From IMG/VR virus record IMGVR_UViG_3300037408_000887, positions 1 through 49,836 of that record: a DNA stretch of 49,836 nt. The stretch is one strand, 5' to 3'. This DNA comes from a virus. Lineage: Duplodnaviria; Caudoviricetes. Shown one piece after another: positions 1-49,836 of this stretch (its first letter is position 1; each line of letters opens with the position of its first letter). Both the position numbers and the translations under genes were made by a program. Under the pieces are notes generated by a model. It did no database searches. It saw only the letters and a list, made by a program, of their open reading frames with translations, and was not told the DNA's origin.

Positions 1-1163
1 CCTCCTCCTAGATTACCACCCATGATATAGCCCTTTAAAGAACCAGACACTCCTGTACAAAGGTCCTTCGCCGTATCAAGAGTTGCCGCTATCGCCGCAC
101 TCGCTTCCGTGCTGAAATTCAAGTCCTCGATTACATTCGTCAAGGCTCCGGTATTACCACCCATGACATAGCCCTTTAAAGAACCAGACACTCCGGCACA
201 AAAGTCCTTCGCCGTATCAAGAGTTGCCGCTATCACCGAAGATGACTCAACCGAAAAATTCAAGTCCTCAATTACTGCGGTCCTTGCCCCCGCATATCCA
301 CCCATGACATAGCCCTTCAATGTATAGATATCGCGAATTTCTATAGCTTGCCATGTCGTATCTTTCACGGTGCAGACCAATTTTATCGATGCATATGCGG
401 TTTTGCTTTTCAGATATCCCGCTGTTCCCGGAATTGTACTTTTATTCATGTATATAATATTTTGTCCGGAATTTTGATTTATCTGATATCCTCCTCCTCC
501 AATATCAACAATAGTTATTGTCGACCCTTGCTCTGCAGTCGCAGGAAGGGTGACCGTCGTTCGAGCAAGAGAATTGACATAGTTCATCATTCTCAATGGA
601 GCCGTATTCACAATTGTGAAAGTACCTCCTCCGGCCCCGACAAGCGTACCGAGAACGAGATCGTATGCGGGATCAGGAGCGACGGAGGAAACGACTATTG
701 TAAAAGACGGGACTCGCTCATAATTATAATTTCCTGCGGCATACGCCCTGTCTCGTGTATTACCGTTCGTTTCTGCGTATCGCACTTTTATGTAATTCGT
801 GGTCATTCCATCAAGAGTCGCACTCGCAATCGCGAGATTGGTTTGAGCCGTAACTTCAACCAGCCTTATCATATCCGCAGTCATTGTCGATGGCGGCAAT
901 GCGGCATAAGTATCTGGTATAGTAACGTTAAAATAAACCAGACCCGCCCCTGCGGTTATATTCACCGTATCTCCCGCACCCTGAGATACGAATAGGCCAT
1001 TCAATGCACAAGGGACAACGGAGGTAAACCCAAGACCCATACGCCCTATTTGATCGAGAACAAATTGGAAATCCCGTATCTTGTCGGGTGAATAATAGAG
1101 GTCACCATCATTGACCGGCAGACCTCCCGAGTAATCCCAATTCCCATGTTTTGCAATTGTCAT
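1..1163 (-). CDS. Tail fibre / receptor-binding protein with C-terminal Kelch-like beta-propeller repeats (runs off left edge)
   Basis: Not in the ORF track because it is open-ended. ATG at 1163 (MTIAKHGNWDYSGG...) with an AGAGAGG RBS, open to base 1. It follows the gpI-like gene. The C-terminal part has 47-aa repeats (GYVMGG...IEDLNFS.E....IAATLDTAKD.C.GVSGSLK). Confidence 0.85.
   Translation of the reverse strand, partial: MTIAKHGNWDYSGGLPVNDGDLYYSPDKIRDFQFVLDQIGRMGLGFTSVVPCALNGLFVSQGAGDTVNITAGAGLVYFNVTIPDTYAALPPSTMTADMIRLVEVTAQTNLAIASATLDGMTTNYIKVRYAETNGNTRDRAYAAGNYNYERVPSFTIVVSSVAPDPAYDLVLGTLVGAGGGTFTIVNTAPLRMMNYVNSLARTTVTLPATAEQGSTITIVDIGGGGYQINQNSGQNIIYMNKSTIPGTAGYLKSKTAYASIKLVCTVKDTTWQAIEIRDIYTLKGYVMGGYAGARTAVIEDLNFSVESSSVIAATLDTAKDFCAGVSGSLKGYVMGGNTGALTNVIEDLNFSTEASAAIAATLDTAKDLCTGVSGSLKGYIMGGNLGG
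12..320. repeat. 141-bp tandem repeats encoding 47-aa Kelch-like blades
   Basis: ccacccatga recurs with catga at 21, 162 and 303 (period 141). The first two copies are near-identical over about 80 bp. Confidence 0.9.
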
Positions 1164-1174
1164 TATCGTCCTCT

Positions 1175-1858
1175 CTAGTTTATAATTCCGCCGGGATATA
1201 CCTGCACCAATCCGGATGCATCATAATACGCAAGATATCCCTGCATATATGCGGGGATTGCATCTTGAGTCAGAAACAGAACCAACTGAGATAATGTTTC
1301 CGCAGTTAATACAGGGCCGACGACTCCATGGTGACAATCGATCCAGATACTACCGGGGATCCCCAATGTATATGATCCACCCGGGGTGATTTCTTCAAAC
1401 CCGAGATATCCGGCAACGACCCCGACTCCCTCGGGGGCCCAATGAGTGCCGACATTTACAACTCCATCACACTCTACCCATAAGTTCGCGGCCTTTTTAT
1501 ATGATGGAGTATTTATCAATTGAGCATCATATCCGGCAATGGAATCAAAAATAATTTTTACCTGAGCCTCCCACAACCCCCTCAACTTGTGGGAAGCAAC
1601 TGCCGCATATAATTTCGCTCTTTTTGTTTGCTCGGTATCATAACGATAAAACGTCACCCCGATCATATCCGCCATGACACTCAACAATGTGGACGGCATT
1701 CGCGCAGGGTCTTTAATATAAAACAAGCCGATGATTAAATCCCGAAATGCAAGCAGATCACTATCCATCTTTTCACACAGGGCGATAATTCCCTCATCCT
1801 GATTGTCGACCATCAGCTTCGGGAGATATTTCGATGATGGATAAGGCAATAAATACAT
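1175..1858 (-). CDS. Baseplate wedge / tail protein I-like (P2 gpI type)
   Basis: Motif DPARMPSTLLSVMADMIGV...KRAKL...HKLRG; lies between baseplate J and the fibre. Confidence 0.75.
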   Translation of the reverse strand: MYLLPYPSSKYLPKLMVDNQDEGIIALCEKMDSDLLAFRDLIIGLFYIKDPARMPSTLLSVMADMIGVTFYRYDTEQTKRAKLYAAVASHKLRGLWEAQVKIIFDSIAGYDAQLINTPSYKKAANLWVECDGVVNVGTHWAPEGVGVVAGYLGFEEITPGGSYTLGIPGSIWIDCHHGVVGPVLTAETLSQLVLFLTQDAIPAYMQGYLAYYDASGLVQVYPGGIIN

Positions 1859-3627
1859 TATGGGATTTCCGTTATCAATGCAGGATTTATATTATCACTT
1901 GAGATTTCGAGAACTCCGGTCGTTATCGGGAAAGCGGGGGCGGCGATTATGCAATAATCAACACCATCCACAAACGAATCGACAAAACCGGACACATCAG
2001 ATTCATACCACGTTTTATTAAAATCAGTCGATTCAAGATTATCAAGAATGCGCTCAATCGAAGAAAAATCAATAGCAGTAAATGAAGTTGCCCATTTATT
2101 ATTGATATAGTCGACCGCATCAGAGGTTCCGCTCGATGCGTAGACATCCAGAATTTCCTTCCCGACTTCGGAAAAAAGCAACCTTAACGCAAGAACCGCA
2201 AGTGCCTGAACCGTCGTCCATATTGCCGTTGATTTTTTGTGGATGCTCATCGTGATTGAAACATTGACATATGTCGGGTCAACGGCAACTGTATAAACCG
2301 AGTTCATGATGGTCAATGCCTCAAGAGTTGTTTCGACCTCCGTGAGTAGCGCAGGGGCGGGGAGACCTCCACCATTCGGAACGACAATAATCTGCTGAGA
2401 GAACAGCCCGTAATAATTCGCATTTACTCCCGCAAGCAATACTCCCGAAATTTGCTCTGCAAGGTATTTTGCATCTTCAATTGTAACGCATCGATTCCGC
2501 GCCTTGAGAAGCATGGGAGCAATTATTCTCGCCGTCTCCATCGACTCCTCATCCGCCCCACCGGTAAACTCGCCCGAGTTGGTCACGCCTGTAATATCAG
2601 CCGACCCTCCGGTATAGTTTGAGATTTTATCCTGCGAATAGACGTTGCTATTCGCACCGCCCCCGACGGCATAATCAGCATAAATCCCGAAGTTCCCGGG
2701 GATTGCCCCGTAGGTCCCGTCGCCGAACATTATCATCGAATCACCATCGGACAGATAGATGAGACGATAATGAGTATCGGCAGGACCGGATTCGACCAAC
2801 GTCGTCACCCTTGTCCATGCAACTCCATCAATTACGATGGATAACGTCGCGGGTAAAACCCACTTGTCATTAAGACGATGAGTTTGCCATGGAGCAATCC
2901 CGTCACTCACGCCCACGACATATGACGATGAGATCGATCTCTGTTGGTGACATTCGACTTGGAATGACCAGAGATATATCGTATGGACGCCGACCCCTGC
3001 GCCCGTGATATCTATGTATTCATTGCGGTATGCTTTTTCTATTGTCTCCGCGAGACGTATTCCTGCCGCCGATTCATATATTGCATAATAATCCGTATCA
3101 ACCGCCAGCGGAGGAGGGATCGTCCCCGCCGAAGATACCCGGACCTTTTCTCCGGTAGTATATTCATGAGCCCCGGTCGTGGTGAGAACATCGGTTCCCG
3201 CATTCGCCGTGAATGTTTCAGAAAATAATGCCGCGATATTGAAACCGCTTCTTGCCTCAAATTGAAGCGATGCAGATGTCAGACTTGATTTTGAAATCGC
3301 CGTTAATTCAGCCTCCGTAAATGCCGCAGGAAACACAATGGTCGCGGGGTTCATATGAAAAATGAGATATCCTGCAGATGTCGCCTGTGGGGACATCTGA
3401 TAATCCAACATGGCACAGAGATCATATACGGCCTGACGTGTAAATGCGGTCGCAAGAAACGCTTGATTCGCTATTGCGTTCATCTGGACGCCCTCGACGT
3501 CTCTCACTCCCGCCCAAATTCTTTTCCACCATTCAGGCTTGTCCCTGAGCAGGGGATCAGAATTTATGTTGTTCATGACAGAATCATAGTCATACGACGT
3601 GTATTGAATTGGATTTTGGATTGTCAT
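1858..3627 (-). CDS. Baseplate J-like wedge protein (T4 gp6 / P2 gpJ type)
   Basis: N-terminal YTSYDYDS and AFLATA..RQAVYDL, then FGDGTYGAIP and GGADEES...RCVTIED motifs; synteny. Confidence 0.88.
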   Translation of the reverse strand: MTIQNPIQYTSYDYDSVMNNINSDPLLRDKPEWWKRIWAGVRDVEGVQMNAIANQAFLATAFTRQAVYDLCAMLDYQMSPQATSAGYLIFHMNPATIVFPAAFTEAELTAISKSSLTSASLQFEARSGFNIAALFSETFTANAGTDVLTTTGAHEYTTGEKVRVSSAGTIPPPLAVDTDYYAIYESAAGIRLAETIEKAYRNEYIDITGAGVGVHTIYLWSFQVECHQQRSISSSYVVGVSDGIAPWQTHRLNDKWVLPATLSIVIDGVAWTRVTTLVESGPADTHYRLIYLSDGDSMIMFGDGTYGAIPGNFGIYADYAVGGGANSNVYSQDKISNYTGGSADITGVTNSGEFTGGADEESMETARIIAPMLLKARNRCVTIEDAKYLAEQISGVLLAGVNANYYGLFSQQIIVVPNGGGLPAPALLTEVETTLEALTIMNSVYTVAVDPTYVNVSITMSIHKKSTAIWTTVQALAVLALRLLFSEVGKEILDVYASSGTSDAVDYINNKWATSFTAIDFSSIERILDNLESTDFNKTWYESDVSGFVDSFVDGVDYCIIAAPAFPITTGVLEISSDNINPALITEIP

Positions 3628-4070
3628 GATATCCCTGCCGTAGAAAAGTTCAGAATGCCCCTCGGAGAATCAGCTTCACCCGAGTCCATAAAAAGAACGT
3701 AAAGAACGGTAATATCAATATTGCCATTTCCTTTTACATCGAATGAAATCGCGTCCTGAGCCGTCGCGATTCGCCTGTCGGGATATCCACCCGATCCATC
3801 AGAGACATACGTATTTCGGTACGCAATCGCATCCGCAATCGAAAATGGAATGCCTATTTTTAGCATAAGCCCGATGGGATGTCCTTCAAAGTCCTTTACT
3901 CCTGCCCCGCTTCTTCTGAAAAAATACTGCGACCTTTTCGGCTGAATAAGCAATTGCATGAGATCGGACACACATTCATCACGTTCGTTTATAATTCCTT
4001 CTCCATAATAAAAGAAATGATCCGAACTTGCATTCTTTAAAAAAATATCACTATCGAATACCATTGTCAA
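3624..4070 (-). CDS. Baseplate gp25/gpW-like protein
   Basis: 148 aa with DLMQLL..PK.S..F.R..G.G pattern; lies between spike and baseplate J. Confidence 0.65.
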   Translation of the reverse strand: MTMVFDSDIFLKNASSDHFFYYGEGIINERDECVSDLMQLLIQPKRSQYFFRRSGAGVKDFEGHPIGLMLKIGIPFSIADAIAYRNTYVSDGSGGYPDRRIATAQDAISFDVKGNGNIDITVLYVLFMDSGEADSPRGILNFSTAGIS

Positions 4071-4714
4071 GAACCTTTAATAAGGGTTGATAAAATGTTC
4101 GCATAATTGGGGACCGGATCGGCAATGAATGTCGCCGCCGCCGCTTTCAATGCGGCTCCTCCATCATTCGGGACAGGGGCCCATGTGCTGAATGCAGTCT
4201 GCAAGTCTGTGATCATTTTTTTTTGTTTCTCAAGTTCAGTTTTGAACGTATCTCCGAGAACATACGATTCAGTCGCCTCAAGCATTCTAATACCCGCCTT
4301 GCTCGATCCAATAACGATATTTCCCTGTGCATCATAAAGCACATGATTCGCGCTATCCAGCGGGTCCTCGAAAAGAACATGCTCGATCGAATTCCCTGTC
4401 CACTTCGACGGTATGTTGCGATTAACCTCTGTCGCGAGATGCAGATAAACAGGCTTTCCGCTATCGCCGTTCAAAAAATAAACCTCAACCCATGCCCCGA
4501 TCTTCGGGACGCTCATGCTATGTCCCTGCCGGGGATAACACCACATCCCCAACGACATATTGTCCATCCCAAGATCGTAAAGCATCACCTTCACTCTCCC
4601 GAGTTTCGAGGGATCGTTATTATCACACACTTCCCCGAGATAATGCCTGAGAAAAACCGTCTCGGTCCTGACGATCTCGCATATCATATCATAAATATCA
4701 TCACTATGCAACAT
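4067..4714 (-). CDS. Baseplate spike (gpV / gp5 OB-fold)
   Basis: GEVCDNNDPSKLGRVKV and SVPKIGAWVEVYFLNGD..KPVY motifs. The likely start is ATG 4714 rather than 4786. Confidence 0.88.
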   Translation of the reverse strand: MLHSDDIYDMICEIVRTETVFLRHYLGEVCDNNDPSKLGRVKVMLYDLGMDNMSLGMWCYPRQGHSMSVPKIGAWVEVYFLNGDSGKPVYLHLATEVNRNIPSKWTGNSIEHVLFEDPLDSANHVLYDAQGNIVIGSSKAGIRMLEATESYVLGDTFKTELEKQKKMITDLQTAFSTWAPVPNDGGAALKAAAATFIADPVPNYANILSTLIKGS

Positions 4715-5969
4715 AGCTTCCCCCCTGCAGGGTGAGAGCATCAACGATATCAAGGTCCATATGATAACCATGCTCATCGATAACATGAGTAACGGACCTC
4801 ACCCACATCTCCTGTTTTGGCATTACCCCGGTTTGAGGACGGAATATATTTGGAAAGCCCTCCCCGAGAATCACCTTTGTCGGCGCGGTCATCATCGGGT
4901 TCCCAAGCATGCGAACCTTCAATGACCATCCGTACCCCTGCGGCGCGACTGATTGTTGTGCCGCTATGAAATATCCCTTTTCAACAAGCGCGTCAAACGA
5001 GTTTTCCTGTAGTAACGACATGGCATGAGCAACCGCCGATCCTGCCGATCGTGCCGCTTTCGATTCAATTTCCGCTCGTATTTTCGGCATGTTTATCCGA
5101 TAATCAGTAATCGTCTGTTCTTCCGCTCGATATCTCTTGAACTGAGGTTCTTTATTTACAAAAGAAATTTGGACATTATCTCCCTGCTCGTTCCCGGCAT
5201 TATGCTCGAAGGTATAGCTTTCGACATTCGCGGTTCCATGCTTATAGTTGAGCGTAATCGAATCCCCAACTGAGCCCCCGACCATAGATGCGAACCGCTT
5301 TGCATCCTGAGATGATAACTCAGAGAAAAGCGCAACTGATCCCATTTTCCCATGCCCTATCGAAAATTCGCAATCGTTCTCTTGTGCGAATCGTTTAAGG
5401 AAACGGAAATGACTTTCTATTTGAACCACCTGTCCGTCCATCCCGATCTTGTCGTTCCCATTCTGGAAAGAGACAAGACGGTTTGCGGGAGAAATATCGA
5501 GATCAGTCAAAACATCATGAACGATCTGACTTTTTGTTGTCGATGTCCATACTCGTGATCTTTTTCCCGCGAAGAAAGCATTTCCCATGAAGTTCGCATT
5601 ATATGTCACGACTCCATTCTGATCGCCCCCGCCCGATGGACCAATGATTCTTGCCTTTACCCCGCCGCGAAAAGGGGCCCCGATAATTTCCTTGGGGTTT
5701 TTCATCTGCGCGAATTTTGCAATCAATGATGAATCGGGAAACTTATAGCCCCACGACAATTCTATCTCTATCCCCGGCCTGAGCATCATGTCGAGAACGG
5801 TGTTGAAGGGATCGTACATTCGTATCGATCCGGTAAAAATTTTCTTCCTCTCCTCCGTTACGGATAGAGAAATAATTCTGTCCTGTAGTGCATTCATTAC
5901 GGACGATGCGGGAAGCGATTTCGCCTTGACTTCAAAAAATGCAGACTGTTGATTGAAAAAGCCCATCAT
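4704..5969 (-). CDS. Baseplate hub (gpD / gp27-like)
   Basis: ISLSVTEE, IELSWGY, QIESHFRFLKRFA, GNP and WVRSVTHVI motifs; lies upstream of the spike. Confidence 0.8.
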   Translation of the reverse strand: MMGFFNQQSAFFEVKAKSLPASSVMNALQDRIISLSVTEERKKIFTGSIRMYDPFNTVLDMMLRPGIEIELSWGYKFPDSSLIAKFAQMKNPKEIIGAPFRGGVKARIIGPSGGGDQNGVVTYNANFMGNAFFAGKRSRVWTSTTKSQIVHDVLTDLDISPANRLVSFQNGNDKIGMDGQVVQIESHFRFLKRFAQENDCEFSIGHGKMGSVALFSELSSQDAKRFASMVGGSVGDSITLNYKHGTANVESYTFEHNAGNEQGDNVQISFVNKEPQFKRYRAEEQTITDYRINMPKIRAEIESKAARSAGSAVAHAMSLLQENSFDALVEKGYFIAAQQSVAPQGYGWSLKVRMLGNPMMTAPTKVILGEGFPNIFRPQTGVMPKQEMWVRSVTHVIDEHGYHMDLDIVDALTLQGGSYVA

Positions 5970-6253
5970 GGTATCGGTATTTTAATTGATTTCATCATCG
6001 AAGTATCGAACATGCAATCCATTAACGCGATAATATTATGCTCGATTATTCTATAAACTTCGGGCTCTCCTCCGTCTCGATATACGTTTTTCCTGCTTGC
6101 TATCTCATCGAGATCGTCACCGCTTTTTAACTCGACGGAGAACCATGTTTCATAATCGGATGCATCCAGATATCTAATATCCTTTACTGAATAACTATTG
6201 CCATTATAATCAGTAAATGAGACATCCGCGACGCCTGTATATCGTATGCTCAT
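5966..6253 (-). CDS. LysM-like / gpX baseplate protein
   Basis: GDDLDEIA....Y....VYRIIEHN...IKIP is a degenerate LysM pattern; synteny. Confidence 0.7.
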   Translation of the reverse strand: MSIRYTGVADVSFTDYNGNSYSVKDIRYLDASDYETWFSVELKSGDDLDEIASRKNVYRDGGEPEVYRIIEHNIIALMDCMFDTSMMKSIKIPIP

Positions 6254-6807
6254 ACCGGCTTACGCCTCATCATGAAATCGACGACCGATGTCGCGATTCC
6301 GGTTATCGATTGCACTCTCCGGTAAACCTCCTCCATCATATACAACGGGTTGGTTTCATCGAGTATCAATTCAATATCGATCATCGTGTATTGCGGAAAC
6401 CCTGTTTGATTTACGAAATCGCTTCTATTGGAAAAATTACATTTCGCAACGTGATAAATCTGAGGGGTTGAATGCGTTCCCCATTGATAGAGAACTCTCG
6501 GGTTGGGGGTGAATTGACCAGAGAATATCTTGGTAAAACCCATTGATTGATTTCTCAATTGCTCGAACTGATTCAAGAGTTGCATGTTCCCGATATACTG
6601 ATCACGCCGTATGAGAGGAAGCGTAAATGACAAGTGCCGGTTCCCCCCTCCTCCATATGAAACAGGACGGAAGTTAAGACCGGGAATCGGAGTTTCGGCA
6701 AGAACGATATCTTTTTTATCCGTGAGGTCTGACGGAAGAACGTGCTTGGACGTTATCAATTGATAATTGTCGATATCGAGCATATACCAAAAGACATTTC
6801 CCATCAT
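6250..6807 (-). CDS. Tail tube initiator (gpU-like)
   Basis: IPGL...VSYGGGGNRHLSFTL and PRVLYQWG motifs; lies immediately after the tape measure gene. Confidence 0.7.
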   Translation of the reverse strand: MMGNVFWYMLDIDNYQLITSKHVLPSDLTDKKDIVLAETPIPGLNFRPVSYGGGGNRHLSFTLPLIRRDQYIGNMQLLNQFEQLRNQSMGFTKIFSGQFTPNPRVLYQWGTHSTPQIYHVAKCNFSNRSDFVNQTGFPQYTMIDIELILDETNPLYMMEEVYRRVQSITGIATSVVDFMMRRKPV

Positions 6808-8003
6808 TGCTTACCCCCTCCCGCCGCCGCTTTCCTGAGTTCTGACGCCGTTTTTCTCGCGACCTCATCAGCATTCGCGTTCGGGGCATTGATATTCATG
6901 TTTACGGTATTGATATTTGTGTTCCCTTGATTCGAGTTATTAACGCTCTGCAATGGCGTTCCCTTTGGTTGCAGACTTTCGGGCAATTGAACATTATAAG
7001 CATCTGCAACTGATCCAGCAATTTGACGACCTCTTTCTTTTGCCCTTTCTGAATATTTGTTCCGTATCTCTATTATTTTTACGGCTTGATCAAAACCCGA
7101 TAAATTTTTCGTTGCTTCTTCTATTTCCTTATATTCCTGTATTCCATCCAGCACGAAACCAACCGCATGAGCAATTGTCGTTATTGCCGCCGCGATATTC
7201 TTGAGCGCAAAAAGAACCCACGATCCGAGAATGTTCCCCAACTCCTTGAACGCGCCACTCAGGTCTCCTACCTCGGCGAACAAGTCGCGGAATGCCGTAC
7301 CAATAAATGAGAATGCATCAACGATTCGCATGATGGGCTCAGATACTCCACGAGCCCCCTCCGTGAACCCGTCGAAAAATGACTTGAGCAACCTGAGACT
7401 ATATCCGATACTTTCTGCAAGAAAATCGAATACCGGTTCAAGCAAAACCTGAATCGTCGTAACGATAACGGCGAACTTAAATAAAAGAACATTTATCAAG
7501 TCCATTATGTTTTTCGACGTCAGTCCGAAAATCTTCCGAACCTGATCAGATACTTTGGTCCAGAACTTTTCGAGAGTCGAAAAGAATGCTTTGACAACCG
7601 AGAACACTACCCGGAATATATTTACAATAACTCCTCCCCAACGAACGAACATCGCCCGATTATCTCGTACCCAATTCAATATCCCCTGCAGTACCGGGAT
7701 GAGTTCTTGACGGAGAGGCCAGAGTAGATTTTTTAGAAAGACATCCGATGCAAGCTGAAATGTTTTACCGATTTCAGGGACATAGGAGAGGAGTCTCCCA
7801 ACTGCGGCAGAGATCAGCCCGACGGCCTTACCCATGATTGCCGTCCAGAGTCCTATCGATCTCGACCCTCGACGCTCCATATGGGTTGTCGAGTCTGCGA
7901 CGCGAGTAAACTGAGCCTCAAGCGCGGAGAGTCTATCTGTTATTGACTTGATTCCCGCTTCTAGCAGTTTGGGGTCAAATGTCAATTCGAGGTCAGTTCC
8001 CAT
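6804..8003 (-). CDS. Tape measure protein (short, 399 aa)
   Basis: Amphipathic helical sequence with periodic F/W; C-terminal NINTVNMNINAP; follows the tail assembly chaperones. Confidence 0.8.
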   Translation of the reverse strand: MGTDLELTFDPKLLEAGIKSITDRLSALEAQFTRVADSTTHMERRGSRSIGLWTAIMGKAVGLISAAVGRLLSYVPEIGKTFQLASDVFLKNLLWPLRQELIPVLQGILNWVRDNRAMFVRWGGVIVNIFRVVFSVVKAFFSTLEKFWTKVSDQVRKIFGLTSKNIMDLINVLLFKFAVIVTTIQVLLEPVFDFLAESIGYSLRLLKSFFDGFTEGARGVSEPIMRIVDAFSFIGTAFRDLFAEVGDLSGAFKELGNILGSWVLFALKNIAAAITTIAHAVGFVLDGIQEYKEIEEATKNLSGFDQAVKIIEIRNKYSERAKERGRQIAGSVADAYNVQLPESLQPKGTPLQSVNNSNQGNTNINTVNMNINAPNANADEVARKTASELRKAAAGGGKQ

Positions 8004-8223
8004 TGTTTTCCTCTGTAGAAATCCTCTGAACCCTCAATGCCTCTTTCAGCACTACGTCGTATTTTTTCGTCGTCAGTCTTTTCGTCTCATCAAAAGAGAA
8101 CCCGCCCTTTGAATAATACGAGATGAGAAATTGTTGTTTCAATAACAATTCACTCGTGACATCGAGAAACCGGATCGATTCCGCCAACCAGATATCGCAT
8201 AAACTCCCCTCGCCTCTGATCAC
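7993..8223 (-). CDS. Tail assembly chaperone C-terminal extension (gpT-like, reached by -1 frameshift)
   Basis: Lies in the -1 frame of 8220..9056 and is open from the slippery site at 8241-8247. Confidence 0.7.
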   Translation of the reverse strand: MIRGEGSLCDIWLAESIRFLDVTSELLLKQQFLISYYSKGGFSFDETKRLTTKKYDVVLKEALRVQRISTEENNGN

Positions 8224-9056
8224 ACAAGGGGAGTGGAATCGAAAAAATTTGACGTATTAACCACCGGTCTCCATTTCTTTCCGCATTTCTTACATTCCTT
8301 GTCCACGCGCCTATCGATCCCGTATCTGTTTATAGTATCAGAAAGAATCCGAAGGTCTTTCGATGCGGTTCTTATCTTTCCCATAAAAAGATTACCGTAT
8401 TCATTGCGGAATTTATTATCTATTTTTTCTCCATTGACTTTTGTCATTGCTTCAACGTATATCGCTATTTGAAGTTTTACAGGGTCCTTCGCGCCGACCT
8501 TGCTCTCGGCGACAATACAGTTTTCAAGAGTAGGGATCGCAACCTCAAAGTTTTCGATCTGTAACATGACATCCCCGCCACGATCAGAGATGACAACCGG
8601 CTCACTAAGATCGACCCGAATCTCATGCTTGTCGACATACGGATCGAACACGCCAACCTTGAGGCTTGATATCCTATCTCTCGTATCAAGAACGATCCCG
8701 TCATCTTCTCGATATTCCGCGATACTTTCGGTCCCGCATCGTGGACACGGATAAAACCCCTCGATTCCATCGTCATCATTATCGAGGAGCAACGCCTGTA
8801 TTGCAATATAGTCAACCGACCGAAAGGGGAGTTTCGGGAGAATCGATCTGATCGAGACTGAATCATCAACGATTCTCCCGTCCTCCGTCGTAAACGACCG
8901 GACGCATCCTGCCACGAATGCCCGGAGCGCAGGAAAATACTTTCCCTCATCTGCGATTGACCTCGATTGAGCAAGGCAATCAACTGACGGGGATTGAATA
9001 TCCACGTTCACATATAGAACCTTCTCAATTTCTACCGGAACTGGAAGTATCATCAT
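8220..9056 (-). CDS. Tail assembly chaperone with two CxxC motifs (T4 gp26/gp51-like)
   Basis: CPRCG and CKKCG motifs, ends ...NFF; lies between tube and tape measure. Confidence 0.75.
   Translation of the reverse strand: MMILPVPVEIEKVLYVNVDIQSPSVDCLAQSRSIADEGKYFPALRAFVAGCVRSFTTEDGRIVDDSVSIRSILPKLPFRSVDYIAIQALLLDNDDDGIEGFYPCPRCGTESIAEYREDDGIVLDTRDRISSLKVGVFDPYVDKHEIRVDLSEPVVISDRGGDVMLQIENFEVAIPTLENCIVAESKVGAKDPVKLQIAIYVEAMTKVNGEKIDNKFRNEYGNLFMGKIRTASKDLRILSDTINRYGIDRRVDKECKKCGKKWRPVVNTSNFFDSTPLV
8241..8247 (-). other. Programmed -1 frameshift heptamer T TTT TTC
   Basis: The minus strand reads AAT TTT TTC GAT in frame. A -1 slip continues RFHSPCVIRGEG... into 7993..8223. Confidence 0.75.
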
Positions 9057-9063
9057 TCACCCC

Positions 9064-9483
9064 TTATGCGATATTTATTGTTTTGATATCCCATGGCGCA
9101 ACGATCACCGTCACGCTCATTATCTCGGGATTTTCAGCATCATACGGGGGAGTTCTGTGGTCGATGCATTCGCACATCTGCCAGAGTCTCCTCTCGATGG
9201 GAACTCCATTTTGGTCGGTCCTTACCTCTGTGCAGTCCTTCACCTGACGCTTCTCGAAGAAGTCATTGAAGAACTTCTGAGTTATCGTTCCTCGATCGAC
9301 CTTGTAGGTACATTCCATGTTCGGGACCATGGTGACCTCGGATGAAACGTCGCGCTCCTTGTAGTAGCCCGGAGACTTCGCGGTCTTTTTGGTCTTTTTC
9401 ATTTCCGCGACCTTTATGAGACCGGGAATTTCAACGCCATCCCATAACAGAATTTTCTTCTCGATTATTGACGGTTTTTGCAT
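9064..9483 (-). CDS. Tail tube protein
   Basis: 139-aa beta-rich protein directly after the sheath gene. Confidence 0.8.
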   Translation of the reverse strand: MQKPSIIEKKILLWDGVEIPGLIKVAEMKKTKKTAKSPGYYKERDVSSEVTMVPNMECTYKVDRGTITQKFFNDFFEKRQVKDCTEVRTDQNGVPIERRLWQMCECIDHRTPPYDAENPEIMSVTVIVAPWDIKTINIA

Positions 9484-9495
9484 TTCTCAACTCCT

Positions 9496-11316
9496 TTATC
9501 TGAGCATCAGGCCGACGCCGATTTTTATACTCCCTGCAGGAGTCGGATATGTGAACCACGAATCAAGATTTCGCTCGCCCGAGTTTATACTCGATTGCGG
9601 ATTGTTGATCGCATCCGCCTGAACGAAAACATGATCCTCGATCGATGTCGCTTCTCCATCATCGTCAATCCATTGGCCGAAGGTCTCACCCTCGGGGACC
9701 GATCCGGTTGATCCGACATCCCATAAACGATGAAAGAAGTTCCATATCGCCATCGAAGAATCCTCTATCCTCCTCAGGCTGTTCGGCTCATTGTGAGTCG
9801 GGGAAAGCGAATCTACAACGCTCACCATGATATAGTCGCGCATAAGCGGACCATTTGCGAACATGAACTCCTTCGCCGTTGACGGAGTATAGAAGGTTTT
9901 TATGATATATCCCGCTCCGATTTGGAAGATGGTCGTATTCACTCCCGCTTCCGCAAGATCGGTTCTATCAAGCGCATCGGAAAACTCATCCCCAACAACG
10001 CCCTTGATTCCTCGTATCGGAGTGTTTGCCGTCGCGGGGACCCAATGTACCCCGAGAGACCCGATCGACCGTACCCACGCTCCCATCACATGACCGACCG
10101 ATGGGACAGCGCGAGACGGAGAATAGGCACTCGTGGCGAACGGGTCCTCGACGTAGTACCATTTTTCCTGTATTACTCCGAGAACATCATCTCCTCTCTG
10201 ATATCCGTTCCCGATGACGATGAGTTGCGCCTTGGTTCGGTCAGATGCAATATTATAAATGACCTTCGGTTGATCCCATCGGCCCTTACAGTATGTCTCT
10301 AGGGCCTTATTCGTATCGACGACGGTCGTATCAGAAAGGCACAGAAAACGCACGGGGAGATCGTCGAAATATGCATAGTCCTGCGCGTAGTGTGTCGCGA
10401 GGGTCGGGGCGGTTCCGTCCGCTCCGCTTGCCAGATATTCTACCGTCGCCACATCTGCGGGGAAGCTGAGACCATCACCGGAAGCAGAGGCGAGGTCTGT
10501 CACAACCAACCATTGAGACGTCTGGAAAACATTCGCAACATAGTAATCCGAAACTTCCGGCTCCATGGTGCAATATATTTTTCCGAGATCGGAATCAACC
10601 TCACTCACTATTCCTGCGCTACTTTTTCTCCATGTCCTGAGCCTGAATCCCATGACAATCGCGACATCACCAGTCTCAATATTCGCGGTTCCATGGAATG
10701 CTCCCGAAAAATGGACCTTACTCGTGGAATAGTCGACCGACGTGATCTTCTTGTAAACAGTCGCCCCGCCACCGCCGGTCGCCGTGAACTTCATGATATC
10801 GCCCGGGATGACTCCCGCGATACTTGTCAACACGACAAACGTATCGGTTTTTATTCCCGCTCCATTCGCGGTTGTCGAAAACCGCGCTCCGTTCTCGATG
10901 GTAAAACCCGTCCGATTCCCGCTCTCGCTATAGTCGAGTTCTTCCGCATACCCGCTATCAAGCCGAAAGGTGTTCGCCGCAGAAAGATCGACGACATTTT
11001 TTGTCGCGGCGACTCCATCATACGCCGCGCCAGAATAACCGACATGAGACATGACATAGATGCTTGCATCTACTCCCGCCGAATTCTGGAAAAAACCTTC
11101 GAGCGCATCCCATCCGTACCAGAGCGGATTTACATGGTTTCCCAAGACCGCCTTTGCTTCCTCGGCATTCCTGAACAACCATGCTTTCTTGTATTTACGC
11201 TCGAAAAGGCCTATCATCCCGCCGATTAAAAAGTCCGACGGTCTGACTGACATTGATTTCTTGGTGGGGAGGGCCTCACCGTAGACATCTTGACGCCTGA
11301 GCCTATTTCCCATCAC
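9496..11316 (-). CDS. Contractile tail sheath protein
   Basis: 606 aa with VPSVGHVMGAW.R...GVHWVPA, L.EAGVN, EPN and C-terminal PTPA motifs. Confidence 0.92.
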   Translation of the reverse strand: MMGNRLRRQDVYGEALPTKKSMSVRPSDFLIGGMIGLFERKYKKAWLFRNAEEAKAVLGNHVNPLWYGWDALEGFFQNSAGVDASIYVMSHVGYSGAAYDGVAATKNVVDLSAANTFRLDSGYAEELDYSESGNRTGFTIENGARFSTTANGAGIKTDTFVVLTSIAGVIPGDIMKFTATGGGGATVYKKITSVDYSTSKVHFSGAFHGTANIETGDVAIVMGFRLRTWRKSSAGIVSEVDSDLGKIYCTMEPEVSDYYVANVFQTSQWLVVTDLASASGDGLSFPADVATVEYLASGADGTAPTLATHYAQDYAYFDDLPVRFLCLSDTTVVDTNKALETYCKGRWDQPKVIYNIASDRTKAQLIVIGNGYQRGDDVLGVIQEKWYYVEDPFATSAYSPSRAVPSVGHVMGAWVRSIGSLGVHWVPATANTPIRGIKGVVGDEFSDALDRTDLAEAGVNTTIFQIGAGYIIKTFYTPSTAKEFMFANGPLMRDYIMVSVVDSLSPTHNEPNSLRRIEDSSMAIWNFFHRLWDVGSTGSVPEGETFGQWIDDDGEATSIEDHVFVQADAINNPQSSINSGERNLDSWFTYPTPAGSIKIGVGLMLR

Positions 11317-11317
11317 G

Positions 11318-11575
11318 CTACTCCTTCACTTCAAAATATTTCCTGACGTTCTGAAAATCAGGGTGGTCGATGACCGATCGCTGAACCAGCTTATGTTCCT
11401 GACCCGAAAAAGTATAAACCTCTTTTCCTATGTGGAGTTCATACGTCCTGTTCTGTCGAAAAACAAGCGTCACCATACCACTCGATTTTTTTTCGGGCTC
11501 ATATTTCCCAACGATTGATTCGCTTATTTCCTCTTGGTCCTTGTGGTATTTTTGAGAATCCTTTTCTTTCGCCAT
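11318..11575 (-). CDS. Small hypothetical protein upstream of sheath
   Basis: Has an RBS and packs tightly between its neighbours. Confidence 0.6.
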   Translation of the reverse strand: MAKEKDSQKYHKDQEEISESIVGKYEPEKKSSGMVTLVFRQNRTYELHIGKEVYTFSGQEHKLVQRSVIDHPDFQNVRKYFEVKE

Positions 11576-11584
11576 GGTCGCCCC

Positions 11585-12775
11585 CTATTCATTGAGCCCC
11601 GGTTCAACCGTGATATTCAAAATCGACGTGGCCGGGAGTCTTGTGCTTTCAAATACATTTTCCATGAATCGAACAGAGCATGAATATTGAATCTTGTCAA
11701 CCTCATTTGCCTCTACTGCATCGACCTGAACCGCCGTTCCCGAAAAATCTATATCGAATTTCCGGCCATTAACCCAAAAAACCTTCCGCGAAATCATCAT
11801 CCGGGCCATCTCCGACGCTATCGCAAGACTTTCGGTATTGATCGACTCACAGGCAATGAGTAAATCATACGTGAACCACTTCCCGAATCTCTGCTCGATT
11901 GCGGACCCATCCGACGCTTTCCACGTATGGATTCCGGTCTGGACGTCTGACTCGATCTGCTCGTTCTCTGGAGCAAGCCCCCACACGCAAATAGAGGGAA
12001 GAACGGCATCATCTTCATGTCTACCGAAAAGAAAGGGGATGCAGAGATATACGCTTGCACCCGATGTGAAACTATTGACAAGGGTGTCTCCATCAAATAA
12101 TTCAGAAAGGCCTATCTCTGTTTCGCTTTTTCTGTCAATGTGGTGATACTCAGAGTTTACCCCGTCCGTGATTTTGATCATCGAATATCGTCGTGCATAT
12201 TCGGGTTCGTCGTCGAAAACGATCTCGCTATCGCCAGCATAATGAGGTCCTATCGTGCCGACTAGAAATCTAGTTTCAAACAATTGGGATATCTCATTAT
12301 CATAGGCATCCTTGAGACCTACAAAAATATCATATGGGATTTCGTCTCTGCTCATGACACAATAAGAGATGATCAAATAATCCGCCTCATCGCCCGAGTA
12401 TGTGATTTTTATTTGCTCAATCGACGATAAATCACTCACGTCGAACGTCACGTCATTCATGATCCCGCCGACCGGGAGATAGTATTCCTTCGCGGTTCCG
12501 AAACTTATTTTATACACGAATTCAGACGCCGTTGTATGATTCAAAACTCGATTCTTCCGCGACCATACCGAAATAGTTATTCGATCATTGTCTCCAAGAG
12601 ATATCGGAGATGCGAGAACCTTTTGGCAATACCCCGCAACCGGGAAAGAAAGAACGAGAGACTTTGAGTTATGACCCGCAATATATTCTTTGTGATCGTT
12701 CAGCCCATGGATTGCACATCCGGCAGATGCGGTCCATCCCGTGATCGAGTCAAGATTTTCAATGACCGTTTTCAT
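11585..12775 (-). CDS. Tail terminator / completion protein with extra N-terminal domains
   Basis: C-terminal LPSICVW...FTYDLLIAC pattern; lies before the sheath. Confidence 0.55.
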   Translation of the reverse strand: MKTVIENLDSITGWTASAGCAIHGLNDHKEYIAGHNSKSLVLSFPVAGYCQKVLASPISLGDNDRITISVWSRKNRVLNHTTASEFVYKISFGTAKEYYLPVGGIMNDVTFDVSDLSSIEQIKITYSGDEADYLIISYCVMSRDEIPYDIFVGLKDAYDNEISQLFETRFLVGTIGPHYAGDSEIVFDDEPEYARRYSMIKITDGVNSEYHHIDRKSETEIGLSELFDGDTLVNSFTSGASVYLCIPFLFGRHEDDAVLPSICVWGLAPENEQIESDVQTGIHTWKASDGSAIEQRFGKWFTYDLLIACESINTESLAIASEMARMMISRKVFWVNGRKFDIDFSGTAVQVDAVEANEVDKIQYSCSVRFMENVFESTRLPATSILNITVEPGLNE

Positions 12776-13395
12776 TTTTTCTCGACCAGTTCTTCATGTT
12801 TATTTTTATAGATATCAATATAATAATCAATAAACTTGCTTTTCCCGGTATTGACAAATTTTGTGAATTCCTTTTTCATCTCTGCATATTGTTTTTCAGC
12901 TTTTAATTTTTTATATAATTTGGAAACTGATTTCGCAAACGCAGGGCGGGGAGGAATGCGTATCAATCTTGTTTCCCCTGTCTTTTTGTTTTTAACCACG
13001 AAAGTCCTTCCGTGCTCGTGAATGTCAAGCAACCTCCTCAATGTGATATCCGCCTCATGGTGTTTGGCAATAGACCCCTGAACCTTCCATCCATTTTTTA
13101 GTTTTCTCATCCTGAGCATGCTTGAATATGATTTGGGAGACTCTGAATCTCCCGCCCCGTAAAGGGGGACATCGGGAAGATCATAACCTTTCGATCTTTT
13201 TTGCGCGATGGTTGTTTTTGATAATCTCTTGAGCCCTAGGTTTCTTTTTTTTATCCCGTCATGGAATATTTTTATCAATGTTGCGGCATCTTTTTTCCTC
13301 ATTCCGTAAAGACACTCCTGCCCCAACTTGGGGAGGGCCTTGAGCCGCCGTTGCTTTTCCCGAAATGATTTCGACACCTTCGCTTTTGCAGGCAT
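12772..13395 (-). CDS. Basic neck / tail-completion protein (HK97 gp10 / Mu gpG-like)
   Basis: LS..TIAQK, PLY, IHEHG and RIPPRP motifs. Likely start MPAKAK at 13395. Confidence 0.7.
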   Translation of the reverse strand: MPAKAKVSKSFREKQRRLKALPKLGQECLYGMRKKDAATLIKIFHDGIKKRNLGLKRLSKTTIAQKRSKGYDLPDVPLYGAGDSESPKSYSSMLRMRKLKNGWKVQGSIAKHHEADITLRRLLDIHEHGRTFVVKNKKTGETRLIRIPPRPAFAKSVSKLYKKLKAEKQYAEMKKEFTKFVNTGKSKFIDYYIDIYKNKHEELVEKK

Positions 13396-13832
13396 TATTT
13401 TCTCACAAGCCCGAGAGTGATATATAAATATGATGATCCGTATTGGCCCGAATAGCCCTTTGATTTTATTTCCATCTCCTGACCCTGCAGGACCGCCGTC
13501 GTCCTTACGATGTCGATATCCTTCCACTCAAGTTCGCTATCGATCCAGTCCTGCATCGCCGTATATGCGATTGCATCACAGGGCTCCCGAATCCCTGCCT
13601 TTTCGAGTTGCTTTTCACTAGGATTGTAATCAACGGGGTTCGCCATGAACGATAATATCGGAGACGGAGTTTTTCTCTGCGAGATAGATTTGTACTTATC
13701 CCTCGTGACGTCACCCTCTCCTCTCAGGCTTATCCGGATCGGGACCCCGTATTCATGACATGACGCCTGAACATCAACCATGGCGTCAGACTTTTCTTTT
13801 TCGACTCCATCGGATGCAACCGGGAAACGCAT
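13395..13832 (-). CDS. Head closure protein (putative)
   Basis: Size and position after the head-tail adaptor. Confidence 0.55.
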   Translation of the reverse strand: MRFPVASDGVEKEKSDAMVDVQASCHEYGVPIRISLRGEGDVTRDKYKSISQRKTPSPILSFMANPVDYNPSEKQLEKAGIREPCDAIAYTAMQDWIDSELEWKDIDIVRTTAVLQGQEMEIKSKGYSGQYGSSYLYITLGLVRK

Positions 13833-13835
13833 TCA

Positions 13836-14444
13836 TCATACTCCGGTCATATATTTTCTGAGGATATCCATCGCCATCCTCGCATAATCATTTCTCGCCG
13901 ATGAGTATTTCCCTCTTTCCCCGAATTGTCGAGTAAACCCCTGAGTCGATAACGAGTTCCCTCCTCCGGTTCTGTTCGCGATATTCCCGAGAGAGACCTC
14001 GCAAGCCAGAAATAAAATCGCTTGTTCAATGTCGGATGGAGCAGATGCGAACCCCGCCACATATGTCACCTTGATATTTCTGTTTCCTCTAGGAAATATT
14101 GTTGAGTCATAAGAATCGGTCGAATATCTTCTCCGGATAATTCCAGCATTACTATCGAGTTCGAGCCCCGCAAGACTTTCTCCCGAATAAGTAGCATTAT
14201 TTATCATAACGGACACGAGAGACGTTATTGGCCTCCTGCTGAGAACCAAAACAGAGGACCCGCTTCCATCATACCGCTCCTCATAGGTGACAGGGGCCGA
14301 GATCGATATCCTTGCAGTTCTTTCGACGAACGGGACAATATACGATGAGATTTTCCCATCTATCCACGAGGAAGAAAGTACATCTCTGTTGATCCCGAAT
14401 CCTTCGAGTTCCTGATAAACATCATCTGCGGTTGGGAGAGCCAT
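13836..14444 (-). CDS. Head-tail adaptor (gp6 / gp15-like)
   Basis: YEERYDGSG...L.RRPI, NIKVTYVAGF..APSDIEQAIL and L.KY motifs. Confidence 0.85.
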   Translation of the reverse strand: MALPTADDVYQELEGFGINRDVLSSSWIDGKISSYIVPFVERTARISISAPVTYEERYDGSGSSVLVLSRRPITSLVSVMINNATYSGESLAGLELDSNAGIIRRRYSTDSYDSTIFPRGNRNIKVTYVAGFASAPSDIEQAILFLACEVSLGNIANRTGGGNSLSTQGFTRQFGERGKYSSARNDYARMAMDILRKYMTGV

Positions 14445-14815
14445 TACGGTTTCCTCACAACATCTTGAGTTAAGTTAAAAGTATTTATCACCTTTCCGCT
14501 TTCTTTCAATAACAGTTCTTGAATATTTGTCGATGAATATTCGACCTGACATCCAAAATAATACATCCCCGCATCGAGATCGTCAGTATCGGCGGGGAGA
14601 ATCTGAACGGTTATACATCCCGTCGTAGGATCGTCAACGGTTACGCCGCTCAATAATGCTTTCATCACTTTTGCATCAAGATCAGAATCTTCGGGGTCTA
14701 TTTTTATCGCGAATCTTACATCTATCGCCGTCGCGAGATTTGCTATGATAACATTATCCGAATCCCTCAGAGGACCGATAACAATCGAATTATAATTTCC
14801 TTTTATTAAGTTCAT
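14444..14815 (-). CDS. Ig-like (BppU N-terminal-like) virion protein
   Basis: G.ITVQI.P.DT..L.AG.YY...QV pattern. Confidence 0.6.
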   Translation of the reverse strand: MNLIKGNYNSIVIGPLRDSDNVIIANLATAIDVRFAIKIDPEDSDLDAKVMKALLSGVTVDDPTTGCITVQILPADTDDLDAGMYYFGCQVEYSSTNIQELLLKESGKVINTFNLTQDVVRKP

Positions 14816-14817
14816 GA

Positions 14818-15435
14818 TTAAATAACCCGCATCTCCCCTGATATCAGAGTCTTATTTATCATTCTCCCCTCAAGTGATACCATCGATTCGGTTTCTCCCG
14901 ATATCGGCATCGCCATGGTTTCCGTGATATACTCCTCATTCACTCCAAAAGAATATCTCGCCTGAATTGATTCTCCCGCATCACATCGTATAAAATAATC
15001 ATTATTCGGATTAAATGCCGTAAAGAAATATTTATAACCGCCATCCCCGACCTCATCCATTGCCACATCAGAGACGACAATCGATCCATCAAGCGCATTA
15101 TATATTCTGATTGTCGGCGTCAATCCGGTTGCCGCGATACCATCATTATCAACAAAAAATGCAGAGACGACATGAACCCCTGAATAATAACTTGAAACAT
15201 TCACCCCGAACGAATATCTGTTGTCTATCGTTATGGCATCGCAAACTACTTGATAGGCTTTTGAAACATCATAGTCTGTAATTACATATCGATATCCACC
15301 GCCACCGATTTCCGACATGACCGAGTTCACGATAATCGAATCATCAGATAAATCTCGCACAGTAATCGACGGAGAGAGACCCGTTGCCGGTTCTCCTTCA
15401 TTGTTAATAAAATGTGCGATAATACACTTGTTCAT
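14818..15435 (-). CDS. Virion protein with two tandem Ig-like repeats
   Basis: Internal duplication ATGL.P.I......SI.V...M.E.G.GGY.Y......Y...CDA...RYSFGVN. Confidence 0.65.
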   Translation of the reverse strand: MNKCIIAHFINNEGEPATGLSPSITVRDLSDDSIIVNSVMSEIGGGGYRYVITDYDVSKAYQVVCDAITIDNRYSFGVNVSSYYSGVHVVSAFFVDNDGIAATGLTPTIRIYNALDGSIVVSDVAMDEVGDGGYKYFFTAFNPNNDYFIRCDAGESIQARYSFGVNEEYITETMAMPISGETESMVSLEGRMINKTLISGEMRVI

Positions 15436-15450
15436 TTCTTGCTCGGATTT

Positions 15451-15972
15451 CTATATTTTCCCTTGTGCAATCAATCTTTCTTCCGCCATTTTGCGTATTT
15501 CGGCTTGTATAAGTTCTTCTCGTTCTTTCTCTGCACGTTCGGCGTCAAGTTCCGCTTTCGTCGCCTGTCCGCTTGCGATTATTTCGGCGTCGGACATTGG
15601 TTCGATCATTTCACCAACGATTTTAGTGCGTGGGGGAAGCGTTTTAATTCCCGCATCTACCTTGTCGCGCAAGGTCATCGGCACGATTTTCTCGCCTGAT
15701 AGTTTGTGACCTTCGGGGATGCAAACCAATCCATCTCGGACGCGCTCTGATAGCTTGCGTACCCGAAAATCCTTGTCATACTCACGCCGGTCATGGCCAC
15801 GCTTGACATCGTGCGATTCAACCGGCGTTTCGATAATTTCATCGTATGGAGTAGCACCGAGCGATTTTTTCACTCCCTCAATCCCGTCCGCCGTATGGTA
15901 GGTCGCAACGATAATGTTGTCTTTTATGGCGGCGTATTTTTTTGTTGAATACATTACGCAGTCCTTTTCCAA
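15451..15972 (-). CDS. Putative fibre assembly chaperone
   Basis: Directly follows a fibre-tip-like gene; charged helical C-terminus. Confidence 0.45.
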   Translation of the reverse strand: MEKDCVMYSTKKYAAIKDNIIVATYHTADGIEGVKKSLGATPYDEIIETPVESHDVKRGHDRREYDKDFRVRKLSERVRDGLVCIPEGHKLSGEKIVPMTLRDKVDAGIKTLPPRTKIVGEMIEPMSDAEIIASGQATKAELDAERAEKEREELIQAEIRKMAEERLIAQGKI

Positions 15973-16490
15973 ATTATCATCAATCTGTTTTTCGGTCGAG
16001 TGGCATACCCTTCGCGTATATCTCCATGAGTACCATCATTGACGGCACGTAACCGCATTGAATCGCCCTGCTGTCCCGTATTAAATTGGCATTCCGAATA
16101 ATTGGCCGCATTGTTTACGGTGTGGTATCGTTCCGTACTACCCGTCGGAGCGCCGTAATACCACTTCGAGTTCTTATATACACCCCCCTGCCACGACTGA
16201 AATTGGTCTACCTGCAGTCCATTAGTCCGACCGGAATTTTGACCCTCAGAAGCATGATAGTCGCCCTGCGTAATGAGCGCAATCGCCTCATCGTCCCACA
16301 TCTCGGTCCACGTTCCGCCGAAAAGAGTAGCGGGTGATTCAGATGACGGGAGTGCTGTTGCATCGGTATTCGATGCGGCAGAGGCAACTTGGATGTATAT
16401 TGATCCGGTTGGGAATACATCAAGGGTATCACCCGACTGCAACTGCTGAATCTGACCAGAATTAAGTACGAGTGGTTTTCTTATCGTCAT
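15954..16490 (-). CDS. Fibre-tip / collar-like protein (probable head-associated fibre)
   Basis: FPTGSIYIQ...SPATLFGGTW...Q.DQFQ...TRPKN...IWKRTA pattern typical of fibre collar and tip domains. Confidence 0.6.
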   Translation of the reverse strand: MTIRKPLVLNSGQIQQLQSGDTLDVFPTGSIYIQVASAASNTDATALPSSESPATLFGGTWTEMWDDEAIALITQGDYHASEGQNSGRTNGLQVDQFQSWQGGVYKNSKWYYGAPTGSTERYHTVNNAANYSECQFNTGQQGDSMRLRAVNDGTHGDIREGYATRPKNRLMIIWKRTA

Positions 16491-16952
16491 TATAATTGGA
16501 TCGGTTGCTCAGGGTCTATGTCAAGCATAGTTGTTGATAATGCAATCCCGACCTGAACCACAAAACCGGTTGCAGGTGGAGTCGCAGTTAGCATTCCCTT
16601 TGTAGCTTCGCTGAGAAAATACCTTGCTCCCGCAGTCAATGACGCCGCTCCGATAACAGCCGTCCAGTCCGCAGATGTCAATTGGCCGCTTGTCTGGATG
16701 TCGCCAGATGCTCCCGATGCGATCGACGCCGCCCTGCAAACCCCGATAGCCCATGCGGTCCCTACTGCATCAGCTTTCGCCTGTTTGAATTTTGCCGTGC
16801 TTGATATATAAACCGGCATTCCTATCGTGGTCGCGTCCGCCGCTTCTTCTGACGTCAACGATACGACATCAACCTCATTACAAGAAGCGTCCAGAGTGTC
16901 GCCAGATTGCAACTGCTGAATCTGACCAGAATTAAGTACGAGTGGTTTTCTT
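16438..16952. repeat. 45-bp exact direct repeat at 16438-16482 and 16908-16952
   Basis: tgcaactgctgaatctgaccagaattaagtacgagtggttttctt occurs twice and encodes the shared N-terminus RKPLVLNSGQIQQLQ of two adjacent genes. Confidence 0.95.
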
Positions 16953-16960
16953 GCAGTCAT
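16490..16960 (-). CDS. Capsid cement / decoration protein (DUF2190-like)
   Basis: IG.PVY...A.AD....AIGV....IASGASG.I...G.L and YFLS..T.G.L....P.TGFV.QVG motifs. Confidence 0.65.
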   Translation of the reverse strand: MTARKPLVLNSGQIQQLQSGDTLDASCNEVDVVSLTSEEAADATTIGMPVYISSTAKFKQAKADAVGTAWAIGVCRAASIASGASGDIQTSGQLTSADWTAVIGAASLTAGARYFLSEATKGMLTATPPATGFVVQVGIALSTTMLDIDPEQPIQL

Positions 16961-16969
16961 GCTCTTACC

Positions 16970-17350
16970 TCACAACAATATTGGTTCTGATATTCTCATA
17001 TAAACAGATGTCGAAGAAAGAACCTCTCCGACCTGAATCCTGAATCCTGTCGATGGAGGGACGATTGATATCGACGTCCCGTTCAGATATAGAATGTTTC
17101 CTACCGATAACGACCATAGTGGATTTACAACGATTCCAACCGAAACAACTTTCCCTGACGTTCCTGTAGCGATATCCTCAATCGACATTCCTGCGATTTT
17201 CCCTCGATGAAAAACGTTCGATGAATCTGCATTATAACCGTCATGCGTTACCAGAGAGAATGCCGATATCAGTTCACTCGCCACGACATAGAGGCGTAAT
17301 CTCTTTTCGAGATTTACGGTCGTCTGTATTGTGCCGATTGCTCCTCTCAA
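16970..17350 (-). CDS. Capsid cement / decoration protein, paralogue of 16490..16960
   Basis: Similar IATG.SG.V...G.V and PP.TGF..QVG..LS.T motifs, and a similar C-terminus (EPILL vs EQPIQL). Confidence 0.6.
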   Translation of the reverse strand: MRGAIGTIQTTVNLEKRLRLYVVASELISAFSLVTHDGYNADSSNVFHRGKIAGMSIEDIATGTSGKVVSVGIVVNPLWSLSVGNILYLNGTSISIVPPSTGFRIQVGEVLSSTSVYMRISEPILL

Positions 17351-17371
17351 TTTCCATCCTCTTTCATTCCG

Positions 17372-18031
17372 TTATAGAGTTGTGTCGTAAACATGACCAT
17401 AAAATTTTATTCGGCAAGTATCAGCGTTCACCGTGCTTGACGTAAACTTGCATGATATTCTTGTGTTGGCCGGTTGTTGAGGAATCTGAACCGGCATCGC
17501 GCTCTCCCGAGAAAAGTTTGCCGTCCTACCGACATCAACCGAACCGATAAGGGTTTCCCCAAGTGCAGGGCCAGCATAAATATCAATTACACCGTAAAGG
17601 TTCGCCGATATGTCCCAAATAGAGGCCCAATGAAGGTCGAACGCTTTCGTTATTGCACCTGCGCCGATGACCTCGGTTATTGCACCGCCGGTGTCCCATG
17701 CCCCGGCGTTTGCAGTAAGAAGAACCGGGTCTGCTTTGTCGGGCCTTATGAAAGCGGCCCCGTGAACGTGATAATACCCGGTCTGCAAATATGCAATTAC
17801 TGTCGATACGTTCGGAGCGAAAGGGACGGAAATATAGTCGGTCAATTGCCCGATTAAAGCGGCAACCTGTTTTATTCGGGCGATAAGGCTCGTTCCTGCT
17901 GTCGTATCGGATTTGTTCCCGACAACATCACGCGAGTAAACATTCGCCGCACTATCAGCCGTCGGTACGGCCTCTTGCACAGACACAATCGCCGATATCC
18001 TTGAATCGCTTATCTTCTCATGTCCGCTCAT
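17372..18031 (-). CDS. Virion decoration protein with C-terminal beta-sandwich domain
   Basis: Lies in the head-decoration cluster; its C-terminal half resembles 18636..18863 plus 18391..18636. Confidence 0.55.
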   Translation of the reverse strand: MSGHEKISDSRISAIVSVQEAVPTADSAANVYSRDVVGNKSDTTAGTSLIARIKQVAALIGQLTDYISVPFAPNVSTVIAYLQTGYYHVHGAAFIRPDKADPVLLTANAGAWDTGGAITEVIGAGAITKAFDLHWASIWDISANLYGVIDIYAGPALGETLIGSVDVGRTANFSRESAMPVQIPQQPANTRISCKFTSSTVNADTCRIKFYGHVYDTTL

Positions 18032-18391
18032 TTAATATCGCCTCTCGAATGATAATGAATAGGGAATCATTCTGTCATCCCCTTCGTCCACGGCCTCTTG
18101 ATATGTTATCTGCAGATAATCGAGAACGGCAAAATTAAGGTCAAGTCGCATCCCGGGGGTTCCTGCGACAAGGTGATTTGCATTATAAAACTCACGGTAA
18201 TTCGTTCCGTCTATTTTATAATATACTCGCACCGTTCCGTTCTGAGTCATGTTTGAAAGATCGAGGAACACATCATGGAGAATCTTGTTCTTCGTACTTT
18301 GCAATTCAACAACCGTCTGTTCTCCTCCGGCATCCAGATAATTAAAAACTGCTTTTCGGAAAACGAACCCCGGCAACTTTGAAAATGGCAT
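18032..18391 (-). CDS. Hypothetical beta-rich virion protein
   Basis: Tightly coupled ORF in the head cluster. Confidence 0.55.
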   Translation of the reverse strand: MPFSKLPGFVFRKAVFNYLDAGGEQTVVELQSTKNKILHDVFLDLSNMTQNGTVRVYYKIDGTNYREFYNANHLVAGTPGMRLDLNFAVLDYLQITYQEAVDEGDDRMIPYSLSFERRY

Positions 18392-18636
18392 TACGCAATC
18401 TCCTTGTAGAGAATCGAAATGTCTACTGATTCTCCGCCATAATTACATGCGACCTTGGCATAGATCGGATAATCCTTCGGGATAACCCCCGTATGAATGG
18501 GAACAATCCTCCCGCCAGCGGTCGGCCCTGCGAAGAAAGACATCGGGATCGACGTGCGGGTTCTACCGAGTTCTATCGTGCAACCCGCATCACCATAAAG
18601 AACAATCTCAAAAACGAGTCCATCCCATCCTGCCAT
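18391..18636 (-). CDS. Hypothetical virion protein (second half of a split beta-sandwich)
   Basis: GAGGAG RBS and TGATG overlap with the upstream gene. Confidence 0.55.
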   Translation of the reverse strand: MAGWDGLVFEIVLYGDAGCTIELGRTRTSIPMSFFAGPTAGGRIVPIHTGVIPKDYPIYAKVACNYGGESVDISILYKEIA

Positions 18637-18863
18637 CAGTCAATCTCCTCATCTCCGAGAAATATCGGGACATCCATTTCTATCACGATATCGGTTATTA
18701 TGAAACTTCTTGAGGCAACTCCCGCATCCATTATCTTCACCGCAGGACCGAGAACCCAATCAACGGCATCAGCCGTTAATCGCTTCCCATATTCAAGAGA
18801 TGGAGCGCATTTCCCGGGAGAAAGATCGGAACGCTTCGGGACGTTTTTTTCGTGAGTACCCAT
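18636..18863 (-). CDS. Hypothetical virion protein (first half of a split beta-sandwich)
   Basis: TAATG coupling to the upstream gene; resembles part of 17372..18031. Confidence 0.55.
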   Translation of the reverse strand: MGTHEKNVPKRSDLSPGKCAPSLEYGKRLTADAVDWVLGPAVKIMDAGVASRSFIITDIVIEMDVPIFLGDEEID

Positions 18864-19213
18864 TATTGAGCCCTCACCGTCATCTTAGATGTCCCGGCCC
18901 CCGTCTGAACAATCCTGATCGCAGTAACGGGATGGAATGTCCCGGCCTGAGCCGTCGTTACCCCTGAAAGACTCGACGGGACCCATGTCACCCCGACCCC
19001 GCTTTGAACGGTGACGATATCATCGGTCGTCGTCTGTACCTCGGCAGTAGCACCACCCGCCGCCTGAACGGTCACGGAAACGTTATCGACGTCATCGGGG
19101 ATGAGAATCGAGTCTCCGTTTCCTGCGGCGGCGAGAGACGCCACGTATTGAAAACCGAAAGACCTGTCGCCCCCTTCCAATGAGGGGGCGACGTCCATGT
19201 TTACCCAAGCCAT
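18863..19213 (-). CDS. Hypothetical beta-rich head protein
   Basis: AGGAGG RBS; small beta-sandwich-like composition. Confidence 0.6.
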   Translation of the reverse strand: MAWVNMDVAPSLEGGDRSFGFQYVASLAAAGNGDSILIPDDVDNVSVTVQAAGGATAEVQTTTDDIVTVQSGVGVTWVPSSLSGVTTAQAGTFHPVTAIRIVQTGAGTSKMTVRAQ

Positions 19214-19225
19214 TCTGACCTCCTA

Positions 19226-20179
19226 TTATACAGTCGGACGGAAAACCGCATAATTGATTATCGCGTCATTCTGAGGATCGGCGGAGAAGGTGAAAATAAT
19301 CGCACCGGTATCGGCGGCGGCACTTACGCCAGTCACCGTTCCAGTCCCGCTATCAAGAATCGACCATACGACCTCATCAGTCGCAACCACCCCGGCAACG
19401 GGAACAATATTCTCTGCCCCGTATGCGGCATCAGCAGTCGCTTCTTGGTGTGCAGAACCAACGCCGTGAGTGGTATTGTCGGCATCGTGAGCATTGTATT
19501 TCGCCTTGAGATCATTCAGCCTTGTCACCGCTTCTTCAAGCGATACGGGCGCAACCGCAGAAACAAGCGAGTGATCGCCAGCCTCTTGAGCGGCATGATA
19601 TACCCACAACGCGCCAAGTTCAGAATCCGCCTCGTGCGTATCATACGCCGTCAGAAGGTCTCCCGCCAGAGCAAGCAGGGTTACGAGGTCAGTCGCGTCT
19701 GCCGTAGCAACCGGGAAGTTGACATTATCAACCGCCGTGGTGTGGTCGAGAGCATCTGCGGCATGAGCGTTCATTGACACCTTGAGGGCGTTCGCCAATG
19801 CAATCGCGCTTGCAAGACCGTCCCTGTTTTCTTCACGGCTCATCACTCGCGCATCATTCGCGGCGACCGGGATGAAAAGACCGAGACCCATCTTCGCGAG
19901 TGAAACGGCGTTACTTGCGATTCTCGTATTCGATACCGCGCCGACCGCAATCTTCCCCTCGGTGACGGCGAGTGCGCCGATCTTTCCTTCGGTGACGGCC
20001 AGATTTGCTATTTTTGCCTCGGTCACGGAAAGGGGCGCAAGTTCGTCGGTCGAAATCGAACCGGAAGGAAATTCGGCGTTAAGTGCCGCTTGGATTCTTG
20101 AGCCGAGTTGAACGTTCTGAGCCGCAGGGCTTGAATTGTTTATCGCCTGTGCTTCATCGTCAGTCATTGTCCATGTCAT
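19226..20179 (-). CDS. Head fibre / decoration protein with 10-aa repeats and duplicated His-rich motif
   Basis: Repeats LSVTEAKIAN / LAVTEGKIGA / LAVTEGKIAV; repeated N.LK...NAH.AD...H motif. Confidence 0.65.
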   Translation of the reverse strand: MTWTMTDDEAQAINNSSPAAQNVQLGSRIQAALNAEFPSGSISTDELAPLSVTEAKIANLAVTEGKIGALAVTEGKIAVGAVSNTRIASNAVSLAKMGLGLFIPVAANDARVMSREENRDGLASAIALANALKVSMNAHAADALDHTTAVDNVNFPVATADATDLVTLLALAGDLLTAYDTHEADSELGALWVYHAAQEAGDHSLVSAVAPVSLEEAVTRLNDLKAKYNAHDADNTTHGVGSAHQEATADAAYGAENIVPVAGVVATDEVVWSILDSGTGTVTGVSAAADTGAIIFTFSADPQNDAIINYAVFRPTV

Positions 20180-20499
20180 TTGATTTTCTCCTTACATTTG
20201 ATAAAAACCCATCCCTGAGCCAAGAGGGCGAGATGGACATCCTCACGGTCTGTTCGGACGACCCCCCCATCAACTTTAACGTCAATAGTTTCTCCGCCAG
20301 ATAACGTGACACAAGTTTTTGATATCTCGATCGGGCAATCTTTCCCATTATCAGGATGAGCATATGACCAAACAAGATTGCTTTTCGGTTCGGCCTTTCG
20401 TGATTGCTCCGGTATTACGATATCAGGGACCGCCGGGGCCTTGATACTGACCCCGGCGTCTTGTTTCCCATAAAACTCATCTGACGTGAGAACTCCCAT
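20176..20499 (-). CDS. Hypothetical protein downstream of capsid
   Basis: Abuts the capsid stop codon and overlaps the next start. Confidence 0.6.
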   Translation of the reverse strand: MGVLTSDEFYGKQDAGVSIKAPAVPDIVIPEQSRKAEPKSNLVWSYAHPDNGKDCPIEISKTCVTLSGGETIDVKVDGGVVRTDREDVHLALLAQGWVFIKCKEKIK

Positions 20500-21888
20500 T
20501 TAATAGGTTCTCAGGTTATGGTAAATAACGCTCGTCGCCTCGAAGGAGGGACAGAGCGCACAGTACGACTTGATAAGGAACGGGATATCGTCGTCGATCT
20601 CGGCGAGAGGCTTGATTGTCACGAGACCATTGAACCGATCCCCTGCGCTATTCGAGTAGGGAACTTTCCCGAGACCTTGGAACTCATCGAGGTCCCAAAG
20701 GATTACGCGCTCAGGAACATCGTGGCCGCCCGTCTGAACGAGAGGCACGTCGGTCTGAGCGGCAGTCGGGATTTCCGCACCCGCAGTCGCGGCAGTTATA
20801 ACGATCGAAGTCGTCGAACCGGTTATCGTTCCCGAACCATCATAAGTGTTCGCGGAAATGTAACGAACCAGACTTAGGGTCCCGGAGACAGTACCCATAT
20901 ACACCTTGTACCCGATCGCTCCGGTAAAGGCAGTCCATGACAGGGTGATGGTGTTAAGGTTCGTACCGGGGGCCCCGGTCGCTTGATTCACCTCGGCGGA
21001 TGCGAGTTCTTCGCCGTTATAGGTCACGGGGGCGACTCTGAAATAATACGTGGTAGAGTCGGTCAGAGTTCCGCCGGTCGTTCCGGTCGCAGTACCGATA
21101 ACGCCCATGGTATTGATCGGGCGAGTCGCCATGGTCTCAACTATCGGGATATCGCGATACGCCATCAGTCTCCACCCGCCGGGGATTTCTACCTGAGAAA
21201 GACCCGCGCCGGTAAGACCTTGATTGAGCCTTACGTTCGTGAGAAGCTGAGAAACCTTACTCAGCATCTCGGGCGACATGAGAAATACCTTGCGGTGCGG
21301 TTTCCCCTGAGCCCTGCTGTTCCTGTCTATCATATTATCGAGGAAAGAAAGACTGGTAGGGGTTGTTCCGCCAACCGTAGTATTGTTGATCCTGTTCGTG
21401 GTAACGAGATGATCCAGCCCGGAAAATTCATACTGGTTCCCGGTCGCGTTTCCCCAAAGGATATACGTCGCGAGATCGAACGCATGCGCGAGAAGATGGT
21501 TTTCCATCTCAGCCGCAGATGCATCGATATATTTCGCGCTTGCATCTTGCAGAAAGTTCGTGACCGCGCCCTTCCTGCGGATGACCTTCATGTTCACACC
21601 GTCACGGACATATGTTGCATTCCGGGTCGGGGTGACCGCCGCTTCTCCCATTGCACCACCCGGGGCGGGGAGGGAGGTAAGACGGTTGAACTCGTGGCGT
21701 TTCTGGTTATCGAATTTCGGAGAGATAACCGCGATTTCCGGAGAGAGGCGGACCATCGTATTAGTGATGATCGCTTCGAGTTTTTCCGGAACAAGACCCT
21801 CACCAACGCCGGTCGCAGACGTGAGGGCTTTCCTGATATCCGCCTTGTTTGCACGGGCGAACTTATTGAACATTCGTATCACTTCCAT
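20500..21888 (-). CDS. Major capsid protein (HK97 fold) with inserted fibronectin-III-like domain
   Basis: KALTS...G.GLVPEKL...IT and GNAT....EFSGL motifs. The insert reads TTYYFRVAPVTYNGE...ITLSWTAFTGAIGYKVYMGT. Confidence 0.9.
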   Translation of the reverse strand: MEVIRMFNKFARANKADIRKALTSATGVGEGLVPEKLEAIITNTMVRLSPEIAVISPKFDNQKRHEFNRLTSLPAPGGAMGEAAVTPTRNATYVRDGVNMKVIRRKGAVTNFLQDASAKYIDASAAEMENHLLAHAFDLATYILWGNATGNQYEFSGLDHLVTTNRINNTTVGGTTPTSLSFLDNMIDRNSRAQGKPHRKVFLMSPEMLSKVSQLLTNVRLNQGLTGAGLSQVEIPGGWRLMAYRDIPIVETMATRPINTMGVIGTATGTTGGTLTDSTTYYFRVAPVTYNGEELASAEVNQATGAPGTNLNTITLSWTAFTGAIGYKVYMGTVSGTLSLVRYISANTYDGSGTITGSTTSIVITAATAGAEIPTAAQTDVPLVQTGGHDVPERVILWDLDEFQGLGKVPYSNSAGDRFNGLVTIKPLAEIDDDIPFLIKSYCALCPSFEATSVIYHNLRTY

Positions 21889-21912
21889 TTCTGAGTTCTC
21901 CTGTTTCTTATT

Positions 21913-22644
21913 TTACGAACGGTTCCCGAAAAGGGGCATCAGAACTGATCCGATGTCTTTTCGCACCATGGCTCCACGATCATACGATTCGTTCGCACGA
22001 TTGCCGCCGGAAAGACTTTGCTTGAGGTCCTCGATCGATTTCTTGACTTCCTCGATGCTGTCATCCCTGCTCGTGATAACAGGCCGACGGTTGTCTTTCT
22101 CGACTCGGTTTTCATGCGCCGATAGGATCGATTTCTTGACGGCATCAGCATAGCCCTGTCCTCTCAGCATCCCCTCGATTGCCTCCCCCTGAGCGGCGAC
22201 TTGGTTCGACATTGACTTCATTGCTTTCATCATTGTCGAGAATGCAGTCACGAGACCCGCCGTGCTGTTCACCGGAGTTTTGATCGAGATGAGCCCTTTC
22301 TTGAGAAGTCGTTTCGCGACGGCGATTTCTTTCTCGTTGAGTTCGAGATCATCGAGGAGTCTTTCGTCAGAATCATCAGAGGCAGTCGTTCCTTCTGATT
22401 GTTCGTCGCCCTGAGTTTCGTTCATGAAAGATTTTTTTGCCATCCTTTTCGACTTGGCAATTTCTTCCTCTTTCGTTTCTTCCTCGGTAAAAATATCGGC
22501 ATTCTCGCCGTCTACCGGTCCCATCTCTCCGCCGGGCTCCGTGATCTCTGCCATGGGCTCAACTCCGCTCTCGCCAGCCTCGATCTGCTCGATCTGCTCA
22601 AGAATCGCCTTTGCATCCGCTATCAATACGGAAAGTTCATCCAT
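21913..22644 (-). CDS. Capsid scaffolding protein
   Basis: Acidic, helical protein between protease and capsid, rich in [VIM]xK[SAD] motifs. Confidence 0.75.
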   Translation of the reverse strand: MDELSVLIADAKAILEQIEQIEAGESGVEPMAEITEPGGEMGPVDGENADIFTEEETKEEEIAKSKRMAKKSFMNETQGDEQSEGTTASDDSDERLLDDLELNEKEIAVAKRLLKKGLISIKTPVNSTAGLVTAFSTMMKAMKSMSNQVAAQGEAIEGMLRGQGYADAVKKSILSAHENRVEKDNRRPVITSRDDSIEEVKKSIEDLKQSLSGGNRANESYDRGAMVRKDIGSVLMPLFGNRS

Positions 22645-23593
22645 TGTAATTCTCCTGTTGTGTTATGCTCAATGCATCGTTGATTTTCCGGAGTTTTGCA
22701 AGCAACTCCATCACCAACCGCTCACGTTCGTCCTCGGGCGACTTTGAAACCCTGTGTAAAGAATCATCATTAAAATTCTTAAAGACTCGTGAGTCGACAA
22801 CCAACTCGCACATGAGATTCCCATATTCCTCCATGATAGACTTCATGACTTCGCGCCTGTCGTCTATCGTGGGGTCATTCATGAAATTATAGACTTCATC
22901 CATGAGGGCATCGTCAAGGGCATATTTACTCGAATAAAAATCATTTGCCGATTCTCTTTCCGAGAGTCGGTTCCGGAGTCTCCCTGCAATACCTTTTTGG
23001 ATTGTCCATGGACGCTTGAGCCCTAGGGCCTTATACACCGCATGAGCAATTGAAGTCGAATATGCGGGACGGGGGACCACGACAACGCCGTCAAGAACGA
23101 CCTCATCCATAACTCGGCGGCCGTCGGGGGACATTTCTACGATACCGCCCTCGGGGATATACCCCTCAACGCTGAATCCCTTTTGAATGGGATGAGTGTA
23201 GGGCGGAATTCCCTTTACTTGCCGCCAGATTTTATTGGCCCTTTCAACCGTATTGGGCCCGAATCCATCCGCATCGTCAAAAAGCCTGAACGTCGTTTTC
23301 CAGTCGCCATCGGGAAGAATCTCGGCTCCCACAAGAATCCCGATATCATCTGTAAAATTGACATCATGCTTGTCCGCATAAAGCAAAATCGATCCGCTGT
23401 TGCATTGAGTCATGAATGACTTTATGCATTTCGCGGTCATTCGTTCGCCCTGACCATCAAGACGTTCACCGGACGAAACGCCGATAAGATACCGTCGCTT
23501 CGCGGCTCCATCTCCATTCGACTTTTCAACGGCATGAAGTTGACTCTCGAAATTGGCAGGATGAAACTTGAACTTTACTCTATGGTCATTCAT
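22637..23593 (-). CDS. Prohead maturation protease
   Basis: G.SS..RLDGQGERM, H, KGFSVEG and VVVPRPAY motifs. Likely start 23593. Confidence 0.85.
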   Translation of the reverse strand: MNDHRVKFKFHPANFESQLHAVEKSNGDGAAKRRYLIGVSSGERLDGQGERMTAKCIKSFMTQCNSGSILLYADKHDVNFTDDIGILVGAEILPDGDWKTTFRLFDDADGFGPNTVERANKIWRQVKGIPPYTHPIQKGFSVEGYIPEGGIVEMSPDGRRVMDEVVLDGVVVVPRPAYSTSIAHAVYKALGLKRPWTIQKGIAGRLRNRLSERESANDFYSSKYALDDALMDEVYNFMNDPTIDDRREVMKSIMEEYGNLMCELVVDSRVFKNFNDDSLHRVSKSPEDERERLVMELLAKLRKINDALSITQQENYNG

Positions 23594-23625
23594 GGGTTTT
23601 CCCCTATCATGATTTTCAAAAAAAG

Positions 23626-24465
23626 TCAATCCTTTTTCTTCGCGAAAACAAATTGGATATCGCAATTGCACCCGATAACCTGCTCTGGTGGTGCGCTTGG
23701 ATCATGCGGCCCGATCATTCTATGCCGCGCTCTCAGTTTTCCTTTGTTCCTGCCTGAGTCATAATACATCGGCACATCGAAATAATGACGTATCGGGATA
23801 GGGCTCGACATGGTTTTCGATGCGACTTCCATATGCCCGAGTCTCGGGGTTTTCGACAACCCCCTATTGTGGACCCACACCTTCATCACTTCGACATTCT
23901 TGTTCTTATCGGCAACCGATTGAGCATATTTGATCTTGATATCATTTACGGTCGACCTGACTTCCGTCACCGCAATAGTATGAATATTGGGCGGCATCCC
24001 CTTGAGTTTATCGCGCTCGACATATCCCCGGAACGTTTCGGTTATTCGCCTTTCATATTCATCAATGATTTTCGGGTTTATCGTTCCCGCCTTGGCCCCC
24101 GTCCTTCTGATATATCTCGGTTCACCCGTTTTCTCGGTAACGATTTCCATGACGCCGCGAAGATCGCGGGAGAGGGCCTGCCTGATTCCATCGGTCAACA
24201 AGTCTCCCCGCTCCGCACCCTTTCGGATATACACCTTCCTCTTGGGGAGAATCGTGGATAAATCAGGGACCACGATAGGCTTGCCCGTCGTTTTCGTGCT
24301 TTCGATATCTCGCTTCATTTTCGCATTCGACAATCGGTACATCGCATCCGATATCTGCCCCGTATTGTGCGCGATTATCTCTCTCATGAGTGCGCGATAC
24401 TTTCCAGCCCGGACGTTCTCAGTCCCGTACTTTTTTTTCAGATGGTTCCAGTCTATCTTCGCCAT
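23626..24465 (-). CDS. Head morphogenesis protein (MuF / SPP1 gp7-like)
   Basis: IAVTEV...N, K.W.H, R.GH and PHDP..PPEQVIGCNC motifs. Likely start 24465. Confidence 0.8.
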   Translation of the reverse strand: MAKIDWNHLKKKYGTENVRAGKYRALMREIIAHNTGQISDAMYRLSNAKMKRDIESTKTTGKPIVVPDLSTILPKRKVYIRKGAERGDLLTDGIRQALSRDLRGVMEIVTEKTGEPRYIRRTGAKAGTINPKIIDEYERRITETFRGYVERDKLKGMPPNIHTIAVTEVRSTVNDIKIKYAQSVADKNKNVEVMKVWVHNRGLSKTPRLGHMEVASKTMSSPIPIRHYFDVPMYYDSGRNKGKLRARHRMIGPHDPSAPPEQVIGCNCDIQFVFAKKKD

Positions 24466-24542
24466 CCACCGTTCCCCCGTAGACCGGAACACTCAGACTC
24501 CGGTCGAGGATTATCCCGTTTTCTCTGATATCTTTTTCGTCG

Positions 24543-27500
24543 TCAGTCATTATATTCTCGTTTTTCATATTCGAGCCACCTTTTGCAATCATCAGCGAAT
24601 CTCATCATGACCTCATGATGGTGGTACTTGTTCGCATCTTCTTCCGTTTTTTCTCCGTCCTTTATTTTTTGTGTCCATTCCTCAATAACCGACCTGTTGG
24701 CATATGCATAGTTCAGGAGGATTTCTTCTGCATGACTCACGACATCATCAATGGATTTCACCCGCAAGGAATAGCCAACATTCTTGCCATCCAGAACGGA
24801 AAAGACTATCATCTCGCGGAGTGCAAGTCTTATAAAAAACTTGATATCCTCCTGAGAAAAGGAACATCCGGAGGGATGGTTGTGAATAAAAACTTTTGCA
24901 CCCGACACATTCTTGATTTCTTCCGGAGAAAAAGCCACTTCATTTTCACCACCTTCTTTCTCCAGAGATATTTTTCCTCCATGATTTATCACGAGACACC
25001 TTTCATGATCCAACCCGGAATACTTAACTCGGAAAAGTTCGATGGGATCAGTAATAGACAATTCTTCTTGCGCTGGTTGTTCTGTCGCGGCTCCCGCCGG
25101 TTGACGATTTTCCTCTGTCGCCGTTCTTCCGGATGGAGGGTCCGTCCTTTCAACCGCTCCGGTATCAGGATTTCTCCAATACCAATTGCCATCTTTCCTT
25201 TGCCACTTGCCTGACTTCTGGACCGTTCCCTGCGGCCCTCCCTCGGGCCCCTCGGGCTCATCCTCGAAATCATCCCCAAGCATAAATTGAGCGTACTCCT
25301 TGAGTGCCTGCCTTGTCTCTGCCGGGACGGTACGTTCATCATATTCCTTGAATATCGCCCACAATCTATTCTTGAGATCGGAAAGTTCTCTGAGTGATTT
25401 CATTACTGATGACCCTGCCGGGACCATATAGAAAACGCCCGGGCGTCCATCACGATCGTAATTCCATTTATCCGGGGCATACTGATCATCCCAATCGGCG
25501 AAATCAACAACTTGCCATCCTGCCTTTGCATATTGCCACGCCAGCCAGAACCCGAGACAATCCAACTTTCTCGCTCCTAGGGCGAATGCTTTATCCATCA
25601 TTTCTTTAAGTCGCCCCTTGCCTCCGGAGAAAACGGAGATAAGTTCTCCCTGATCTGTAATTGCAAAACCAGATTTCCCATCCCGAGAAAGATATGTCGT
25701 CGCATTCTTCTCTCCATATTCTCCGGGGGAGTACGGGGTAACCCATAGCCTTTTTTCCTCGGGAATATATTTATCGCGGTTTTTCACGAACTCCTCGGCA
25801 TCAGCTTTTATAATTTCTCTGATATGCTTTTCTTCAATCGCGACTCTCTGAGCCTGTGTCGTCGCCTCAGATGGCGGCTTGGATATTGCCTCGGCTTTTG
25901 CCTGTTCTTGTTTTTTTCTTTTCTCCTCGGGATCATCCGGGGTTGCCCCACGAGTCGGAGGTTTATAAGGCATCTTGTTCCCGAACTTATCCCTTATCCA
26001 CCAACGGCCATCCTTGGTCTGCCATGGTCCCTTCGCAACCCTTCGGAGACCGAGAAGAACTCTCGCCTTATTGACCTGAGACTTGAGTTCGCGTTTCGCA
26101 TTCTTCATTACTTGCGCGATTCTGATTTCTCGTTCGAGCCCCTTCTTCACCTTGTTCAACCGTCCCCGGAGAATTGCTTTCCTCGCATTCTCATGATCGG
26201 CAACGAGTTCCCGGCCTATCTCATCCAGAATCCGCTCATCTTCTTCGGGAAGGAAAATAATCGGATAGTACCACTCTCCTGACTTCCCTCTCGACTTTCT
26301 CACTTTTGATTTCTTAACATCCATTGACGCCGTTTTCGTCTGACCCCCTTCTTCCTGTTGGTCTTTATAAAAAGATTTCATCCGCCTCTGTAAATATGCA
26401 TTAAGTCTCCTCATTGATACGGAATCAGGATCGAAATCAAGAACCGCATGCCGTGTCCCGTTCATCTGAAATCCATACCGCTCCCATATCTCCTCACCAC
26501 GAGGGAGAAGAAGCAATTCCTGAACCGACCTTACATTTTTTACAGAAGCAATTTCATCTTCGGAAAATTCAATCCCCTCTCTTTCTTCATTCCTCATTGA
26601 CGAAACAAGTTTTGAAACCTGATAATTGTCGAACATATACTCGAACCCATATTTCGCCCACGTCACGAATCCATTGAAGTTCCCGGTCTTGAATGCATTG
26701 ATTTTATATTTCAGTTTTGCATCCTCATAACTCAACCCTTCATGATCTGCAATCATCTGAACTTTTTCCTTCATTGTCATGCCGTCGCTTTCACCCGCCG
26801 CATAGCAATGTATCGCCGTCGCATTGAGTTTTTTGGCAGTAACAAACGTCTGGAAAATCCCCGACGCCATCATGTCGGGATGAAAATCAGGATGCTCAGG
26901 GTTGACACGAACCAACCCGCCATATACCGCAAGCCCCTCCCCCGTCCGTTGCAGAGTGAGATCGGCAGAGAAGGGGGCCTCGTTCAAGTCGGGGTTTATC
27001 AGAATATCGATCCTGTTGCCGTCTATGCGGTTTATATCGATGATATCGTTTTCTCTCAACGCACCCGTCACCTGAACGACATCCTCAATCGTTGCAGGCC
27101 ATCCGTTTTCCACGAGGAGGTCATTGATTTCCTGATCTGTCTTACCGGCAATATTTCCGTTATACCTCACATTTGAATATTTCTTATACCCCGTCCTGTC
27201 AATCTTCGATGCGGCACTTTTCATTTCCTCGACCAGAGATTGAGTAACCGGAGGAGGAGGAGAAAGCCTCTTGACGGTAAGATCACCACCGGACGTTCCC
27301 TCTATCGCATCAGGGTCGTCCGAAGAATCGTCATCAATAAAGTCGTCATCCCTTCTATCTTGCTCGTATGAATCAAAGGCATCGTCGATATCTTCCATCA
27401 TTTCTTCCGGATTGTAACGATCAGAGCCTTCCCGAATTTCTCCAATAATCTCGTTGATATGATCTTGACGCCACTCGGCAATGTCCTCATTCCGCGCCCT

Positions 27501-29756
27501 CTCGTTCATGTAGTCGCTAAGCATGTCCGCGACTCCATCTCTCCAATCAAACTCAGCGAACTCGTTTATCAAGTCGACGTACCCGCTTCGATCCCCATCC
27601 CGATATCGTTCATACATATCTGCATAATTTTCGAGACGCTTCTTGAAATCATCAAGATCGATTTCGCCATACTCAAGGTCCTCAAGATCGGCACGGATCA
27701 TATCGTTATGGAAATCATGCATCTCGGGAGCATCATCAAATAACTTTTGAAGGATGTCCCTCGCCGTATCCCAATCTTTATCCTCGATTGCCTTTGCGTA
27801 TCTCTCGGGGATTTTCAAGTCCTCATAAGCATTTTTAACATTCGTCCTTCTTCTCATCCCGGACAACATTAAGCCCGGAAAGTTTCCCGGGAAAAAAGTA
27901 GTATCATTTGGATTGTTCATTTCCGAATTCAGAAATTCATTATATGCGCTTGCGGTAAGATAGGGAGCATACTGCTTGATAAAGTCATCGCGTAATTTTT
28001 TCGCCTCATCTATTTTTCCATCGTTATATAGTCGAGTTCCCTCTGCGACAACCGCACTCATTTTTTCTATAAAGGCATCGGTCTCTCCCTCTCCAGAGCC
28101 CTCCATGTCGAAAAGCCTATTGTCCAGATCGCGCATCTCAGCCCGAAAAAGAACTTTTTCATTTATCTCAAGACCTTTGTTCAAAAAAGATTCAAGGCTC
28201 TCAAGATAGTTCTCGAAACCTTCCGCGCCATCAACCCCCGTCGCATCTCTCGCAGGATCGACAAACCCGCCTGCCCCGACAAGAAACATCGCCTCATGCA
28301 AGAGGAGCCTTGCCTCATCTGTATCGCCACGATCGAATGCCTCTTTCGCTTTTGCCTGAGCCTCCGTAAGTATTTTTCTCGCCTCCTCTTTTGTCGGGAT
28401 GCTTTCGGTTTTCGGGATATCGCGTCCACTAGGAAGTGTGTTCCCTCCATTTCTGACATTTATTTCTTCCTCACTCAATCCCTCGGGGTTTTCCTGAATA
28501 GGAAATCGTTCGAGAAGTTTTTCCTCTTGTGCATCAATAAGATCGTTGAGCCGATCGCTTTCAACTTCACGCTCCGAACGTTCTGCCTCACTTCTTGCCC
28601 GTCTTATTATATCCTCAAAGTTGGTTCGATGGTTTATCATGCTCGATGATAAATCGGCAACTGGATCATCCCTACGCATTATTGCATCTATATTCGCTTG
28701 CTTCTGCTCAGGAGACATGGCAACCTGATTTTTTACCCAATCGACAAGAATGGATTTCGCACGGTCCATATCACCGTTTTCTTTCGCGGCCTTTGCGCCA
28801 GCGAGTGCCTGTTCCCATCCTCCCACCATTTCGTCGATGTCTGGTATTTCTTGAAGTCTCGGCGGCCATGGGGATTGGACTTCTTCGCCCTCGGGACGAT
28901 CCTCGGATTCTCTCCCTGTTGTTTCTCCGGGCCTTATCGTCGTGGCGTTTTCATTGAGATCGTCGACCCATCTCCGCAAATCGAAATCTTGAAACCGGCC
29001 CTCTTGGAGTGGCCCGAGATCGGATAAAAGTTTTTCACGTTGTTCATCCGAGAGAATGCCTTGATTTCGATATCCATTAACGAGAGAGAGAAGTTGCCAA
29101 TAAGCATCAGCCCCTCTCCCCGCCTCAATAGTCTCGAATGAGGAATCAAAAATATCGCGGCCCTCTGCATCAGGAAATCCGATATCAGGAACATTATTCG
29201 ACATATACCGATTCTCTCCCGTCGCCTCGTTGAGAAAATCGACAAGAGAGAAGTCCGCGAATTGATTGTCCTTGTGCCTGAGAATTTCGTCCGTCAATGC
29301 CCTCGCGGCATCTGTGCTAATGACTCCGGTCCTTCTCATGTTCTCGACGAAAGAGCCGAGAGAATCGACGGCATCATCCATCCGCCCTTCGGATAATGCT
29401 TGCTTGAATTCGGATCTTGCATCCGCCGCGCTATCTCTCGACGATAACGGATGATCACTTTGCGCCTCGCCCCTCTGTCGTCCCCCGGGAGGAGTCGTCT
29501 GCTCAACGTTTCCCGTCTCGGGATTGCGCCAATACCAATTGCCGTCGACCCTTTGCCACTTCGACGATTTCGCAACGGCCATGACCTCTCGACGATGCTT
29601 CATGAGTTCAACATCATTTCTGGTTTTGTGAACAAGTAACCTAAGTTCTGTTTTGACATCCCCCGATTCACGGGCCTTGAAAATGTGATATGATAATTGT
29701 TTATTGACTGCGGATAGTTTCTGAAAAAGGGCGAGTTTTTTATTCATCGATTTCAC
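24543..29756 (-). CDS. 1737-aa polyvalent head-associated protein with two GNAT-like domains and a C-terminal JAB/MPN-like domain
   Basis: Lies between portal and MuF. GNAT-like 1: AIHCYAAG...NGFVTWAKYGF. GNAT-like 2: GELISVFS...GARKLDC...YAKAGW. JAB-like: E...IHNHPSGCSFSQED. Three copies of a Trp-rich motif. Confidence 0.8.
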   Translation of the reverse strand: MKSMNKKLALFQKLSAVNKQLSYHIFKARESGDVKTELRLLVHKTRNDVELMKHRREVMAVAKSSKWQRVDGNWYWRNPETGNVEQTTPPGGRQRGEAQSDHPLSSRDSAADARSEFKQALSEGRMDDAVDSLGSFVENMRRTGVISTDAARALTDEILRHKDNQFADFSLVDFLNEATGENRYMSNNVPDIGFPDAEGRDIFDSSFETIEAGRGADAYWQLLSLVNGYRNQGILSDEQREKLLSDLGPLQEGRFQDFDLRRWVDDLNENATTIRPGETTGRESEDRPEGEEVQSPWPPRLQEIPDIDEMVGGWEQALAGAKAAKENGDMDRAKSILVDWVKNQVAMSPEQKQANIDAIMRRDDPVADLSSSMINHRTNFEDIIRRARSEAERSEREVESDRLNDLIDAQEEKLLERFPIQENPEGLSEEEINVRNGGNTLPSGRDIPKTESIPTKEEARKILTEAQAKAKEAFDRGDTDEARLLLHEAMFLVGAGGFVDPARDATGVDGAEGFENYLESLESFLNKGLEINEKVLFRAEMRDLDNRLFDMEGSGEGETDAFIEKMSAVVAEGTRLYNDGKIDEAKKLRDDFIKQYAPYLTASAYNEFLNSEMNNPNDTTFFPGNFPGLMLSGMRRRTNVKNAYEDLKIPERYAKAIEDKDWDTARDILQKLFDDAPEMHDFHNDMIRADLEDLEYGEIDLDDFKKRLENYADMYERYRDGDRSGYVDLINEFAEFDWRDGVADMLSDYMNERARNEDIAEWRQDHINEIIGEIREGSDRYNPEEMMEDIDDAFDSYEQDRRDDDFIDDDSSDDPDAIEGTSGGDLTVKRLSPPPPVTQSLVEEMKSAASKIDRTGYKKYSNVRYNGNIAGKTDQEINDLLVENGWPATIEDVVQVTGALRENDIIDINRIDGNRIDILINPDLNEAPFSADLTLQRTGEGLAVYGGLVRVNPEHPDFHPDMMASGIFQTFVTAKKLNATAIHCYAAGESDGMTMKEKVQMIADHEGLSYEDAKLKYKINAFKTGNFNGFVTWAKYGFEYMFDNYQVSKLVSSMRNEEREGIEFSEDEIASVKNVRSVQELLLLPRGEEIWERYGFQMNGTRHAVLDFDPDSVSMRRLNAYLQRRMKSFYKDQQEEGGQTKTASMDVKKSKVRKSRGKSGEWYYPIIFLPEEDERILDEIGRELVADHENARKAILRGRLNKVKKGLEREIRIAQVMKNAKRELKSQVNKARVLLGLRRVAKGPWQTKDGRWWIRDKFGNKMPYKPPTRGATPDDPEEKRKKQEQAKAEAISKPPSEATTQAQRVAIEEKHIREIIKADAEEFVKNRDKYIPEEKRLWVTPYSPGEYGEKNATTYLSRDGKSGFAITDQGELISVFSGGKGRLKEMMDKAFALGARKLDCLGFWLAWQYAKAGWQVVDFADWDDQYAPDKWNYDRDGRPGVFYMVPAGSSVMKSLRELSDLKNRLWAIFKEYDERTVPAETRQALKEYAQFMLGDDFEDEPEGPEGGPQGTVQKSGKWQRKDGNWYWRNPDTGAVERTDPPSGRTATEENRQPAGAATEQPAQEELSITDPIELFRVKYSGLDHERCLVINHGGKISLEKEGGENEVAFSPEEIKNVSGAKVFIHNHPSGCSFSQEDIKFFIRLALREMIVFSVLDGKNVGYSLRVKSIDDVVSHAEEILLNYAYANRSVIEEWTQKIKDGEKTEEDANKYHHHEVMMRFADDCKRWLEYEKREYND

Positions 29757-29943
29757 CTGTCTCGTGGAAAAGTCGGTCGATCGCTTCCATGATTTCCGAT
29801 TCTGTCATTCTGCTATTCCGCGCTTTCTTGAGTACGTCCATAACCGACTCAAGCAGAATGCGATAAAATGCCTCAAGGTCCCCGGCGAGTTCGTTCCCAA
29901 GTTGCTCACAATCACGATACGTTATTCGCGGAGTCTGAATCAT
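29740..29943 (-). CDS. Small helical hypothetical protein
   Basis: Coupled between the portal and the large protein. Confidence 0.6.
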   Translation of the reverse strand: MIQTPRITYRDCEQLGNELAGDLEAFYRILLESVMDVLKKARNSRMTESEIMEAIDRLFHETGEIDE

Positions 29944-29946
29944 TCA

Positions 29947-31500
29947 CTACATTCCCGGTATCATGCCGCTCATCCCACCCGCTCCTCCTCCGGGGATGAG
30001 TTCTTGCGGAATCTGCTGTTGTGAACTCTTGGGCAGATCGAACTGCGGGTCAGCATACGGGTCCATGTTCATCTCATCAACACGGACTTCATTCACACTC
30101 CATATTCCGGAGTCAACCATTGATCGGTATTTCGAGATTTCTTTTTCCTCTGACATCTGAGTACGGAAGTCAAGTCGATATCCCCTCCCGAACTTGAACG
30201 GAATGATGTCATTATTGAACTGCATTTCCATCGCATAGAGAATCGGGACGATGGATTTCTCTTGGTCGATACGTTCTTGTGATTCCGATGTCGCACGTCC
30301 TGACGTATCGGCCGATCCTGTAAGATTGACCTCAAGGTTTGAGAGATTGAACACGAGCGCAATTTCTTCTCGGATCATCCTCTGCCTGTCCAGTTGAGTC
30401 GCGAGAGTATCTGATCTCGAAAGATCGAGAACCAAGGGCCTCCCGTATCCGGTCAGAGTTCTGATCGCATGCTTTCGCATTTCGTTCAGCTTATCCTCAA
30501 CGCGCCGCTCCTCCTCGGGGTCTGCAGGGATATCGAATCCCTCCTCTCCATTCCTGAAATCCCCGAACGGATTATTCCCTCCGAAAACGACGACCTTCTC
30601 GGGGAACGTTGACCCGTCCGCCTTTTGCGCCATCAACTCATCGAAGAAAAGATTCTCGGCAATTTTATTAACGAGACAATCGAGCGGGACAAAACCGTAT
30701 GGCCTCGCCGAGAGCGGGACATGGTTTACGTGGGTTATCTCATCCTTGAAGAATATCTGCGGCTCAAGTCCATCACATATCTGAACGAAACACGCAGGGC
30801 CCCCGGCATAACGGGACCTGAGCGGAAAGACGGTTCCCCCGGGGAGTATATAAATATTGTCGACGGTCTTGGCATCCTGACTCGCCTCTTTATAAATTGA
30901 TACGCCGCCATGGATGAGAAGATCACCGGCATATTGTTTCGCAAAATCGATCCACCGGTCTTGGTTGTTCGGGTGTTGTAGCCATTCGGATATTTCATCG
31001 GCGCGGTCTTGTCTTTCTGATTGCACCCTGCGCTTCCACCTTAAAAGCGCACGGTCGAAATTCGAGAGGTCCGGTAAACATTCGGGGAGTTCGGCCCTGA
31101 TTATTTGTGCTATCTTCGACCTTCCGACAAGATGCTCGATGTCGTCCGACTTTCCGTATTCATCGTAAAGCATTTTCGCATCCTTGAGGGTCGCGACGAT
31201 TTTGTCCTCGTTTTTCTTTTCAGGAACGACTTCCCATTCAACCGATGATATCCGGTTCATGCGGCCAGAGATAACGCCGAATATTGGGGCGCACAATTGG
31301 AAGATGGCAAGCCTCTCATAAACAGAGAGCGCGAAAACAGGATATTGGAAATCCCCGGACAGAAGGTCTCCGTCCTTGGTCCTTCCGGTAACGCCGACGA
31401 TCTGAGATAGTGAATAGGTTCGGTGTCCCCTCCCGGGATCCCTCTGTCGCCTCCATGGGTCTCCTTGCGAAAGTAACTGCTCAATGCTCATCATATACAC
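29947..31500 (-). CDS. Portal protein (HK97-like)
   Basis: F.......DLLIHG, YG..PL and IALVF...N.VR motifs; follows the terminase. Confidence 0.9.
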   Translation of the reverse strand: MYMMSIEQLLSQGDPWRRQRDPGRGHRTYSLSQIVGVTGRTKDGDLLSGDFQYPVFALSVYERLAIFQLCAPIFGVISGRMNRISSVEWEVVPEKKNEDKIVATLKDAKMLYDEYGKSDDIEHLVGRSKIAQIIRAELPECLPDLSNFDRALLRWKRRVQSERQDRADEISEWLQHPNNQDRWIDFAKQYAGDLLIHGGVSIYKEASQDAKTVDNIYILPGGTVFPLRSRYAGGPACFVQICDGLEPQIFFKDEITHVNHVPLSARPYGFVPLDCLVNKIAENLFFDELMAQKADGSTFPEKVVVFGGNNPFGDFRNGEEGFDIPADPEEERRVEDKLNEMRKHAIRTLTGYGRPLVLDLSRSDTLATQLDRQRMIREEIALVFNLSNLEVNLTGSADTSGRATSESQERIDQEKSIVPILYAMEMQFNNDIIPFKFGRGYRLDFRTQMSEEKEISKYRSMVDSGIWSVNEVRVDEMNMDPYADPQFDLPKSSQQQIPQELIPGGGAGGMSGMIPGM

Positions 31501-31553
31501 GGCGGGGCTCCTATTGGACGATTGAGTTTTTTAATCATACTTTGAGCAAAAAG

Positions 31554-33173
31554 TCAAGCCGTTTTTGATCCCTCAACGGGGCTGGTCGATACGGCATTGA
31601 CCATGATCCGCTTCGCAAGTATCGCATAGCATTCAGCATGAAAATAGTGATCGGCGGCGTTCCCCTCATCCCAATGGTATCGATCCCTGTCCTCATCATA
31701 GACTCGCGTACTCGCTGTCATCTGATCATAGAAGTCTGGAATAGATGCGGCGTTCCTAGGATAAAAAACCTGTTGCGTTATGATGGCCTCTTTCACGGCA
31801 TCGAGGGCGGGGGTCCTTGGGACGGTGACTTCTTTCTTCACGATATCAACACGCTCGACCCTATCCCCTCCGTAATAGCACATAAAGAAACCCTTGAACC
31901 GAGAACATAATCGCCGCGACATTCTGTATTCGGGCATAGCATCGACAACCGCTATTCTTACTCGATACCGACGGTAAAGATCGGCGACCTCCTGCTCATC
32001 CTTCACCGTGCCGATATAAACCGCTTTCATCGAACCATTCGCCGTTATTTCATTTATCCGAACATGCATGACTTTCCCGACGTCAACCCCCATGACCGAG
32101 ACTCCCGATGTCATGATGTCGGGCATTCCGTAATCACGGACACACTCATCGAGCATGAGAGTATCTATCCGGGCCCCCTTTGCCGTGAATGCCAACCCTA
32201 GATCAGCATTATAAAATCGAGCAAGGACCGAATCATTGGATAGTCCCTTGTTGAACCGATCGACAAGTTCCCTCATCGTTACGGTTCCGGAAAACATCTT
32301 GCTAATATGATAACCAGATTTTCTTCCTGCAGGGTTTTGAACAATCCATTCCCCGGGGGCGAAACGATCGAACGGCTTTCCGCACTTTTCACATATCGGG
32401 TTGATATCGTTATTCCCCTTGTAGTTCTTGTCGATAACCACGAACGTATCATCCGATACTTGCCGAACCACATTCTTGAAGAAATCAGGATGGAATTCAT
32501 GGCCGCATGAGGAGCATCGAATATACCATTCTTTTTGATCGCTTTCTCTCCACTCGGTATCGATTCCGAATCCGGAGAGGGTAGGGTTCGCGACCTTTAT
32601 TTGACGCTTCCTTGTGGACGCGCTCAATCGTTCTTCTCCCATGATGAGATTGTCCTGATCGCATTCATCAAGTTCGTCCACGATGAACCAGTCTGCAGGA
32701 AATTCGGTAAATGGAGCGGTTGAATTCGATCCTGAAAATGCAATAGCACCGCGCCCGAGATGCTTGAGGCTTGTGCTTGACGACTTGTGATACTCCTCTC
32801 TCCTCAAGAGGGCCTGATAATATGGTGTGAATTCCACGGAGCGGTCGAACCTATTTTGAACAAACCGGTTCTTGAGAGTATCAGTCGGGAGAGTGTAAAA
32901 AACAGAAACGTCTCGGGCTCCCATAATCGTCTCAACGAGTAGCCACTCAGAAATTCCGCATTGAGTTGATTTCTTTACGACGATATACGGGTTCCTATCG
33001 AAGAACATATCCCGCATGAAAGACCATCGAGCAAGGGAACACGATTCTCCCTTGTGGGTCCTGTGGTGGTAAAGGAATGACCAGAACGCTGGAAAGTGCT
33101 TATATAAATAATCGTGCATCTTACGATGATCGACGTGCCGCGATTCCGAGTTCAATCTCGATCCGCTCCTCAT
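31554..33173 (-). CDS. terL: Terminase large subunit (lambda gpA-like)
   Basis: KSTQCGISE Walker A variant, IVDELD Walker B, CSSCG / CEKCG zinc motifs, GVDVG nuclease motif, DHYFH. Confidence 0.92.
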   Translation of the reverse strand: MRSGSRLNSESRHVDHRKMHDYLYKHFPAFWSFLYHHRTHKGESCSLARWSFMRDMFFDRNPYIVVKKSTQCGISEWLLVETIMGARDVSVFYTLPTDTLKNRFVQNRFDRSVEFTPYYQALLRREEYHKSSSTSLKHLGRGAIAFSGSNSTAPFTEFPADWFIVDELDECDQDNLIMGEERLSASTRKRQIKVANPTLSGFGIDTEWRESDQKEWYIRCSSCGHEFHPDFFKNVVRQVSDDTFVVIDKNYKGNNDINPICEKCGKPFDRFAPGEWIVQNPAGRKSGYHISKMFSGTVTMRELVDRFNKGLSNDSVLARFYNADLGLAFTAKGARIDTLMLDECVRDYGMPDIMTSGVSVMGVDVGKVMHVRINEITANGSMKAVYIGTVKDEQEVADLYRRYRVRIAVVDAMPEYRMSRRLCSRFKGFFMCYYGGDRVERVDIVKKEVTVPRTPALDAVKEAIITQQVFYPRNAASIPDFYDQMTASTRVYDEDRDRYHWDEGNAADHYFHAECYAILAKRIMVNAVSTSPVEGSKTA

Positions 33174-33630
33174 CTTCTTTCGATACGGTGTATTCTCTCA
33201 GGTCCTCGATTTGAACCTTATCGGGAACAAGGCCCCTCAGAAATTCCCTCGCCGCTATCACCCTATTTCGTTCTGCTCCATATCTCAATATGTGCCGTGC
33301 TGTCAAGATCGCTTCTCTGCGGCATTCAAGAAATAGGGCAAGATCGTTCTTCTGCAATCCCTCGATGCATTTTTCAACATCGGGCTTATGCCTCCTCTCT
33401 TTCGCAATAGTAACCGACCGCCCGATCTTCTTCGCAAGGGCGGGACTTTTTATCCCCGGGTCGCGTATGATTGCAGAGACTATCGCCTTATCGATGTCCT
33501 CAAGTTGGTCAAACAAGTCGAACGTATTCCCTGTGCAGGACAGTTCCGGCAAGTTTCGTTCGATTTCCTGATCATCCATTTCCCCTTCGACTAGATAATC
33601 GTCATCGATATTTTGGTTCTTTTTTGCCAT
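33121..33630 (-). CDS. terS: Terminase small subunit (HTH)
   Basis: HTH-like DKAIV..I.RDP......LAKKIGRS; immediately upstream of terL. Confidence 0.75.
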   Translation of the reverse strand: MAKKNQNIDDDYLVEGEMDDQEIERNLPELSCTGNTFDLFDQLEDIDKAIVSAIIRDPGIKSPALAKKIGRSVTIAKERRHKPDVEKCIEGLQKNDLALFLECRREAILTARHILRYGAERNRVIAAREFLRGLVPDKVQIEDLREYTVSKEDEERIEIELGIAARRSS

Positions 33631-33632
33631 GG

Positions 33633-34319
33633 TTATATTATTGCGTTCAAGACTTTCCGAACGAGGTCAACGGTGAATTTCGAGAAGTGAACCATGTCGC
33701 ACAATACAAGGGGGTCGGGTTCTCCGGTATCATGATCAAGGAAAGGCGAGTATGTATCAACGACGAACGGGCTCCACGTAGACCTCTGAGCAGTCCTTAT
33801 TGTGTCCATCTCTTTTATCCATTGCTCCCTTGACTTGGGGGCTCCTGCCATTTCTGAAAGTTTCTCAAGCCACTTTGCATGAACAGGGGGGATGAGGATA
33901 ATGCATGATCGGATGAACATGCTCCTAAGTACCTTCAATAAGTCCGGAATCTGACCCATGTCACTTTTCAATGAGCAGTTTCCTCCGATACTGATCACCA
34001 CCTTGAGGTTCTTTATTGCCTTATAGACTTCTCTCCCGGGGCCTAGGAAATACTTTATCCAGTCTGCAGGGGTGGTCCCTCCCTCGCCCATGTTCAACAC
34101 GACATTCCCGAATTGCTTCATGGTCGTGTAGGTATTGAACATCGCTATCTCACTATCCCCTAAGATAACGGCATCAGGGCCACCGAATAATTTTGACATT
34201 GATAGTTGTCTCAGGTTTCTCTTGTGTGATCGTTCAGGTCCCATCTTCCCCGATATTGTCGGGGTGAGTTTCATAATCAGCTTGAACCATGTCCATTGAT
34301 AAATCTTGTTTAGTGTCAT
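33633..34319 (-). CDS. SGNH/GDSL-type hydrolase
   Basis: Block I GDSE, block II N.G.GG, block III GGN, block V DMVH. Confidence 0.8.
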   Translation of the reverse strand: MTLNKIYQWTWFKLIMKLTPTISGKMGPERSHKRNLRQLSMSKLFGGPDAVILGDSEIAMFNTYTTMKQFGNVVLNMGEGGTTPADWIKYFLGPGREVYKAIKNLKVVISIGGNCSLKSDMGQIPDLLKVLRSMFIRSCIILIPPVHAKWLEKLSEMAGAPKSREQWIKEMDTIRTAQRSTWSPFVVDTYSPFLDHDTGEPDPLVLCDMVHFSKFTVDLVRKVLNAII

Positions 34320-34495
34320 CAGTTTACACTCCTAGGGCTCAATTGGAGTTCGGTCGTGAAGGTAGTATCACAAAAATCGCATCCGATTTCGATCACATCG
34401 CCAAGAAAGAATTCAAAGTCGCCTCCGGGGTTTATCAGGAAGGAACGGCCACACCCGGGACATGTAACCTTGATTGCAAGTACGATCTCCGCCAT
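34319..34495 (-). CDS. 58-aa zinc-ribbon protein (not in ORF track), probably leaderless
   Basis: MAEIVLAIKVTCPGCGRSF...IGCDFCDTTF...SVN*. Its stop overlaps the next start (TGATG). Confidence 0.75.
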   Translation of the reverse strand: MAEIVLAIKVTCPGCGRSFLINPGGDFEFFLGDVIEIGCDFCDTTFTTELQLSPRSVN

Positions 34496-34501
34496 GAGTA
34501 C

Positions 34502-34530
34502 AATTTAAGGGCATAAAAAAAGCCCGTCAA
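34502..34530 (-). promoter_or_regulatory. Sigma70-type promoter heading the packaging / late operon
   Basis: TTGACG-17 bp-TAAATT, then 6 nt, then ATG 34495. Confidence 0.65.
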
Positions 34531-34549
34531 GTATTTTTACCTGACGGGC
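34515..34549 (-). terminator. Intrinsic terminator ending the second early operon
   Basis: Stem GCCCGTCA / TGACGGGC followed by T7 on the minus strand. Confidence 0.75.
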
Positions 34550-34555
34550 CAAAAA

Positions 34556-34741
34556 CTAGAGGGTGCGGCCAATCGCATCGATGATCTCCGACACTCCTCC
34601 ATCTGCGCGAAGTGCCGATATATGAACCGTTCGATGGACGATTGGACCACAATCCTCATGATCGACGACGACCTCAAGATTCCAGTCGAGATCGATTTTC
34701 TTAATTTCCAAAACCTTTGAACCAAAAAGTGTTCGGATCAT
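34556..34741 (-). CDS. Small hypothetical protein
   Basis: ATGA overlap with the peptidase gene; GGAGGG RBS. Confidence 0.55.
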   Translation of the reverse strand: MIRTLFGSKVLEIKKIDLDWNLEVVVDHEDCGPIVHRTVHISALRADGGVSEIIDAIGRTL

Positions 34742-35469
34742 TCTTCCCTCCCTTCGGGCGAATATAAATCAATCACCTTTTGCGCGTCGATAACGGAAAC
34801 CTCATCACGGAAATCATCATGCCCTCTGAAATCAATGACATTAGTGTCCCGATAATGCATGATACTATTATAGTCATAATCATATTTTCTATAATCGTAA
34901 AATCGTGGTTCGCTTGTCATGTAAACCTGTGAGAAATACAGAACACCCTTATCTTCGGGGAATGCCTCAACCAATATGGTAATATAATCATCACGATCGG
35001 GTCTTTGGTGTTCATGCTCAAGGCCAATAATATGGCCCAACTCATGCAACCAACAATAACGCACGGTTTTATGACACTTACCTCTCTGAACTTCCGTGAG
35101 TCCACCATGCACATCAATAGTCTCCCCCGATGATGAGCGAGAACAATATTCATCTCCAAAAAGATAATACTGACTCACCGAAATATTTTCTCCGGGGCCA
35201 GTCCATCCTCCTCCGCCATCTACGTCATATCTTATTATCGTGATAAAAGACTCATGATCAGCATCCGATAAATCAACATCGATGAACTCAACGGCGAACT
35301 CGGTCTTTATACTCCACTCCACCATGCATGACCGCAATTCTTTATATTCATCAATACTGAAACCTATCGCACGATACGGGATTTTGCCATCAATCCACAA
35401 ACGATTTCCATCGTCGTCATAACATGCGAATGAAAGAAAAACAAAAAGGATAAATATTATTTTTTTCAT
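34738..35469 (-). CDS. Astacin-family (M12A) zinc metallopeptidase, predicted lipoprotein
   Basis: HELGHIIGLEHEHQRPDRDDYI zinc motif and YDYNSIMHY Met-turn; signal peptide MKKIIFILFVFLSFA-C. Confidence 0.9.
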   Translation of the reverse strand: MKKIIFILFVFLSFACYDDDGNRLWIDGKIPYRAIGFSIDEYKELRSCMVEWSIKTEFAVEFIDVDLSDADHESFITIIRYDVDGGGGWTGPGENISVSQYYLFGDEYCSRSSSGETIDVHGGLTEVQRGKCHKTVRYCWLHELGHIIGLEHEHQRPDRDDYITILVEAFPEDKGVLYFSQVYMTSEPRFYDYRKYDYDYNSIMHYRDTNVIDFRGHDDFRDEVSVIDAQKVIDLYSPEGREE

Positions 35470-35497
35470 ATCACCCTCCCTGAGCCGAATAGACTCA

Positions 35498-35526
35498 AGA
35501 AAAGAGGGCGAGAATTAACTCGCCCC
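35498..35526 (-). terminator. Probable intrinsic terminator after the DUF932-like gene
   Basis: GGGCGAG-ttaatt-CTCGCCC followed by TCTTTTCTT. Confidence 0.55.
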
Positions 35527-35537
35527 CGATCTTCAAT

Positions 35538-36599
35538 CTACGCAACCTTCGCTTTCTTCGGGTCCTCATCTCGAATGATCTCCCATTCCCTAGGAGAAAG
35601 TTCGATGATTTTCCCTCCGGTCTGCTCGGCCTCGAACGCCTGATCCGGCTCAAGTGATTTCGCAAGAGCCGTTATCCCGTTCACGATCCCGTAACGCGAT
35701 ATGTTCCCTTCTTCAATCACGTTTCCGAGAATGGCCTCATTGTGCGCTTGAGGAATTCCATACCGACGGGTCACATTTTCTATGACCTGAGAAACCTTCG
35801 ATGCCTCGATCTTATCATCCGCCGCACGGCGAAGTTTTTCGATCTGAGACGTGAATGCTTGCTCAGTCACGGCATTCGCGAGAAGGTCTCGAATCCTGAG
35901 ACGATATGATTCAAGTTCGGCCTTGATTGTATCCGACCTGAATATATTATAGTCGTCCTCAAGATCGCCTACTCGACGCCCTGCATGCCGCTTTTTGAAA
36001 ACAGATTCGCTGACCAACCCATTCTCACATACGAGCCTCCATACTGACGAAAGTATTTCGGCATATGAGAGACCGATTTCAGAGTTAACCAGAGTAACCG
36101 CCAGCTTCACCACGTCTCCCTTAGTCACTTCCCCTTCTATCCGGTTGAAAACAACCTGCAGATAGAGGCGTTGATCGGTCAATGCATTGCATTTCACCGT
36201 CACGTCATTCCCATAATCAGAAAGGACGGGGAGGAAAGCGGAGAGAAGGAGAACGTTGTCAACGGGCTTGAATGAATCGCTTAGATATGCTCGTGCGCGA
36301 CCATCAAGAGTTCTCACGAGTCGCTTTTCTTCGCTATTCGCAAGTAACGCATTGACGTTGTAATCCCTGAGCCCCGGTATCTCTCCAATCCGATCATAGT
36401 ATGGTTTGGGGATTTGGAGTTTCGCGGCAAGCTGTCCATGAAAATGATCCGTCGGAGTGAACTCGCCATTATCGGGAACGATTATCTTGTTGTCCGATAA
36501 TTTCAAGAGTTTATCGGGAACGAGAAGGTCGCTTTTTGACCCTTCCTGTCTTTCGATCTCTTGAGCAAGTTCAGTAAGACTTCCATAGTTGCTTTTCAT
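35538..36599 (-). CDS. DUF932/DUF945-like phage protein
   Basis: RAYLSDSFKPVDN, NSEIG and RLVCENG...H.G motifs. Start 36599 with RBS. Confidence 0.75.
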   Translation of the reverse strand: MKSNYGSLTELAQEIERQEGSKSDLLVPDKLLKLSDNKIIVPDNGEFTPTDHFHGQLAAKLQIPKPYYDRIGEIPGLRDYNVNALLANSEEKRLVRTLDGRARAYLSDSFKPVDNVLLLSAFLPVLSDYGNDVTVKCNALTDQRLYLQVVFNRIEGEVTKGDVVKLAVTLVNSEIGLSYAEILSSVWRLVCENGLVSESVFKKRHAGRRVGDLEDDYNIFRSDTIKAELESYRLRIRDLLANAVTEQAFTSQIEKLRRAADDKIEASKVSQVIENVTRRYGIPQAHNEAILGNVIEEGNISRYGIVNGITALAKSLEPDQAFEAEQTGGKIIELSPREWEIIRDEDPKKAKVA

Positions 36600-36682
36600 A
36601 ACGCACACCCCTGTTTTTATTTGTCCTCATGTTGAGGACATGCGCCCCCGGCCCTCCAACAATGGGCGAGGGGGGCTTGAAT

Positions 36683-36922
36683 CTACACAAGCCCGAGAAT
36701 AATTGTCCACGACGGGTTCCCATGAGAACAATATCCATCGGGTTCGACTCGGCAACCACATGGAGTTTTCGATATTCCATCATTGTCCCATTTTTCAATG
36801 GTATTGAATGATGGAACGCGACCCTTGACGATTATCGCGCTTGGATATTTCTCGCGATAAGCATCAAAACTCACTCCTTCTTTTAGTGTCCGGAGTCCCC
36901 TCTCCCTTGAATAGACTTTCAT
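36683..36922 (-). CDS. Small Cys/His protein (CGC.VEPDG.C.HG.PSW)
   Basis: Metal-binding-like motif; AGGGGGTGTGTG RBS before ATG 36922. Confidence 0.7.
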   Translation of the reverse strand: MKVYSRERGLRTLKEGVSFDAYREKYPSAIIVKGRVPSFNTIEKWDNDGISKTPCGCRVEPDGYCSHGNPSWTIILGLV

Positions 36923-36933
36923 CACACACCCCC

Positions 36934-37329
36934 TTATCGTATTTCCCATGCGGCATCTTCATAACCATCAAGACATCTTATTGCCGATTTCCTGATCGTC
37001 TGAATGATTTTTGCCGCGACCGAATCGTGATAATCGGGAGTCTCGCAAGCCTGATAATCATAACAGTCACAGGCCGCAAGAATCTCGACCGGAGACCTGA
37101 GGCTTTCATGAATCCTCGGGAAAACATATTCCGGAACATCCTTACGTTCTTTATAACGGAAATTAACGCTCCGGTAATTTTCATTGAGGAGAATCTGCCC
37201 CGTCTCACTTTCGTTCCCCCTGACCTGCAATGGTTCCTCTACGGGTCCTAAGTAAACACAAACATCATGGAACGCCGCATATCGAACCAATACCGCAATA
37301 TGATTGTTGCTCACAATAAAAGCTGACAT
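36934..37329 (-). CDS. Hypothetical early protein (ENYRSVNFRY...C.DYQACE...W)
   Basis: AGGGGGTGTGTG RBS before ATG 37329. Confidence 0.7.
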   Translation of the reverse strand: MSAFIVSNNHIAVLVRYAAFHDVCVYLGPVEEPLQVRGNESETGQILLNENYRSVNFRYKERKDVPEYVFPRIHESLRSPVEILAACDCYDYQACETPDYHDSVAAKIIQTIRKSAIRCLDGYEDAAWEIR

Positions 37330-37391
37330 CACACACCCCCTTGAGTCTAGTAGACTCAGGGAAGGGCCCGTAAGACCCAACCCTCAGTCAA

Positions 37392-37577
37392 CTAGAAAGC
37401 CCACCGCGAAATATATATACTGAAATAACCGAAGATTATTTCACTCGATCTCCGGTCCTTATTCGTGACGAACTTTCTTTTCCTGAAACCCCTGCTCCAC
37501 GATGAGAAAATAAAAGCTATGTGGAGTTTTTTTGATACGCAAAACACTCTTGTTGAAACGATTCTTGGGGTGAACAT
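37392..37577 (-). CDS. Small basic hypothetical protein, first gene of the second early operon
   Basis: AAGGAG RBS before ATG 37577. The longer 109-aa call extends into a structured leader. Confidence 0.55.
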   Translation of the reverse strand: MFTPRIVSTRVFCVSKKLHIAFIFSSWSRGFRKRKFVTNKDRRSSEIIFGYFSIYISRWAF

Positions 37578-37714
37578 TTGATACTCCTTTGGAATTTCTG
37601 AGGGCATAATCGCCTGAGATGATTCTCTGCGCTTCGATTGGATTCTCCGATTGAGGGGGCGGCTTGCCATGACTATCCGCTCAATCAGGTCCCCCGTTCT
37701 ACTCTGCCCCGTGG

Positions 37715-37743
37715 TTGTCAAAGAACTCCGCTTTCGCGGGTTC
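37715..37743 (-). promoter_or_regulatory. boxB-like GAAA hairpin followed by boxA-like GTTCTTTGACAA
   Basis: The minus strand reads CCGC-GAAA-GCGG-A-GTTCTTTGACAA about 60-85 nt after a strong promoter. Confidence 0.55.
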
Positions 37744-37807
37744 GAGTGGTTCCGGGTCCTTATGGCCTCGCGCCCCTCGGGATGCTCCCGGCCCGTTCTC
37801 TATAATG

Positions 37808-37860
37808 AATATACACCCCCCCCCGCCCTGTGTCAACCTTTTTTCTATTTTTTTTCTACT
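37808..37860 (-). promoter_or_regulatory. Strong sigma70 early promoter with A-rich UP element and G9 spacer tract
   Basis: TTGACA-CAGGGCGGGGGGGGGTG (17)-TATATT; upstream AAAAAAATAGAAAAAAG is shared with the promoter at 46888. Confidence 0.85.
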
Positions 37861-38113
37861 TTTTCTGGAACGATTTTTTGAACTTGAGGCTTTTCGTCTG
37901 AGGGGGGATATCGAAATGATCGCAAAATTTGTCCTCGGTCCATTTCGGGATAGGCTTATTCAGGTGACATACTGAGCAGAGATAAATAATATTATCAGGG
38001 TGGTCTATGTATTTCCGATATAGTTTTCTTGATAATTTTTTTTGACTGAAACGATGGTGACGATGCTCCGCAGTTCGGGAACATCCCGGGATTCCACAAG
38101 GGCGGATGATCAT
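37856..38113 (-). CDS. HNH endonuclease
   Basis: CGIPGC....HRHH...N...LCSVCH. Confidence 0.75.
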   Translation of the reverse strand: MIIRPCGIPGCSRTAEHRHHRFSQKKLSRKLYRKYIDHPDNIIYLCSVCHLNKPIPKWTEDKFCDHFDIPPQTKSLKFKKSFQKK

Positions 38114-38418
38114 GGCGCAAAGAAAAGAGTATCAGGGCAGAGATGCGCCACGTCGTCTGTTGATCTCGCGACGATATACTCCCCGCCATGGGATTCGATC
38201 TCATGCTGAAATCTTATCTGCCGATCTGATTGAGTCCCGGTTTTTGATTTGGTCTCGATCCATACGGTTCGCCCATCTTTAATTGCCGTCATGTCCGCGA
38301 GTCCTTTGTGACTTAGGGCATGAGCAACGTTGATATAAACGAACCACCCGCTAAGACGGAGTTGCCGCCTTACCTCAGCGCGAATATCGACTTCTCTTAT
38401 TTGAGCAATCCTATTCAT
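38110..38418 (-). CDS. VRR-NUC / Holliday junction resolvase-like nuclease, probably leaderless
   Basis: E..I, G.AD......G..VWIETK...G.QS..Q..F......GG.Y.VARS. Start 38418. Confidence 0.88.
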   Translation of the reverse strand: MNRIAQIREVDIRAEVRRQLRLSGWFVYINVAHALSHKGLADMTAIKDGRTVWIETKSKTGTQSDRQIRFQHEIESHGGEYIVARSTDDVAHLCPDTLFFAP

Positions 38419-38424
38419 GAATAA

Positions 38425-38453
38425 AAAATAACATAAGTACGACAAGATGTCAA
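38425..38453 (-). promoter_or_regulatory. Sigma70 promoter with extended -10
   Basis: TTGACA-17 bp (ending TGT)-TATTTT, then 6 nt, then ATG 38418. Confidence 0.7.
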
Positions 38454-38458
38454 GCATT

Positions 38459-38614
38459 TCAGAGGTCATCGACATACTCGTTCGCCCCTACATAGAATCG
38501 CTTGTGCAATTTATAAACAGACTCGGTATTTTTTTCAATTGAGATTGCAAGCCTATCAATTGCCACGGTTGCAAGGGAGGATATCGAAACGAGGAAACAT
38601 GCGAGAAGGACCAA
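38459..38614 (-). CDS. Possible 51-aa membrane-anchored protein (TTG start)
   Basis: Open frame filling the gap, AGGGA RBS, hydrophobic N-terminus. Confidence 0.35.
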   Translation of the reverse strand: MVLLACFLVSISSLATVAIDRLAISIEKNTESVYKLHKRFYVGANEYVDDL

Positions 38615-38616
38615 GA

Positions 38617-38844
38617 TTAAATCCCTGATATCTGCATCAAGGACAAACTTTTTTTAATACGCTGGAATGGTTCTAAAATATAGACCTGCCGCACCATATG
38701 GTTCGCGGCACTCCCTTTCTCTCGTAATAGTTCATCAAGAAATCTTTTTATGTTCTCTGCTTGCTTTCGTTTCTCATGTATTTCTTGAGGGATTATTTTC
38801 CCGCTTGGATCGAAAACAGCCCACATCATTACAGGTTTTCCCAT
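38617..38844 (-). CDS. Hypothetical protein
   Basis: AGGGGG RBS; co-oriented with its neighbours. Confidence 0.55.
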   Translation of the reverse strand: MGKPVMMWAVFDPSGKIIPQEIHEKRKQAENIKRFLDELLREKGSAANHMVRQVYILEPFQRIKKSLSLMQISGI

Positions 38845-38965
38845 TTTTCAATCCCCCCTGAATTCTTATTGCTATTGCGATTATTGCCATGAGAACGATC
38901 ATCCCGAGACATGCACTCATCAAAATAGTCGCAACTATTTCCATAATATCATAAACTATTCCCAT
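38774..38965 (-). CDS. Small membrane protein
   Basis: One long hydrophobic segment; overlaps the next ORF by about 70 bp. Confidence 0.4.
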   Translation of the reverse strand: MGIVYDIMEIVATILMSACLGMIVLMAIIAIAIRIQGGLKNGKTCNDVGCFRSKRENNPSRNT

Positions 38966-39552
38966 GGCATCACCCCTTGTTCATCAGAATCACCGGTCAC
39001 CATTCTCTCGAAAGAATCATTCAATGCAAGGGTGCGGACCTTCATCATATCATCATAGTCATCCCGATCCTTCATCGACCAATCTATCAATCCATCTCTC
39101 AGGTTTTCACACCATAGTATAAAATCGCGCATGGTCTTGAAATCAATAACGGATGTCGAAGGGATATATCCGACAATCTTAGATGAGACCTCCCCCGTTT
39201 CGGAATCAACGATACGCTCTGTTATCACGCGCAATCTCTTTCTATGTCGGGGAGGGATTTCAGAATATGAACTGACGGGGGAATATAAATATTGTTCCTT
39301 GAGAACGAACTCTTTAACGTAAGCCTGATCCTTTTCTCCCATTGCTTCACAAATTTGGGGCAATACATAACCATGGAAATACTTGTGCTGGAAATACGCT
39401 ACGGCATTATGCGATTCGTAAACAACCGTGATCCAGCTTCCATCATTCAGGGACTTGAATTCCTGAAATCTCTCGTTCGCTTTCGGGTCAAGATATATTA
39501 TCCTTTTGTCCCGTATCTGCCCTTCCAGCTTCAACACCAACTTTTTTTTCAT
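38956..39552 (-). CDS. NinB/Orf-like recombination accessory protein
   Basis: Q.KYFHG.VL..I...G and PST.......M..FI..C pattern. Confidence 0.6.
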   Translation of the reverse strand: MKKKLVLKLEGQIRDKRIIYLDPKANERFQEFKSLNDGSWITVVYESHNAVAYFQHKYFHGYVLPQICEAMGEKDQAYVKEFVLKEQYLYSPVSSYSEIPPRHRKRLRVITERIVDSETGEVSSKIVGYIPSTSVIDFKTMRDFILWCENLRDGLIDWSMKDRDDYDDMMKVRTLALNDSFERMVTGDSDEQGVMPWE

Positions 39553-39790
39553 GGCCTACCCCCTCAACAAAGTTCTCATAAAAAGTAGGGTCTCTCTTGT
39601 ATTTCTCGACGATGGATGCAACGTTCTGTATCATTCGCAACCAGTCAGACGGGACCTGCCACGATTTCTTATTATAAACCTTTGCGGCTTTCCCGACCAA
39701 CAAGAGACATGCATAAAGCAATTCATTTCGTTGCGCTCGAAACATCTGCGCTTCTGCAAATAATCTCTTATACGCTCTTGTCTTGAACAT
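39488..39790 (-). CDS. Hypothetical protein
   Basis: Starts 2 nt after the upstream stop, with an RBS. Confidence 0.55.
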   Translation of the reverse strand: MFKTRAYKRLFAEAQMFRAQRNELLYACLLLVGKAAKVYNKKSWQVPSDWLRMIQNVASIVEKYKRDPTFYENFVEGVGHEKKVGVEAGRADTGQKDNIS

Positions 39791-39792
39791 GA

Positions 39793-40425
39793 CTATTTAA
39801 CCCCCGAGAATAAATCTTTTATCGGGATGGTTTTCCCCACCCTGTTTTCCCCGGAAAGAAATTTATTTTCTCGTGGAGATTGATTAAAGATATCTCTCGC
39901 CCTAGAAAATGACTCATAGTTTTCGATCGCATCCCTTACGAGGACCAGATGAGATTTCATCGCTTCTCCGACTATTCCATATTCTTTTAAATCATCATAT
40001 TCGATATATAAGTCATTGTAAAGACAAAAAAATTCTTTATCGAGAATGTCAAGATCGTCGAAATTACTCCCGGGAGAATAAACTTTTCTCCTGAGTTCCT
40101 TCGCTTTTTCTATTATTTTTTTTATGTCAATTTTTTTCCAATTATCTCGCGCATATTTGATTTTCCCGATCACCCCTCCTTCTCCACTCAAGTCAAGAGC
40201 AGATGATCCAGAAATTTCTCCATACGCCGACCGTATAAAAAACAGAGAAGGGAAAGTTTTATACGGGTAAGTAAAAACTATTTGGTCGTATAATTGAGCG
40301 TAATCATTTATCCCTGCAGACTTTGACCATTTTTCAATGTCCTCAATGTCGACCTGTTTTACTCCATCATATTTTTCTGAAAGTCTCAACGTAAACTGTT
40401 CAAGGTCCATTATCTGCTCACTCAT
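39793..40425 (-). CDS. Hypothetical replication protein (possible helicase loader/inhibitor)
   Basis: AAGGAGG RBS; N-terminal helical domain ending FPS...I, reminiscent of G39P-like loaders (weak). Confidence 0.45.
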   Translation of the reverse strand: MSEQIMDLEQFTLRLSEKYDGVKQVDIEDIEKWSKSAGINDYAQLYDQIVFTYPYKTFPSLFFIRSAYGEISGSSALDLSGEGGVIGKIKYARDNWKKIDIKKIIEKAKELRRKVYSPGSNFDDLDILDKEFFCLYNDLYIEYDDLKEYGIVGEAMKSHLVLVRDAIENYESFSRARDIFNQSPRENKFLSGENRVGKTIPIKDLFSGVK

Positions 40426-40502
40426 CCCCGGCCTCCTTATACGAAATTCGTGTACTTGCTGTTATATGACATGGCTTAACTTTGGCTCGCCATCGTGGCT
40501 CG

Positions 40503-40790
40503 CTAATAGCTATTATAAAATCTTATTTTATAAACACCATCCGGTATTTCAGATATTATAATCTCATAGCCAACTTCCATATCATTATTATAATCTTTTA
40601 CTGGTATATCTATTTTAAGCTTTTCTTCCAATAAATATTTTTCTGGATATTCACTCCCAAAATAATCAGCCGTTTCTTTCGGTAAAAGTTTTATTCCAGC
40701 TTCCATACAAGCCTTTAAAACTTTTGCATGTTTCTGATATAATTCATTTTTATCAGAAATAAAACCCTTTACATTGGTTGACATTCCCAT
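40503..40790 (-). CDS. Cassette 1 ORF, hypothetical 95 aa
   Basis: GGGAGGG RBS; AT-rich codons; lies inside unit 40461-40865. Confidence 0.8.
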   Translation of the reverse strand: MGMSTNVKGFISDKNELYQKHAKVLKACMEAGIKLLPKETADYFGSEYPEKYLLEEKLKIDIPVKDYNNDMEVGYEIIISEIPDGVYKIRFYNSY

Positions 40791-40850
40791 TTTACCCTCC
40801 CTACGTGTTCGGCGTCCTGCCTCACACTTAATAAATTTTTACTGCTAATC

Positions 40851-40951
40851 GCCACGTCATATAACAAAGCGTAAACAAAATGCTAAAAATACTTAACCCT
40901 TTTCAATTCACTTTTCCTGCGCACTTCGTTTACGCTTGAAAAGTTGTACGA
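40851..40951 (+). repeat. attC-like site 1
   Basis: CATATAAC-AAAGC-GTAAACAAAATGC ... GCACTTCGTTTAC-GCTTGAAAA-GTTGTAC. Confidence 0.8.
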
Positions 40952-40959
40952 AAGACGGC

Positions 40960-41148
40960 TTAACGTATATCTCCGCCAACATATTCAGTAACACATTCTC
41001 CATATAAATACATTTTGCTAACCTTAACTATCCCTTCTGCATCTATATTACCAACTACCACTAAGAATAACGATTCCGCATTTTCCCCCTCTGCTTCTTC
41101 AACTGCTTCTCTAATCTTTTCCGCATCAAGTCTTAATTCAAATTTCAT
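40960..41148 (-). CDS. Cassette 2 ORF, hypothetical 62 aa
   Basis: GGAGG RBS; lies inside unit 40943-41182. Confidence 0.75.
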   Translation of the reverse strand: MKFELRLDAEKIREAVEEAEGENAESLFLVVVGNIDAEGIVKVSKMYLYGECVTEYVGGDIR

Positions 41149-41165
41149 ATTTTATCCTCCGATTC

Positions 41166-41253
41166 GCCGTCCATCGTACAACATCGCATACCCGTTCGCT
41201 TCGCCAATCCTCCGCTACGCTACGGACTGCGGGTATGCTTTACTGTTAAGCGA
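41166..41253 (+). repeat. attC-like site 2
   Basis: GTACAAC-ATCGC-ATACCCG ... CGGGTAT-GCTTTACT-GTTAAGC. Confidence 0.8.
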
Positions 41254-41260
41254 AAGCCAG

Positions 41261-41467
41261 CTAAACTTTTCTTGACCATATAAACATTTTTCTTTTGTAA
41301 TACTTATTTATTAACCAATACCAAACCGTAAAAATAACTTTATGGCGAGTCTTGAATATTGTTTCTTTTTTAGAATTGCACGTATGGCTAATAGCTATCT
41401 GATATTCCGCTGGCCTTCGCTTAACACGGCGTAAGCGTAAGCCGAATAAATTCTTAATCCATTTCAT
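41261..41467 (-). CDS. Cassette 3 ORF, basic 68 aa, initiating inside attC-like site 3
   Basis: AGGAGG RBS and ATG lie in the attC loop; the frame stays open across the left arm. Confidence 0.65.
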   Translation of the reverse strand: MKWIKNLFGLRLRRVKRRPAEYQIAISHTCNSKKETIFKTRHKVIFTVWYWLINKYYKRKMFIWSRKV

Positions 41468-41514
41468 ATTATCCTCCTCTCCGGCCTACGCCTACGCCGG
41501 TGTATGTTAGTCGA
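41409..41514 (+). repeat. attC-like site 3
   Basis: GCTTAAC-A-CGGCGTAAGCGTAAGCCG ... CGGCCTACGCCTACGCCG-GTGTAT-GTTAGTC. Confidence 0.8.
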
Positions 41515-41713
41515 AACGCTCGGACACTTTCGGTAACAATCTATGTCTTATCGCCCACCAGTAAAACAAATCAAAGAAAAACTCACCCTGATAAAATCCT
41601 ATTGCAAACAGACTTGAATCATAATCGCAAGTGTCAAAATTCATTATCTTAATACTTATTGTATTATGGTTCTTCCAGAGCTCAAATTCTATTTCAAGCG
41701 GTATATATCTCAT
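41507..41713 (-). CDS. Cassette 4 ORF, hypothetical ~68 aa
   Basis: AGGAGG RBS before ATG 41713/41716; the stop codon lies in the GTTA core. Confidence 0.75.
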   Translation of the reverse strand: MRYIPLEIEFELWKNHNTISIKIMNFDTCDYDSSLFAIGFYQGEFFFDLFYWWAIRHRLLPKVSERFD

Positions 41714-41731
41714 CATATCCTCCTGTGTGAA

Positions 41732-41811
41732 GTCCGAGCGCATCGACTAACAACGGGTAAGCGTTCGCTTTGCACATGAGCACACGTCGCTTACCCTGTT
41801 CTGTTAGCGGA
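41732..41811 (+). repeat. attC-like site 4
   Basis: GACTAAC-AAC-GGGTAAGCG ... CGCTTACCC-TGTTCT-GTTAGCG. Confidence 0.8.
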
Positions 41812-41820
41812 AATAACCGC

Positions 41821-42009
41821 CTACTCTTCTGCGTCAATAGGTTCCCATCTGTCAACACGACATCCGGTACACGGATAATCATTACCTACACCACAACTCA
41901 TTCCCGCCAATTGTCCAGCGTTCCACTTGCACGTTTCACACGACTGCTGTTTAACGGCGGTTACATCCGCTAACAGAGCGTATCTGACATGCTCCGCGTC
42001 CGCATCCAT
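41821..42009 (-). CDS. Cassette 5 ORF, Cys-rich 62 aa, crossing the left arm of truncated site 5
   Basis: CETCKW...C....PC.GC....WEP motif; weak RBS. Confidence 0.55.
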   Translation of the reverse strand: MDADAEHVRYALLADVTAVKQQSCETCKWNAGQLAGMSCGVGNDYPCTGCRVDRWEPIDAEE

Positions 42010-42016
42010 GCCGTTA

Positions 42017-42193
42017 TCATAACTTGCCTTTTTTCTTCCTCGGATAGCTTATAAAACACCACCCTATAATTTCACCTTTTTTATTATACTGGTGGACTTC
42101 CATTCCATCCGTTCGCTTATCCCTTGCAATAATTTCATATCCTTCTTCAAGCCGATGGAATAAATCTTTGTATAAACATTTATCACATTTCAT
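42017..42193 (-). CDS. 58-aa hypothetical protein (not in ORF track)
   Basis: MKCDKCLYKDLFHRLEEG...KKKGKL*; fills the gap between its neighbours. Confidence 0.55.
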   Translation of the reverse strand: MKCDKCLYKDLFHRLEEGYEIIARDKRTDGMEVHQYNKKGEIIGWCFISYPRKKKGKL

Positions 42194-42206
42194 ATTACGC
42201 CTTTAC

Positions 42207-42491
42207 CTATTCACATTCTTTTTCAGGGAGAAAAAATCTTCCATACCGTCGATAATACTCTCCCATCCATTCTGAAAAATTCTTTGTCTCTGCAACCAGA
42301 CTATCTTCCCAATCCTCGGCTCGATATTCCCCCGATGATATTGCCTCGCGAGTATGCTTGATTGATTGATATGATATACATATCCAAGTCTCTAGTTCAA
42401 CCTTATAATCAATTCTAGGAGATGCACATCGAGAAAATCCGATCATGAGCGCAATCGCCATCAGACTCAATACGATAATTATTCTCATCAT
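42207..42491 (-). CDS. Small exported / lipoprotein-like protein
   Basis: Signal-like MMRIIIVLSLMAIALMIGFSR-C; GGGAGG RBS. Confidence 0.6.
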   Translation of the reverse strand: MMRIIIVLSLMAIALMIGFSRCASPRIDYKVELETWICISYQSIKHTREAISSGEYRAEDWEDSLVAETKNFSEWMGEYYRRYGRFFLPEKECE

Positions 42492-43168
42492 CTCGTAACC
42501 TCCCGCTTTTTAAAATAATCTTCTACGACATTTGATTTCTGAGCCCCGTATTTTCTTTCCCGTCTATCACAGGTCAACGCCGCCGCTTTCCAGTCTGTTA
42601 TCCGGTTTCCACCCTTTTGTTTCCACCCGTTCGATTGATAATGACCCCACGCCGACTCATAGTCAAATTTATAATCCTTCGATTTACAATAATCGATCCA
42701 GTCTTTAAGAGACGGATTTACCACTTTCTCTTTCTTGTTAAAGCATTTACTTGTTTCTTCAAGCATTTGTTGTTCAGAACCGGTAGGGCGGTCAACCGGT
42801 AGGGTGGTTTCCTGAACCGGCGGTTCAGAAATTGAACCACCGGACACGATCACGTTTATATACTGCTCTCCCAATGTTCCGTCACCGTTCCTTCTCTGGA
42901 CATACTCAATCAGCTTTTTCTTTTTCAGGAATGATTTCGCACGTTTCAATTTCGCATCACCCCACCCGAGACCGTTTTTCAAATATATATCCTTGGCCTT
43001 AACGGAATTCGTACTCTGCAGACGGGCCGTGAACATGAGATGCAAATACAGGGACATTGCCTCTATTCCCCGGGGGGAAGCGAGAAACATCTTGTATTTT
43101 GAAATGGTGAGAAAAAGAATATCGCCGTCAAGGTCTATCCTGATATTTCCAGTATTGATTGACTTCAT
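42488..43168 (-). CDS. Replication initiator (lambda O / replisome organiser-like)
   Basis: N-terminal wHTH (LY.HL...LGWG..KL.RA...L.....I.Y), a low-complexity linker, and C-terminal W.HY.SNGW......I.DWKAA. Confidence 0.8.
   Translation of the reverse strand: MKSINTGNIRIDLDGDILFLTISKYKMFLASPRGIEAMSLYLHLMFTARLQSTNSVKAKDIYLKNGLGWGDAKLKRAKSFLKKKKLIEYVQRRNGDGTLGEQYINVIVSGGSISEPPVQETTLPVDRPTGSEQQMLEETSKCFNKKEKVVNPSLKDWIDYCKSKDYKFDYESAWGHYQSNGWKQKGGNRITDWKAAALTCDRRERKYGAQKSNVVEDYFKKREVTR
42725..42845. other. Putative replication origin (iterons plus AT-rich tract) inside the initiator gene
   Basis: AACCGGTAGGG twice, with further GAACCGG / GAACCACCGG variants, next to a T-rich tract containing AAGCATTT twice. 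Confidence 0.6.
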
Positions 43169-43520
43169 CGCATTTCCCCCTGTTTTTTCCCCTCCATTCC
43201 CCGATTAACATGACGGCATGATGAAGGTTTTGTTTTCTCGTAACGGCCTCTAGGTTTTCAAGTGAATTGTTTTTTTTGTTGCCATCAATATGATTTATCT
43301 CCAAGCCATCAGGTATCGGTCCCCGGAAAGATTCATAGACAAGTCTGTGGACATATTTCATCACATATTCACCGGATGGGACCCTAAGCCGATAACGATC
43401 ATACCCGACGGAATGATGGATGCGCTTTTTTATTTTCCCCGGTCGAAATTTCGATCTGCAATGACCAAGAGTAGATATCTCGTAATAACCATCAAACCCG
43501 ATCAGAGGAACCCACTTCAT
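43128..43520 (-). CDS. NUMOD4-HNH homing endonuclease
   Basis: W.P..GF.G.YEIS..G and VHRLV...F.G......EINHIDGNK.NN..ENLE.VT..QN..HA motifs. Confidence 0.92.
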   Translation of the reverse strand: MKWVPLIGFDGYYEISTLGHCRSKFRPGKIKKRIHHSVGYDRYRLRVPSGEYVMKYVHRLVYESFRGPIPDGLEINHIDGNKKNNSLENLEAVTRKQNLHHAVMLIGEWRGKNRGKCDEVNQYWKYQDRP

Positions 43521-43583
43521 TGACACACCCCCTACTTGAAAAATATTATTGCGTCCGGGGACTTTCACCCCGGGAGATAAATT

Positions 43584-43964
43584 CTATGCTCTCACGAAAT
43601 ATCGAGAGTCAAGCGTGAATTCTTTGATTTCACCATTGAGTTTTACAACTATGGCAAAATCATCCTTGTGCGATTGTTTGTTCCCAATTGATCTATGCGG
43701 CTCAAACACATCGCATACGACGACTTCTTCACCGAAAAGCGGAAATTTCGCATAAACGAATTCTTTTGATTTCCACTTCACGATATCGCCGATTTTCAGA
43801 TCGGGAATCGGAGAAATCTGGTCAATGAGGTCTCTCTGTTGTTCAATAGAAAGAACCTCCCTTGACTGGTCAAGGCCCGAAACACCCGCAACGGACCCCG
43901 AAACACCCGCAACGGACCCCGAAACACCCGCAACGGACTTTAAAAATTCTTCCACGCCACTCAT
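43584..43964 (-). CDS. Hypothetical protein with SH3/KOW-like C-terminus and in-frame repeat
   Basis: AGGAGG RBS; LKIGDIVKWK motif. Confidence 0.7.
   Translation of the reverse strand: MSGVEEFLKSVAGVSGSVAGVSGSVAGVSGLDQSREVLSIEQQRDLIDQISPIPDLKIGDIVKWKSKEFVYAKFPLFGEEVVVCDVFEPHRSIGNKQSHKDDFAIVVKLNGEIKEFTLDSRYFVRA
43876..43938. repeat. Three perfect 21-bp tandem copies (SVAGVSG)
   Basis: cccgaaacacccgcaacggac three times. Confidence 0.95.
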
Positions 43965-43989
43965 AATGATCCTCCTATAATTTTTTGAT

Positions 43990-44178
43990 AAAAAAACCCC
44001 CGATTGACATTACGGCTTTCGCCGGGGCTCAATATCAATCGAGGGTGTGTTGCTCACGGCAACGGGGAACGAGCCCGAATCCCCTTTGCCGCGAATCTTT
44101 AAAATGCCCCCCATGGTCTCGCGCCCGATCTCTCGGGGAGGGGCAACTGATAGTAACGCAACACTATCACTATCAGTT
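43990..44178 (-). ncRNA. Candidate structured RNA / attenuator (four stem-loops ending in a U-tract)
   Basis: Four consecutive inverted repeats. The last carries a GGC-GAAA-GCC loop and is followed by T7 on the minus strand. Confidence 0.45.
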
Positions 44179-44192
44179 ATCCTGTCAAGAAC

Positions 44193-44318
44193 TTACAGAC
44201 GGGCGAGAAGAAATTCTATCTCCTCAACCCTGAGAGCATCGATGTCATCTCTCTTTAATTCCTCCATCAGAGATTGCTTGATTCTTTCGCGTACTTTCTG
44301 CTCCCGCTTGCTTGCCAT
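44193..44318 (-). CDS. 41-aa helical hypothetical protein
   Basis: AAGGAGGT RBS before ATG 44318. Confidence 0.6.
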   Translation of the reverse strand: MASKREQKVRERIKQSLMEELKRDDIDALRVEEIEFLLARL

Positions 44319-44320
44319 TT

Positions 44321-45019
44321 CTACCTCCTTATTGATTGTCTCATGGTCTCGGAAATTCTGCACCCGGGAAGTTTTGTCCATTTCATTTCCTTTACGATGC
44401 GCTTCAATTTCGTTGTGTTAATATTCACGACATCCGCAGGGAGTTTCCCCTCAACCACTAGCTTGAGAATTTCGATGGGGTTATCGACCTCAAGTGAGAT
44501 GTCATTGACCTGAGTGATCGACCCCCGTCCGACATCCACGGTCTTGTCGATAACAGGCTCAACCGACACCGGGGGAATATATACGTCCTCGGCTTTCTCC
44601 CTAAGTTCGTCGGCCTTTTCTGAGTTCCCCTTCGCCTCGGCTTTCTCGGCGGCCTTTTCCAGTTTGCGCCGCTCAGCTTCCTCTGCTTTCCTGCGCTCCT
44701 CATCAATGCGCCTCTGTTCTGCCTCGCGCTCTTGTTTCACCTTGAGGGCCCACGCCGACATGATCGAATTGACCCGCGACTTCCGATCCTTGAGCGGGTC
44801 CAGCATTTCTTTCTCTTTCGCGACGATTGCCTTATGAGCCTGAAACGCTTTTTCCTTCGGTTCTTTCCAGTATTCGACGACCTTCTTCATCATGTCATCA
44901 ATACGGACAAGAAACTCACCCGCGACCTTATAATCTTCCGCAGTCTGAATCACGAGTTCTCCGGCGACCTTATCGACCGCCTTGAGGTCCTTTTTGAGAT
45001 TGAGTTCATCTTGCATCAC
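44321..45019 (-). CDS. Coiled-coil protein of the recombination module
   Basis: Long charged helix; lies next to the exonuclease and ERF genes. Confidence 0.65.
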   Translation of the reverse strand: MMQDELNLKKDLKAVDKVAGELVIQTAEDYKVAGEFLVRIDDMMKKVVEYWKEPKEKAFQAHKAIVAKEKEMLDPLKDRKSRVNSIMSAWALKVKQEREAEQRRIDEERRKAEEAERRKLEKAAEKAEAKGNSEKADELREKAEDVYIPPVSVEPVIDKTVDVGRGSITQVNDISLEVDNPIEILKLVVEGKLPADVVNINTTKLKRIVKEMKWTKLPGCRISETMRQSIRR

Positions 45020-45020
45020 A

Positions 45021-45584
45021 TCACCCCCTGAGATATAGTTCGATGGCCTTGGTGGAGTGCCATCGCCTTACGCATTCGATAAAAATCTTCTCTGCTCGAT
45101 CATCGAAAACATTCTTGCACCTGATCTTCCCCTTCTCCGGATAAATCACAAACCATTTCCGGGTTTTGCGTATTGCCTGAGTCGACAATATGCTATACCC
45201 CGCCAATTGCAATGAGAAAATCCTCGGGGAATAAAAACTCGACTTGAGATCGACAACGGCCTTTTCAAATACGATATCCGGCGTTCCCCCGAAAAGATGC
45301 TTTTCGTCGAACCTGAACTTCTCATATTCGACGACATCTCCGAGAGAACTCCGGTTCGATTCGATCCAATCGCCGATCTGTTCGATTATCGGGTCAAACG
45401 CATTCCCTGTGTCCAGATACGCCTTGAGCATAGAATGTAAATCAACTCCATCGAGACGCTTCTGCTCAAGCCTTGATTTCGATATTCTGAACTCAGGGCG
45501 CGGGATTGCCTGAGTAACCGACGGCATGACTATCCCGCCGCGCCTGATTTCATGGGTTTCGGGATTGAACGTTATCTCGCTCAT
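45021..45584 (-). CDS. PD-(D/E)XK (Cas4 / lambda-exo-like) nuclease
   Basis: PSVT, G..LH, E, GTPD, VDLKS and QLAGY motifs. Confidence 0.85.
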   Translation of the reverse strand: MSEITFNPETHEIRRGGIVMPSVTQAIPRPEFRISKSRLEQKRLDGVDLHSMLKAYLDTGNAFDPIIEQIGDWIESNRSSLGDVVEYEKFRFDEKHLFGGTPDIVFEKAVVDLKSSFYSPRIFSLQLAGYSILSTQAIRKTRKWFVIYPEKGKIRCKNVFDDRAEKIFIECVRRWHSTKAIELYLRG

Positions 45585-46423
45585 TTCCCGTTCTTCCATT
45601 CGGCGATTTTTTCATTCGCCGTAATAATCTTTTCGATTTCCTTGTCGATCACCCTGTTATCCCATCCGAACTTCTCGCAAAAAGCATACGCCGTCTTGGG
45701 AGTATAACCGAGAATCCTGAATCCGCTCTTTATTTTATCGGGGAGTTTTGAGATTTTTTCCTCGGCATCCTTCCGCTTCGCCTGACTTTCTCCCCAATTC
45801 CCGTCGTCATCCTCCCCTCCGGTCACGATCCCGAATGCATTCCTGAATGCGTACCTTTGGGCGAACGTCTGCGCCGATCCGAATGATTGAGAGTCAGTCA
45901 TGAAATCACTTTTCTCTACCTCGATCGTGAACGATGATCTTTCGCTATGTCCCGCCACATGAGTCGCGACGACAACCGCTTCGATCGCCATCTTCGCACC
46001 ACGATCCAGAAGGTTCGTCTCGGTCTTATAGCTGAATCCATGCTTTACCATGATAGGCTTTACAATCTTTACGATATCCTCGATGGGAGCATATCGATAT
46101 CGTTCACCACCGCCTTTTTCCGGTTTGTTCTTCACGACCTTTTTCTTCGGGATGATCGGGCATTCTGATTGAAACGACGCCATTGCCTCGCGATATTGAA
46201 CTTCCGCTTCCTCAGCTTTCAGCTTCCGGCGAAGGTCCATAAGCCGTTCAATGACATCAATAGGGGCCCCCGACTGAACCGCCGTCATCAAGAGGAGTTG
46301 CGGATCAATCTCAACCGCCGCTCCCGGGGCGACCGGACCTAGAAACGCACTCGATCCAGACGGGGCCGGGAGTGCCTTGAATTTTTTTATTGGTTTCTTC
46401 TCTGCTTTCTTTTTTGTTGCCAT
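45581..46423 (-). CDS. erf: ERF-family single-strand annealing protein
   Basis: YRYA.IEDI...VKP...KHG and Q.FGSA.T.A.RY......GI..G.EDDDG motifs. Start MATKK at 46423. Confidence 0.88.
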   Translation of the reverse strand: MATKKKAEKKPIKKFKALPAPSGSSAFLGPVAPGAAVEIDPQLLLMTAVQSGAPIDVIERLMDLRRKLKAEEAEVQYREAMASFQSECPIIPKKKVVKNKPEKGGGERYRYAPIEDIVKIVKPIMVKHGFSYKTETNLLDRGAKMAIEAVVVATHVAGHSERSSFTIEVEKSDFMTDSQSFGSAQTFAQRYAFRNAFGIVTGGEDDDGNWGESQAKRKDAEEKISKLPDKIKSGFRILGYTPKTAYAFCEKFGWDNRVIDKEIEKIITANEKIAEWKNGK

Positions 46424-46424
46424 G

Positions 46425-46673
46425 TTATTCCCCCTGTTGTTCTCGCGCAATTTCAAACGCCTTTTCCTGTAACGCATCATAAACCCACGCTTCCGTCACT
46501 TCGATAAGTTTATTTTCACGATCTCTCACAAACACCGTGAAATCAATATCCTCATCGTCGCCCGGGTCGCTGAATTTTGGATCATCGTGATCCACGGCAT
46601 GAGGCGCACGACGATACGGATGGTAGTAGTTAATTCGGATCAAGAACGAAAACTCGTGACACGCTTTTTCCAT
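46425..46673 (-). CDS. Hypothetical acidic early protein
   Basis: GGGGGTGTGTG RBS before ATG 46673. Confidence 0.65.
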   Translation of the reverse strand: MEKACHEFSFLIRINYYHPYRRAPHAVDHDDPKFSDPGDDEDIDFTVFVRDRENKLIEVTEAWVYDALQEKAFEIAREQQGE

Positions 46674-46691
46674 CACACACCCCCGTTGATT

Positions 46692-46868
46692 TTAGAGTTT
46701 GAATTTTTTGATTGTCGGGAAGTCCTTTTTAATCTCATCATCGAGAGCCTTGGTCAGAAGGGCCTCCATGACGATCCGAATGGTATATCCTGCCGCTTTC
46801 GCTTTGGACCCCACCACTCGATATTTCTTCACCAACTCGGGATTGACCCCTTTCAGATAGATATCCAT
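46692..46868 (-). CDS. 58-aa ribbon-helix-helix (Arc-like) regulator (not in ORF track)
   Basis: MDIYLKGVNPELVKKYR....KAKAAGYTIRIVMEALLTKAL; AAGGAGG RBS; first gene after the promoter. Confidence 0.7.
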   Translation of the reverse strand: MDIYLKGVNPELVKKYRVVGSKAKAAGYTIRIVMEALLTKALDDEIKKDFPTIKKFKL

Positions 46869-46887
46869 AACCGCCTCCTTTTCTTAT

Positions 46888-46934
46888 AAAATACGGACGC
46901 ACCTGATTTTTGTCAATCTTTTTTCTATTTTTTT
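46888..46934 (-). promoter_or_regulatory. Sigma70 early promoter with UP element
   Basis: TTGACA-17 bp-TATTTT; upstream AAAAAAATAGAAAAAAG. Confidence 0.8.
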
Positions 46935-47012
46935 GTAGAGGGTGTGGGGCCGGTTATTATGTGGCAACAAGGAGGATCGTGGGGAATAATAACCGGCCCC
47001 GGGGTGTGTGTG
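46935..47012 (-). ncRNA. Candidate small RNA / leader with a 15-bp stem and anti-RBS segments
   Basis: Perfect inverted repeat 46946-46960 / 46986-47000; upstream TTGACA-18-TACGCT promoter at 47020-47049. Confidence 0.4.
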
Positions 47013-47189
47013 CAAATAAAGCGTATGCAGAAAACCGCTTCAATGTCAATCTTTTTATTATGCGCTCAGACTGCTCAGAATGGCCTAGAATGAGCCTTTA
47101 TTTTTCGTGGTCCCGCACCACCAGAAAAGGGATAACTCGCCGCTCCGTCGAGGAAAAGGCCAATTCCGGGGACATCTGAGGGAGGTCAC

Positions 47190-47215
47190 AAAAAAACGGC
47201 CCGGAATAGGCCGTT
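47190..47215 (-). terminator. Intrinsic terminator ending the late / lysis operon
   Basis: AACGGCC-tattccg-GGCCGTT followed by a T-run. Confidence 0.8.
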
Positions 47216-47241
47216 AATTGGGTTTGGAGGTATCGTAGATG

Positions 47242-47778
47242 TCACCATCGGGCTTTAAGAGAAACATCAGCACCCGCCGCGAACGAGGAACGATCAAAAC
47301 TGGAATATGCAGAAACCCGGGTCCCGAGACCGATATTCCCCCACCATCGGGAATAATCGATCGAGCCCCCGATCATCGGTATTATTGTTTTGTCAAACGA
47401 TGCAATCATCAACCCGGGGCCTATTCCTAGTTCGTTCTTGGGGAGTCCTGAGGGAATGGCCAGCTTGAAAGATTTCGATGCTTTCTTGCAATCATCCCCG
47501 GCATTGACATTGAACCACCCGAGACGAGAGGAGTCAAGCGCACCAACTATTTTAATATCCGACCGATAACATTTCTCGAACCACGCGCAGGGGTTCGGGT
47601 CCCCGGACGGAGGGGGGAGATGATCGGTCTCCCCTTCTTCTTCATCGACAATTTCTAAAATCTCAGGGCATGTCGAGGTCCCGTATATATATGCCCCCAC
47701 GAGAGACCCTAGCCACAACGCCGCGAGAACAATTTTTATCGCGATACTTGCCTTTGTTGACAGCTTGACGTCACTCAT
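47242..47778 (-). CDS. Membrane-anchored lysis-module protein with C-terminal amphipathic beta strands
   Basis: N-terminal transmembrane helix; Gly/aromatic-rich beta strands ending in Trp. Confidence 0.6.
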   Translation of the reverse strand: MSDVKLSTKASIAIKIVLAALWLGSLVGAYIYGTSTCPEILEIVDEEEGETDHLPPPSGDPNPCAWFEKCYRSDIKIVGALDSSRLGWFNVNAGDDCKKASKSFKLAIPSGLPKNELGIGPGLMIASFDKTIIPMIGGSIDYSRWWGNIGLGTRVSAYSSFDRSSFAAGADVSLKARW

Positions 47779-48008
47779 TCGATCCCACCCCCAACGGTCT
47801 TTTTTATCGGGACATCATGAGCATTGTGTTCGCATCCCGCGCACTCGAAAGATGAGTAGAGGATAAGAGTGAAAATCCCCAATAGCAGGATTATTTTCAA
47901 TGCTCCGAAAATAGGAACTTTGATTTCGGTTTCTCCCCGCTTGAAAACAACCGCCTGAGTAAAAAACAGATAAAATTTTCCGCGCTCTTTTTTCGTTTTA
48001 GGCATCAT
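47775..48008 (-). CDS. Small membrane protein in the lysis module
   Basis: Hydrophobic segment IFGALKIILLLGIFTLILY; GGAGG RBS. Confidence 0.6.
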   Translation of the reverse strand: MMPKTKKERGKFYLFFTQAVVFKRGETEIKVPIFGALKIILLLGIFTLILYSSFECAGCEHNAHDVPIKKTVGGGIE

Positions 48009-48625
48009 GGCCTCCAATACATGCATCGACAATAACCATCTTTTACCCCGGGGACCTTGAGATATGGACGAATCCAGTCCAGAGAATAGATCACGTTATG
48101 TCCTGAATTTTTTTTGTGCCTGTCTGCATATTTATTCCGGGCATTCCCCGCAGGATCATTTCCAATGATAGAGCGGATGGATGCATCATAATCAACCGCA
48201 AGAATAATGTGCCCCCCGGGAAGGCCTCCCATTTTATGAGTCCCGAGAATAACGGGACCCATTCTTAAAACAGAGGGGAGACTCGAAATAAGCATGTCGC
48301 CATCTCTGAAAATGATTTTCCCGGCAACTCCGTTTCTCCACAAATACGTTTCGATTGCCTCCCGTTGCACCAACCACCACATCGACGTTCTTCCCGTAAT
48401 CCATCGATATTTCTGTTTTACCTTCTCCCCAATTCCCGGCTTACCGACCGTGGCCTCAACGTCATCAACATAATTCATCAATCCGCGATCATCGTCTGCC
48501 CTGATATTCTTCGCGTAGTATGACATGAACATCCATGACGTAGTAGAAAAGCATTGAATCCACCCGGAAAGTTTTTTCAAAAAATTAAAATTATCACTCT
48601 GATCATTATGTCCGATCTTTCTCAT
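48005..48625 (-). CDS. Putative endolysin, peptidase C39-like (papain fold)
   Basis: Q.DN...QCF.T, GGHII and NDP.G give the Cys-His-Asp layout; lies after the holin-like gene. Confidence 0.72.
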   Translation of the reverse strand: MRKIGHNDQSDNFNFLKKLSGWIQCFSTTSWMFMSYYAKNIRADDDRGLMNYVDDVEATVGKPGIGEKVKQKYRWITGRTSMWWLVQREAIETYLWRNGVAGKIIFRDGDMLISSLPSVLRMGPVILGTHKMGGLPGGHIILAVDYDASIRSIIGNDPAGNARNKYADRHKKNSGHNVIYSLDWIRPYLKVPGVKDGYCRCMYWRP

Positions 48626-48806
48626 GCCTTTTCTCCATTCTCATCTGTTCTTCGACAATCGAAAAAAATGACGCCATGCATTGAAAGTTCATGCAGATGG
48701 TTGACGATGGATGAGGGCACAACCCGCACACCCTTGATTTTATTTCAAAATAGAGATCACACTCTTTTTCGCTTTTTTGCCCGAGTTCCCCGGCGGCCAT
48801 CATCAC
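48606..48806 (-). CDS. Small Cys-rich hypothetical protein
   Basis: CGLC......C...QC; fills the gap. Confidence 0.45.
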   Translation of the reverse strand: MMMAAGELGQKSEKECDLYFEIKSRVCGLCPHPSSTICMNFQCMASFFSIVEEQMRMEKRHEKDRT

Positions 48807-49185
48807 GAGTTGATTCCATCCTTTTCATATTCTTTTTGCGGCAATACTCGATACAGGCGCGAACCTCGCCATGGTTGTCGGTCCTGTTGTATAATTCTTT
48901 CAGGTCCTTCCTGTGATTATTTAACTCAAGCGCGAAATCTCTTTTCGCATCTCGATATTCTCCCATCTTGAACTCGCCGAACTCTTTCCGATGCTCATCA
49001 ATACGAGTAAATGCCGCACGTACCTTTGCCTCCATCCCGTCAAAGTATTTTAAAAGAAGGTGACGAGCAAGAGACATGAAAAGACGACCGCCGATATAGC
49101 CAACCATGCCAGCAAGAACAAGTGAAATTGCAATTTTTTCAAACAACTGTTGAAATCCGCTATTCGAGAAAATCCTGTCAACCAT
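48757..49185 (-). CDS. Holin-like membrane protein (one TM helix plus coiled coil)
   Basis: TM segment IAISLVLAGMVGYIGG; lies upstream of the endolysin candidate. Confidence 0.5.
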   Translation of the reverse strand: MVDRIFSNSGFQQLFEKIAISLVLAGMVGYIGGRLFMSLARHLLLKYFDGMEAKVRAAFTRIDEHRKEFGEFKMGEYRDAKRDFALELNNHRKDLKELYNRTDNHGEVRACIEYCRKKNMKRMESTRDDGRRGTRAKKRKRV

Positions 49186-49186
49186 T

Positions 49187-49750
49187 TCATTCCACTATTT
49201 CCTTCTTGGGGTTATCACTTATGCATTCCAAAAGTCCATCTTCATTTCTCTCGAATTCAAGACCGATTGCCCTAAGGCTTTTCAATGTTCCAACGGCAAC
49301 GGTCCCGGTTGATTTATGTTCTAGTTCGGCATCATCAAGAAGTCTCCTCCTCCAATATGTTATCTCGGCTTTCTCGAAGTCCTCGCGAGTAAAATCGGGG
49401 AGTGATCGAATGATGTCCTCATAAACCTTGATTTCAATAAGGCAATCTTCTATCAGCTTCATTTCCGAATCAAGGCGATATTGCGCCTCATCGATATCCA
49501 CCTGTAGTCGTCTCTTGTCAAAACAGGAAAGATTTTCATCCTTCATTTTTTCTCTAGCTTCATCAATTACTATCTGATTTCTTCTCCGGCGAAATTGACA
49601 TTCATGTAGTGCTTTCATCTTGGAATCATATTGAAGCAATGTATTTCTATAGACCCTCTCCGGGGTCTCTGCATTTGCAATAAAATTCTGTATCTGGAAA
49701 ACAGAATTCCCGAAAGGGACTTGTCTCAATTTTTCTTTCATATCTGTCAT
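49187..49750 (-). CDS. Coiled-coil protein coupled to the Kelch fibre (putative chaperone)
   Basis: ATGA overlap with the fibre stop; S.FQ...F....TPER.Y and E..YW..RL motifs. Confidence 0.6.
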   Translation of the reverse strand: MTDMKEKLRQVPFGNSVFQIQNFIANAETPERVYRNTLLQYDSKMKALHECQFRRRRNQIVIDEAREKMKDENLSCFDKRRLQVDIDEAQYRLDSEMKLIEDCLIEIKVYEDIIRSLPDFTREDFEKAEITYWRRRLLDDAELEHKSTGTVAVGTLKSLRAIGLEFERNEDGLLECISDNPKKEIVE

Positions 49751-49836
49751 CCGATATATCCCTGAACTCCGGCACCGCTATCCCTCGCGGAATTAAGGGT
49801 TGCGACAATAACAACGGAGGTCTCATTTAAAAAATC
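49747..49836 (-). CDS. C-terminal end of the Kelch-repeat tail fibre (continuation of 1..1163)
   Basis: DFLNETSVVIVATLNSARDSGAGVQGYIG* aligns with the repeat NFSTEASAAIAATLDTAKDLCTGVSG. Confidence 0.8.
   Translation of the reverse strand, partial: DFLNETSVVIVATLNSARDSGAGVQGYIG

Follow-up and report, generated by a model that had tools for sequence, protein, structure and literature searches.

An array of reversed integron-type gene cassettes in a wetland phage, possibly served in trans by an insertion-less tyrosine recombinase

In a classical attC site each arm has a central spacer of 5–6 nt, and the L'' box carries an extrahelical G accompanied by a further T; some attC sites recombine without extrahelical bases (PMC5027507, accessible text). 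The insertion of the integron integrase IntI is considered essential for the recombination of folded single strands (PMC8138268, PMC9668308; accessible text of both). Integrase-less attC clusters in phages are already known: Qi, Rajabal, Ghaly, Tetu and Gillings (2023) describe 17 CALINs in phage genomes, and IntI1 recombined five of the six phage attC sites tested, the single failing site being P12002L_attC1 (PMC9892861, accessible text). An earlier note on the DNA analysed here was not aware of its array being characterised as a phage gene-shuffling system; phage-borne clusters of the kind are covered by this publication. Off-site insertion of the attG/SALIN type explains how a double-stranded genomic site can become the origin of a small integrase-less cluster (Loot et al., bioRxiv 10.1101/2022.09.11.507474, accessible text).

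The window, i.e. the whole stretch of DNA that was analysed, is the entire virus record IMGVR_UViG_3300037408_000887 (49,836 bases, linear, CheckV completeness 93%) from a wetland. The phage is contractile-tailed and carries almost every gene on the minus strand. Both contig ends (1–1163 and 49750–49836) lie within one repetitive tail-fibre-like gene, so little of the genome appears to be missing; the record probably represents a nearly whole, circularly permuted genome. Leptospira phages LE3 and LE4 are the sole cultured phages matched by the major capsid protein, at 52% identity, and a related terminase cluster includes one member whose name derives from a Spirochaetes MAG. These two kinships point to a host that is probably a spirochaete; the ribosome-binding sites of the phage read AGGAGG and its kin are the Leptospira phages. 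The genome also encodes a 1737-aa protein (24543–29756, minus strand) between the portal and head-morphogenesis genes, with a single short PHROG match, and an astacin-family (M12A) peptidase (34738–35469, minus strand; Pfam E 1e-14) immediately ahead of the packaging genes. Three exact tandem copies of 21 nt at 43876–43938 form a 7-residue repeat in the ORF at 43584–43964 (minus strand), and the contigs of run X1 break there. Promoter-like sites number 12, compared with 7.0 ± 2.9 in shuffles, and were given no weight.

The array is located in the early replication operon, between a DnaD-like initiator gene plus two small genes and a 210-aa gene. Its features and the two named flanking genes are as follows:

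39793–40425, minus strand: 210-aa phage gene directly after the array, weak G39P / lambda P helicase-loader-type likeness
40453–40463, plus strand: S0, terminal half-site TAC+5+GTT, hairpin absent; fold z +0.6, not significant
40461–40865, no strand: unit 1 core, GTT to AAC, 33% GC, own ends matching
40503–40790, minus strand: unit 1 gene, 95 aa, widespread viral family, function not known
40866–40942, plus strand: S1 hairpin, spacers 5 and 9 nt, assigned to unit 1; z −1.9
40943–41182: unit 2 core; ORF 40960–41148 (minus strand), 62 aa, own ribosome-binding site
41183–41244, plus strand: S2 hairpin, spacers 5 and 8 nt; z −1.5, weak
41245–41425: unit 3 core; ORF 41261–41467 (minus strand), 68 aa, start codon within S3
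41426–41505, plus strand: S3 hairpin, spacers 5 and 10 nt; z −4.9
41506–41751: unit 4 core; ORF 41507–41716 (minus strand), 69 aa, real small-protein family
41752–41802, plus strand: S4 hairpin, spacers 5 and 8 nt; z −4.8
41803–41974: unit 5 core, 49% GC; ORF 41821–42009 (minus strand), 62 aa, start (ATG 42009) outside the unit
41975–42023, plus strand: S5, left arm only (AAC+5+GTA); z −1.3
42488–43168, minus strand: DnaD-like replication initiator gene upstream of the array (PHROG 186, E 1e-5)

The five units with self-complementary ends proposed in the earlier note were recovered with all ten ends in place. Over 20 bases, the left end and the reverse-complemented right end of the same unit agree at 14, 16, 17, 18 and 17 positions (units 1–5), whereas the 20 cross-unit comparisons reach 6–12. 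Outside the array, 4 of 5272 GTT..AAC pairs spaced 100–600 nt apart reach 14/20. The array forms a chain of five hairpin-joined self-complementary units; neither 100 block shuffles nor 14 related phage records gave a chain longer than two. A chain of four in relative G063, obtained with the hairpin rule dropped, was taken as chance. The own-end stems share a common form of nine pairs, a C/A mismatch and 4–9 further pairs. The spacer pattern AAC+5+RTA..TAY+8-10+GTT on the plus strand was likewise confirmed for S1–S4. The minus strand folds better than the plus strand in all four spacers, and as minus strand S3 and S4 are beaten by none of 200 shuffles, S1 by 9 and S2 by 15. When circles are folded, alternative assignments of hairpins to units fold alike and hence do not discriminate. 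A search of the array against Rfam matched no family, and no terminator-like site was found at the array hairpins.

All five array ORFs lie on the minus strand. The earlier claim of one small ORF per unit stands as to their number, but in units 3 and 5 the ORF begins beyond the unit, within the site on the right; the loop of S3 contains both the ribosome-binding site and the start codon (ATG 41467) of the unit 3 ORF. The stop codons of units 2, 3 and 5 directly adjoin the terminal stem. S5, which terminates in an 11-nt palindrome containing the stop codon of the upstream gene, is likely the decayed site of the oldest cassette. The loops of S1 (40885–40910) and S3 (41446–41471) are 73% alike, and an early stop closes the S1 copy; a likeness of 40285–40306 to the left arm of S1 falls within a gene and was dismissed as chance. 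The unit 4 protein has 24 matches at E≤0.001, the best 75% identical, some of them long repetitive proteins. Units 2–5 have no homologue among the 374 loci compared. For unit 3, PADLOC returned one weak match (E 0.006), which was set aside. The GC content of the array is 39%, against 47% for the genome, and that of the units spans 33–49%.

Several classical features are present: AAC and GTT triplets bound the hairpin in 4/4 spacers, all five units have complementary core sites of their own, and four sites within 1 kb agree with the definition of a CALIN as at least two nearby sites without an integrase. Others are absent. The spacers are 5 and 8–10 nt instead of 5–6 nt per arm, with the best stem register offset by 3–5 in 4/4 sites; the L stems are unbroken in S1 and S3, and a bulge in place of the extrahelical L-box G is possible only near the loop in S2 and S4; and 5/5 ORFs lie on the strand opposite to the classical one (top strand, before the gene's own attC). 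An intI gene beside an attI, the mark of a complete integron, is absent from the window as well. A comparison site beside a true IntI (L130, in G022), in contrast, is symmetric and has the extrahelical G. Judged by their sequence, the window sites are not classical attC. P12002L_attC1, the published site on which IntI1 failed, matches their geometry exactly, in the class of 5 and 8–10 nt. P12002L_attC2 has a right arm similar to theirs and was recombined by IntI1 according to the accessible text of PMC9892861, so that IntI may act on the window sites. Polaribacter phage P12002L carries at least four sites of this class on its early-gene strand (8 detector hits versus 0–2 in five shuffles). They lie at 30009, 32798, 38880 and 39123 (L151), through the early operon, and are more than the two assayed in PMC9892861.

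Units of the same geometry are exchanged exactly at the conserved triplet in other genomes. The unit 1 protein matched 140 other proteins, and 97 loci were examined, the majority of them site-free and about ten with the gene enclosed by GTT and AAC. In an alignment of nine loci, similarity ends at the AAC that follows the gene, beyond which seven different sequences are found. Four share the upstream hairpin and diverge at its far AAC. At L001, L030 and L036 different upstream sequences are joined at the same GTT, and L036 and L037 have the downstream side in common but not the hairpin; a single fixed crossover is therefore insufficient to explain them. The tree of the unit 1 protein is unresolved, and cassette-borne copies do not group in it. 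In wetland run X2, a 226-nt contig holds a copy of S1 that differs at 11 of 93 bases (88%); other sequence adjoins it at the AAC side and also at the GTT side, there after 12 bases of the next unit; a ribosome-binding site and a stop codon at its loose ends read on the minus strand, the polarity of the window. A search with an S1-like pattern gave 32 loci with one true site (L109), and a pattern for the outer-stem subtype gave 13 loci with three real hairpins and no near kin of the window.

The polarity of such units was examined in one hairpin family of the same geometry, scanned in IMG/VR. Its 39 distinct rows include four loci preselected by gene; 34 have both ends, and five were dropped as chance or incomplete. 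In ten rows the GTT was called about 16 nt early, an offset passed over by the clustering window. All 34 complete copies differ in their upstream neighbour, and their downstream sides fall into 28 clusters. In nine pairs the downstream gene is shared and the upstream neighbour is not, no pair shows the reverse, and three of the nine pairs remain once the four preselected loci are left out. The downstream ORF lies on the AAC+8 strand in 34/34 copies. The hairpin therefore moves together with the gene transcribed away from it, with the cut at AA/C of the coding strand. On two Bacteroidota plasmids, the gene lies on the AAC+5 strand and is followed by the site, which is the normal orientation. 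From the geometry that the window shares with the hairpin family and these plasmids, we infer that its plus strand is the top strand, that S0 is the entry site and that the genes are reversed. The integron-type reading of the earlier note is thus supported for the type of array, as is its crossover at G/TT of the plus strand, and its example junction (41245 to 40944) fits this polarity; the reversal of the genes, all on the minus strand, had been missed.

Units of this geometry are, in other genomes, tightly linked to a tyrosine recombinase that lacks the IntI insertion. Three viral records (G029, G012 and G031) encode such an enzyme of 267–289 aa at the downstream ends of arrays of 11, 4 and 19 detected sites. 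Two of the three have an IntI-like N-terminal domain (Pfam); the type stays below the TIGR02249 cut-off, and its best NCBIfam model, NF040815, is also below cut-off. The best 80 of 304 confirmed relatives yielded 72 distinct viral loci. At these, 260 sites lie upstream on the recombinase strand, two upstream on the other strand and nine downstream; 48 of the 51 loci with at least 1.5 kb of upstream DNA have a site, and 44 have two or more. Own ends in these arrays agree at a mean of 14.0/20, compared with 9.4 for neighbours, and perfect 7-base pairing joins own ends in 151/195 units versus 20/258 across the hairpin. These geometry counts are partly circular and not independent tests, since such sites served to tune the detector, bulges lower its score, and the 80 loci are the closest kin of one protein (59–100%). 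The loci look Bacteroidota-like, unlike the window phage with its AGGAGG sites and Leptospira-phage kin. As far as their sequences tell, the recombinase has the position and direction relative to the sites of a classical intI, and only the cassette genes are turned. A half-site directly precedes the recombinase at 71/72 loci under a loose pattern. S0 agrees with its consensus AAC+5+(R/T)TA in position and spacing and differs in sequence. Read on the gene strand, the window sites (AAC+8-10 / 5+GTT) belong to the same class as those of the enzyme-linked arrays.

Among the 34 records with such hairpins, most of them fragments, two also hold the insertion-less enzyme and none an IntI above cut-off; a search for integron integrases in 23 and 34 records found a true IntI in one bacterial MAG only. 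The enzyme family is not always linked to arrays, since phage Ingeline has the recombinase with no sites within 7 kb of the gene, and no array is visible at the Persicobacter recombinase locus. At the locus in G031 (L194:321-16573), a 15-kb array with 19 detected sites ends at the recombinase, and many of its genes resemble DNA methyltransferases by eye. In G029, the last hairpin and the half-site are separated by an empty unit (L192:7424-7455) of roughly 30 nt whose ends are complementary. On a Flagellimonas plasmid (L197:5893-8801, NZ_CP092416.1), two sites of the same class, a dihydrofolate-reductase-family gene and erm(F) adjoin a member of the same recombinase family.

The window phage itself has no such enzyme gene, as the earlier note had correctly observed: the tyrosine recombinase profile PF00589 gives 0 matches at E≤10 in its genome, tblastn with IntI reaches E 1.1 and with the insertion-less recombinase E 0.68 at best, and neither a recombinase gene beside S0 nor a serine resolvase was found. 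The slot held by the recombinase in other arrays is occupied by the 210-aa gene, with its ribosome-binding site at 40432–40437. Its likeness to G39P and lambda P has ESM Atlas feature scores of 0.90–0.91, to be read as a lead only, and among 222 candidates no homologue was found except itself. The flanking genes had no relatives in IMG/VR and the protein set; among cultured phages, blastn found nothing beyond short chance matches to the array, and among plasmids it found no match to S4. None of the 27 terminase relatives has a tyrosine recombinase. In the comparison with related phages for gene gain or loss proposed in the earlier note, 14 distant relatives fetched whole and phage LE4 proved to have no array, and no close relative was found. 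The excision joint it suggested looking for (e.g. 41245 to 40944) does not occur in the contigs of runs X1 and X2, which drop rare variants. Run X2 contains the window phage at low depth and in the same order where covered, its uncovered stretches being no evidence; X2 contigs depart from the window sequence at 42437 and 43284, with loose ends of 255 nt.

Taken together, these observations make it very probable that the array originated by integron-type site-specific recombination. It is favoured here, as moderately probable, that a short Xer-like tyrosine recombinase devoid of the IntI insertion acts in trans on the five units with their reversed genes. The link is drawn from geometry: no close relative of the phage was found, the enzyme was seen in no spirochaete, and S0 resembles the half-site in spacing but not in sequence. 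The borrowed host IntI of the earlier note is not supported as written, given that two classical attC features fail and that the enzyme linked to this geometry elsewhere is not a classical IntI. A milder version, in which this is an ordinary phage CALIN moved by a classical host IntI that tolerates atypical sites, for instance a spirochaete integron integrase, is rather unlikely but deserves weight. Treponema carry integrons and the window phage probably infects a spirochaete; the AAC/GTT cores and the pairing of own ends follow the classical pattern, and 51/58 Treponema-type cassettes have fully complementary cores (PMC4909258). IntI1 also worked on five of six phage sites, and extrahelical bases are dispensable in some attC (accessible text of PMC9892861 and PMC5027507). 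However, spacers of 5 and 8–10 nt without an L-box G differ from the symmetric, G-bearing site beside the true IntI (L130), the published site that matches them failed with IntI1 (PMC9892861, accessible text), and 0/34 records with such hairpins have an IntI over cut-off.

It is improbable, although compatible with the proposed origin, that the array is a frozen relic, i.e. a block acquired a single time, through homologous or illegitimate recombination with another phage or with an array of a host, and now immobile. The decayed S5, the weak folding of S1 and S2, the ERF annealing protein encoded by the phage, and the lack of an excision joint in the contigs of two runs and of any relative with the array would agree with this. 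The five reading frames, the own-end stems and the four hairpins are all intact, which argues against it, as does the half-site at the expected end, which overlaps the leader of the next phage gene; furthermore, the differences in unit GC (33–49%) suggest separate arrivals. Very little speaks for RNA regulatory stems or chance repeats in place of recombination sites. The transcribed strand does include the hairpins, and a ribosome-binding site lies in S3, so a regulatory side effect is plausible, but there is specific pairing between own ends 170–400 nt apart, the breaks between homologous units fall at the triplets, and neither an Rfam family nor a terminator-like site was found.

Under the favoured reading, service in trans by the insertion-less recombinase, a cassette would consist of one core and the hairpin on its right (plus strand). 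The gene-coding minus strand would fold and be cut at AA/C, which is G/TT on the plus strand, and in the excised circle the core's own ends would be rejoined into a perfect stem. S0 is likely an attI-like entry site; new cassettes would be inserted there, at the promoter-distal end, making unit 1 the youngest and unit 5, with its decayed site, the oldest. S0 could also be a genomic insertion site of the attG/SALIN type. Cassette genes would be expressed by read-through of the early operon, some start signals lying inside the hairpin loop, and the recombinase may come from the host or a co-infecting element.

A wider proposal is more tentative and somewhat doubtful: a second class of integron, with a short Xer-like recombinase without the IntI insertion, asymmetric bulge-free hairpin sites and a pool of reversed phage cassettes, extending beyond the Bacteroidota, from which the window phage captures and reorders early genes at S0 in trans. 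If true, an enzyme without the insertion acting on differently shaped hairpins would overturn the essentiality of that insertion (PMC8138268, PMC9668308; accessible text). Integron finders depend on the insertion and on a site of classical form; platforms of this kind would be overlooked or labelled CALINs. Reversed cassettes would make every captured gene expressible from the early operon of the phage itself, and may also separate the cassette pools of phage and host in function. The window would be an enzyme-less example outside the Bacteroidota, by itself a weaker kind of example.

The array is best assigned to a non-classical class with reversed genes, as a representative that has no enzyme of its own. 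With classical attC/IntI systems (PMC5027507, PMC4889954; accessible text) it shares AAC/GTT cores, a folded single-strand site, complementary cassette ends and a single terminal entry site, but its genes lie on the folding strand, its end pairing extends over 15–20 nt with a conserved mismatch, and it has no IntI. Insertion at attG/SALIN sites is shown, in the accessible text, for IntI and classical attC in bacterial chromosomes, and phage arrays or reversed genes are not described there. The CALINs of Qi et al. resemble the window in having at least two attC-like sites with small genes in an integrase-free phage, and the sites of P12002L share its geometry and polarity. The accessible text of PMC9892861 notes divergent attC directions in P12002L, but reports no systematic gene reversal, asymmetric spacers, terminal half-site or alternative enzyme; a literature search conducted with most subscription papers outside it likewise returned no paper on systematic gene reversal in such arrays and no report of an insertion-less enzyme at them. 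Closest are the enzyme-linked arrays (G029, G012, G031 and L199–L278): they differ from the window in ending at a recombinase, in the sequence of the half-site and in their Bacteroidota-like origin, the host of the window phage being probably a spirochaete, and they share with it the site geometry, the gene polarity, the long own-end pairing and the position and spacing of the downstream half-site.
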